This document shows, piece by piece, positions 1 to 64,000 of a stretch of 64,000 nucleotides of DNA (the first letter of the stretch is position 1; every line of letters begins with the position of its first letter). The stretch comes from Kondoa subrosea (taxonomy: Eukaryota), in the NCBI GenBank assembly GCA_039545335.1, contig BCIN01000002.1, positions 620,001 through 684,000 of the forward strand. Reading direction: 5' to 3'. A program made the position numbers and the translations under genes. The notes below the pieces were generated by a model that was not told the origin of the DNA, ran no database searches, and saw nothing but the letters and a program-made list of their open reading frames with translations.

Positions 1-398
1 ATCGAGAGGGCCGAGAACACTACAGACTGGACATGCCTGTAAAATGGACACAATTTGCATTGCAAGAGACATCAAGTTGAGATACCCTGCATGCAAGCCG
101 AAGCTGCATTGAACGGACAGAAAAGATGCGGTATTGATCTTGTGGGCAGAACCAAATGAGGCAGGAGAGGCATGTCATGTTGCTTAACTTTGTCAAACTG
201 ACTGCAAGCATCTCTGGGTGAACGTCTACGAATTGTGCTCGTGATGAAGGATGAGCGATATCAGTCAATGTACATATGAAGAAAAATGGAAGTCTACAAT
301 TCGTTGAATTCAGTCATCGTGTTTAACTTCGAGTTTGAAATGACACTAACCTCCGACGTCCGCCTTGCTGGACTCTTTCTGCGTCGGATCGCGATCGC

Positions 399-2688
399 AT
401 GTTAGCATGCGCCTTCCAAAGGCTAGCTGTACGTGGGCTAGCAGCACCTCGTCTACCTGTGCAAGCAAGATTGTTGATACCATTTCCGCGAATACAAGCC
501 TTGAGCTCTAGATACCTTGCGACAGCTGCTCCTAAGCCATCAACAGGTCGACATACACGGATAGCACGAAGAAGAAGACGTGCTTTGGCTTCTGTTCTCG
601 TCGCATTAGGCATTGGATTTTCAGCCTACCAACTTTCTGAACCTTTTCGACACTTTGTGATTGCTATCGAAAGATGTTCTGTTGTGGCCTGGGCTGTTAC
701 GTTGAATGTGATCGATTACAAGTACTTGTTTTGGCGAACTTGGCCTGGAGAGGAAGAAGGGGATGCCACTGAGAGAGGCAGGCAAGCTAGGAAGGAGAGA
801 CATGAGTCTTATAGCAGTACACATACTCGATGTGCTAAACGTGTTCTCAACGCTTTACGCAAAGTAGGCCATTGCGATGAAAGCACTCCAACTGTGCTGA
901 TCATTTCATGTAGAATGGAGGCATCTACATTAAGCTAGGACAGCATATATCATCTATTCAACTCATACCGACTGAATGGGCTTCAACAATGCGGCCTCTT
1001 CAAGATCAATGCAATCCTACCTCATTACCAGAAATCTCTGCACTCTTTCTTTCCGATGTCGGACAATCTATAAGAGATCTCTTCTACGACTTTGATCCAA
1101 ACCCTATTGGAGTAGCGTCGCTGGCTCAAGTACATATCGCAACAGATCGAGAAACAGGCAAGAAAGTAGCAGTGAAAATCATGCATCCAGAATTAGAAGA
1201 TTTCGCAGCAGTAGATATGAAGACTACAACTCTATCCCTTAAAGTGATCAAAACTATTTTCCCTGCTTTTGAGTTCGAATGGCTAGGTCAAGAAATGGAA
1301 GAAAATTTACCACTCGAGATGGATTTCAGACATGAAGCTGCCAATGCTGAAAGGTGCAGAAGAGATTTCAAAGATCTGCCTCAAACGACTTGTGTAATAC
1401 CTCAAGTACTTTGGGCCAAGAAAAGGGTTCTGGTTATGGAATTCATTGATGGTGGAAGAGTCGATAATTTGGAATATCTAGCGAAACACAACATCGATCG
1501 GAACAGAGTCAGTCAAGAGCTTGCCCGGATATTCAGTCAAATGCTGTACTTGAATGGGTCAGTTTTTCCGTTCGTTGCGAGAGCCATACTTAGCTATAGT
1601 GTGTAGCTTCTTTCACGCTGACCCAGTGAGCATCTACTTATTCCTTGAAGAATATGGCGATTGAGTAGTGTCTTCAGCATGCTGGGAATCTCCTCATTCG
1701 ACCTGCTCAGCCCGGCACAAGATCACCGTATAATTTTGAAATCGTCCTGCTAGATCATGGTAAGCATATAGATTGTGTACAGGAAAGTAGCTGATCAATC
1801 TACAGGATTGTACTTTGATCTGTCAGACCATATTCGGTGAGTGAATGGTAGTACTCGATGGCTTTTATCCAATCAGAAGATTACAGTACAAATTATGCTC
1901 GGTTATGGCTAGCTCTGATTTCTCCTTCGACGAAGAAAACTGAAGCTGATCGAAGGCATTATGCTAAACTTGTCGGCAATGTGAGCTCTTGCGATTCTCG
2001 CAATGCCTTATCTTTCGCTTATTGACAAAGCAGATCGACGAAGATATGTATTTGATTTTCCAAAGCGCCATCACTGGTCGGTCATCAGCCAATAGCACAA
2101 ATGAGCAAGGAGAAGAAGTACCTTTGGAGTTCAGCTTGATGGAAATGAAGCCTCAAACTGCGGACGAGGCGAAATTGATACGAAATACTATAGTCAGGCA
2201 TCATTTCTTCCTTCTCAATGGTAGACTAATATCTAAAATAGGTCACGGATGGCTTCATCTTGAACATCTTTGATCTGCTCAGAAGAGTGCCGAAACGGCT
2301 TTTGATGATTCTGAAGTTAAAGTGAGTTGATGATTGTCCTCTTATGGATAGTTCATTGACAGCATCTCGTAGCGATTTGACTAGATCACTTGATCAAGCT
2401 TTGCAGACTACTCACGGCGTGCGAGTTTGGCTGAGTAAGTTCTCTTGATCGATCTGTATGAACGTACTGACATGTTGTGCAGTTGTCGCGCATTACTGTG
2501 CCTTTGCGGCTTGGCTGGACGATATACACAACTTCAAAGAAAGATACAGAACTCAAGGATTCAGCTTTAGCCTTTTCTGTTCAGCGCTGAAGGATTGGTC
2601 TAGCTGGCAGAGATGGCAGTACAGTTTGTGGTTTTACAGTAAATATTTAGATGCGAGAGTAGCGCTAGGGAGAGCAGTACCTATGTAA
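399..2688 (+). CDS. ABC1/ADCK (UbiB-family) atypical protein kinase, ADCK1/Mcp2-like, probably mitochondrial; multi-exon
   Basis: Spliced model gives NGGIYIKLGQH, PIGVASLAQVH, VAVKIMHP, LPLEMDFRHEA, HADP|HAGN and LLDHG motifs; Arg-rich presequence-like N-terminus followed by a hydrophobic segment. Confidence 0.9.
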
Positions 2689-2732
2689 TCAATGCGGGAA
2701 ATACATAATGTTGTAATAACAGTACACTTGTG

Positions 2733-5418
2733 CTAGTCAGACCCAGGTTCAGGAAGCGGTGCAGACTCTTCATAATCAATCTCGATTGCATGAATCGCGC
2801 CGGCAGGAGCTTTCTTTGATTGCCAATACTTTTGCTTCGCTTGAGCTTTCGCCGAAAGTTTCGGTGCATCTGCATGAATCTGCAGGTCGTCGTCTGATTC
2901 CTCTTCCTCTAATTCTGTATCTCCAACGAACTCGATGTCTTCTGGAGCTGGAGATAGCCTCTTAGTCGATTTCGGTGTTGGCTTGGATGAAGCTGGCATC
3001 GCTGCTGATTTCTCTTTCGCTTGCTTTGGCTTCTTGGTCGCTGGGGTCGGCGGTGCAGAAGAATCCAACTTTGATGCCTTCTTCTTGCTACGAACGGAGT
3101 AGCGAGACTCCTCTTCACTTTCATCCAACGGAATATAGTCATTGTCTTTCTCATCATCCGAAGGCGGTAAGAATTGCGCAGCAGAGGAGAACTCTGCAAT
3201 CATACACATTAGTCAAGTTCAGCCATCGAATCCTGTAGGACTAACTTTTGGTAGAAGCACTAGCGCCATCTTGGGCTTTGTTCTTCTCGATCTTTTGCTT
3301 CTTAGCTGGAGTCGATTTCGTTGCTACATGGGGAGTTCTAGCTGCCACAGGAGATTGCAAATCAGATGATTGCAAAGGTCCTCCCCGAGCCAATTGTTTT
3401 GCCATATGCAGAACCATTTTCGCCTTGTTCTTGGTCACAGCGTTTTCAATTTCTGACCAAGCTTCTTGAACAGCCACGCCTGTCGCAACTCTCTTTCCAA
3501 CTTTAGATAACATTCGGCTGGCTTTCAGTTCCATCTTCTCGCTCTTTGTTGGCGCCGGTGCAGCTTCAGTATTTGCGGCAGGAGCATCTCCATTCGCTTC
3601 TTCAGCTTTCTCGGTTTTGGCTTTCTTCTTTTTCTTCTTGGGTGGTTTGACTTCGACTTCTGCGTCTTGAACTGGTACAGCATCAGCTTTCCGTTTACCC
3701 TTTCTATTCTGCAACTCTTCAAGCATAGACAATCCTTCTTCTCGTTTTGATTCTTGAACGGTAGTGGTAGTGGAAGAAGAAGTTGAAGCTATAGGTGTAA
3801 GTGGTGATTCGATTTCTTCACCTTCTTCCATTTCCTCCGATATTGACATCTCAGCAGATCCAGTAGGGGAAGTAGCTCTTTGCGAAAAAGATTTCTTCTT
3901 GACTAGTACAGGCATGGATAACCCTAATTCTTGCTGGACCAAACCACTTAAAGCTAATTCCGCATTCAAGTTCCTTGCTTGCGTGACTTCAGGATGCATT
4001 CCTATTATTGAACCCAAAAGTGATTGTTTGCAAGGATCATGAGATGCTGAAGTAGTTCTGGAAGTGGATTTTTGTCTTTCTCTCGAAACGGAAGAAGCTT
4101 CCAATAGAGCTTTTCGTTGGCATAAAGCAGCAGAAAGGAGTTCAAAAGCTCCGGAAAGAGATTGTCGTACTGTAAGAATGTTGTGCGAACCTCCGGAAAT
4201 ATCATTAGTTGTATCTTGTGGGTCTTCGATACTGAGCAAATAAGGTTGGTTTTGACGTTGCCAACCTTTGGCTACTTTGCTAAAGTAGCCTCCAGGTGGA
4301 CGAACTGTTACGCCTACAGCATCAAAGCTGCACAAAAGGATCAGAATGGTTACTGAAGAATGAATAAGCATAATGCTGACTTGAAATTTCGTCCGTATAG
4401 CTCAAGAAACTCTACCAAAAGGACACCAAGATTATGATTCGGATTAATAGCTTGCGTTTGAATCTTGGGATGTAGCTACAAGCCGTATATTAGTGCTAGC
4501 TTTCCACCTAGGTATTCGCATATTCACCTGAAGGAAAGAGACTACCATACATATGATGCTATAGCTTCCAAGACCTCCAGAGAAGACTTCGTTCAATCCT
4601 CGTTGCATGAGGAACGCTTTTACGACCATGATCAAACTCTTTGCTGCTACTTCACCAACATCGGCAATAAGTTTTTTGACTACTCGACCAGCGCTAGGAC
4701 CACCAGGTCGATTGATTGAGATATCGATAGCGAATTTTCCGTAGCAGGATTTGAATTTGATGACTGCTCAGAATAATCAGCTCTGCACATACGAAGACGC
4801 CGAATATACTAACTTGGTACGCGAGCTTTATGGATGACAACTATCTCTGTCGCTAGCCTTCGCGCGCGTAGTAAAGCGGCTATGGCGAACAAGCTGCTCT
4901 TCAACTTGCTAGGTTGTGGACCCATAGAATCGCATAGCACGACCAGATCGATGTCCCTGATTGATGCAATAGCGTTAAGACACCACAAATAGCTCATTAG
5001 AAACGTCAGCTTACCCAGAAGGCAAGTAAAGCTCAGTCTGAAAACTGCCAAACGGTTCCACAACAGCATCATCCCATCGATCTGAGATAGCCCTCCTTAT
5101 AGATTCGACTACAGCTATCCTGAGTGCATGCTCTGACTGAGTAGGAGTGATATAGTCGACGAAAGCAAGAATTTCGAGATGCAACTGTTTAGCAGCTGTA
5201 TCTGATTGATCCCAATCAACAGAACTGGTCCAAGGTGTGCTCCTGTTGATGTTACGCAAAGATCGCTCCTCCTCTCCGTCCAAGTCTGCATCGTCTGCTG
5301 ATCGCTTGTGCCCAGACGTTTTGCCCTTGCTGTTTTTTGATGCAGCTGGCGTTACGGGTTGAATGACATCCCCAAGTACATCGCTGAAGGATATAAAATC
5401 GCTGTCATCGAAGCTCAT
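2733..5418 (-). CDS. TRF4: Non-canonical poly(A) polymerase Trf4/Trf5 (TRAMP catalytic subunit) with long Lys-rich C-terminal tail
   Basis: PFGSFQTELYLPSG|DIDLVV nucleotidyltransferase motif, GGLGSYSIICMVVSFLQ and LSIEDPQDTTNDISGGS; a GTTAGT...GCAG intron joins the 3241 and 2733 ORFs in frame. Confidence 0.9.
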
Positions 5419-5827
5419 AGGAATCTCAAGGGTATCGTCTGAGACTCAGACCGTGCAGAAGCAAAACAGGGTCAAATGAAATTTGAAAATGCATGTTATC
5501 CCGAGCGGCCACTCGACTTTCTTAGCTATAAGCCATATGCAACACTTGTGGCATAGTAGGGGAGTCTCTGAGGCGTCCGAAGCCTCGTTCTGAAGCAACA
5601 TCTCCTGTTTCCTGCCGTGCATGTACTTCTTGATGATTCTGCCTCGCTGTAGAGATGAATCTCGCGTGAACCGCCCGGAGCATTGTCGTGGATGTTGACA
5701 GGCCTACCTGTTTCTTCTTAATCTTGAACCGCTCGTTTCTTGTCACTGAATTGTTCATCTCACTCCGAATCCTTATTCTTGTAGTCCCCTTGTCTGAGCC
5801 ATTCTTGCTACGATAATCTGCTCTATT

Positions 5828-7236
5828 ATGAAGACTACTTCTTCTTCACAACAGCCGTCACTTAGACTTTCACTCCGATTCAATCCACTGAGTAAATCTC
5901 ACTCTGACGTTTCTTTACGATCTCTTGTCAACGACACATCGCAACATTACAACACATCTACATATAAACAAAAAGTAAAGATGCCAGAACGAACCTTCTC
6001 AATTGATATACCTCAATACAATACCTTAACTAGATCTCAAAGTCGAACTTTACCTTCTCCAACTGATTCTGGGAAACGAACTCGAACTTTAACGACCCCG
6101 TATCAACAGCAACGCTTATGTGATCTGCTTGCAGAGGTCTGTGCTTTCTTCCTACTTGGCTTTGGAAGAAACATTCTCAAGGAAAAATGTCCTTGTTTGT
6201 TCAGACTGCTTTCCCAAGTACTAAGCAACGTACGGATCTAGGAGAGGAGATAGGCATGAGTGCGAGAAGAGTACAGGTGCGGATCTCTTTGCCCACTGTA
6301 ATTCCGCTTCATACAGAATTTCTAATATGTTCGCTCGCGTGGTAAAGGTGTGGTTTCAGAATAAACGACAAACATATAAGCGTAAACAAGGTGAAGAGCG
6401 ACTGTCCACTGGATCAGATCTATCTCAATCTGTGTGTCCTTCTGCTTATTTCCTTCCAAATCCAAAATTGATCTTTCGGTTTGCAGCCTCTTGGGTCGTC
6501 ATTGCGAAGATCAAGCTCAATAGCGGATCGCAATTCTGTTTCTCTGGCAGATATCTCCTCACCCTCAACAAGTTCTTCCTACTCATCTCAATCACCTCCA
6601 AGCAGGTTCACCAGCCCACGTCAACCTCTGACTCGAGAACCTTCCTACCGTAGCTCGACCTTCCAACTGCCTTCTTACGATTCCAGACCAATCCAACGAC
6701 CGTCCAATATCTCTTACACCTCTTACCGAGATCCATATCCAGCATCAGGAGAACTCGATTCACCCTCAACTCCATCAGGTACTTTTTCACCTTACTCCTC
6801 CTACAACTCCTCTTCTACTCCTATTGGATTATCGAAATCTCAATCCAATTATGATCTTTATTCTTCCACTTCTTCTTCAAGATTACCACCTATCGCTTCC
6901 CTCAATGCAGGTTTAGGAAACTCTTACTCTTATCCTTTGGATGGTTCTCAATCTCGTTATCCACCATTCAGCGAATCATCCAACTGCAGTAATCGATTCC
7001 CTTCCTATTCTTCCTCTGGTAATGCAGGAGGAGGAGATATGTTTGGGTCTTTAAGTTTGGGTGAAAGTTTTTCAAGGGAGAGAAGATTGAGTGGGTCAGC
7101 TGGAGGAGGAGGAGTCAGATTGCCGCCTGTTAGTAGTTTGATTGATGAGGTGGATGCTATGTGTATGCCGAGAAGTGAAAGAAGGTTGAGCAGAGGGTAT
7201 TCGGGAAGTGTCAGAACAACGAATGGTTTCTTTTGA
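5828..7236 (+). CDS. Homeodomain transcription factor (Q50 type) with Ser-rich C-terminus; start may instead be the ATG at 5981
   Basis: Splicing three exons gives KRTRTLTTPYQQQRLCDLLAE-TAFPSTKQRTDLGEEIGMSARRVQ-VWFQNKRQTYKRK. Confidence 0.88.
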
Positions 7237-7582
7237 AGATGAAGGAGGTTGTAGCGAGATGAAGAGTTGGAAGGAATGTACGAGATGAAGAGGGAAAAGT
7301 TCATGAAGTCAATCATTGATATATCCATTTGCAGCATGACTCGCATCTAGAAGTGTCAATTATAACAGTATAAGCATTCATCAGTATACCATAGAGTTTG
7401 AAAAGAAAAGCATTGAAATTGTAATCGAACACCAATCCCAAAAGAAACAGGAGTAGCATTTGCATTGCATGTGAATCGCTACTCACAACAGCTAAGAGAA
7501 TATGCGTGTAGAGATTACGAAAGTACGGTACTATTATATCCACAAATAGGAAACTTCTAATCTGCCATCGCAGCAGCAAGGT

Positions 7583-9710
7583 CTAAGCTGATCCGGTGGC
7601 TTCTTCAGTGTCCACAATATCTAAGATCTTTCTCGCCAACAGAATGATTTCGTTGTCTCCTTCATCATCTCCATCTTCGCTTGATTGCTGACTGACTGAA
7701 TCGCTTGGTCTTGGGCCATCTCCAGCAACAGAGGATGCTGCGGTACTTGTTCCAGGGTTGCTGAGCCTATTGACTAGCGGTAAGAGTTGCTGAGAAGAAC
7801 GAATAGAGGCTTCAAGTTTCGCGTCGCCTGATTCCAGCAATTGAACAATTGTCCACACCGCAATGTGCTGGAAGGTAGTGTCTGCTGATTCTAGGAATCG
7901 GACCAAGTAGCCATGAAGACCTCCAGCGGGTTCTTTCCAGACTGCATTGAATGCAGAGTAGTCGTCGGCTGTGCGGAAGGAAGTCACTCGAAAATCAACA
8001 CGAGTTGAATCTCCAGCGTTTATCCGCACCTTTCGAGGACAGATTACCAATAGCAGCCGCACTGTTGCCTTGTACTTCCACACTAGGCGAAGCAGTAAGA
8101 GGAATTAAGACTTCGCAAATACCCATTTCCAGAAGTTGACCCTTGATATCGTCTGTCAATCGTCGAAGACTGCAGATCAGAAAATATTCTGAATTTCAGC
8201 ATTCTTACTGACCGCTTAGACCCAATACAGCAGCACAAGCAGTCATCTCGCTCTGTACAGCCAAAGGCACATTCAAGACCAATTCCTTGATTCTGGCAAC
8301 AGCTCCAGCTTGAACGATCGCCAACTTATTCTTCTCACTTGAAGCAGCCAAATTACGAAGAGTAGAAATAGCATGACATTGGATCTCTTCGTTCTCGTCG
8401 TAAGCCAATAGATCAATCAAAGGGTTCAGGAAACCAGCTTCAATAATTGGAGATTCGTTATCAGGGTGAATAGAGACATTTCGGACACAAGCGGCAGCGG
8501 AAAGAATGAGTGGAAGGAAAGTGGATCTCAGTAGGCGTAGAAGAGGTGGTAGACCTTGATACCGGACGATTTCGATTTGATACTTCTCGTCCGATGCTAG
8601 ATTTCGTAGAGCTAGAGCAGCTTGACATTGGACTTTGAGGGAGGGCGAATCCATCAAGCCGATCAAGTTCTGTACTAGTTTCGGTTCATTGTTGGCTAAT
8701 TTGCGACGGTTGTTGCCATCCACCGCAATGTTGCTCAACGCTGTCGTGCAATAGTATTGAACATCGGTATCTGGTGAAGAAAGAAGGTGAACAAGAACTG
8801 GAATGGCGCCTGCGCTGACTAGTTGTTGTCGGTTCTCGTCTGTTAAACAACTTAGCGTAAATCTACAGCACTGATCGATAGTAGCTTACCGGAGTGAGTC
8901 ATGTTTAGCAGAGCGCCTGTTGCGTTCCTTTGCACTCTCATGTCCTTGCTTCTCGCTAACCTTGTCAGTGGGCCTAGAGCACCGCTTTGCGCAATCTTCG
9001 TCTTGTTCTCATCATGCGTGGCCAGGTTCGTGATACATCCGACAGCGTTGCACTGGACTTCAACATTGGGTGAAAGCATCTGTCGGATCAAAGGCTCCAA
9101 TCCTCCAAGCTTGACGATGAGAATCTTGTTATCCGTGTTAACTGCCAAATTTCCCAATGCTGCACTTGCTGCTCTTTGTACTTCCACATCATGCGATTGC
9201 AAAAGGAACATGATAGGTTCCAAAGTATCTCTTCCAACTTCACGTACATCCCTTGTTGCAAAGGGAGATCAGAAACATCTTTTGGATTGACGTAAATTTC
9301 GGCTCACTTCTCTGTAATTTCTGCGAACGCTAAAGCTGCAGATCGTTGCAGGTCTACGTTGTCGGAAAATGAAAGGGTAGTGAGAGATCTGAGGGGATCT
9401 CCAGCGAAAAAGTTGGTCTCAGAACGGTCTGTGAGCAGCGCATTCAGCTTCTTCATCCGTGCCCTCAAAGTGCTTGAAGCAGCCTACTCTCTAGATATTG
9501 TAGCAGATCAGCGACTGTACGCTGCTGTCAGCTTTTGTCAAGTGCATGAGAACGATCAAACTCGCCTGCTTCTCGCTGCATCCAAGGAACAGGATCAGAC
9601 TTTATATGACTTGCACATCCTGCTCTACTGACCTCATTCTCCAGTAATAGAGGCTCGTAATTGCCGTTTGAGCCTTTCCCACAGCCACAGCAGCTTGAAA
9701 CAGCACCCAT
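7583..9710 (-). CDS. VAC8: Vacuolar armadillo-repeat protein Vac8
   Basis: N-terminal [10 protein letters not shown] myristoylation/palmitoylation motif; ARM repeats [60 protein letters not shown]. Confidence 0.96.
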
Positions 9711-10323
9711 TCTTGTCGAAACCTTGCGATCGAGTGAGTCTGATGCCGAAGCTTGATACTACGCGCCACAGCAGGTCTACTTGACTAGCTTGAATAGGAT
9801 CTCGAAGACTGGCGCTTGTGTTCGAGAGATAGAATCGTTTGGAAGAAATGCTTCAAAGTCGCAAAACCGCAAACAGGGGTAAATGGCAAAGCACAGGTAT
9901 ACAGCTAGGACACGCTCAAGAGCTTCGCGCACTTGACTCGACGTAGGAAGGTAAGTTCGCAATGAAGCTTCTTTGGCTGCTTTACTTCGAAACAAAGACA
10001 TCCGCCGGAATGCTGTAAAGACATCCGAGTGCAATGAAGGAAGGCAGACAGCTCAGAGGTCACGTCTGAGACTATTTCCACAACTATCCCCTGAACACGC
10101 AGAGATCCTCTCTTGCCGCTCGCAAGTTGAGAATCACCCAGACGTACTGCAGTAGACTCGCAACACCACATGTCTCGCTATCCAGCCAAGTACGTCACTG
10201 TTGATCTTCCCACTCTTCGGTTTTCGTTAGCCTGCAAAGAAACAAAGTTTGAATCTGAAGTAAGCCGAATTGATAGTAAACTCACCTGCTTCCCACCATA
10301 TCGGTCCTAGCCTCATGCTTCTA

Positions 10324-12048
10324 TTACATGTCCAGAGCACTCAAAGCTTCAGCAACGCTTGCAAACACCTGTTTCTGACCAGTCTTCCTAAAAAGTACTT
10401 CAACTTTCCCTTCCTTTTCCCAACTCTTGCCCAAAATCATGACGTAGCTATACCCAACCAATTGAGCATCCATCATTCTTTTTCCAAAGTTCACATCATA
10501 TCGATCATCCAAAACAATCTCATCCTTTTCTTGTAAATTTTGCAACAACAGTACTTTCGATCTTTCAAGTATTTCAGATGAGAGTGGTAAGATGAGAAGT
10601 TTCCAAGGTACGACTGATTCAGGCCAAACGATTCCTTTTTCATCGCTTGATAATTCAGCAATCGCACCCAATAATCGAGTGATTCCAATCCCATAACAAC
10701 CCATTTCAAGATACACGGGAGAGGGAGTTTGGTTAGTTGAAGTCATTCGTGGTACTACTGTTGCGTTGAGTGGTTTGGAGTAAGTCGTGCCTAGGTGGAA
10801 AGTATGACCCATCTCGATTGCTGTTATGGATTCGAGAGGTGTCTTGCAGTCTTTGCAAAGGTACTCGTCGGGAGAAGAAGATGTGGGTAGTAGTTCGGAA
10901 TTGACGGTATAATCACATTTCTTGCAATGTAATATTTGGTCCTCGCCGACTGTCAGTACAGACATCAGCGATCTTGAATTAATTGACGTCCGAATGCCTA
11001 CTGGATGAAGGATAGTGGAATTCGTGCGATCTCGATCCTCCAATATTACCACTATCAGCTTGAGCCTGCTCGTGCGCTTTTAAAAGAGACTTCCCGATAT
11101 ATTGCAGATGAGCTCACAACAAGGTATGGTAATCCAATCCGATCAAAGATTCGCCTGTATGCTTGACGTACTTCTTCATACATGACAAGAGCTTCTTCTT
11201 CCGATGCAGAAAAAGTATAAAGATCTTTCATGATAAATTCTCGACCTCGAAGTATTCCAGATCTCGGTCGCGGTTCATCACGAAACTTGCGTGCTGCAGT
11301 ACAAAGTTGAGTAATTGAAATACAGGCTGAGTTGAAGACGAACTCGTTTGATATACTTTGATTGGTAAGCTTTTCCAGCTGACAATCTCTTTATGTACTA
11401 AAGCAGTGATTTCCTCTTCGAAAGTAGGTCCGAGTAAGAAATTTGACTTCTTACGGTCTTCCAGACGGAATAGCTAGCTGACGAAGATCATAATGAGCTG
11501 TTATTACTTTGGCTTAATAGGAAAACGCACCTCGCTGCCCATAGTTTTCCATCTCCCTGTTGTCTGCCAATGTTGCGCAGGAAGTAGAGAAGGTAAAGAT
11601 AGCTTGGAAGCGCCTTGGTGCAAGACTTCAGCTTGACGATGATTTTACAGCAATTATGCTATACCTATAGTTTGCATCTCATCGTCTATGATTCTTTCCA
11701 GCTTTGCCAATACTCGAAGACCATTTGGCAAGATAGAAAAGATTCCAGCAGAGGACTATCGACACATGAGTTCCGTTCCAGCTCTGTGGTACTGGACAGG
11801 CTAACCTGACGAAGGAAACCGCCATGCACTAAGAGAGAATAGCTGCGAAGTAGATTACTATCTGTGGGTATTGCATCTAGACGCAAAGTAGGGGAGAAGA
11901 GTTTAGACAGGCGTTGAACAGTTTCGGTTGAGATTGCTCGATAATGCAGGCAATTGATTAGCTGCTCTGTTGGCAGACGATTCCATGCGATGTTGCGAGT
12001 TCTGGTGCTCAGACTGAGCATTCCGGGTGATGGCTTCAAGTCAAGCAT
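10324..12048 (-). CDS. Mitochondrial prolyl-tRNA synthetase (AIM10/PARS2 type); start 12048 or 12021
   Basis: [89 protein letters not shown] and an anticodon domain (LDDR). Confidence 0.93.
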
Positions 12049-12696
12049 TTCGAATATTGTTTTCTCGAAACAGTCATGCCTTGGGTCGCATATCAGCTGC
12101 CTGAATGATACCCAGACATGTGCGAAGTGCGAATGCTACACCTGTGCCCTACAAGATTTCCAGATCATAGCCAAGATTGTTGACAATGTGATATTCAGGC
12201 TCTTGCCTTGATCTAACCTCAACCTTTTATACTCCTGTACTCTCATGTGCTGTGCCATGGCGCTCTCGTCCGCTTTGATCTCGGTCCTTGATTATATACT
12301 GCTCCGTTTTGCTCTGTTTTCACATCTTTGAAAGATGAGCTGCCAATCTTCGAACTGGCTTTCTAAGTACTTCTGCTCATGTTCAACATTGGTTACCAGC
12401 GCTCGCGCTTCCTGTGATTGATACTTATAATGTTCCTGAGCCGCTGCTCTACAGTTTCAACATTCCGCATATCATTTCCAAATTCTCCTGAACGGATTGA
12501 ATTGGGGCAGACAAGCAATATTTCAATCCAAAAGTCAAATAAGGTCCTACTCGGAAGTCCATCAACTGCTGGAGCTACTATAACGAAACCGCGTGCAAAG
12601 GAAACTTGTCCATCTTTCTCGGCCGGACTTCAAAAGAAATACCGATATTGATCATTTCAATAATTTGCCCCACATCTTTTTCAAAGCCATACCAAT

Positions 12697-14946
12697 ATGC
12701 AGCGGAACAGGATTGTCGAATCGGAGAAAGGCGAGCAGCAACAGCAATTCGAATACAAAGATGGTGGGCTTGCAAGGGAGTTCGTTGATGAGTGAGGGAT
12801 CTATTTTCGGGGTTTTCCAAGCGGATTTTATGCTGATGCTTTTGTCTCTGCAAGAGAACGTATACGCAAATCACTGCTTTGGAAACTGGATGTTAGAATC
12901 ATACCTGCTTTCGCTATACTTTTCTTGCTATCGTTTAGTACGTCTTGCATGCTTTGCCCCGCTTTGTGAGCTAAATGCTCCACAGTTGATCGTACAAACA
13001 TCGTACGCGCTCAGATCTCCTGCGGCTTTCCAGCGCGGAGCTGACTGTTACTTGCAGGGAAATGCAAAGGTTCTGGGTTTGCAAAAAGTGAGCTGTCATG
13101 CATAACTCTTGGTTAAGAGTACTAAGCTAGCTTTCCAGGATCTCAAATTGTCGCAACATGAATACCAAGTAGCCTTGGCTGGTGAGCTACTTGACATCTG
13201 TTTTCGTATCCAGCTGATTTCTCCGTTGTCTGCCGCCAGTGTACTACTTGTTCTATATTCTAGTAGAGCTGCCGTCCAATCTGATTGTCCGAAGTAAGAC
13301 GCTCTGCTGGTTGGTTTGTAGCATGAAACCTAATACAAGATCTTTTTCTCGTCTGCAGAAGTCGGAGCGGCCTGGTGGTTATCTGGTATCACTGCCGCAT
13401 GGGGAATCTGCAGTCTCGGCATAGCCTTTGTCCAAGATTTTACTGGCTTGACGATTGCAAGGTGAGTTCGGAAATTTTACTTTACTTCGGGTTCTGATCT
13501 CGCTGTACAGAGTGTTTCTGGGTATTACTGAAGGAGGATTACTACCTGGTATCGTTCTTCACCTTACAACTATCTATACGCGACGAGAAGTGGCGATAAG
13601 GTCGGTCTTCAATTCGGTCATAGTGGGAAACAAGCTGAATGGAACTCAGGATGGGTCTAATCTATGCTTCTGCCTCTCTGTCTGGCGCTTTTGGGGGTCT
13701 TTTGGCCAGAGGATTGTACGCAATCGGTCCACGTGCAAGTCTTGACGCTGGCTGGTCAGTCTGCTCCATCTACTCAATCTCCAAGCTTACAAGTCGTCTA
13801 GGCGCTTTATCTTCCTTATTGAAGGGCTGATAACGGTCCTCCTGGCTGTTGGCTGCTATTTCCTCATTCCAAACAATATTAAGACTGCAAAATTCCTCAC
13901 TGAAGAAGAACGCGAATACGGATTATCAAGATTACCGCACTCGACAGAGAAGTTCAGCTGGGGCGAAGTCAAAAGAGGATTGCTGTCGCTTCAAATGTGG
14001 CTTTCGGCCACCGCTTACTTCTGTATTCTTACCGCACTGTACAGCTTCGGTCTCTTCCTTCCGACCATTATCACCGGATTGGGCACATATACAGCCGTAG
14101 AAGCGCAACTCTATTCTGTGTTAGTGTTCTCTTCCTGCAGAGTATCGCGTGAGCTCATGCCTACCGTTTATCTACAGACCGCCTTGTGAGTACCCATTAC
14201 ATGCTACTCCAGTCGATCATCTCATGATCCTGCTCAGATGCCGTTGCATGTGTATGCACTGTCGCTTATGCCTACCTATCTGATCGGCTTCAACTTCGAG
14301 GAATCCTGATGTTGTTTTCTCTACCGATTGCAATCGTCGGCTATGCTGTGATTGCGAACGTCGGCAACGTGCATGTGAAGTATGGTATGACCTTCTTAAT
14401 GGCAGTAGGGGTAAGTTGCAACTCGACAATTATTCTGGTCAAGCGCTGACGAGCCCATAGCTCTACTCTTCAGTGCCATGCATTCTGGTTTGGCTATCTG
14501 GCAATGCTTCAGCTCATTACAAGCGAGCGACTGTCTCCGCAACACAATTAGCAATTGCAAACTCTGGGTAAGCGATTCCATGGAGATTATTTTATGTATG
14601 CTTACGAAATTTGTAATTTGCAGAGGTTTCCCTGCAGTCTTCTTGTATCCGGCTAGTGAAAGGGCTTCCGGGTTCCACAAGTCTCACACAGTTCTGGTTG
14701 GACTGCTATGTACGTCTATGTTAGTCGAGATGAGAAAACCGTAGACTGATATCGAAACAGGCTATGCTTGGGTCGCTTTGGCTCTGAATGTACTATACTG
14801 CAACTACAAGAACAAAGCCAAGAGAGCAGGAAAATACGACAAGTTTGCGGACTGTGAAGATGATCGTCACCCAGATTTCATGATGACTGTGAGTGCTGCA
14901 AGTTTCGCGGCAAGGGCATCGTGCTGAATCTCGCTTGTAGCTGTGA
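12697..14946 (+). CDS. MFS permease of the anion:cation symporter / TNA1-DAL5 (nicotinate/allantoate) type; many short exons including an 8-nt exon at 14178-14185
   Basis: Spliced: LLWKLDVRIIPAFAILFLLSF-DRTNI-GNAKVLGLQKDL, VELPSNLIV, RVFLGITEGGLLPG, SGAFGGLLA, FLPTII, ADRLQLRG, DDRHPDF. Confidence 0.9.
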
Positions 14947-15145
14947 TGTGATTGAATGGCATTAATTCCCTGAGATAGGCTGTCTTTCTAGTCGTTCTGT
15001 AAAGTCATGCATCGACCGCAGTATATGTTGCGGTAGCCCATTTCGCTCAGTTCTTACATTGCTTACGTAATCGAAGCCGTTGTCGCTTTGAAATGCTTAG
15101 TGCAATACCGCGATCGCCTCAGCTAGCTCTCTCTTCGATTGCTCA

Positions 15146-15181
15146 TGGCTCACGATAGACTGGCTCACGATAGACTGGCTC
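15146..15181. repeat. Perfect 15-bp tandem repeat (TGGCTCACGATAGAC x2.4) in an intergenic/promoter region
   Basis: Directly visible: tggctcacgatagac tggctcacgatagac tggctc. Confidence 0.9.
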
Positions 15182-15411
15182 CCAGCGTCATCTCTCGATG
15201 TGACCCGTGGGGAAATTTCGATCCGCTGGAAAGTCCAAGCTCGTATCGTCTGCTTGTTGTGAGCCGATTACGCTATACAAAGCGTCAAGACACTTGCTAG
15301 ACATGGTCTCTCGCCGCGCACTCGTCGGTCCAGCACAAGCCTTGTTTTGGTCTCCTATCTTTGAAATCTCGAGCCTAACTTTCCAGCTTCTCTTGTTCTC
15401 TGTACTGTACA

Positions 15412-16551
15412 ATGCTCAAGGTACTACACTCATTCGGTCAGAAGAGACCAGACAAGGAAGGCAGGAGACATCTGCTGGAGAAATCGGATAGCGAGCAGCA
15501 ACAGCAGCAAAAGACCCATGCACCTCAACCTACTCGCGTCAGATTGGCATCCATAGAACCAGACAGGAAGAACATCCTAGCCAAAATGAAAGCTACCGAG
15601 CACAGTACACGCGCGAACAAGAAGGGCAATGAATCAGCTCAGCAGATCTTACAAGTCTTAGCTGGCGATTCTGATAGCAATCCCAACTTGAGGAAGCTTA
15701 AGACAGAGCTACAATCACCAAAGAACGCTCGTCGCATCATTGAACAGCTCAAGGTTCTTCCATTACCAGAGGCGACTATTGATCATCAACCAGCTCGCGC
15801 AATATGTCTCGACGAATCAGACGGCATTTCCCAATCTTCTTCCAAAGGCAATGCATCAGCTATGATCACTCTCATCTCTTCCATACCCTCTGCAGCAACG
15901 GTCGTGACTTCTGCAGCCATCAAGACTGGAGCTCTCGACAATTTGGCAACTGTTTCGGGCGCATTGATTAAACATGATCCCAATATGACTGTTGCTCTCG
16001 ATCGAATGACTCTTTTATTGTGAGATTCTTTCCATCACTTGTTACTTAATGCTGATCTCGTACCCAGATATTGGTACGATTGGTTCATCAGTACAGTAAA
16101 GATAGCTGACGTCTATTTCAGGTGGGGATACGAATTAACTCTTCCACCAGCATCGATGAAGCTCTTGACCGCGGCACATTCGGCCACTTCGACAGTCTTT
16201 TCCTTCTTGCAAGTGGTTGTGATGAGCGGTGGTGCACCAGAACTGGCTCCCTTCATTCGATATCTGAGCATGTAAGTATATGTGTTGAGTTGGCAGCTTC
16301 ATGAGCTTAGGATTGGCAGGTATGTTGATATGGAAATGAAGAGTATCAGCGCGCAGGTGAGCTATTACCAATGCCGTGATAATATAGCAATGCTCATCAA
16401 AGCTGGACATACAAAGGACAAAGGCGAAGGCGTTTGTCTAGCAGCAACTTGGAGTGAGGTCTCTCTTTCTACCCATCCCTTTCGCTAAGAATGTATTCAG
16501 TTTTGCCAATAGCAATTGTTCCAAGGCCTTGGGACTTCCCAAGCGGCGTGA
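15412..16551 (+). CDS. Hypothetical protein, no recognised family; about 5 exons
   Basis: 203-codon first ORF followed by GT-AG introns that continue in frame (YWYDWFISTVK..., YVDMEMKSISAQ, GEGVCLAATWSE, QLFQGLGTSQAA*). Confidence 0.55.
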
Positions 16552-16647
16552 ATTAGGGTTACTTTCTCAATTAAATTATCGTGATTCGTTCATTTGTACA
16601 GCATACTTTTTATACAAATAATACACATCGCAAATGTCCACAATAGC

Positions 16648-18643
16648 TCAAGAAGCAGTCTGAGATGCGCTCGGCCTTCTTCGTCGGTTAGCAACATAAC
16701 GCCTGAATCTACCTGCTGTTGAGGTACTTGTCGTCGTCCCGTTCGTAGCTTCTCTCGCATGATCGCCACCTTCCTCGTTTGTTGATCCTCTTGTGTTACT
16801 TCTCTGTCTCATTCGAGCGAACAGCGATTGCCTAGGCACTTCATTATTCGCGCCCAAATCCAATTCTTCCTCCACGACGGGCGCATCTCCACTTAGATCC
16901 AATCGACACAAAGGACATACTGAAGATACGCCAAGCAACCATTCATCAACGCAAGCCATGTGGAAAGCATGTCGACTATCGCAAGGTAAGATTCGCAAAT
17001 CTTCTCCCTCTTGGAAATCTTCTACGCAGATAGGGCATGATCTTGCGTTGTCTACATCTTCTGGTGCTGGCAATGGAGAAACCGTTGTATTGACAACAGG
17101 TGCAGAGTGGGAAGTAGGAGAAGGTTGAGCTTCTGTACTTTCTTGTGTGTTCTCTTCGATTGGAAGAATAGCAGGAGCAGGTACAACCCGGGTCGAACCA
17201 TATTCCAGATCTTGCATTTCTACTTGAGAGTCAACGTCTTTTGCTTGTTGTTGGTCATCCGCTGCGTTGTTGTTATTGTCATTCGACCGGAACTTGACTA
17301 CGGCAAAAGTGTCCAATACAGCTCGAGTCAGACCTCTTGCTCGAGTTTGTCTTGCAGCTCCCGGTCCATGACCTGCTGCTCGAGGTCCATAACGTTCTGG
17401 ATGTCTAATTGCTTTAATGGCCTGAGAAACAACATAATCAGCCTTCGTTATTGAGTATGTCCGATCTAGCTTACTCCACTCAAGATGACTACCAGGAAGA
17501 GTAGAGTAACACAGGCCGTTGCAGAATAAAGCACCTGCCGACCTTCATCAGCCAAAATTCCAACAGCGCGAGAAGCTTTTTTGGGCTTACAATCATAGCT
17601 AATCCAGTTGAAGGACCTCCTCCACCGCCATTTTGATTTCCATTCCCGTTCGCTCCTCCGCCTCCGCCTGATCCAAGAGTAGAATTCTGAGCGAAAACGG
17701 TTTGCTTATTCGCCAATACCGCAATCAGATATGCAGCGCCAGCAGAAGAAGTAGCTTGAGCTGCTGAATTAGTAGTTGAAGGATTAGCTTGTCTTTTGAC
17801 CAAAGAAGAAGAGGAAGCTATAGAAACTAAATCGTTTGCTGTTGGCGAGAGATCAGTCGGATCTGAAAAATCGGTAGTTGAAGAAGGGTTAGGATCTGCG
17901 ATTGTTGTTGGGCTAATTGGATCTGATATAGTTGTACCGCTGATAGAAGCACTGGATGAAGCTATTGTAGCTGGATCAAGGTAAAGAGTATTGTTCAAAG
18001 CGTTCCAAATTGCATCGGTTGAAGCATTGAGTAAACCGGAGTTATAATAATAAGAAGTCTTGTCTACATTGATAAATTGCGAATCGATAAGAAGAGCTGA
18101 TTGCCGTGAAGTAGTCGAATACACATCGAGCGGTTTCTCAAAGTTCTGAATATAGTCCGGATTCATCAAGCAAGCCGCACTGGTGGTGGAATAGAGTAGG
18201 GCTGCTATTGCACCGCGATCTCTTGCTAGTGTAAAGACATCGTCCGTGTCTGAAGAGACTGTTCCATTCGAGTCGCATGATATGAGAGCCACGAAGGGCG
18301 CGGTAGTTGCTCCTCCTGTTGCGTTGGCTTCTGTGAAGTGAACCAGCGCACCACGAGCTGCATATTGTGTGCCAGTTTGGGTTGAATTATCAGCGATTAG
18401 TTGCCTGCCAGTCAGCAGATTGTTCAGCATGGCGTGGAGTCATTGATTTCTTGTTGAGACTGACCTGCTAATGCTGTCTCGGTACAAGCCCATACGCTGT
18501 GCATATCCCACCCATTGCAGCTGTATGAAATCGTCGGATGAATTGAGCACTGTTGAATCATTTGTCGGCGAAGAGGGGATATAGGCCAACACAGCGTTGC
18601 CAGCTATAGCCAGCCAGACGGCGGCGTGTATGTATGCCAGCAT
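16648..18643 (-). CDS. Signal peptide + PA-like luminal domain + TM + RING-H2 E3 ubiquitin ligase (fungal PA-TM-RING type)
   Basis: Signal peptide MLAYIHAAVWLAIAGNAVLA; VALISCD...ALLYS; TM after STGLAM; RHPERYGPR; RING-H2 CPICVEDF..LRILPC..HAFH..CVDEWL....CPLCR. Confidence 0.9.
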
Positions 18644-19215
18644 TGCCAGAGGTTTGGCAAGAGGGTGGGTATAATTTCCGGTCTTCTTGGGAATCAGTCG
18701 ATGTTCGAGATCACGCTCCAGATAATTCGGGGGCACAACGGTGTGACTTCGGCATCTCTGTCTATTCGAGCATGGGGCGTAAAGGAGGCCCAGCATTATA
18801 ATGCTGTTACAATTTGTCCTCTCCTGCATCCTCAAAGTATCATCGGATGATCAAACTGAGAATCTCTCTGCCCGAAGACATCTCGCCGGGCTTGCGGACT
18901 AATCTGATCTTCTATATCTACTGCTGTTTGTGACAGCTGGGCCTCATTGCGAACAAGGGATTTGAGGCTACCCTTCCTTCGTCAAATCAGTTGCAGATTC
19001 TCTGTGCGCCGACATGAGGCACTCACGAAGTCGAGCCCCTTCATACACACATATAGCGATAGAGGTGCTGTGATCATCCAGTGTGCACCACAGCGGAGTA
19101 TGTCGACATCCTGACCAAAGGAGTCTGCTTTAGCAACAGATCACAAATAGCCTAACACGAGTCTGACGACCACATACGATATAGGTAGACGATAGTCTCG
19201 ACGGCAATAAGAATA

Positions 19216-19606
19216 TCAAAAGTCATCACTCTCTTGACCCTTATTCTGCTGTACATAGTCTTTTGGAATCGTCCCGTCTTGACACCATCGCCGATACAAC
19301 AGCTTGACGCCGATTGATAAGGGCAGTGATTGCTTCAGACTTTCTCCTTTGTCCAGTCTCGCAAGGATCTGATTCGCTGCAGCATTCTTCCTAATTTCAT
19401 CATTTGATTCAAGTAGGTTTTTGAGATCTGCAAAACGATCTTGCACTTGCGGACCGCTGGCCATCCATTCAGGTCCTCCGTTCGAGTGCTCTTCTGCCGT
19501 TCTGGGCTGAGTCTCTTTGAGGGTAACTTGACTGTTTAGGAAAAGTGCAATTTGCACGAACTTCAACACGAGAGCGCGCGCGTAACGTGTTTTCATCATT
19601 TGTCAT
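19216..19606 (-). CDS. Small hypothetical protein (about 110 aa)
   Basis: Open frame 19216-19599; a possible first exon MTNDENT joins in frame through a GTTACG...AACAG intron. Confidence 0.35.
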
Positions 19607-19760
19607 GGACGTCAAGACACAGTCATGCACGCACTGCTTAGACGGTCCGAGAAGCCTTTGCTTCAAAATACCCGAAGGAAGGGCATCGCCTAAGCTGTGC
19701 TTTGTGAAAACTTGATGAGCGAATACCTGGAAGTACATCAGACCAAGACAACGAGGTCTG

Positions 19761-20529
19761 ATGGCTGCTCCTCCTGTCCTTCCTTCAGCCCAATTACCAA
19801 CGACTGACGGACCAGCTCCTCCCACTTCTGCAACCCAAGCCAATCCTACCTCAAATCCAAGTCCTTCCACTCCCACCAATACGCCAATACAATCACCTAG
19901 TACCGAAACGACGACTTCAACAACCTCACAAAGTCCACAAGACAGCCCAACGACACAGAGAACAACTTCCGAGCAAGAATATGATACCACCACAACAGTT
20001 CTTTTCACTCCTAGCACGAGAATAATTCCGACTCGATCAATCGGAGAGCCTAGACCGACAAACAGAGGACCGACGACAAATACTAGCTTAGGCAGCGGAG
20101 CTCTGGCAGCCATTGGCATTTGCAGTGTGTTAGTTGGCTTGCTAGTTCTGACCATGATGTAAGTAGCTTTGAGATATGAAGAAAGGCAAGCTCAGAGTAT
20201 GACACAGATATTACTGTCATAGAAAGAAGAAGCGGGATGACAGAAGAAAGAGAGATGAAACGACATATTACAGCGCACCACCTAGATGGAAAGAGCAAAG
20301 ACCAGTCACGCCTGTCCCTTTGAACCATGATGGCAACTCAATCATGTCTTGGCTTCCTGCTCCGATAGAAGAGAGAAGAAGGAATCGCAAGAGACATAGC
20401 CACCATCATCATAATCGAAGAGCACAGCCGAACTTGGATATTTTGCCAGTAGACTTGCCTTCGACGCTCAGACCAACTTATCAGACCACTGCTGAGGCTA
20501 TTCCGTTTGTCTTTCGCTGCTGCGCATGA
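19761..20529 (+). CDS. Small single-pass membrane protein with Ser/Thr/Pro-rich ectodomain and basic juxtamembrane tail
   Basis: S/T/P-rich stretch, then LGSGALAAIGICSVLVGLLVLTM, a GTAAGT...ACAG intron, then YYCHRKKKR stop-transfer. Confidence 0.6.
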
Positions 20530-20648
20530 TGCTAAACTGATAGAAGGAACAGATACGGACCAGTGTTGGAAAGAAGAGCGCAGGAAGCGAGAGAAAGAAC
20601 GGCGAGGGGTGGAACGCGTCAATCGAGTCGTATATAATGGGCTTGGTT

Positions 20649-23600
20649 TCACAGATCACTTCCATTTTCATGCTGTATGGAGCTTAAGTAATTTGTAAAC
20701 CGTGCTCGGAACTATGACGGAGCACAGAAGTCAGTGATTAATATGTATAGTAGCGTGATCGTACCCCTTTTTCCAACTTTGCGCGACCTTCAGAGAACTG
20801 CACGATGCTGAGCGCAATCTCAAACCATGCTCGAGCATCAGGCCGGTTCGCGAGTTGTAGATCAATAGCACAGTCCCAAGTAATAGCGACAAGCCTGTAC
20901 GATAATTAGCAAGGTGAAAGTTAAGAATGGCACACTAACCATTCAATTTCTTCGCGAGGATAAGAATCCTGTCCTCTGCATGAGAACATACAAAATCAAG
21001 CCTAAAAGTACACACAGTCTTTGATTTAATCAGTGTATGCGCCTGTTGAATGAATTGCAACGCTTGATCTGAATCGCCATTTGTCAATTGTAGCTCTGTG
21101 ATCTGCCGAAGCCAGCGGGCGAAGGTTGCACTGAAGATGAGAGTCAGCTTTAGCGGCCACCTGCAAGAACAACTGACATATCGAGTGCCTTATGCGCCAG
21201 CAAGGCGGATAGGATACTCTGCTCCAGAGATATGTCATTCATACCAGTATCAAAACAGGCTTATGTCCCTCACTTTCAGGCAATCAGATAAAACTGAGCA
21301 GATTGATGAGCTCATCATCCAGAGCGAGAACCGATACAGCTTACGATCAGTAGGTAAGTCTGTGCATCGGCAGACTTGCTCGGCAAGTGAATGCAGTAGT
21401 TTCGTAGAAGATCCGCCATCGGAGGCAGCATTCTGTTGAGAATCAGCAACCTGTTAATTTATGTAGTCCCGCTTACCACAAGAACTTCCTTTGCATCAGT
21501 CCAGTCTTGCTGTTTCAACAGAATTTGAAGCTGATAGTCAACGATCGCATCTGAGATAGCCGGTATAGGCAATGAGGTATGCGCTGAGCGCGATAACAAG
21601 TCTTGTAGTTGTGTGATATGAGTAAGCAGTTCTGACTGAGATCTCAGTCAGAAAGGCGCCGCTGATAGAGAAGGGAGATGACCCACTGCATCGGGTAAAT
21701 TCTCGATTCCAGCACTGAGACATTGCATACAAGCACTGAGTGAAGCAAAGCGACATCGAACGATCCGTTCCGATAGCTCGCTATTGGAGAAATGACCCGA
21801 TTGTTGCACAAGAGCAAAATCAGCAGCAAGATCGAAGAGGATGCCTAAGTGCAGGCCAGGCCAATTCTTCTTGATGCCCTTGACAGCAAGGTTGTATGCT
21901 GTGAAAGGCAATCAATGCAGTAGACACGTAGCGAATCAAATACATACCAGTGATGGAGAGCCATTCAGCGTCATCTGAACGACCTTGGCTCTGATCTGTA
22001 GTTCTCTTTTCCAGCAGCTCTTTGGCTGAACTCGACATCAGCAAAGGCGAGGAGTCAGAATTTACAACATACCTGATACCAGATGCTGTTCGACAACCGC
22101 TAGTCTGCTCCTATGGGAGACTTTAGCTCCGCCTGTACAAATATTGCCATGATTTACTCTATACTGTCATGGTCTGCAGCTTCCAGCTGAGACACAGCCA
22201 AACGAACGAGACATCTACAATTTTTTTTGTTAATAACGCTCTTTGACACTGCAAAGCGTAACCCACCTGATCAAAACCAGTACGTCAACGCTTCCTGGCA
22301 CATTGCCCAGCTTTGTCGCATTATCATAAACTAAAGCAAGCATCTCCTCTAGTAGTCGATTAGATCCAGTCGTTTCAAAATCATACTGCTGCTGAACCGC
22401 TCTAAGAAGCATATCGAACTTGAAATTAGGGGCTTTGACCATCTCCCTAATGGCTTGCATTGCTGGTTGCTCATCACCCGATAGACCATGAGCGAGAAAT
22501 AGGATATAACATGTGCAGGCATCTGATTTTAGTGAAGGTTTGTTCATCAACAAATCTTTGGCCAGCTGATATTCTTGTTGATGCAATGCGCAAATGGCCG
22601 CTTTCCGATAAGCTTTAGGGAAAGTAGAGGAAGAGAGGAGTGAGAAGAGTGGGTTTGTGGTTGTGAGCATGAACCATCGTCTGGCTGTTTCGAAATCTTC
22701 TTGGGCTATTGATTTATCGCCTAGTGACCAGAGCAGGGATTGGCAAGCAAGACATGACTCGGACGACAAGTGAAAGCCGGTATCTATCTCTGTAAGTCTT
22801 TGGATAGCCGATTCTATCGCAGCAACATCCTTGTAGGTGGAAAGAAAGATCAAGGTAAGTAAAGCTGTTCCGACCAGTTCTTGCAAGTGCTGAAGCTTTG
22901 TACCGGTATCGAGCAGGGTAACGATCACAACAGTGAGAATGTCGAGTTTTTGAGCTTTCTGTGAATCGGGTAGGGAGTAAATGTTAGAAAGAAGCTTATC
23001 AAGACATTCTCTTTCGTTGGGGTCCAAATTCGACGCTGCGAGTTGGAACGCTTCCGATACCACTGCTTGACCGGATTTCCTGGTAATGGCAACAACAATT
23101 TTGCGTTGATAGAGTTTGAAGGATGGAGATATAGCTAGAATCTGGTCAATGGCAGCGTCTGCAAGTTCAGCATTCTTCGGAATGGTAGATGAGGTATGCA
23201 GGTATGCGCTGGCTGGAAGTCTGATCATCAGATCAAATAGGCTCGCTGACCAGCGATGTCTTACCAAGAAGCTTGAGACTTTGAGTCCTCAGTTTGGTTA
23301 GTTTGAATCGAGCTTTGTCCGATGAGGAAGCCGAATTGCTTGAAGTTGTTCTACTATCCGAGTCATCGCTCAGCAGCAGCAAAGGTCCATCGAGCAGCCA
23401 TGTAATAGCTTTCTCAGCTTGCTTCATGCTCGAATCCGTTTTCCCCTTTTCGGCCGAATCCAATAACGACTTGGCATAATTGAAAGTTCGCATAATGAGC
23501 ATCTCCAATTCTGCAACGCCGCAGTAAGATCGGAGAGCAAGAGCTTGCTTCATCATATATTCCGTCAAAGCCTCATTACGCTGAGCCAAAGCAAGATCTG

Positions 23601-24284
23601 CGCGAGCTAGGTAATAGCGAAGAACAACATGATTTGCTGACTCTTGATTCGATCCGAGGTCATTAAGCGCTGAAAGGTGACCTGCAGCTCGAGTGAAAGC
23701 TTCTTCGGCTTGATCGTGTTTCGATGCAGCTGTAGTCGCGGTCTCAGTCGAATGATTTTGGTCAAAAGGACAGCACTCACCGCTCAGAGCAGCTCCAGCT
23801 TTCGTACACAGCTCAAGCAAGCGGGTGAGTTCTGATTCTGACTTAGCCTCGCAACGAAGAAGTAGGTCCAGGTACTTACCGCTTGATGTGTATTGAGTCG
23901 AAGTTATGCCAGATTCGATAAGAAGACTTCCAGCTCGACGTACTGCCAATATCATAAGCTAGCGAATCACGACACAGCTAGAGAAAGAGAAGTCTCACAA
24001 GCTGCAACCACAGAAAGCAGTTCTGAGTCTGCTTGACCAGTACCGTCCGTGCAACTGCCTCGAAGCACAGTAGACCGATTCCAATAGTTGACACCTTTCG
24101 CATCAAACCAATCCAGATGCTGTAACAGCACGCTAGTCTCTCGAGTTGCTGCCAATTTCCGATACGCGTTTAATCTGTCATGCAAAGCGTTGGCTTGCCT
24201 CACTGCGTCCCTTGATTGCTCTGCTAGAAGCGCTGTATCGACCTCTTCAGCCAAGGCCTGAATGGCTTGGTAGACTTTCTGCAT
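20649..24284 (-). CDS. SPO22: Meiosis-specific TPR protein Spo22/Zip4 (TEX11 ortholog)
   Basis: FDAKGVNYWN near the N-terminus, DAEWLSIT-AYNLAV, CQSLLWSLG..ARRWF..RKAAIC and C-terminal YPREEIEWLVAITWD..ARAWFEIAL, all typical of Spo22/ZIP4. Confidence 0.82.
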
Positions 24285-24445
24285 GGATTCGTGATTGCAA
24301 GCAAAGATTCGATGTCCCTTTGTGTTTTTCATGGCTCGTCTTGAAGCGCTGAGCTTGAACTTCTCTTCGCTGTAAACGACCGTAAACACCTTCATTTGCT
24401 CGCTAAGTTCGCATTTCCTGCTGGAGAGCCAGAACATTTCAAACA

Positions 24446-25231
24446 ATGTCTGCTCAGGCAAGTGCGAGAAGACTCTATGAGCTAGATCTGGAAGATATCA
24501 TCGCATTCCCAGAAATGGGTCAGCATCATAGCTGCAAATGATCAGTAACAGCTAAATTGCTGAGATTAGGTCACATGCCGGCGAATGCTGCGAGCATAGG
24601 CGATACTTGGGTCATTCTTTGTGAAATCACCGGCGAGCAATCATGGTTACGACCTGTCTATTCTATAAAAGATAAGAGTGAGACAACTTTGGTATCGCGG
24701 CCTTTGTATGTCTTGGAAGTGTTTCCAACATCATTTCACCTTGCTAAAGATTGGATTCATAGTACACCGATGATCCAGCTACTGACGCGAGAAAGTGTCG
24801 CGTTGGCGGCTTGATCTGCCTTGAAGAAGCTCAAATGCACTTCTTCATTGACGGCCAACATGGGTTTCGCATAGAAGACATGTCTAAAGTTACAGTGAGT
24901 ATAAGCATCGACCTTCTACAAGCGTATGATCTGATTTAGATGTCGTCAGATCTTACCTTGCAACATTGCCCGTCTGCGAGAGCTCAATGCTAGACTCGTG
25001 ACAAGATCAGCTAATGAAGATCGAACATGTATTGTTTGCCGAAAAGCGACTACCTCAGCATGTGAGAAGTGCAAGACTCGATATTGCTCGTCGGTACGTG
25101 CTCGAGCGCTCTCCGAAATGCGCTACTGAAGAGAGATCTAGGTATGCCAACGGAGCGATTTTCCGAAGCACAAGGACGACTGTTTAGCTATCAAGACCCT
25201 GAGAAAGTGGTCAAAGGTGGAAGCGTGGTGA
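24446..25231 (+). CDS. MYND-type zinc-finger protein
   Basis: Spliced C-terminus CIVCRKATTSACEKCKTRYCSS-VCQRSDFPKHKDDC; upstream HFFIDGQHGFRIED. Confidence 0.75.
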
Positions 25232-25248
25232 TAGCAATGCATAGTACT

Positions 25249-27216
25249 CTAGCCTCTGCCAAACCAGCTCAAGAACCTACTCTTGCTAGGCGTAGTCGTA
25301 GTCTGTTCTTCCTTCTTTTCACTTTCGACCTCCTTTGTTCCATTCATTACCTCTTGAGCAATCTTGATGCCTCTAGCTCTCGCAGCAATCGATTCCAAAT
25401 CTACTTCCGAAGCATAATTGAACGAAATATCGAAAACCAATGGACCTTTCTTCTTATCCTTCTTGCTTTCTTCAAGCGAGAGTCCATTCAGTCCTGTTCC
25501 TACTTCATCTTTTTCTTCATCCGGATTAGACAAGAACCAATCTTTGCTCAACCTTTCTTTCTGTTCCGTTAGATCGGTATCGAGTTGCGTCAAGTATTTG
25601 GCTGTTAAAGGCAGAAGAGCTAGTGGATCTTCTGAAGGAGAAAGAGGCTCGAGAGAAAGACCTGATGTCGATTGACGAATGAAAAGTGAAGCATGTTCGT
25701 TCATGATTAGGGCTTTGTCGAATGATTGCAAAAGACCATAAATTCCAGCCAGGTAGTAAGCTCTGCTTTGGCTTCAAGCTATGTGACTGTGCTGGATTAC
25801 TGAAAGACTCACCTTGCTGCTCGAGCGACTAGAATTCGGTTCTCGACCATTTCACTCAGTTCACCTTCTTGCTCTACTATCCCTAGATCCCTCATTTGAT
25901 TGTATGACTGTACAACTCCATCGTATAACTTGACTACACTGCTCCAGACCTTGGCTTTCCTTCGCATTTCTCCAGGTGCAGAAGGATCAGCTGGTTGATG
26001 TTTGCGTTGCAATAAGGGATCTTTGGACTGTTGAGGGTTCCTCTTCGTTGAAAAGCGAGCGAGAGTAGTTTTTATAAGATGTAGATCACGATGAGTGCGA
26101 GTGAGAAGAAGGCGGTAAATGAGGTATTGATGCGCTTGAGCTAGAGGTTTCGAAGCTGTCTCAAATCTTGTCGAATGCGCTCGTTGTAGAGCAATCTGTC
26201 AATTGAAACTTTCGAAATGAGCTCATAGAGAGCTTCATCGAGGTTCGACTGACCTGATTGTCATCAACCAGTTTCCGAGCCAAATCTTCCGCTTCACTCA
26301 AAGCGCTTAAGCTCTTGTCAAATCGCTTCATTGATACTTTTCTGTCCCCTTCCGACTTGGCAACCACTTTTAGAGCAGAAGAAACAGCTACTGCCAATTC
26401 TGCGTTTCGCAAAGGTATACTCTCTCCGTTCCTCCAAGATATTTCGGTCAAGCTTTTCGTCTTGCTTTGATCTGATTGAAGAGCTTGTAGCTTCAGTAAG
26501 AGGTCATCGAATCCTTCTACTTCTTTGGCGGGCTCTGATTCGGTTTGACTAGATTTGGTGCTGGCGACGCGTAATATGGGCTGAGTTTCATCAAGCAATT
26601 CATAAGCTATTGCTTCACTTGTCTGGGAGGCTGTCTTTTCCGCCAAGAGTTCGAGTATAGCTTGAGTTTTCTGCAAATATGCAATTGCTGAATTCCAAGT
26701 TCCTTTCTCAAAGTAATAATTTGACATCAAAAAGAGATGATAGACTGCAGCTTCAGCTTCTTGCACAGTATCCAGCTTCAATTTCCGTAATGCCATGAGC
26801 AAAGTCTCGGAGTGTTGACATGCTTTCTTCAGTTTGTCAATAGTTTGACGCCGATCACGAGCTGCTCCTTCTCCATTGGCCAGATGTTTCGAGTATGAGA
26901 CTTTAGCAGCTTGAGAGGCAGCCCAGCAGCGTTCGGCTTCAGTCAACAAGATTGATAAATGTCTGTACCAGCTCTGTCTCAGTTGATTCGCATAAGAATA
27001 GGACGGGCCTAACCTGCTATCTAGAGACTTGGCTTCCAATACTGCTTTCTTCTCATAGACCCGCTTCTTGCCTGAACCAGACCTCTGCTGTAAATTGACA
27101 GATTTCCTCAAACGAGCGACAGTCGCTGAGCAATGCGTCGTGTAGCGATTGTAGTCTGCATTATTGTAGCCATAAGCTCGACTGGTGCTGTTGGCTTGAA
27201 AGACCGAGAATTGCAT
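25249..27216 (-). CDS. SRP68: Signal recognition particle subunit Srp68
   Basis: N-terminal SRAYGYNNADYNRYTTHCSATVARLRKS, AERCWA, ISWRN..IPLRN, VKLYDGVVQSY..M.DL, PLVFDISFNY and C-terminal FLSWFGRG. Confidence 0.85.
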
Positions 27217-27976
27217 AACCCTCGTTACAGGTTGAGTGTTGGCTCTTGTTAAATTACGGCGAGCCGAAGGTCTGCCCCAGGTTGTTCTTGCTGTCTATAT
27301 CTGCATCTGTGTTTAAGCTTTTCTTGCGCTGGCAACACTTCTTGTCATTCTCTGATTGTTCCTCGAATCCGAAGATCACACTCAGCTTTTGAAAGCTCTT
27401 GCTTTTCTGCAGACGCATTTAGATGGATGGAATGCAGGCATCTGTGTTAACTACTTATGCTACGGTTCCACTATCAAAGGGCCAAGAGGCAGAGTAAGAA
27501 CTGCTCCAAGATCAATCAGGTTGCATAAGTAGCTCCATCCACTCCCAACGTGTCTATATCCAAGTCTTCTTGTCATTATTCACGGGGAATCCTCCATTCT
27601 TTCCACTCGTTAAAATGTGGTTCGATTGACAAAATTGAAAATTCTGTACCCCTTTCCTCGCTGTCTTCCGTCTGATTTACTTTCCCCTCTTCTGCTATGT
27701 TTTGGTCTATCCCATGTGCATCCGTCTCTTGTAGCCAAAGCTTCTGAGATACATGCCAGCATAGTGCAGGCGTTCGGTCGTTGTGCGGCGGTCTATGCAG
27801 ACTTGCGTTCAGATTTTTATCTCTGTGTCAATCATTCGCTCGTCCGTCCAGCTGTTACACTACCGCGTAACAAGATACACGTATGAATGCTTAATGCAGA
27901 GAAATCGACAATTACATGATTCACATACTATAACAGAGTATTTTCCCTGCTTTCACTCTCTCTAGCTGACCGTCTC

Positions 27977-28467
27977 TCACTGTTTGGTCTGACCCAATTG
28001 TACTCCTCTCTCGTCGAAAGGACTATCCTCTCCCAATTCGTGCTGCCTCTCTTCCTCTTCTTCATCAACCTCCTGTTCTTCTCCTCCTTTAGCGGCGGTA
28101 GGTTTCTTCGGACTACTGTTGTTGCTTTTCCAATAGCTTGATAATTCCATAGCAGAACTTAAAGCTCTCATTAATCCAGGTCTTCCAGAAGAAGAAGAAG
28201 GATCGTTTAGGGGTTCTCTATAGGAATGAACTGATTGCTCTTTTAATTTCTGACGCGCTAGATCTTGCTGAGCAAATTCTTCAGGTGTAGGTTGATACAA
28301 TGGTCCGAACCCTGTGTCCCATAATAGTGTGTATGATCAGCTAAGATGCTTTGTGGAATGATATCGTTGGACGAACAACCTGTGCCGCTCATCCATTGCT
28401 GCCATAAAGTAGGTTGTTTTAGTACTTCCACCTTCTTCTTCTGTTCCGACTCTGTCCCTTCACTCAT
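27977..28467 (-). CDS. Small hypothetical protein (2 exons), head-to-head with MFAP1
   Basis: MSEGTESEQ...WMSGT joins GFGPLYQPTPEEF... in frame through a GTTGTT...ACAG intron; acidic tail. Confidence 0.55.
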
Positions 28468-28521
28468 ACTTCAAACTCGGAGGGGTATCGATGTTGGAGA
28501 GCAACCGCGTACATTGAAATA

Positions 28522-30371
28522 ATGTCAAAACCTGCTGCAAGAGTAGCAAGACCTGCTTCACGTTACTGGCGTGGTAAACCTGCTGCTACCACTACTGGAG
28601 CTCAAGGTAGTGGATCGGAGTCAGACTCTGAAGATGGGGACAATCAAATCACGGATGCTAGAGGTTTAAACAAGAAAGCTTTAACCGAGGAAGAGATTGC
28701 TAGGAAACAAGGCATTGTTATACAAAAAGATATTACTCTGGTACAACAAGCCAAGGAGTCTTCAGAAGAGAGTGGATCAGAAGATGAAGTGAAAGCAGCA
28801 CCTACTTTCAGGAAACAAGATCCAATTGCTGGATCTGGAGGGACTGGGACGGCTCAAGTAAAGCAAGAAGATGTATCAGAGTATGAGACTGACTCAAGCG
28901 AAGAAGAATCCGAGGAGGAACAGCAAGTTCCGTTGTACAAACCAGTTTTCGTCTCAAAGTAAACATATTTTTTGCACTACCCTTCTCTCTTGTCATGCTG
29001 ACTTATGTACGTATGTAGACGGAACAGAGATACGAAAATTACAACGGATACAACCCAAATGACTCCAGAACAATTGGAAGAAATCGAATTACAACGGCAA
29101 GCTGAAATGGAAGAACAACGTCGACAAGCTCATGTACTAGTAGCGGAAACCGTTAAGCGGTCACTAGCTGAAAGTACGCTCATCCTCTCTTTTCCCATTT
29201 CCTTTGTGTATGCAATGCTGATACGATCGGTATCAGAGGAAGTCAAGGAAACTTTCCCTGATGTAGATGATACGGATGGACTAGAGCCTACTGTCGAATT
29301 CGAAGATTGGAAACTTCGAGAACTGACTCGTATTAAACGAGATACGGATCTATTATATGCGTTCGTTCTTCCTATCGTCTTCAAACCTCTCTATGATATG
29401 CTTACTTACCTTGCTGCAATAGCCGAGAGAAAGAACAAGAAGAAATTGAAGCTCGAAGAGCATTACCAGAAGCTTTAAGATTGAAAGAAGATTTAGCTCG
29501 AACAGCAGCGCAAAGGGAAGCTGCCAAAGCTAAAAGAGGTCAACAATCCATTTTACAGAAATATCATCACCGAGGTGCTTTCTATGCTGAAGAAGAGATT
29601 GTTCAAAGAGATACTTCGGGTGCGGTCATGGAGAATGCTGTGGTGGATGTTGCGAGTTTACCGAGCGTCATGCAAGTAAGTCACCTCATCTATCCTCTCT
29701 ATGGGTCCCGGACAGACGTTGACTTGCACAAATTAGGTTCGAGATTATGGCCGCAGGTCGAGAACAAAGCATACTCATTTGACGGATGTAAGATCTTGCC
29801 TTGATTTGCCCCGTCTAATCGTATTAATTGCTTTGAAAGGTGGATACAACGAGTAAAGATGCTGGCTGGAGCAAATTGCCACGAATAGGAGGTGACAAAC
29901 ACGCAGCTGGTTCTGGTCCATCATTTTCCAATACTCAAAACGATGGTGGTTGTTTCTATTGCGGCGCTCAAGGTCATGTGCGCAGATTCAAATGCTCTGT
30001 CATCAGGTTCATCACTGATTAGTTGGTTTGACTGTGTACAGATGAAGAAAGATTGTCCTGTTATGGCGCAAGAACAATCGAATCGAGGCAATAATAGAGA
30101 AAACGGCTATCAGCAGCGGAAGAACGCTTTTGGCATGGACAAAGAGCAACCGCGGGAAAGAGGCAGGAATTGGGCCAAGCATGATGATGTGAGAGATGAT
30201 AGGCATCTGAGGCAGGGTCGGAGCAGGAGGTGAGTCTAAAGATCATCGAGGTTATTAAGCCGATTTGATTGGATTGACAGTCGAAGCCCGAGGAGAAGTA
30301 GGTCGAGGTCGAGAGATCGGAGTATGGAGAGAATGAGAAGAGAGCGAGATAAGAGGCGGCGTGTAGATTAG
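28522..30371 (+). CDS. Spliceosomal B-complex protein MFAP1/Spp381 with C-terminal CCHC zinc knuckle and RS/RD tail
   Basis: RYWRGK, YKPVFVSK, DVDDTDG, WKLRELTRIKRD, LQKYHHRGAFY, LPSVMQVRDYGRRSRTKHTHL; CFYCGAQGH-MKKDCP. Confidence 0.92.
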
Positions 30372-30565
30372 GCATTGCATTGTACTACCAGCTTGATCCT
30401 AGTAAGGACCCATCGAAGACCAGTATTGATCTGGTACTGATTTGAGTGCCAATGTATGAAGGCACTTGAACGAAGAAACAGACAGAGACAGATCGACCCC
30501 GCGAACCAATATGCATTTCATAATCTACTCTATCTACCCTTTTTCCCTTTGAAAGATCCCTTCCT

Positions 30566-32759
30566 TTACTTAGTGTATTCACCGGGAGCCTGTAGTATAG
30601 CGATCCCTCAATACTCACGACATGTATTTGCACGACAGCAATACGCACGATAGCAACCTTCAAGCACTTGCGTGATGCAATTTTGTCGAGTGCGCCTTGG
30701 AAGTCTTCCAGTTTGAAGCTGAGACAAAAACATTTAACCATAGCTCCACAACGTGCAGAGAGATTATAGCTTACATATCAGTCACCATGGCTAAGAAGCA
30801 AATCAGCTAGATCCCAAAGAGCTTGTAAGTAGTAACATACCCTTGACATTGACTATCCGCTCATCTTAGTTATAGCGATCGAAGCCTAAAGACGGACAAC
30901 ATACCTTTGCCGTTGTCAAGATATGCGACAGCACGGCTGAAGCAGTTGATCTGAGCGAAAGAACCAAGAATACGCAGTTCTTTGCTGAAGATCTGTAGAA
31001 GGGTAGAAAACACTCAGCAGCCACGACAGTGCAAAGTGTCATCTTCCCCTACGGTATCAGGTGCCCACGAGACACGGTCGGCCTTGCCGTAAACACCATC
31101 TGCGCGAACATGAGTACTTTACATTGAGCGGTTAAACTGCCTTACAGATCATCAAAGCGCCCTGGTCCCAAAGTCAGATCTTCATTCAAGGATCGGTTTC
31201 AAAATTAACTTACACCCTTCTTGACGTAGTTGATAGCATCGGTAGCAATAGAAGCGACACCGCTGTCTGAAATTTTAGCACCGATCCCGCGAACACGGGG
31301 AAAACATACGTTGCTTCAACAACAGCATCGCTAGATCTCCATAAGCGGCCATCGAGACTTGATGTACAGGGATACTCACAAACCGTATGGGTAATCCTTG
31401 AGTAGTTGAGCCCATTGATCTTTGGCGTTGTTTCGGTCAAGGTCGACATAAACATCCGCAGCATTGACTTGACGAGCGATGTCCTGTCATTCAGACGGAC
31501 GCTTCAGCTATTGATAGCAATTGACTACGTCGCGACTAACCATCTTCATGCCTGCGTTAGCGGCAAGGACCAATTTGGCAGCACCGTTTTGCTTGAGAAG
31601 CTGAGAAAGCAGAAGACCGGTTGGGCCTGCACCGATAACCAGAACAGTTGATCCAACAGGTAGTTTGAGTACATCAGCACCGTGAATAGCGCAACTCTGT
31701 AATCCCAATATGACTTATTTATGAGAAAATCTCAAATTGAAAGTCTTTGGGCTTACGGCAGGTTCTACCAGGCAAGCTTCAACATCGGTAAGGTTGTTGA
31801 TAGGGTAGAGCTTCGAGTAGTGCCACTTGGAGTAATCTATCATGTCGACAATCACTTCAATACTAGATTGTACAATGCCCGATTGAGCACTGACCAGCGA
31901 AACCTCCATCCTCAGTAACACCTTTTGCAGCAAAGTTCTCGCAGAAGAGAGTTTTGCCTTGAACGCAGAAATGGCAGTTGCCGCAAGCAGAGTTGGTATC
32001 GCAAACGACGCGAACACCTTCAGTCAAATTGAGGTTGGCCGGTACTTTTGATCCAGCTTTCACGATTTTTCCAACGACCTCGTGCCCAGGGCAAAGTCTG
32101 TCATCATCGTCCGATGAGCTAGGTTGAGAAAGATGATGGAAGCAAAAGACAAACGGGAACTGAAAAGTTACGAGTTGAGGTTATAACCTATTTGACAGTG
32201 GAAAGCACAATGTTGCTTACTTTTGCAATGAATTCACTGAACATCCTGTCAGCAAATATACCACTACAAAGCATGCCTCGGACTTACCCTTCGTGAATAT
32301 GGGTGTCTTGAAAACGCAAGCAACAGTATTTCAGACCAATCGCAAAGTGTCTGCTTCTAGCTCACCGGTACCTGTATCGTCGCGATGAATAAGCAACTCA
32401 TCAGGAGTACTTTCAGCAACATACCGCAAACACCAGACATGGTCACTTTCCGCGTCAAGTTTCAGCTCAAAATGGCCTCTATTCTGTCTGTATCTTAGCA
32501 CTGACCTTGAATCAAGACTTCTTCATCATTGATCTGAGGAACAGGGCGCTTGCAAACACCTATTCGAGCACGAGGAAGGTCTCAACACATGCTTTCGCGA
32601 TCAATTGGTCGGCTGCATTGAACTGACTGAAGTTGCGAGGCTCCTTGTAGTAGACAGCTGTGATTGCAGAGCGCGATATAGGATGAGCTTTCAAGGGAAC
32701 AAACGTCATACTATCGCAAACTCGGAGAACTGACCCATCATTTCTGAAGGGATGCTCAT
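30566..32759 (-). CDS. Zn-dependent medium-chain dehydrogenase, D-arabinitol dehydrogenase (ARD1)-like; 21 exons
   Basis: Spliced [28 protein letters not shown], structural Zn CGNCHFC...[43 protein letters not shown]. Confidence 0.9.
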
Positions 32760-33287
32760 TTTGGGCTATGTGTTGGTTCGAGGTAAGGGTGACTGCTAGG
32801 CAATGCGAAGGGAGGAGCTCTGGTAGTCAGGAAAGGCTTCTTGAGAAGATTGATTCTCGGAGTCGATTCTTGGTTATAAATCTTACAAATCCTCACTGCA
32901 CATGACCCGGTTTTCCGATTATTCCTCTCGACAGTGAATTGAGAAAGCTATCTCGTTGACTAGAACCCTGTATACCAGATTCCATTTGCGATGATGTGCA
33001 ATGTAGGCTGCCGACAGATGATCTGCAACTGAAGTTCCTTTTCCGGCCTGAATTTGGTCCCGCCGTCTGTCACTCAGGTTCTGGTCCGATTGTTGCATGA
33101 CATAGGCCTGGGTCAGGGGTTCCAGCCTCTTTGAGCCTGACTCGTTCTTTGCTCTTCTCATTCCGACCACGTTGTACGATACTTTATAGTTTCAACGTTT
33201 TTCTCTCGATTAGACTACTGGCTCTTTGTCTTTAATCTAAAGTCCCGCTTGCGCTTCTCCATCTCTGACGACGACCCTTTCAGCATT

Positions 33288-35674
33288 ATGTCGTCGTCGC
33301 AAAACCCTTTCTCGCCTGGCGCTGCACCAACTTATTACAATGTTCCACTACGCGAGAACGCGCGACCTCAAGGTTCTTTCGCTTCTTCAATAACTATCAC
33401 ACAGCAATCCCATGTTGAATCCTCAAACGCTCAAGATCAGAAAAGTCTTCTCAAACGTAATGCTACAGCTTCGCGTAATCCTAGCAACAAGAAATCTTCA
33501 TCCTTTCTCAAACGTCTCTTCTGCTGCAGTTCGAATGAACAGGAATTTCACGAATTGCGTCAACCTGAAATGACACAAAGACCTTCTACCCTCAAGAAAG
33601 TTCCTTCCGTGGTCAAGAAGTGGATCTACAACGCTGATACACCTAAAGATCAAGTTCCCGCTACTTGGGCTGAATGGCAGTAAGTTCTGTATCTCGCTCT
33701 CCTGTTGTGCACATCAACTCATGTGCTCGCTTGCTCGCAGTGCCGCTTATTCTAAACGATTAATCGATATCGACAATCCACCTGCACCACCTGCTGATCT
33801 GATCCAAGAAACGAATCGAGAATTAGCAGAAGAAAGGAATGAACCTCTTTCACCATATGAACAGAAAGTTTACGTCGCTCCTCGTCCATTTGATGAAGAT
33901 CGTCGTCAATTAGCCATGAACCGTTTAGATATCCATGGCAAATTCGGTCCGCACGCTCAACCTGGTTTGCGTCTACCTTCTTCCGCAGAAGAAGAAGCGA
34001 ATAACGGAGGAAAACATAAAGGATACATTTCTGAAGAAGAAGCGGCTTTACAATTGAGTGAAGAAGATTTATCACTCACTCATGCTGGGGAATACGTTTC
34101 TCCTACTTTGGAAGGTCATCCTGCTTTCAAGAAGATTGTCAGTTATGCTAGACAAGCTTTCGGAACCAAAGTTTCCATGATCACTGTGTTGGAAGATGAG
34201 GAGTTGTAAGTTTATTTCGTTGAAGTGGAATTGAGCAAAAGAAGCTGATGGATCTGGAACAGCACTTATTTGGCCGAGTCGGGAATGGGTGCAAGGGCTG
34301 GTCCCAGAGAGTCGGTCCCAGCGCTCTTTCATCAATTCGGCATCGCTGATCAGCATGTCACAGCATCAATTTCTGTGGTCATACTCTGCTAGCTTCGGAT
34401 AGAGGTCTTGTTGCGCTGGACTTGACCAAAGACTGGAGGTGAGTTCTCTTCCGTTGAGGAGGATTATGCAAATGCTGATTGAGTTCATCAGATTCGCAAA
34501 CAATACTTATACAGTAAGTTTGCTTCGTTCTGGTCTGTCGACCAAAGTCTCACTACCTTTGGATAGCGTGATCGCAACATCCGTTTCTACGCTGGGGTAC
34601 CGTAAGGCTTTCGGTCATTCTATCACCTCAAACCACTAATATGTCTTTTTCAGGCTAATGGCACCACCCTTGTCGCAAGACGAAGAGCAACAAGCTATTG
34701 GAACACTCTGCATCGTCGATGATAAACCTCGAACTACTTTTTCAGAAGAAGAACGTCAGAAACTTCAACGTTTGGGCGAATTGGCACGTAAAGAAGTCGC
34801 AAACTGGCACAAGTTGCGAATGGCAGAAAAGACTCGATTGATGCAAAAACAGTTGGCAACCCTTCATTCCAAAGCTGAAACAGCAAAGAAATCTATACAA
34901 TCCTTACCAATCCTTTCGCAGTCCCAAATCGAGCTGAACAAATCATTACCGGATGAAATCCATTTGCCTCAACAACAGCGAACTTCAGCTGTTGGTAAAG
35001 AAACTTCGTATTGGACTATGGAAGATTCGGATGACGAAGATGCAGGAACAGCTCAATCTCACGATCGCTTATCAATAGAAGCAGAACCTGAATTCTCTAA
35101 CAGCAAACAAATCAGTACCACTTTCAATTTGGCTACTAAAATGATTGCAAAGACTTTGGCTTTACCTCTCGTTTATCTTATTGCATTGAACACGGACGAG
35201 CATGGAGATCAAGTCAATTCTATGCAAGTGTTGTCTTCTTTTGGTTTACCTTCGCCAACGCCTACTTTCGATGCTGCTTTACATCTGAAAGCCCTCAAAG
35301 CGCCTGAAGGTGGTCTACTGTACCAGGTCAGTCTTTGTGAGCATAATAGAGGGATTCGGAGGGCTGACTTTGAGATTAGAACCCGAAACTGGAAGAATTG
35401 AAGGAGGAGAAGTTCCCTCAATCGAAAAACGTCAGCTATGCTTCAGCAATGTTGATCAGCGTAGCACAAATCGGTCGCCGAGGTTATGTCTTGGTAAGGG
35501 CACTCTCATCTTTCCCTTTGGTTTCAGTACTGATCTCAGAAATTCTTACAGGCCGGATTCGCTCGTAGTCCAAACAAGGTCTTTGGTGCTGAAGACTTTG
35601 ATTACTTGAAGGAAATCAGTACCGAATTGGCTTACTTCTGCCATCGTGATGCATTGCTTTCGGCCAAAGCTTGA
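33288..35674 (+). CDS. Protein with two GAF-like domains and no visible output domain
   Basis: GAF1: FGTKVSMITV, CGHTLL, DLTKDWRFANN, IRFYAGVPL, IGTLCIVDDKPR..F; GAF2-like: FNLATKMIAKTLALPLVYL..GGLLYQ..YASAML..YVLAGF..VFGAEDFDYL. Confidence 0.8.
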
Positions 35675-35835
35675 AGATAGGGGAACATTGGGATTTTAAG
35701 GGCTTGTTGTGATATCCTGTACTGTACTATAGATGATATTGTTATTACTATACTTGGTCATTCCGAATGCTCTTTGTCCGACATTAAGTCATCGCTTGAC
35801 CTCATAGCACCAATTCGGTGTCACCCGAATCAAAG

Positions 35836-37638
35836 ATGGCCGCAGCGTTAGTCAAACATCAGCCTGTAGCTTCTACATCTACTTCAAAACCGGCTGTACA
35901 ACCTGTGCCCAAAGTACCTGCTTTTCTGAACAAGTTGTATTCCATGGTGGAAGACTCTTCTTTGGACAGATTGATACACTGGAACGATGCAGAGGATGGT
36001 TTTGTTGGTGAGTGTCATCTTCTGTACAGTGTCACAACTGTTCTGTCAAAGCTCATGTACTTTGTTTTCTTCTTCGAATGAATAAAGTGCCCTACCCTGA
36101 ACAATTCGCTCGTGAACTCCTGCCCCGCTTCTTCAAGCATTCAAACTTTGGTTCTTTCGTTAGACAGCTCAACATGTATGGATTTGGCAAAGTCTTACAT
36201 ATGCAACAAGGGGTGCTCAAATCCGAGCCGAGCGATCATTCAGAATCTCTGGAGTTCAAGAATGAGAGTGCGTTTGATTTACCAGGAGGGAGGGTGAATA
36301 AAGGCTGAAAAGAAGTGACTAGACTTTAAGCGAGGACAACAAGATTTGTTGCAATTCATTCATCGAAAGAAAGCTGGCGACAAGACAGCAGAAGAGAAAG
36401 CTATTGCTACTACAAACGTGGCAGGAAGTCCGGCTGCTAATTCTGGTATCGCTGTGGATCTGCATACTCTACTCAACGATGTAGCTATGGTCAGACAGCA
36501 TCAAACCTCCATTTCAACCGAACTCAAAGGCTTAGCTGATTCGAATAAACAACTTTGGACTGAAGCCATCGAGTCTCGCAATAGGCATCAGAAACATCAA
36601 GAGACAATCAACAAGATTGTGAGATTCTTGGGAACGGTTTTCGGAGGCAAGATATTATCACCTGGCAATTCTCCTGCTCCTTCGCCTACTGTGAGCGTAC
36701 CACCTGACGGAGAAAGATCAAATATTCCACCAACGAGAAGATTGCTGTTGAAAGATCGACCAAGCGATGAACAAACGAGTCCGCGAGTAAGGGAAATTGA
36801 AGTGCCTCTGGATGAGCTAGAAGATTTGCCTATGATCTCGGCTGACAACCACAACGACCTGGATGCATCTCGATTCTCTACAATGTCTGATTCGCCCACT
36901 ACTGGCAATTCCCCTCCACCTCCTTCTAATCATGATATGCAACTTGGTCAACTTTTCTCACCTAATACTCAAGCGTCTCTTTTCAATTTTGCACCTCAAG
37001 ATCAGCCTTTTGCTGGACCCAGTCAACCGCAGCAACAGCAACAACTTTCCAGAGTGATCGACGACCATGCAGCAATCAATTCCAAAATGGATACTTTGCA
37101 AGCCAATCTAGACCGACTAGTAGCAGGCCTCAATATTCCACCTCACACGTTCAGCGCTCAACCATCCCGACAACAAAGTCCTTCCTTCAACCCAGAAGAT
37201 TCAACGACAGAAGGTCCTGGTGATTTTGATCTGGATGCTTTCCTCAAATCTTTTGGTACGGCAGATCAACAACAAGCTCTTTCCCTTCCTTTAGCACCGA
37301 TGGCTTCCACTTCTACTTCTCCTGCTCATAATCCTATGGTTCCAGATTTGGTCAATACTTTTCCAGATTACTTTATGCCATCAGCTCCGAGCATTACTTC
37401 AGCATTGATCCAAGAAGATGGCAACGAGGGAGGAGAAGGTGGACTGAATATCGATGAATTCATCAATGACGATCCGCCATTTTTAACGAGTGGTGGTCAG
37501 GAAGCGAAAGTGACTGAAGTAGAAGATGAGAGTTCTTTGACGGGCAGAAAAGGGAAGAAAAGATCGAGTTCCAATGTAAGCGAAACTACTGGAGCAGGAG
37601 GTCGAAGAACTTCAGCTCGAAAGCGAACAAAAGTTTGA
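35836..37638 (+). CDS. HSF1: Heat shock transcription factor
   Basis: [50 protein letters not shown] region [13 protein letters not shown]...[16 protein letters not shown]. Confidence 0.93.
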
Positions 37639-37642
37639 AAGA

Positions 37643-38390
37643 TTATGGGAAGCGGGTCTTCTTCATCTGTGAGACTAGTTTTTGTGTAGCTTGAACGATT
37701 AATTCATGTTCCACTTGATGCATCCTTTGTTCCAAAGCTTCAACGCTTTCACCAGATTTCATTTCCACTTCTTTGACCAAGATGGGTTGACCTTTGTCTA
37801 CTTCTGGAATCACTTCATGCACCATCACTCCAGTCTTTTTGATTTCTCCTCTTGCAAAGCTTTCATGGGCTCGTGCTATAGCGTTGGCACCATCGAAAGC
37901 ACCAGGTAAAGCAGGATGTAGATTGATGATTGGTATCTTTTTCCCTTGCTTCCCTTCTTCTCCTCCTTCTCCTTCCAGTGTAGGTCTGACTAACAATTCC
38001 AAGAATTTGTTACTGAAGATATGCATCCAACCAGCCAACACGACCAAATCTGGATGTTGAGCAACAACTAATTCTGCTAATTTCGTATCGTAATCTTCCC
38101 TTGTTGCACCAGGATGAGAAGATAGATAAGGTTTGCATGCGAAATGTGAAGAAGGGACATTATAGATCGAAGCTCGAGTTAGACCATAAGCTGTTTTACG
38201 TGATGAGAGAACATGGACGATGTTCAGTTTCGGTTGAGCGTCTAGGAGAGCTTGTAGGTTGCTGCCTGAGCCGGAGATGAGGACTACTACCCGAGGCTGA
38301 GAGACCTTTACATGAGTGATTGAACGAAAAGCAGTGCTGCGAAGAGAGACTGACTTCAGAGCCCGAAGAGCTGGTAGAGGTGCTAGTCAT
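37643..38390 (-). CDS. ADE8: Phosphoribosylglycinamide (GAR) formyltransferase
   Basis: VVVLISGSGSNLQALLDA, AYGLTRA, VVLAGWMHIFS, INLHPALPGAFDG, TGVMVHEVIPEVDKG. Confidence 0.96.
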
Positions 38391-38969
38391 AGCTCGCTTG
38401 ATCACTGCAGTAATAAACCTTGGGTGTCAGCGTTCTGACAAGAAGAGGAGCCTCAGGATATAAATTCGCTTGGCTGTCATCTTCGCACGAGCAAGCAGCG
38501 TACGGACTCAGCCGGCTCTCGTCGAGTCTCTGCATTTCATTAGCTACATATCTTTCGTATTAGCTACTCTGCTGAGGCTTTCTCAATGTCACAACGCGTA
38601 GCAAGGATGCATCATGGTAATGCTTGAACTCCTTCATGGTCGGTTTCCAGGCGAAATGCTCTTCGTGCTATGCATCTCTGGTCTTCATCGTGGCTCTTCG
38701 CGTTTTCCTTTTGTTGTACTCTTCATCGATTTTCGCTGGCTTCCTTTTCTCCTCTCTTGACGCTGGCAACTCTGCGAGACAGCCTCGCCTATAAGGTCAA
38801 TGCCTTATTGTCGTTCGATCGAAGTGAATTTGATACAGTATAGCCAATCGCGTCCTTTGGTCCGAGCTGTCTTACGTCCGGCTGGTGGTTTGATTCGCTC
38901 ATTGTTAATCCTTCTTCTCCCCGTCTTATCGATCGCGCTTCTTACTTGAGATAACATACAACTCCTTCT

Positions 38970-40441
38970 GATGTCCGCTGAGCTGCATAATGTTGAAGCG
39001 ATTCGTCGTAGGCTCTCTAACAGTGCGTCTTGGAGCAGTACCATTGGCCGACCCGTAGATCATTCTGTGAGCTTTCTAGTGCGTTCGATGTCCCGTCTGA
39101 TGCTTTCTTCTAGCCGACTCGATCGCTCGACAAATTGTTGTATTGGGTGGGAAAGCCGCAACATCGGGCTCTACTCTTGATCATGTCCGGTCCTCAACCT
39201 GACAAACCTCAGCCGGCCAGAGTACTTGATCACAATGAGCAGGCTATTCTGTTCTGCTGTTTTGCTAAAGACTGGGAAGATCTATATCCGGCCCTTCGAG
39301 AGATTGCTTCAAATGAAGACTTGGATCAAAAGGAGGAGATGACAGAGATCTCAGCCTTACCTGAATGGAGTCCATTCTTACATGCTTTCTCTCACTATGC
39401 TTTCGGTCACTTGAATGCTTTGAAGAAAACTCATGAAGCACTTCAAGTCAAAGACTGGTGCGATAATTTACTCAAGGTATGTAGTGTACTTTTGCGCCAT
39501 TAGTGTACTACTAAAGTCGCCGCTTGAAAATCAAGCATACGGGACCGCAATCTTCAGCCTTGTCTTTTAAATATCGAATCGACGAAACTACTGCTGCTTG
39601 CACTGCGATTGCTCGCGGGACAGAAACTTGGCTAAATTTCAAAAGTCAAGCTGCACCAGTACAGGGTATCCGTTTCAAGCGTCTCTTTCCTAGCATTGTC
39701 AGGGCCATTGTTGATCTTGACAAACATGTCAAACTCGAGGGCACCGCTAATTTCTCTGCACATCTACATCTGTCTCAAACAATTTACATCGGGAAAGATA
39801 ATAATCAGCAATCTTGGCATGTTCACGAATTTCTTAGAGCGTTCCTCGGCTACCTGAATAGTTCTGCCGCTGATGCTATCTTGAACGAATGGAATCAGCC
39901 GAATCCTCAACCGAAGAACATCCCCCTAACCCTCCATGGAAAACAGATGCGCTGGCAATTGGGTGTCGCAATTCACGATGTCCTGAATGTAAGTAATGCT
40001 CTTGTGTCCAAGCCGAAGCTGATCGAAGTACCTTACAGCTGTTATGGGATGAGTGAGTCATTAAATCATTCGTACAACACAAACTCATGGCGTCTTCATG
40101 CAGTCAATACAGACCTACGCTGGTCAATCGATCAGGTATAGCTGTTGGCCCAACCACGAACGTTCCTTGATTGATTCGATGATTGTTTGACCAGCATATA
40201 ATAGCGACGATCATCTTCCTAAGCATCGTAAGAACCTTTCGCAGAGCCAATCACAACTCACAGCTCACTGCAAACGTCAGATAACGTCGTAAATGCCGGT
40301 AAAAATGATACGAAGGACTACATGCAGGACAGACGCGAAGGTCAGCAGGCTGTGCTGCTTCATCGGGAAGCAAATTGACGAAGCGCTTCTTGAACAGAAA
40401 TTATGAAAGCACGTATCGCGCCCGGTTCTCGTCACTCCTGA
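38970..40441 (+). CDS. Orphan protein, copy A of an inverted paralog pair (unique N-terminal region + shared core)
   Basis: Intact spliced model: MSAELH.. / ..QSWHVHEFLRAFLGYLN..MRWQLGVAIHDVLN / LLWDD (14-nt exon 40039-40052) / QYRPTLVNRS / AYNSDDHLPKH / NVVNAGK..RRE / EIMKARIAPGSRHS*. Confidence 0.7.
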
Positions 40442-40490
40442 ATAGTCCGATTGTGGGTACGAGGTCTAGAGTTGACATGCCTTATGCTGA

Positions 40491-42587
40491 CTAGTGCATC
40501 GAGTCTGCTAGATATCCGGCAGAACCCTTTATTTGTCTCTTGTAATATAGATCTTTCTCTTTTGCTCCTAGAGTTGTGCTATAGTCCGTGACCAATACAA
40601 GACTGCTTTCAGATTGTACAACTCGAGTCCAAATTATGACTGGATGTAGACAGTATGCTAATTTGGCGTCCTTCGATGCAGATGAGACTACTTTCATCAC
40701 GATTGCTAGTTCGCTGAACGGGGAGTATACAGAAATGACGAATTGCATAAAAGTAAAAGCGGGCTACAAATTCTGAAGGTGAGTTGCCGTCAATTGTCCT
40801 GGGTGTAGTAGATCCATGCGAATGTAAACGGTTGCGATCTTTTTTCAGCGATTAGCCAAGAGAACCTCCAGATCTGATGACGCCCTTTGTAAACAGCATC
40901 GTACTGATTGGCGATTTCGGCGACAGTTTGTGCTGGACAGCCCGGAAATTGGTGCGCCTCCAGGCCAGTCCATCGCACTGGAAAGTGGACCAATAAGAAA
41001 CTAGACGTATCCTCATACTGATGTATACTTACAGTCCGTTGCAGTATGCACAGAATGAGGTAGAACTAGAACCCGGTCAGTCTGAGGCACTACTTGAGTA
41101 TGTGACATAGCTCACCTAGATCAATGCCAGCGTGCTCAGAAAGGCGATAATACTTGCGTAGATCCTCATGCGGGACGACGAGAGGCTCGTAATCCCAACC
41201 GCACATCCGTTCTTGTGACAAAGATTTGTGTTCTATAGTATCTCTGCTTCGCGTTTTGTGGAAAATCCACACGCTGTAACGTCGTGCGTTAGCAAAATCA
41301 TCGCAGTAGGCCCAGTGACCGTAAAAGCTGGAAACCGATCCATCCCAAGTAGTCAGAAGCGAATCCTTAAGATCTATCCATCTTACTAAGGTAAACGCAG
41401 TCAGATTTACGACGCGCTGATCTGAAGAAGAACTGCTCACGAGTCGAAAAGTGCTCTTGCACGTAAGAAGGCACTGTGTTTATATTAGCCTGACGTCTGA
41501 TAGATAGCAGGACTTGCAATTGCTGTTCCAGCCGAGCTGGACTCGTGCAGGGACTTTGAAAGCAGCTCTTAGTTCGTCAGTAAATGTTGGCTTAGCAGGT
41601 ATCGGAGACGGCTGAGGAGCATGATGAATAGGCATAGAGGGCGGCCTGGGATGCGCTTTCATGATATCTGTTTGTAAAGCGCTTCGATCAATCGCTTCTC
41701 CAGGAAGCATCACGGCCGACTGACCTTCTCGTCTGAGTTCCATGTAGTTCTTGATATCATCTTTACCGGCATTTGCAAGGATATCTGACATTCTAAGTGA
41801 GCTGTAAGTTGTGATTGCCTCGGCGAAGATTTCTTACGATGCTTTGGAAGATGATCATCGCTGATATATGCTGTTCGTGTAATCGTAGAATGAGGTCACG
41901 GACATGCCCCCTCGAGCAAACGGCTTTACCTGATGGCGTCACACTCGCAGGTCTGTGACCACTACATGAAGACGACGTCAGTTTGTGATGAACGAATCAA
42001 AGATGACTCACTCATCCCATAAGAGCTGTACAGTAATTCGATCAGCTTCGGCTTCGACACAGGAGCATTACTTACATTCACGACATCGTGAATTGCGACG
42101 CCCAATTGCCAGCGCATCTGTTTTCGAGCAAAGTCTGAGGAATTGTTGGTCTGTGCATGATGCTGTTCGGTCCAGCTGGTCAAGCTGACATCGGCAGCAG
42201 GACTATTCAGATAGGCGAGGAACGCTCGAAGAAATTCGTGGATATACCAGGATTGCTGATTGTGCTTGTTCCCAATGTAAGCTTCTTGAGACGAACGCAA
42301 ACGTGCAGCGAAATTAGTGGTGCCCTCGACTTTGACATGTCTGTCGAGATGGACAATGGTTGTGGCAGTGTTAGAGAAGAGACGCGAGAAGAAATTAGCA
42401 AGCTCTGCTTCTGGTCGACTCTTCAGCTCCAGCCATTCTCCTGTCCCAAGAGCAATTGCATCGCAAGCAGCAGAAACTTTCTCACTTGGATCAAAGCTAC
42501 TCTCTGGAGAAGATCATGTTGCTTACGAAGGTCTTCAGGTGGGACGGACGTTGCGATCCCCGTACTTGATAGTTCTGCTATATTCAT
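40491..42587 (-). CDS. Orphan protein, copy B of an inverted paralog pair (shared core + Pro-rich linker + unique C-terminal region)
   Basis: Same exon series as copy A (QSWYIHEFLRAFLAYLN..MRWQLGVAIHDVVN / LLWDD / GHRPASVTPS / AYISDDHLPKH / ILANAGK..RRE / DIMKAHPRPP..), then further exons (one with a GCAAGT donor) to TAG at 40491; the start and the last splice are uncertain. Confidence 0.62.
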
Positions 42588-43108
42588 TTGCTGAGATGCT
42601 GATAGTGATTCAGAGATGAAAACAGAGAGGAGTCGGTATGTGAAAGAGAAAGAGAGAGGGAGAGAATGAACTGAGCCTTTTAGATATGACGCGAAGAAAG
42701 GGAAAGCTGAAACAAACAATATCAAAGAGCACTGCAACGTAATGAATGTTTCGCTGTACAGCAAGATCACTAGGACTGCACGCAAAAGCGATAAGTTAAC
42801 AGCAACTCAGCGAGCCACTTTGGACGGCTCGAAGTTGTATTCTGTTGCAGTACTAATCAAGGCGGTGCACAATGAGTCATTGAGTGTAGCAACGAAGCCT
42901 ATCAAAGCTTTCATTACTGGAAGCTTGAGCAGTGTTAAGGTGTAATGCGAACTTCGACAGGCAGGGAAGCAGACTGAATTGCCTATCTTGCCCTGAGCCT
43001 TAATTGGCATTGGCAGTCTGAGCTACAGCCCGGGTACATTCTGCCAGCGGTTCGCATCAAGCCTTCGGTCGTTCGAATCAGCAGCTTTCTGTCTTGACCT
43101 AAACGGCA

Positions 43109-46100
43109 ATGTCGTCTTGTGAGGTCCCTACATCCAGCGGATGTAGAGCAGCACTGAGTCCTTGCTTGCAGCTCTCAACCTCTCGTCAGAGGAACAGCGA
43201 CTGTACAAGCAGCTATTCACGGAAGCCGATAAAGAACAATTGGGCGTCCTCACTGGAGACAAGGCTGTAGACTTCTTTGCCAAATCCAACCTACCCACAG
43301 ATGTACTGGGTCTCATTTGGCAGCAAGCCGATAGCGAGAACAATGGGTTCCTTACTGAACAAGGCTTCAACATTGCACTTCGCTTGATCGGTCATGCTCA
43401 AGCTGGTGCGACAGTAGCTCCAGGGTTGGAGAAGAAGTGTAAGTGTCATCATACTGTCCTGGGCCGACAGCTGAATAGCAGTATAGCTGGTCCTTTACCC
43501 ACATTTGGTCCAAGTGCAACCAAATCAACAGTTCCAGTAATCCCTAAAGTAGCAATGGAGGATAAGACCAAGTTTATGCGTATCTTCATGAACTCTGGGC
43601 CAGTAGGAGGGCTATTAGATGGTCGGCCAATTGCTCGAAGCATTGAACAATGCTGACGAGCGAATCTAGGCGATAAAGCTCGAGACATCTTTGTCAAGTC
43701 TAGTCTTCCATTCGAACAGCTGTCAGCTATCTGGAACTTGGCCGATACCAAGACCCGAGGATCGCTCGATGCCACAGATTTCATTATTGGCATGCATTTA
43801 ATTCAACTCGCAATGTCTAAATCCCTGCCTCCCTCTGGTCTTCCTGCTTCTCTTCCTCCATATCTATACGACTCAGCTCTTGTTGCCGTACCAAACGCTA
43901 CAGGCCCACCAGCGTCACCTATAAGTAGACAAACGACTGGTATTCTCAAACCACAAAGTACAGGCGAGAAACCTATTGCTCGGCAAAATACAGGCCAGAA
44001 AGTACAGTTCAGTCCTGGTATCAATGCTCCAAGTCAACAATCTCCTGGTTCAAGAGCTTTCGCTAGACCTCAACAAGCTGCTGTTCCATGGGACATCACA
44101 CCTGCAGACAAATCTCGCTCGGACGGCTTCTTTGATACGTTGGATACCAAGAAGCAAGGATTTGTTGAAGGGGAATCTGCTGTGCCTTTCTTCCTTGAAA
44201 GCCGTTTGCCAGAGAGTGTTCTTGCTCAGATTTGGTGAGTGAAGTGCAATTTCAGCCCTGAATACGGCTCATCCAGGTCTTCAGGGACTTGAGTGATATT
44301 CGCAAAGAAGGAACACTCAACAAAGATGAATTCGCTGTCGCCATGCGTCTCATTACAGATCAGCTAGATGGCAAAGCTTTACCTCCTACTCTGCCACTTT
44401 CTATGATCCCGCCTAGCCTTCGCGACCAAGCTGCAGCTTTCTCTTCTCCTCAAGTACCATTCGGTCAACAGCAGCCTCCTCAACAACCGCAAGCTCCAGC
44501 TAAATCTGCTGCTGAACAAGATTTATTCAGCTTAATGGATGAGCCAGATGAGACTCCACAACCAGCAGTCCAACCTACTTCTGCTTCGCGTACTTTCTCA
44601 CCTCAGCCAACAGCAGCTCTATCGCCTCAAGCAACAGGTTCTTCTTTCGTCGCACCAAACAGAGAGCTGTTCCCTCCTACAGCAGTCTTCAATCAAGCTG
44701 TCAATCAACCTTTACCTCCTTCATCTGCTCCAACCCCTCGTCCTTCCTCAACACAACAACAAAACAGTTTCTCCGCTAATGGATCAGATGATTTCTTTGG
44801 TCAAGAAGAAAAGATTCCGGATCATAGTATTGAACTAGGTCAAACTCAGAACGCTTTGAATGCTAGCGCGAAAGGGTTGAGTACGTTGACTTCTCAGCGA
44901 AAAGAAATGGAAGAAAGTCAAGCTGCCGTTCAAGCTGAATTGGAGGAAATGAAATCCAAGTTGACTGCTTCTAGATCTAATTACGAAGCGGAACAGAAAG
45001 TGGTTAATGAATTGACTATTCGAGCTGGTGAACAAAAGAAAGAGTTGGCTAATGTCAGGAAAGAAGTCGTTACTGCTGAGAGCGATCTATCTGCTTTGAG
45101 GGATGAAAAGAGGGAATGGGAAGGAGTTACTATGAGGGATAAAGAAGAGATTCGAGGATTGAAGACCAAATTGGGTCAAGTGACTCAAGAAGTCTCTGCT
45201 CTCAAGTTGGAGATCGAGAAGCTCAAGAAAGAAGGTAGACAGCAAAAAGGTCTTCTGGCTATCAGCAAGAAGCAATTAAGTACTGCCGAAACTGATAAGG
45301 AGAAGACTTCGCAAGAAATGGCCGATTTGCAAAAGGAAGAAGCTGCATCAATTCATCAAGAACCGGCGCCTGTCTCTTCTCGAGCCGTCCCTTCGCCCTC
45401 TGGCTCTACTGTCATCTCACCGGCGGCTTCCGTCAAGAGTACAAATCCTTTCGAGCGCTTCATGACACCTCAAACCACCAGCGTGGTCCAGCCTCGATCA
45501 GTATCGCCAATGGCTAACGAAGCGTTCTCCGCTCCTCCTGCTACCAATATGACAGTACCAGCGGCGCCATCAGAACATCATGTGGAGTCTGCTCCTATGC
45601 ATGCTGAAGCTGACCCATTTGGATCCTCGAGCCAAACTACTTTCCCTGACGATGGCTTTGGGTCCTCTGCTGCGGCTACTAGCAGTGACTTTGACTCTGC
45701 TTTCGAATCAAAAGCGTTCGATGACGACTTCAGCTCTGCTTTCGTACCTGCAACAACTTCTGTTGCTCCTTCGTCCCATCAAGCAGATCCGAGCTTCGAT
45801 TCAGCTTTCGACGGATTTGATCCACCTACAGCCGTCTCTGCTCCTCCTCCTGCTCAAGTTCTCCATGTTCCAGCTGAAAGCCAACATATCGCAGAATTAC
45901 CTTCCTCTTCTTCAAGTTCATTCCCTCCCGTCGAACATGTCGAATCTACCCCTCGATTCAACAACTATAGTCGCTCAATCGCTTCTGATGATGGTCAAGC
46001 TCCGCCAATACCTCTGCCTAGTCAATTCGGTCAAGCTTCAGCAATGCCGTCTAACCACAAGGAAGCTGACTCTTCAGATGATGATAGCGGTCCAGAAGAT

Positions 46101-46833
46101 CTTGAAAGACCTAGATCCACTGTTCAGACTCCGCCGCCTCAATCGTCTGTCTTACCAGCTCAAACTCACCTTGCCCGGCCAGACAATTTATCGACTGAGC
46201 AAAGTCCTTTCGGCGGTCATTCAAGGAAATCTCGATCTTCCATTGGTTCTTCCCTTGATGACTTTGAAGATGCCCAAGATGGAGCCGCAGATCTAGGATC
46301 ACCTACAGCTCAAGCCCACGTAGCGGAACAGAAGTCAGAACCTCTGAAATCATCTGCTCCAGCTGACGACTTTGATCAATTCGATGAAGATTTCGTCAAT
46401 CTGGGTTCCAGCGCTCCGAATGCTAAACCAGAAGGTTTGGATGCATTCGATGATAGTGATTTCTCGATGGACTTCAACAATGATATCAATAAACCTTTCG
46501 AAGTTCAGCCTTTACCTCAGCCTTCTTCGGCCGCCGGCGTCCCAGCTTCATCGAGTCTGCATCCTTCTTCAAACACCCTATTCGATGATTCCTTTGGATC
46601 TAACTTCGACTCCGCGCCTTCTAGCTCGGGTCCACCTTTGCCATCTCCTGCGGCAGCTGATGATTTGCCCGCTGTTGGGCGATTGGTGAGTCATACTTTC
46701 AGCACATTAGCTCCTGCTCACTATCTTTGTCCAGACAAGCATGGGGTTCTCGCGAACGCAAGCAATAAACGCTTTGGAAAAGCATAACTATTCGGTAGAA
46801 AAGGCAGCAAATGCTTTGATATCGGGGCAGTGA
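43109..46833 (+). CDS. EDE1: Eps15-like endocytic adaptor Ede1 (3 EH domains, coiled coil, low-complexity region, UBA)
   Basis: EH repeats (FFAKSNLPTDVLGLIWQQAD, FVKSSLPFEQLSAIWNLADT, FFLESRLPESVLAQIWDLSD), a long coiled coil, NPF/DPF motifs and a spliced UBA (TSMGFSRTQAINALEKHNYSVEKAANAL). Confidence 0.95.
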
Positions 46834-46944
46834 GCAAAAATTGGTGTACCAGCAAGTGTATAGAAACAATAATAGCAGTAAAAGCATATCAAATGAATGT
46901 TAATACAATGAAGGGTTATATGAGAGTGTGCTCTGTCAGATTCC

Positions 46945-49900
46945 TCAATTATCTACACCGCCTTGCATGAGCTGATCCAGGTTCGCTTCGATTCGTCGAT
47001 TACTTTCCTCCATAGCTGTCAAGCGATTGCGGAATTCGCTCAGCCAATCTGGTTCGACGTGAGGTCCGGCAGCAACTACCGTCGGCTTGTTCTCGGGCTT
47101 GAAAAGAGCTCTGTGTATGCGTGCTTTAGTGCACGTTGGCAGAATACACTTGGGCAGCTTACGCCAAAACGCTCTCTCTTCTCTTACGAGGTGGATTGCC
47201 ATGATGACCCAAGTTGGCATTAGGCTTCTTGTGAGTGCGGTGATTCATATATTGACTATCGCGATGATTCTTTCCGGCCGGAGAATTAGCTCGACTTCGA
47301 TCTTCAGGCAGTGCATCATCGATATGGTCGAATACTTTGTGTATAGCCATGAGCTATGTTTCAATGCCTGGCCAGACTGCCTACCTGCTTCCACTTCGCC
47401 GCGAGCAGAGAATCGTTGAAATCGCTTGAGCATGTTGGTATATATCGTGCTTTCCCACAGAGTATCGATATCATGCGACGATTTCCACATCTTGAAGAAT
47501 CTCAGATGCCGACGCTCTAAAATAGCCACGAGAAGAAGCACAGGGCCGGAAAAGAGTCTGGTACAAAAGACATTTATGGTATGGAACAGTCGCGGGCTCT
47601 GGTGATCATAGATCAGTTGTGTTCGTGCGTTTGAGAGATGATCACCGACTGTGACGAAACGAATAGGGACCAAAATAAACAGAGCAAGGAGGTTGACAGG
47701 CGGCTGTATAATTGTGAGCACAATTACACAGCTCTAGAATATCATCTACCTGATAATTGAATAAGCCATCAGATTTACCTTATGTTGAAACGTCTTAGAC
47801 CACAGCAGGCAACGATTGAGTGATAACTTACCTCCTTGAAAGATGACCACAGTCCTTCGATACAGTCCTTCCGCTGTAGCATCTTGACTTATATTGGCGA
47901 AAGTCATAGTGAGGATAGAAACCAACACCGTTGTAAGCAATGTATTGGATAGACAAGCGTAGATGACCTTCAACACGATCAGGCTTACATTAGAACAGTG
48001 TTGAAGAAAGAGCTTACGATCAGGATTGGTCCAAGGATTGGATGAAAAGAAGGAGCCTCTGCGAACGAATCAAAGGGTAATCAAGGGCAAGAACGGAAGT
48101 GCTCACTGTCGATCCCTGATCCATCCAAGCCGAAGAAGATGAATGTCTGTCTCGCCATAAGTCAGATACGTATTCGCGACAACATCGCGACTAACCATAT
48201 ACTTGGCAATTATCGATACTTCATGATGCTTTCCGCCTAAGAGCCATAGCGCATACAAGAATCCGGAGAAGCACCAAATAGCAAAGAGCATCATCTAGTC
48301 CAGGTGTAAGATCAAGCGCGAAGCCAAAGTGAACGACAACTTACGAATACGAAGTTATTCAGCATCGCTCGCAAGGAAAGCACCAGCATATTATCGCTCA
48401 AGACGACGAAGGCCAGTCTATATATACCTGTAAGCTATTTCGTCTTCCCAATGACAAGAGTAATACCTTGGCAGTAGAAATACAGCAGCGCAACTCAAAA
48501 CAGCATGATGTTGTTCCAATTCTCCCTTGCTCAGAAAGCCCAAATAGATCATGAATGTTATACAGAATAAAGCATCCAATCCGTTCCATAAATTCGATGC
48601 AAAGACTTGCCAACCATGTTCGAGCGTGGAAGTGAATTTATCCAAAGTGAAACCCAATCCATAGATGACTGTCAGCGATCCGAAACTCGCAATCAGCTTT
48701 ACGCTGAAGTTGAATTCATGGCACTGACTGAACCACCATTCGAAACCATTGGGAGTCTTGCCGATTTCTCGAGTTTCGAGTACCAGGAAATAAGACAGGA
48801 AGAGGACAAGGAAGTAGGTCGTTTCTAGAGCTGCACGGATTCGAGGTACTTGTAAGCGGTAGTGATCCAGTAGAGGTGCTTCAGCCGGGTTGTAGAGCGT
48901 GATCGGCTGATAAGCGCTTCAGCACAAGTATTGAGGTCACGCAATCGCCGATGATACCTTTCGCTTCCATTTATCTGGTAAGAGATGTAGATACGCATTT
49001 GCCGAGTATACGATTTGACCACGATAAATGCCTGCAAACCCATTTAGACAGTTTAAATGCGAAGGGTGGATTTGTTACCTTCGACAACTCGTTGACAAGG
49101 TGAAGAGCCTGTGGGCACGCAGGCGATTCTAGCAATATACTTTGCCAGAACCAAGTGCGACTCACGAATGAACGACTTCGCTTCTGAAACCAAACTCAAT
49201 TCTAAAGCAGAAGTATGTCCCTGAGTGGAAGAAGGGGGTTGCGCTGTGGTTCTGAACGTTCCAGATTTCGGTGTTTTGGGATTCTTGTCCAACTGAAACT
49301 CAGGCGGGATCAAATGAGGTGGAGCGCCTTGAAACGGACTGAAACTCTTTGCCAACAAATTCGCTAATCGAAGTAATTGTTGACCTGCTGGATCTGACCA
49401 ATTTGGATCAGGCGGTTCATCTTCTATTCGTCGAATGATGCAGGAAGCTAAGATTTCACATAGAGAAGCTCGGGTTGCGTTAACTGAATGTAAACTGAGA
49501 GTATGGGTTTGAGTCTTGATGAAATGGAGGCGATTGACCATAAGACAGTAGACTGTCGGTGCACCTCGATCCTGTAAGCAAATGACATGCTACAGCAGTG
49601 GAAGTTCACGGACGGATAGCAGGATTGTCCAAAGCATGGTACTCCTCTTCCAATGGTCTGATGATAGAGAAAGCGATACGAGGACTCGCCAACTGTTCGG
49701 CAGACAGAGGACTATCGACCATAGACTACGTGGGAGACAGAATCAAGCGATGCAAAGAAGGTAGACGCATAACAGCTGACGGTCAAATCTCTTCGGATCT
49801 TGACAATGAGCGGGTAGACCTCGAGATCATCTATAATCCGAGGAGCATAAGGGACCAGTCTTGCCCATACAAGACTTAGGATTTACGTTTCAGCAATCCA

Positions 49901-49992
49901 GATTCAGATGCTGTCGAAACATGGCGCAGCAGAGGAGCTCGCTCTCCAGCAGAAGCAGATTCTCCGTGATGTGGGAATACGGATAGAGCCAT
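46945..49992 (-). CDS. TRP-family (Yvc1/TRPY-like) cation channel
   Basis: ERAPLL N-terminus, TRASLCEILA, SALELSLVSEAKSFI..SPCQRVVEGIY.GQIVY, several TM helices, LSNTLLTTVLVSILTMTFANI, YQPPVNLLA and a C-terminal coiled coil. Confidence 0.85.
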
Positions 49993-50136
49993 TTGGATAT
50001 CAGTCTGTGCACATAAACGTCGCGGAGCAAAACAGCACCCAAGCGCGTTCAATCTGAAAGATCGTCATGCTGACTTGAAGATGTCTAAGTGATGCTAATA
50101 TAACAGTTATATGCTTGGGAGACAGCTGTATACACG

Positions 50137-51519
50137 TCAATGCCCATGACCCGCGACTAATCGCAATGCCATCGGTGAAAGCATGCCTGCGACTGTAAGA
50201 CCAACTCTTTTCCATTTCTTCCTCGGCTGTGGAAAGTAGAATCAAATCAGCTGAAAACACAGCAAATCAGGACCATCGCTCACCGCTTCGACTTCTTCCT
50301 GTATCGTCGGGTTTTGTTCTTGCGTGACTTGAGCAGCTACAAACAACTAGATTTATCACACACAAGATCAGGTCTACGTATCACAGTGACTCGTGGATCA
50401 ACTCACAAAGGTCCCTCCAGAAAGTAAAAGCGCAAACCCAGTCCACCATTTCAAACTAGCCGCTTCATGACCTTTTCCACCCAAACCCGCCACAAGTTTG
50501 AGTATAAAGTATACTCCTACAGCACCTAAAGGAGCAGCCAAAGCGAATCCAATCAAAGCTTGTCTAATCTTGCCTTTACTCCAACCATCCCCAAGCAAAA
50601 CCGAAGTTAACCCAAACGCAGCAGGTGCTTTATGTACTATTATAGCCAAGAAGACTACCACATCCAACGAAACGCCTGAAGAAGAAGATAAAGCAGCAGA
50701 AGAAGAAGCTCCTAAAGAGATTCCATCTGCTAAAGAATGAGCAATAAGTCCGATAGTGGTACTGAGAGATTTCGTTCCTGCTGATTCATGTATTGAAGGA
50801 GCATAAGAAGAAGAAGATCTTCTCTTTTTTTGTGGTCTGGTATCTTCTTCATCATGGGAGGATGATTCTGCAGCTTCATCTTCCGTTGTCATTCTCTGTC
50901 TTTCTAAGGAAGATCGACCATGGACCAAAAGAGGATCATGACTTGATTTTGATGATAGACCAGGTTTACAATTTGGTGAAGAAACGGGATCATAGCCTGA
51001 TAGTCGTCTAGCCAAAGTGAATTGTTTGGATCGTTTTTGAAAATGTCCTGCATGAGGATCGGATTTGTCTTCTTCATCTTTGCTTGGTCTGATATGCACA
51101 TGGGCGTGTGATTGAGATTCGTCAATCATGAACCTGATCCCAAATTAGCAGGTGTAGTACAATAAGTGTTTTGTAGACCCACATCATTAGAAAACCAAGT
51201 AGTAGAGCTACAGCTACCCATGTCCCTTGACTACCATGTTCGTGCTCATCTCCATTATTGTCTGAGTCGCTTGCTCCATATAATGCTTCTATTCCTTCAG
51301 GTATGACTGTAAATCGTGCCTTCAGTACAGTACTTGCAGAGAAGATCAGAAACATGACAGACCTATCCCAAGCGCTGCTCCAAGCAAGAGTCCACCTCCA
51401 TATGTAGACAAATCTTTTATTCTATCTTGCGAAAACGAGAAGAGAAGAGGAACATGACCAACGGCGACAGTACCGATGAAGAGACTTATGCACATGGCGA
51501 GCAATGCTATGAGTGCCAT
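50137..51519 (-). CDS. ZIP-family metal transporter, ZIP9/Atx2-like
   Basis: GLLLGAALG..IPEG, TTIGLIAHSLADGISLGAS, FLAIIVHKAPAAFGL, LLLSGGTFLFVA and C-terminal GHGH. Confidence 0.92.
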
Positions 51520-51920
51520 ATTGTGTTCTATGACGGCGTGAAAGTGAAAAGAGAGAACAGGTTAGGTTGCCTATTGCAAGCGAGTTCTGGTTGATATAGA
51601 AGACAGAGAATAGTCTATATAGAGCTAATACACTGGATGCACAAGTCTAGAAGCTTTGACAGCCGTTCTATGAGCAGACCAGAATCCAGAATCGATGATG
51701 TAGCCTCGAGGGAAGGCAGCTTCTTGTTGAGCTTATGGATATCTCAGGCTTGGTTAAGGGAATCTAGAGAGCTTGTGGCTCTTTGCGGAGGTATATAGCG
51801 AAGCCACTGGCTGTCTGTGACTGACATGCAGCTTCTTGAATTCGAACCACGTTTCCGACTGGATCAAGGCAAGACTGCCCTTCTCATTGGCCCTGCAAGT
51901 AGTGTACAAGACTTGCGAAT

Positions 51921-53568
51921 ATGTCAGGCTTGCACAAGGCTGCTGGAGGACAATTCCTGGCGAATAAGGACCTGCTCCATTCGAGTTTCAACCAGGACTT
52001 CAGGTAGTTCTCAGCTACAATAGAAGCCTAGATCAGTATACTGAGTTTCGGATCTTATCACAGTTGCATCAGCGTTGGCACTCGAAAAGGATACAGCATC
52101 ACCAACTGCGAACCCTTTGGCCGCGTTTATGCTAGAGGTCAGCTGCTCGCACTTCTCTATCTCCATAATAGTCTTATCAAAAGTCGCAACAGGAGAAGGG
52201 CCGATATCGATAGTGGAAATGCTCTTCTGTACATCACTGGTTGCATTAGTTGGATCTTCCGAACGAGCCAATTCGTCGACACGAAAGCTACAGATAGTCA
52301 ACACAAAGGTGTGTATGGTCAGCTTTGGTGCATTGCATAACCCTGACATGGATAACAGCGACAATCAACCATTTGCGAGCTTACTTTTCCAACTTCTATC
52401 TTGGCAGTCAAGTTGAATCGAAGGCGATTGGTCGTCGTTCTCGAAGAACAGATCTACATCTATGATATCGCGAATATGAAGCTACTGCATACTATTGAAA
52501 CATCTCCTAATCCTAATGGTAAGCTTCTCTTCTCGTGCTTCGCATTTGAGTTTGACATGTTGTAGCCATATGCGCACTCTCACCATCTTCCGATAACTCT
52601 TATCTCGCTTACCCTTCGCCTTTACTTTCTAACAATACCTCTTACACTTCTCCGCCTTCTTCATCAACAACCTCACCGGGCGATGTTCTACTCTTCGATG
52701 CTTTGTCATTATCAGTAACTAACATTATTCAAGCGCACAAAACTCCCTTAGCTTGCGTTTCACTCAATTCACATGGGACTATGCTAGCAACTGCATCGGA
52801 TAAAGGAACAGTCATTAGAGTTTTCTCAGTTCCAAACGGTGATAAAGTTGCTCAATTCAGAAGAGGAACTTATCCTGCTCGAATCTACAATATTTCATTC
52901 AATGCAGTTTCTACTTTATTGGCCGCAAGTTCAGATACGGAAACGATTCATATTTTCAAATTGAGCAAAGATGATAAGCCCAACAAGGGAGGAAGTAAAA
53001 GAGCTTTTAGCGCTAGTTCGGAAAATGGAAGTGATGTTACGGAAGATGATAGACCTAAAGGAGGATTTGAAGCTTTGATTGATCAGAAAAGGCAAAGCAA
53101 TAGTATGAGGTCAGTCCTTGAAAGGCTTTCAGCTTGTTTCAAAGCTGAGTGCTTTCGGGCCCTGACAGTGGAATGATAAGAAGGAAGTCAGCTACATTAG
53201 GAAGATCATTCGCTGGTTCCGTTGGCGGTTATCTGCCGAGCACCTTGACAGAAATGTGGGATCCGCAAAGAGATTTTGCCTTCCTCAAGTTGCCTGTTAG
53301 TGGTGTCAGGACAATTGTTGCTCTCTCGAGGTTAGTCAAACTGTCGATTCTTCGACTCGGGTCGCTGATACCAAAACAGTACAATACCACAAGTAATGGT
53401 CGTTACTTCGGAAGGGTCGCTACATGTGTACTCCATCGATCTGGAATTGGGAGGCGAATGCGTTTTACAGAAGTCCTACAAGTCAGTCTGCCTTGACCCT
53501 CGTCTGACCTGAACTGATATTCTTTCAGTCTGATGGAAGGAATAGAAGATAGTCAACTGGCAGACTAG
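51921..53568 (+). CDS. ATG18: PROPPIN autophagy protein Atg18
   Basis: [59 protein letters not shown], the FRRG lipid-binding motif, [12 protein letters not shown] and RDFAFLKLP. Confidence 0.96.
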
Positions 53569-53654
53569 GATCTTGAAGTCCTTGATCGTAATTTTTGGGT
53601 ACCTGTTTCTATATGCTTTCTGTCTCATTGTAATAATTTCACATTGGTTCACGC

Positions 53655-56166
53655 TCAATACACTTGATCTTTAAGCTCATCCTTCCCACTTGAATGCTTC
53701 CCATCCTCTTCAGATGTCTCGTCAGCTGACGGCTTCTCCCTCTTTAATTTCTCTGACTTCTTCTTTGGCCGCTTCCGACCCACTTCATCTGCGCTTTGCT
53801 CTTTCTTCAGTACTCCTTCTCTTAAACCCTTGCTCCTCTTTCGAGGCTTCTTCTTGTTTTCGTCGATTTCCGAATCCGATGAAGCTGATTCGATGAATTC
53901 TAATGCAGTAGCTTCTTGCTCAGCAGAGTCAACATAACTCTCTCTTCCGTTATCCGCCACAGCAGCCGAAAGAGGTACCGGTGTACGGAGCTCGCTGTTC
54001 AGATCAGGGCTCTCATTCACTTGAAGATTTGGAACGAGCAGTAGATTGCCTAATTTGCTTAGATCTGGTTCGTTCCGTTTTGCAGTCTTCTCCTTGGTAG
54101 GTTTCCGCTTAGTAGTGTCTTTTAGCTTCGATTCGGCTTTGTTCTTGAGGCCTTTGACTTTAGGTAAAGCAAACGAATCTCTTCCGGTATTTGAGAAAGG
54201 TTTAGTCCGCTTGATCGGTTTACTAGCAATCAAGGGTAATCGTTTGGGTGCCGATTGAAGCGGTTCTGTTGCTTTGGAAGCTGGTTGTGGGTCTTTTGAA
54301 AAAGAAGGAAGAGGTGAAGGATCTGAGAACTCTGAAATGGCGTTAGTGATGAATCGATCGAGACTATCATGAAGACGAGGAGTAGGTATAGGTCTCCGCA
54401 TAGGTTCCAGCTCGAAAGTTGAAGCAGAGTGAGTCTTCGTATGCATAGCTTGAGGTTTGCCTAAAGTCAGATACTTGGCATGACTCGACTTTTGTGATAA
54501 AGTAGCTTTCTCAGGCATGAAAGAAGGCCTTGATATGGGTGGCAGAGGCTTCTTTGGTTTCAAAGGTGTAGAGAAAGGGAGGACAAGCTTATCAAGATCA
54601 GGTATAGTGCTTGGCCGGGATCGTTTAGTCTGCGAATCTGCTATTCGTACAGTCGGATTGCTTGTGACAGGTGGTAGATTGTCAACGAGAGATTCAGTTG
54701 CGCCAGCACTACTGTCGACTTGAAAGTCGGACGGTATGACTTGAAGCGTTGGTGAAATGCGACGAATAGGTGGAGGTGGAGCAGGTGTATGTTCTCGCTT
54801 CTCGAGAAGAACAGGCACAGCTGTAGAAGACTGCACTGGAGCGACATCTCTGTCTGATGTTCTGCTAGACTGCTTGAACCTTCCCACTCGAAGAGGTGTA
54901 GGACTAGATTGTGATCAGGAGAGAAGAACACTGTAAAACGCAAAACATACGGTACTTCTCGCGCTTTCACTAGAAGATCTTCGAGTAAATCTTCGCTAAC
55001 CAATTCTTGGGTTGTAATCGAAGGTTTCGTCAGCTCTTGCAGTTGCGCGTAGGCTTGCGTGTATCTTCTTGTTCCTACAGGTGGATTATATGGTACCGCT
55101 TCTGGCTTCTTCGGCAGAAGAGCTGGAACAGGCGCCTGCTTTGGCTGAATAGTAGTTTGTCTAGTAGGAGGCTGTACAGAGCGAGATGGTTGTTCTATTG
55201 CTCTATCTATAGGAATAGTAGGCTGAATAGGTCTTCCTGCAGGTCTAGAGAGAGTCTTGCGAGCGTATTTGCGTTCTTTGTCCGATATGAGACGAGTCGT
55301 GCTATCGATGGAGTCCGATCTGAAAGTATCTGATTGCTTCTTCTGTCTCATTGACGGTGATGCAGCACGCTTGACGACTTCCGCATTATCCCCTGCCAAC
55401 TTATTAGCGGTGCAGACTTCTACCGAACCTGGACTTACAACCTAGTCCAAACAGCTCGTTCTCCAGATCTCTTCGCATAGATAGCTCGTCTGACGTTCGG
55501 ACGACTTTGACCCGCTTATTTGAAGAGTATCGTCGACCAGATGCACACAAGAAGATCATCGCGAAAGTGCTTATCAGAATAATGGCAGCTGGAGCCAAAG
55601 ATAGTGTTGCGCCAGGAGAGATAGACTTGAATCCACTTCGATTGAAGAGAAAGAAGAGAGACGCCAAAGATGCTACTGCTCCGCCAAAAGTGAATCCAAA
55701 GCTGACAAGATACGGTATTGATACCGTCTAAAGGTAAAAGAAGTCAGTCACGATGTATGTAAAGCACTAGCTGCGAGCATACCAGCGCATCTTGACAGAC
55801 CAGACTCGCCCAGAAAGTACAGAGGCTCAATACCGCGGTCGACGCATGCCTGGTCCAATTAATGAGCTCATCGTTCACCATCGATCAAGCTAGAACTCAC
55901 GCTACAGTCAAGAAGAAGCGAATAGAGGCCTCGTCTGTGGCCCAACAGATCTTCTGGTCTTTTGGACAATTTGACAGAAACCAAGCCCCGATTCGAACAT
56001 CGTTAACTCTCGCCAAGGATAGGAACGTAACGTTGCGTTGACCAGTTGCAAAGATACAAACCACAAAGGACGCCGCGGTGAGAATATGTAGTAGCGAGAA
56101 GATGATTCGCGGATCCAGAGCATGCTCTTTTCTGTCTTCATCTGAGTTGACAGGAGACGGAGACAT
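53655..56166 (-). CDS. SUR7/PalI-like four-TM membrane protein with very long Pro/Lys-rich cytoplasmic tail
   Basis: Five spliced exons: TM1, loop IGAWFLSNC...C (claudin/SUR7-like), three more hydrophobic helices, then in-frame joins (WDNAEVVK.., PPTPLRVGRFKQ..) to the 410-codon ORF. Confidence 0.6.
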
Positions 56167-56491
56167 GTCACAGCATCATTGAAGAATTGCGTAGAGCAAA
56201 GGGCACAAGCAAAAGAAGCGAGAAGATAGCAATGAGCACAAAGGGGACTTTGGAATTTCGACTTGCGAGAAAAGAGAAAAGACTTGAGCAGCTATATCTT
56301 CTGTAATCAAAGCCACCAGTAACGTAATGAACACGCAGAGAGATGCAGAGAGATGCAACACCCGCGACCAAAGGCTCTGCTTGAGATGGCGAACTTGCTT
56401 GCATGACGATCTATTCCTTGAGGCTAGCTACACCAATCTGTCATTGCTCCTAGCAGCCTCAAACAAAGCCAATTCCGCAATCGAGACTTCC

Positions 56492-58354
56492 ATGACTGGT
56501 CTTCAAAATCTCCCAATTGAGCTGTTGCTGCGTCTGGCCTCTTTCCTTTCTATCGAAGACGCTGTGCATCTATGCCTGTTAAGCAAGGGTCTGTACGGAG
56601 ATCTGTACGGAAACGAGAGCTACTGGCGAGCGGTTGCTTTGGTCCAATGTGCAGTTCAAACAGCAGGCGAAGAGGGCGTGATCCCTGATGAAGTGATGGA
56701 GAAGGATGATCTGCAACGGGTCATACGGTTGCAGAAGTCTACAGCGGGAGCTTTCAATGATGCGCAGAGCTGGATCGAGTTGGGTCAGTCACCCAGACTC
56801 GATAAGATGCCTTCTGATATCTCATGAGATAGTCAGGCTCCGCAGATTAATTGCTGCCAACTGGAAAAACTCTCGCTTCAAGGCTGGTCTGACGGTACAT
56901 CGATCTCAAGGACTTTGGCGTTTCAAACTTTCTGCTAATGGTCTCATATTCTCTACCTTCAGCGATAATCGCCCTCTAGAATTCCAGCCGGTAAATTCAC
57001 CCGAACATAACGTTTTCTGGTCTTATGCAGATGGACATGAATTGGATTGGGCACTGCATGTTGAAACAGGAGGGGATTTAATAGCACATACAACACAAGA
57101 CGGGAACATTGCAATCTTTCGACATCAAAGCAATCTCTCTCCGTCTGTCGGCGAACCGTCATTGGAGCACTTTGTGGATGTTCGGTCATATCTAGAAACC
57201 AGCAATTCGTGGTCTCTACACGCATGCATCGATCCGCCCGCTTCAATTCGTTGTTACAAGATGCGCTATCCATATCTTGTAGCTGGTGCGAGAGCTGGTC
57301 CGGCGACTAGAGTATTGGTTTGGGATGTGCGCGATGGTCGACTGACTCATAATATCGATGTTACCTTTGCGAACGTTGGCAGAATGGTGAGTATACTCGA
57401 TATTAGCTCTTCCACTCAAGCTCAGCTTCAGATAGGCTTACATCGAAATGGCGAATCAATTGATCTTTCTGGCCGGAAGAGAGAACCTGTACTACATTGA
57501 TTTGACTAAGAGCACATCAAACCATGTTATTCAAACGATACCAACACCTCGATCCGCTCTTTGGTCTGCTGTTCACTGTGAGTCTCGCCTCACCGAATAT
57601 TAAACACGGCTCACGGTCTGTAGATGACACGAGCGGGAATTTCGTTGCCGTATCGACTGACGGACTTCTTCTCTGGTCTTCGGACTACCGTCTCCTCTTG
57701 AGAGACCAAGAGCTCTTTGGCCATAGTTTACGTTGGCTTGAGCTGGAAGCGGCCGGGTTCTCCTTGACACAACTGGCGGTAGACAATTGTCGATGTGTTT
57801 TCGTCTCTCAGACTACTGCTATGGTTTCAGTACGTCCAAAATTTCGCGTAAAGTACTTTTGACTAATTACTGCACAGCCTACGAGCCATTACAGCTTTCA
57901 AAGTCTGTGGTTATTGGACTTCTCGGATCAAGACTCTCTTCCTCAATTACGACTGCTCCTATCAGTAATGCCAAGTCAAGCTCCTGTTGTGAGTCGAAAT
58001 CATTTCCCCTTTTATGACCTCTCGCTGAGCAATAAAGAGCAGAGCCGAATCGAAATGGATAGCACAGCGATCTACTTCACAGGCAATACTACTAATGATG
58101 AATTCCCTTTCCCGAACCAAGATATCATCCGTTTGACAATCGCTTCCGTGGTTGACGGTCAAACACTCGATCTCAAATGGGAATCATCGGAAGGCGAACT
58201 TAGCTCTGCTTGGCCTGGCACACCAGTGACGGAGGAGATTTGGAAGGGAGTAGATCGGACTGGTTTCGAGACTCTGCTGCATTGGCAGGTCTCAAGGGAC
58301 GCTCTACCTGATTGCATCTGGCAATTGGATTTCGCAGATTTCGACGAGACTTGA
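56492..58354 (+). CDS. F-box protein with C-terminal beta-rich (WD40-like) region
   Basis: LQNLPIELLLRLASFLSIEDAVHLCLLSK F-box motif; LIAANWK; YLVAG..VLVWDVRDG. Confidence 0.8.
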
Positions 58355-58391
58355 GATGGTGATAAGTGGAGCTTTGTGCATTGCATTATCG

Positions 58392-59070
58392 TTACAATGC
58401 TTTGATAACTCTGCAAGGATTGCCGACCGCTGTACATCGTGCTGGAATGTCTTTGAACCAACTTGCAGCTCCTATAGTACTACCTTATCCTATTGTAATG
58501 CCAGGCAAGATCGTGCAGTTGCCTCCGATCCAGCAATCGTCTTCAATGATTACGGGAGCCAGCAACAAAGGTCCGTTCTTGCCATCGCGTTCTTCTGGAT
58601 TGGTGGATGGAAATCCGTATATATTTGAGTGTTCGGACCGATGACTGTGCGATCACCAATTGTGACTGTATACGATGAGTTAATGCTAGATATGGCAAAG
58701 CAAAAGAGGTACCCTTTGCGGAATCCAAGATAGTAACTCCTCGATGCAATCCACTGTTTCGCCCAATCGAGACATTGAAGCCCTTGGAAGCTCTCAATTG
58801 TTTATTATGCAAACTTAGGCATGAGCTCACGTATTCGACGTAGAACGGAGCGATAAGATAAGAATCGGGAGAAATGTGTATGAGGGCTTGAAGCAGATCC
58901 TTCTGCTTCGCTGCATCTAGCTCAGAATTGAAAGCTTGCACCTTTATAGTGGTTTCTGCCTGCATTTGACCATGATAAGGGCTGAAGATGTAAGCTTCGT
59001 TTCTCATCATTTTGTCGAATTCTGTTCGATCAGCCTGTTCAATAGACAGCGCAGCATTCTCATCGGCCAT
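58392..59070 (-). pseudogene. Maltose/galactoside O-acetyltransferase (Maa/LacA hexapeptide-repeat family), disrupted
   Basis: APFYVEY-GFNVSIG, TILDSAKVTIGDRTVIGPNTQIYT, then a frameshift near 58602 before NPEER..APVIIEDDCWIGGNCTILPGITIG; in-frame TAA at 58485-58487; ends ..KDIP..AVGNPCRVIK. Confidence 0.8.
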
Positions 59071-59794
59071 GTTGCTCCAGGTAGATGGCTTATGGACTAA
59101 GAAAAGAGAACACAGCAGATACAAAAGCATCGCACGACAAAGGGCCGAGAGGAGAACAGAAGAAGAGAGGATATTGTAGATGCAATGATCTTCTTTGGAT
59201 TGAATGAGATGATCTGAGGAGCAAAGCAGATGCGCGGCCAGTGACTATTAAGATTCGACCAAATCATGAACTCCATCGAATGCAGAATACCACATTTCCA
59301 CCTTCGACCAGGATCGCTCATACAGCGTAGAAAATGAAGACAGAGTGGCATAGTACGACGAGACTACAGACAGAGCAGTCGAAGTTCCTTCAGCAAGAAT
59401 TCATTGTTCGCCAAATTATTTCGGTCTTCAGCATTGCCAATTGCATGCGGCTCCTTGGCGATTATGTCTCCTTCTTGTGCTGCGTTAATTCCATTAGCCT
59501 GCGGTCTGACTCCATAAAGCTTGACATGGAAGTCGAGCCATCTTTGCAAAACATATGATTTGCCAAAAAGGCATAAAATCTCCAAATCCGGCGAGCTTCG
59601 TCTAAGGGAAGGCAATCACTCGGATCGAATGCTTTTCATCTGTTCCTTTCGTACTATCGTTCTGTCCTTCAATCTTGTCACTTACTCTCACGCTCACTTC
59701 ACTTCACTTCTCGTCAATTCACTCCAGCATCGGCCTTTGCCATTCCTTATACACACATTCTGCACTCACTGAATATTTCTCTCCTGTCTTCAAT

Positions 59795-60929
59795 ATGGGT
59801 ATCGTGCGCGGCTGTGGTCAAGTGATGCTTTTCTTCGGCGTTCTTGGTTTGACTCTCGTAAGAACTTCGGTCTCTCTTGCTAGAAAGCAGCTGATAGCAT
59901 TTCAGGTATCTGTCTCCTCACCTATTATCCCACGTGTTGCATTCCTCAAAGGTCAATTCGACCAGAACATCACCCTTTTCCTTGGTGCTTCAGGTGGTTG
60001 TGTCAATGTCGGGGACAGTCAGACATGTCCGGCTGCCAGGGTGGGATATTCCATTAGTAAGGATGTTCCTGAGACACTGAATAACGATACTGATTCGCTT
60101 GATGTACAGCTTTGGACAATTTCCCAGGCAAGAGCAACGAAGGTCCGGAACCTATCAGCTCGATGCTCAGTTATACATTGGTTTTGTTCCCTATCGGTAA
60201 GCCTTTAATCCAATCTTGGAAGCACCTGGATCTGATTATACTCTTCCAGCTGGAATACTCGCTCTTCTCGCTCTCTTTTTGTCACTGGCCAAACGTAGCC
60301 GAATCGCACACTATACATCTGTCACTTTGATTGGCTTATCTTTCATCGGATCAGCTGCTGTAAGCGTCAAATTACGACCTGTGCTGACAGCCCGCTGACG
60401 GTTTTTATTGCAGGGTTTGGCTACTTCCCTCCTTCTTTTCATCAGAGCCATGAGGCGTATCAACGAGCAATTCGCTCCTGCATCTCCAGCATCTTTGGGT
60501 GTAGCTATCTGGGTCGCCATTGCATCGGTTCTTTTGGTCGCATTCGCAGGCATGTTCATTGCGTCATATGCACCTACCAAGAAAGGCAAAGAAGCCGACA
60601 ATTTCTCTCGATTCAACGGCAATGACAAGTATCTTCGAAGCAAAGAAGATCTCTTCCATGCCGACTATCCTCAAAACACATACACTCAATCTTATGGCAA
60701 CTACACCAAACCAATCATTTCAGATCCTCAATATATTCCTCAGGGTATGAACATTGAAGTCGAGCGACCAAATGAAGGCTACTACTATGAAGGTGATTCG
60801 CAAAGTATCAATGGACAAGATGAACAGTATCACGCTACAACTTCGTCTTACTACGACGATGCCATGAAGAAGAGGCAGCCAAGCTTGAGAAGATCAGTAT
60901 CCAGGAACAGCAACAGGTCAAAGCGCTAG
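59795..60929 (+). CDS. SUR7/PalI/Rim9-family membrane protein
   Basis: TM1 then VSVSSPII..FL, LGASGGC..C..VGY extracellular loop, LVLFPIAGILALLA, further TMs (LGVAIWVAIASVLL) and a Tyr-rich tail. Confidence 0.75.
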
Positions 60930-61038
60930 TCGCCTGCATCTTGAATGAATCATTCTTTTAATCATCATTAGTCTTGTGTAAACCGCATACATACTGGAAT
61001 ATTATGCTTGGAATACAACATCCATACAAACACATATC

Positions 61039-64000
61039 CTACCGTCCCTTACTGCTTAATGTCCGTATACGATGCGAATCTAATAGACTCTTGCCGCTCG
61101 GCGGTAATTTGTTTTGCAAAGCGTCCTGCTTGAAATTTCGAAAACCAAGTTCTTGCCATGCTTGAAGCATTTGCTCTTGTTCGTTGCGATGCTGTCGCTG
61201 CGTTTCAGCTTGTTGCCGCTGTACAAAAGGTTAGCCCAAGTCAGTCGACCAATATGTGAACGTACTTTCAGTTCTTCCACTTGGTCGGTCAGCTCTTGTA
61301 TCTGCGGTCCAGGAGAGGGCTAACTTCCAGATTCAGAGATATCATTAGCGAGGAAACGAGAATTACGCACTCCTGCCGGTACAGCATATTTCGCTTTAGC
61401 TAATTGATCTTGCTGCCTGATGAACTGTATAGAAACAAAATTAGGATCGGTATCCCATGCGTTACGATCGCTCGCACCGTCTTAGCCTTCTCCAGACGAT
61501 CTTCCAGCTCTTTGATTTGCGTATATTGATTTTGCAGCTCGCTTTGCATACGGTCGAGCGTCTCTTTATCTGCTGCCGATAGACCTTTCTCGCCTAGACT
61601 GGATTTCAAGGAGCTGCGACAGCTTTTAGTGCACCTCAGTCGATTCAGACGCAGAACTTACGACAAATCTCGTTCCCGCTCTAGCATATGTTCTCGTTGA
61701 CCAATACTATCGCTTTGCAAGTCGACTTTGTCCATAAGCAATTGGTTGATAGTGAGTGTTTGTACACGGGTAGTGTCGGCTGCTGAAGTGATCTGTTCTT
61801 GTAGCTTCTTGTTGTTCGCTAGAAGGGCGGTCTTTTCTTCCTCGACCGATGCTCGCAAAGTAGCTACTATATCGAGTTGATCTTTGTTGACGAGCTGCAC
61901 TGTTTGATTACGGCTGAGCAAAGGTAAGAGGTGGACCGCAATTGGCTTACAATCTGATTTTGCTATCGTGAGCGATCTGCTCGTCTGCTCTAGCTGTACT
62001 TCGACGTCTTGAAGCTTCTTCTTTGACAATTCAGCTTCTGCAACGGTCTCATTCAACCGCTGTCGTAATGCTATCGCAACTTCAGCGCTGGAAGGACATG
62101 TGTCAGAGTTTGAAACAGTTGCATTGAGCAAAAGCGCTTACGTAGTCGAACCATCATTCTTCCCAGATCGGATCTCCTCTAAAATGTGCTGGAGACCCAG
62201 TCTTTCTTTTCGCTCCTTCAAATAATCCTGTTCATATCGACGCTTGAGACCATTTGCATCTTCAAGCAGATTGTCAAGGACAATGATCCGGGAAGCATCC
62301 GCTTTATTCGCTTGAGCTTCTTTGAGTTGTTTCTCCAAACGCCGGACTTGTATTCGTAGATCAGTCATCGTTTCCGGTCGGATTGAATTAGCTAAAGGGT
62401 CATCTTCTTCATCGTCCGTAGAATCAGCTAGAGGATGAGTGGAACCATTGATCTTGAGTTTCGCTTTCGCTGCTGGATTAAGATCAACTTCTTTCAATCT
62501 TTCTTCGTACAAAGCTATCGTTTCTCCAGTCCGAGTAGCTTCTTCTTCTAAAGCTGCCAAACGTTCTTGTGACCGATCAAAATCGATCTGAAGCTTCTCA
62601 TTAGCTGTTGAAGTAGTGGCTAAATTTGTGGTAAGAGTCTTGATTTGTGCTTTATATGTTTCAATGAGGGATTTATGAGCTGCCGCTTTCGTGAATTCTT
62701 CTTCTAGTATAGCGTTGCGATCCACTAAAGTGATATTTTGTTCCTCGAGGAGCTAGAAAGTCGTGTCAGCAAAGTGACATTACGATGACTTACTCCCGTA
62801 CGTTCATCTCTCGCCTCAGATCACTCGCTTCTTCGAGCTTCTTCTTGTATTTCTCAATGGCAGTCTCAGCTTTGCTCAATCGATCGGAAGCTGTACAACA
62901 TCCGAAACTATTAGCTAGAGCACAACAGCATTGGTAATCAGGATTGTACCATGTCGATATTCATCAATTTCATCTTTAAGCTTATCCGCTTCTGCAGCTT
63001 TACTAGACATTTCATTAACCTGTACACTCACTCATGACGCTAAGCAACGACAAGTTTGGCATAGGTCATCCGTTTGCGCACCTTCAATTCTAGCTCACTG
63101 ACTTTCTGCGTCTGCGCGACCAAAGTAATTTCAGCTTCACTCAGCTCATCTTCAGTTTTCCGTCTGTCATTTGTGGACTATGAAAACAGCCTCAAAGCTG
63201 ATGAACATGACGCGCAACTGACAATTCTGTATTCAGGCGATTGATCTCGCTACGTAAAGATTCCCTTTCTTCTATAGTAGAAGAATCTGTGGATGTGGAT
63301 CGAGCGCTTTCTTCTCTGGTCATACTACTTGATTGTGGTTGTGATGATGCAGAAGTAGTACGGAGCAAAGCTTCCTATTCCCCTTCAGGTTAATCTGAAT
63401 ACTGCAAGGAGGAAAAGGGATGCGTACATGTTGTTGCGATAGAGTAGCATATTGAGCCATCAAGTCTTCATAGACATGTTGTAGCATATCTCGGTCTGCT
63501 TCAGCTGATTTGACTTGATCTCGTCTGTCAAGTGCCAGCATGAATTAAGATCATAGGCATCATAACTGTACTGGCCGCTGACCTTTCTTCCGTATCTTCT
63601 CTCTTGGACGCTGGTATATCAACGATATCATTGAACTGCAACACCGTGCCAAACAGTTAAGCAAAACCGAAATGCTTGGCTTTAAGGAACGACTTGCATC
63701 ACTTATGATCTTCATACATTCTTCTTGAGCCCATTCTTCCAGTTTCTGCAATCGATCAATATGCTCATGATTCTGTTCGAAACCCCTTGGATTCGCAATG
63801 AGGTTGCTAATCTGAAGAGTGGACGAACCTGATCACTTTGAACCGCTACGCAAAGTATGAGTGAAACGAGTTTAGACATCTCTTGCCTTGCTTTCGATTG
63901 CGGTGATTGTTCTGCTATAAGCTGTAGATCTGGAGAAGGGAGATGTTTGATTGACGCATGCATGATTTGTCTGTACATTTGCGGTACTCCATTAACACTT
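61039..64000 (-). CDS. HOK1: Hook-family dynein/kinesin endosome adaptor (Hok1); 5' part lies beyond the window
   Basis: Hook domain PDLQLIA..LVSLILCVAVQS..IDRLQKLEEWAQEECMKII; LKDEIDEYRH, IEKYKKKLEE, long coiled coils; C-terminal EQMLQAWQELG. Confidence 0.85.

Follow-up and report, generated by a model that had tools for sequence, protein, structure and literature searches.

Chimeric genes that arise by partial segmental duplication with recruitment of flanking sequence are a general class of new-gene origin. Inverted-repeat gene pairs, whose palindrome arms are homogenised by intrachromosomal gene conversion, are another general class. In fungi, the wtf, Spok and het loci are poison-antidote (spore-killer) and heterokaryon-incompatibility systems known from ascomycetes. 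Basidiomycete genes are usually intron-rich and have very small exons. A search of the literature on inverted duplication and orphan genes in basidiomycetes gave nothing relevant among the matches listed.

We compared these systems with a pair of related genes, copy A on the forward strand and copy B on the reverse strand, located in a 64-kb window, that is, the whole stretch of DNA analysed. As in partial-duplication chimeras, an internal segment appears to have been copied, the homology stops in or near exons, both copies carry ends of their own, and the stop of one of them lies no more than ~14 codons from the breakpoint. Unlike such chimeras, the copies here are 1.2 kb apart and inverted, are apparently still exchanging sequence, and are without known relatives. 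Palindrome-arm pairs are resembled in the inverted arms, the short spacer and a tract of 119/130 identical positions that includes an intron, the remainder being ~70% identical. However, the arms of this locus are short (0.8 kb) and old (dS ~0.5), and the putative conversion is confined to a small patch. Like the wtf, Spok and het loci, the pair is lineage-restricted, fast-evolving, duplicated and tightly linked. In contrast to these loci, it has no Pfam similarity in the scanned pieces and no HET, NACHT, nuclease or kinase-type domain, and its host is Agaricomycete-like. The wtf drivers are multi-pass membrane proteins, whereas A and B are without membrane segments. HET/NLR-type allorecognition loci differ too, the core encoded here being a plain predicted helical bundle. 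The basidiomycete HD1/HD2 mating-type pair consists of divergent homeodomain genes, while A and B are convergent and paralogous and have no homeodomain match. With Agaricomycete orphan genes the pair shares the lack of a homologue in large protein collections, the richness in introns and the very small exons, but here the two diverged copies provide internal evidence of a real selected coding sequence.

The inverted repeat and its surroundings

The genes lie tail to tail between an ADE8-like gene (PF00551) and an EDE1-like gene with three EH-domain matches. Other genes in the 64 kb are ABC1, an importin-like ARM gene, SRP68, MFAP1, HSF, ZIP, PROPPIN and HOOK. The 64 kb around the pair are an ordinary stretch of core chromosome and Agaricomycete-like in character. 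Using blastn of the region against the window, we found that 39591-40410 (+) pairs with 42473-41655 (-) at 75.8% identity over 823 columns (E 1.8e-161), and this is the sole non-self match inside the 64 kb. The MAFFT alignment of both arms has one gap across the repeat span and zero indels in the exons. After splicing, 111/190 residues (58%) of the shared module are identical between A and B, and the large core exons have 53% amino acid identity. The first-pass annotation had proposed that ~39590-40415 (+) and ~42480-41655 (-) are homologous at the DNA and protein level, and that they belong to a linked duplicated pair with different appended ends, placed tail to tail between the housekeeping genes ADE8 and EDE1. 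The repeat, the exon models and the flanks agree with this description.

Homology between the arms ends at ~39560-39591 and at ~40410-40420. Behind the stop codon of A, the stretch 40379..40420 (+) is homologous to coding sequence of B (30/42 identical) and contains a second in-frame TGA. The ratio of transitions to transversions between the arms is 100:102, and repeat-induced point mutation was rejected because of this ratio.

A high-identity tract lies approximately at 39931..40060, with its partner at ~42004-42133. It covers an exon end, a 50-nt intron, a micro-exon and the next donor. Sliding identity in the tract is 0.85-0.95. The best 130-nt window has 119 identical positions, and none of 5000 column shuffles equalled that. 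Introns 3, 4 and 6 taken together are identical at 128/153 positions, versus 425/570 in the exons (Fisher p 0.018). The tract suggests gene conversion between the arms. Strong constraint on splicing of the micro-exon could also produce it, so conversion is a cause that we infer. An intron-encoded snoRNA behind the intron conservation was also considered; it was rejected since the introns are 50-51 nt long and there was no Rfam match.

Predicted gene models of the two copies

All splice sites in both copies are predictions from sequence. Four introns stand at equal positions in A and B, have GT..AG ends in both copies, and are 50/50, 51/50, 59/59 and 53/53 nt long (A/B). Among the exons that they separate is a 14-nt micro-exon encoding LLWD(D), at 40039-40052 in A and 42012-42025 in B, with 13/14 nucleotides identical. 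Exhaustive enumeration of splice choices in A gave 612,340 paths. These were too many to use, and we therefore required sites conserved in both copies. With an earlier exon set (14, 32 and 23 nt), copy A runs into a stop. It turned out that an acceptor 10 nt upstream of the site implied by that set, which is conserved in B, opens the A frame and gives an exon of 33 nt (40195-40227).

The predicted model of copy A has 7 exons and an open frame of 362 aa. Exon 1 (38971..39066, +) begins with the ATG at 38971 and has 32 codons. It is the least certain exon, with a weakly positive codon-usage signal, and an in-frame ATG at 39183 offers an alternative start. After a 47-nt intron (GTGAGC..TCTAG) follows exon 2 (39114..39476, +), an open frame of 121 codons encoding an N-terminal part unique to A. 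Its frame-specific codon signal is 0.18/0.26, versus 0.09-0.33 in the eight training ORFs listed. Using blastn, we found no similarity of exon 2 to B or to the rest of the 64-kb window. The A-specific N-terminal part comprises 153 aa if both exons are used and 98 aa with the start at 39183. The core exon (39536..39988, +) has 151 codons. The micro-exon (40039..40052, +) encodes LLWD plus 2 nt and is flanked by the introns GTAAGT..TTACAG and GTGAGT..ATGCAG. It is followed by the 32-nt exon (40104..40135, +), in which 20/32 positions are identical to B, and by the 33-nt exon (40195..40227, +), in which 29/33 are identical and the frame is kept in both copies, whereas the 23-nt version leads to a stop. 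The last exon (40281..40378, +; 73/95 identical to B) closes with the TGA at 40376-78, just past the shared module.

In copy B, exon 1 (42566..42587, -) has 22 nt, carries the ATG at 42587 and is followed by a 62-nt GTACGG..CTCCAG intron. There is an in-frame TGA just upstream of the B core frame; the 22-nt exon was the only route found from this frame to a start codon, and it depends on the GTACGG donor. The core exon (42076..42503, -), the micro-exon (42012..42025, -), the 32-nt exon (41930..41961, -) and the 33-nt exon (41838..41870, -) are the counterparts of those in A. The next exon (41480..41784, -) contains the module end and a Pro-rich linker, and within the region the codon-usage scores peak here. 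This exon ends at the in-frame TAA 41480-82 unless an intron removes the TAA. B is 277 aa long to this codon; with additional introns, which are weak or unusual, it would reach 439-449 aa. Skipping the TAA takes either a 69-nt intron whose GTCCAG donor is weak, or a 44-nt GC-AG intron together with a canonical 55-nt intron.

The putative B-specific C-terminal part occupies 40790..41479 (-). Directly past the TAA the frame is open for 129 codons, and at least 129 open codons occurred in 43/20000 random sequences. Two further exons follow, one of 33 nt (41033-41065) and the last one (40790-40977, with the TGA at 40790-92), behind the canonical introns 41115-41066 and 41032-40978. The codon signal of this C-terminal region is near zero. 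Most simply, the TGA 40790-92 is the end of B beyond the TAA, and the unique region of B behind the linker is therefore put at ~165-175 aa. Past this TGA we found only the weak donors GTTTAC, GTTCTC and GTCATC, and the furthest end reached with the single introns tried was 40491.

Much of what the first-pass annotation had claimed about these structures is retained: the common intron positions with the micro-exon, the ~150 extra N-terminal residues of A, the end of A right behind the core, the absence of this N-terminus from B, and the Pro-rich linker behind the B core. In our model of B, ~8 residues precede the module. Other claims had to be changed. Both frames had been described as open once spliced. 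This is so for A with the shifted acceptor only, and for B it holds as far as the TAA 41480-82 unless an intron removes that codon. The tail of B had been put at ~300 unique residues, not ~165-175, and no single intron tried reached a stop near 40432. Between the two stop codons lie 411 bp, or ~1.1 kb should B end at the TAA 41480-82, and not 49 bp.

Coding status and predicted products

To assess retention of the coding structure, we used a neutral simulation in which substitutions were placed on the A segment, with 5000 runs per divergence, and scored whether the frame and the 8 splice dinucleotides stayed intact. Both were kept in 534/5000 runs at 6% divergence, in 66/5000 at 12% and in 1/5000 at 24%. 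Open frames and splice sites are kept in both copies beyond neutral expectation. The sense frame alone is open in A as well as in B; an antisense ORF of B (42139-42594) is without an open counterpart in A. The codon-usage signal is frame-specific and positive in A exon 2, both cores and the B linker. In the core, dN is 0.305 and dS is 0.463, and dN/dS is about 0.66 in frame versus 0.75 and 0.94 in the wrong frames. The value of 0.66 is weakly below 1 (rough z ~1.7 from counts). An early internal ATG is missing from both core frames, and translation of either core therefore requires an upstream exon of its own. A predicted upstream exon with fitting phase is present in both copies.

The first-pass annotation recognised neither protein, and our searches leave both as orphans, with no Pfam family above the cut-off and no homologue. 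A search of 1.84 billion representative proteins with the B core gave no homologue at an E of 0.001 or lower. The B C-terminal ORF had no homologue among proteins of 70-226 aa, and the A N-terminal exon had none among proteins of 213-2000 aa. Metagenome scans returned 306 pattern matches and 35 (A exon 2), of which 0 were confirmed. The protein libraries searched lack the window's own genome, and the best ADE8 match in them is 77%. Seven exon or ORF translations were run through hmmscan against Pfam-A with a limit of E 1, and all matches were sub-threshold chance hits to unrelated families. No toxin, driver, HET, NACHT/NB-ARC, repeat sensor, nuclease or kinase-type domain and no homeodomain was detected by Pfam-A in the scanned pieces of A and B. 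Rfam gave no match at E 0.1 or better. Sequence searches of the PDB gave no match for the B C-terminal ORF or A exon 2; with the core profile, no match had an E below 0.04.

The core was predicted from the two sequences as a six-helix bundle (pLDDT 71.3, pTM 0.68). Foldseek found no PDB match to this model with E at or below 0.001 (best E 0.16). With VIA-align, the highest Z among 48161 chains was 7.6; by the tool's own note, values below ~13 are uninformative for helical bundles. The ESM Atlas gave no usable match for the A core. Its glycosyltransferase-type and other unrelated clusters for the B C-terminal ORF, with scores of 0.85 or lower, were taken as noise. The fold prediction for this ORF has pLDDT 35 and is unusable for a fold search. 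Conserved His and Asp residues of the core could be read as metal motifs of HD-phosphohydrolase or terpene-synthase-like type; these readings were rejected because the Pfam and fold searches listed no such families. Neither A nor B has a transmembrane segment (maximum 19-residue Kyte-Doolittle mean 0.75-0.82) or a signal-like N-terminus.

Origin of the pair and rival explanations

We consider it probable that A and B are two real, lineage-restricted coding paralogs from a partial inverted duplication, and that they are ordinary accessory genes and no coupled system. A different reading takes one of them for a functional gene and the other for a decaying or non-functional partial duplicate: either A was truncated behind an upstream ORF, or B is startless and cut by a nonsense codon. 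Several details fit such decay. At two positions that are sense codons in B, A carries an in-frame TGA, and the homology runs past the A stop. The TAA of B stands between two long stretches in the same frame and resembles a recent nonsense mutation, and the start of B relies on a 22-nt exon with a weak donor. A dN/dS of 0.66 is also the average expected for a constrained gene and a neutral copy, and ongoing gene conversion could keep a dead copy intact-looking. However, the frame and all 8 splice dinucleotides are intact over ~785 nt in both copies at 24% divergence, and even with half of that divergence (12%) assigned to the copy, they survive in only 66/5000 neutral runs. The exons are free of indels, and each core has its own upstream exon in fitting phase. 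We regard decay of one copy as unlikely, although it is the alternative to be taken most seriously.

The first-pass annotation had likened the pair to sensor/executor, poison/antidote or allorecognition systems. In a coupled two-gene system of this kind, the cores would pair, the short A would modulate or neutralise B, and the B C-terminal region would be the effector. Tight linkage, the common module with different ends, the fast protein evolution with its 58% module identity, and the orphan status are compatible with it, and the tract suggests that the arms are still exchanging sequence. Yet every one of these compatible features is also expected of any young partial duplicate, and the pattern as a whole is the one predicted for a partial inverted segmental duplication that yields a chimeric paralog. 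In the scanned pieces no known driver, toxin, HET or NACHT family was recognised, there are no transmembrane segments, and the region proposed as effector looks less like a gene than any other part of the locus. Such coupling seems to us highly improbable. The specific form in which A binds B via the bundle and controls its C-terminal region, antidote-like or dominant-negative, in a linked antagonistic or cooperative pair, deserves slightly less credence still. If an antagonistic pair were true, the divergence of exons against conserved introns would reflect diversifying selection, and the locus would be a new basidiomycete-specific two-gene selfish or recognition system. The least probable reading is that of a non-coding inverted repeat, a source of hairpin or antisense RNA or a structural repeat, with frames open by chance. 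Transcription that continued beyond A through the arm of B would yield an imperfect hairpin, and no homologue supports the coding status. But frame and splice sites are retained far beyond neutral expectation, the codon signal is frame-specific, and the core can be folded as a helical bundle. Arms that are 76% identical are poor for dsRNA, and neither an Rfam match at E 0.1 or better nor a bias like that of repeat-induced mutation (100:102) was found.

In the preferred reading of two coding paralogs, a partial inverted segmental duplication of ~830-900 bp would have occurred in an Agaricomycete-like basidiomycete. The copied piece would be a module of ~190-205 residues, encoded by the large exon, the 14-, 32- and 33-nt exons and the beginning of the last one. 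With no more than this internal piece copied, one of the two genes would be chimeric. A would consist of its unique N-terminal region and the module, followed by a stop. B would consist of ~8 residues, the module and the Pro-rich linker, and probably of a unique C-terminal region. Both the N-terminal region of A and the C-terminal region of B could be recruited non-coding sequence. Selection would keep both copies translatable while they evolve fast, and a short tract would have become alike in the two arms, gene conversion being the most likely cause. The products would be soluble intracellular proteins built on a helical bundle. The bundle may have a common binding partner in the two proteins, which may have diverged, by sub- or neofunctionalisation, through what is attached to it. 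The sequence itself shows the duplication, the common splice architecture, the maintained frames and the conversion-like tract, and the searches gave neither a homologue nor a convincing fold match; that the genes are expressed, where exactly B begins and ends, which copy is the parent and what the pair does are matters that we infer.

The pair would be important only if a genetic interaction, e.g., toxin/antidote, were proved, and it opens no long-standing question. If our reading is true, the locus would be a clean small example of how a fungus makes new genes, in which a 0.8-kb internal segment was copied in inverted orientation, the two copies carry different recruited ends, and both remain under selection and are still linked by a conversion tract. 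The presence of a second copy is evidence, from within the locus, that an orphan ORF with no other support is a genuine coding gene.

Splicing and coding status of the two copies

When the region 38500-43100 was compared with the whole window by blastn, the sole non-self match was an inverted repeat formed by copy A, 39591-40410 (+), and copy B, 42473-41655 (-), with 75.8% identity over 823 columns. In a global alignment of A and B the repeat span contains one gap, and the sense frame is the only one open in both arms. The core exons, the large exons shared by the copies (A 39536..39988, B 42076..42503), are 53% identical as protein. In the shared module, which adds three tiny exons and the start of the last exon to the core, 111 of 190 residues are identical. 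Past each core, a 14-nt micro-exon, a 32-nt exon and a small exon are predicted; the introns before, between and after them measure, in order, 50, 51/50, 59 and 53 nt. All four shared introns are GT..AG and stand at the same positions. Thus, the homology at DNA and protein level, the intron positions and the micro-exon described in the first-pass annotation were confirmed. Its 23-nt version of the small exon leads to a stop in copy A and had to be replaced. An acceptor 10 nt upstream (..ACCAG in A, ..AACAG in B) lengthens the exon to 33 nt, with which the frame stays open in both copies; the two substitutions within the 23 nt common to both versions are synonymous under the 33-nt exon in the alignment. 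With this acceptor, the model of copy A has 7 exons and 362 aa, with an open frame after splicing. The same had been claimed for copy B, which meets an in-frame TAA at 41480-82. Apart from the exon boundaries, which are corrected here, and a B tail that is much shorter and uncertain, the observation holds and was carefully made.

To model neutral evolution, the A segment (785 nt, five exon parts, eight splice dinucleotides) was mutated at random. Of 5000 runs per level, 534 kept the frame and splice sites at 6% divergence, 66 at 12% and 1 at 24%. The copies differ by 24%, and their exons carry no indels. This rare survival, together with the lack of exon indels, suggests that both copies were selected to remain translatable through most of their history. 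For the core, dN is 0.305, dS 0.463 and dN/dS 0.66 in frame, versus 0.75 and 0.94 in the two shifted frames; the apparent signature of protein-level selection is weak. An early ATG is absent from both core frames, and each core has its own upstream exon in fitting phase (exons 1-2 in A, a 22-nt first exon in B). From the A/B core alignment, a fold of six helices was predicted (pLDDT 71.3, pTM 0.68). Antisense to the B core, at 42139-42594 (+), lies an open frame of 151 codons. Stops break the corresponding frame of A, and the codon signal of the open frame is close to zero; this ORF is thus probably a shadow that arose by chance.

Uneven divergence between the arms

Introns 3, 4 and 6 are more alike than the exons (128/153 versus 425/570 identical positions, Fisher p 0.018), and intron 5 has 34/59 identical. 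The excess identity lies in three of the four shared introns, at 39989-40038, 40053-40103 and 40228-40280 and their B-arm partners. The 130-nt segment of highest identity, at about 39931-40060, has 119/130 identical positions, a value reached by none of 5000 column shuffles. It takes in an exon end, an entire intron, the micro-exon and the donor after it. Since intronic and synonymous sites are conserved in this segment, our reading is gene conversion between the inverted arms; alternatively, recognition of the 14-nt exon may have constrained the sequence. The intron likeness could also reflect conserved splicing signals for this exon or regulated intron retention. In the intron 39989-40038 and its B partner, the frame is open straight through in both copies. 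We found no signature of repeat-induced mutation, the ratio of transitions to transversions being 100:102.

The tail of copy B

The frame of copy B reaches the TAA past a Pro-rich stretch and stays open for 129 further codons after it. In random sequences of the same composition, such a stretch occurred in that frame in 43 of 20000 cases and in any of six frames in 1593/20000. The rarity in that frame suggests that the region after the TAA is, or recently was, part of the B coding sequence. Two splicing routes would eliminate the TAA: a 69-nt intron whose GTCCAG donor is poor, or a 44-nt GC-AG intron combined with a 55-nt intron of textbook form (GTGAGC..CTGAC..TTAG). The candidate GC-AG intron, 41474-41517 (-), combines a consensus donor (GCAAGT) with the branch site CTAAT. 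If genuine, it would be an example of a rare class, and its length is below that of the other introns in our models (47-62 nt). If not spliced out, the TAA would be a real or recent stop. Through two canonical introns, 41115-41066 and 41032-40978, the frame would arrive at a TGA at 40790-92, for a B protein of 439-449 aa. Past this TGA weak donors are needed, and no single intron tried reaches the previously proposed stop near 40432. Thus, the Pro-rich stretch stands, the putative unique region has about 165-175 aa in place of about 300 residues, and the stops lie 411 bp apart, or 1.1 kb with the TAA as stop, and not 49 bp. The C-terminal region is the least gene-like part of the pair, with a codon signal near zero and a pLDDT of 35 in a single-sequence fold. 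In the spacer, 40494-40763 (-) is open for 90 codons with a mildly positive codon-usage signal (0.12/0.24). It has neither a good splice to B nor a start of its own; it could belong to a 3'UTR or to an exon not recognised here.

Origin and meaning of the pair

Judging by sequence, the window belongs to an Agaricomycete-type basidiomycete. The ORF 37646-38386 (-) encodes an ADE8-like GAR-formyltransferase (PF00551). Its named relatives reach at most 57% identity, the best being Agaricomycetes (Coprinopsis, Steccherinum and others), and its top match of all has 77%, which suggests that the organism's own genome is absent from the protein collections searched. Domain matches bear out the ADE8 and EDE1 flanks noted earlier: the ADE8-like gene lies on the left, as does an HSF-type factor, and on the right is an EDE1-like gene with three EH-domain matches and a coiled coil. 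Other housekeeping genes of the window are ABC1 kinase, importin-like ARM, SRP68, MFAP1, ZIP, PROPPIN and HOOK. An ORF at 22233-23288 (-) has a SPO22/ZIP4-like meiosis protein domain (E 5.7e-12). In the predicted orientation, A and B are convergent with one another and each is divergent from the adjoining housekeeping gene. Many window ORFs of 150-420 aa have no Pfam family (e.g., 53658-54914, 17492-18439, 6472-7233). Orphan-like coding sequence thus appears to be frequent in this genome, so the pair stands out less.

Contiguous exon/ORF translations served as queries in the protein searches below, and neither protein is recognisable. For seven translations, Pfam (E 1 or better) yielded no family; what matches there were fell below threshold and are attributed to chance. 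The B core had 0 matches among 1.84 billion representative proteins, the B C-terminal ORF no relative among proteins of 70-226 aa and the A N-terminal exon none among proteins of 213-2000 aa. There were no matches in two metagenome scans, and PDB sequence searches gave nothing meaningful. In the ESM Atlas, the A core had no usable match and the B C-terminal ORF weak leads scoring at most 0.85. Foldseek gave no match at E 0.001 or better. A wide VIA-align search gave assorted helical proteins with a top Z of 7.6, below the level that the tool considers informative for helical bundles. Both proteins are hydrophilic (GRAVY -0.4 to -0.6), with no membrane segments or signal-like N-termini, and no Rfam family matches the region.

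The DNA homology begins near the core-exon acceptor (~39560-39591) and stops ~40 nt past the A stop (~40410-40420). These limits suggest that an internal gene segment was copied and that at least one copy is chimeric. By blastn, the A N-terminal exons and the B C-terminal region match nothing elsewhere in the window. Past the A TGA, 30/42 positions are identical to B coding sequence, and a second in-frame TGA stands where B carries sense codons. In the simplest history, the ancestral frame would have continued past the A stop as in B, and A would have been shortened near the breakpoint. What speaks against B as parent copy is that its first exon is tiny and its C-terminal statistics are weak, so that both ends look recruited.

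We lean towards a young lineage-restricted pair of paralogs, both maintained and fast-evolving, in which a partial inverted duplication would have produced A and B with different appended ends. They would most likely act as separate accessory genes on a common helical bundle. The TAA, the fragile B start and the middling dN/dS would also fit one gene with a decaying copy, which we consider unlikely. The coupled two-gene system proposed in the first-pass annotation is far less probable, since each feature cited in its favour would be just as likely in any young partial duplicate and none of our tests gave it positive support; the functional inference is unsupported. A non-coding inverted repeat is the least probable reading, given the frame retention and the foldable core. 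An inverted partial duplicate, a chimeric end and a conversion tract are already known as phenomena, and the novelty is confined to an undescribed orphan family.
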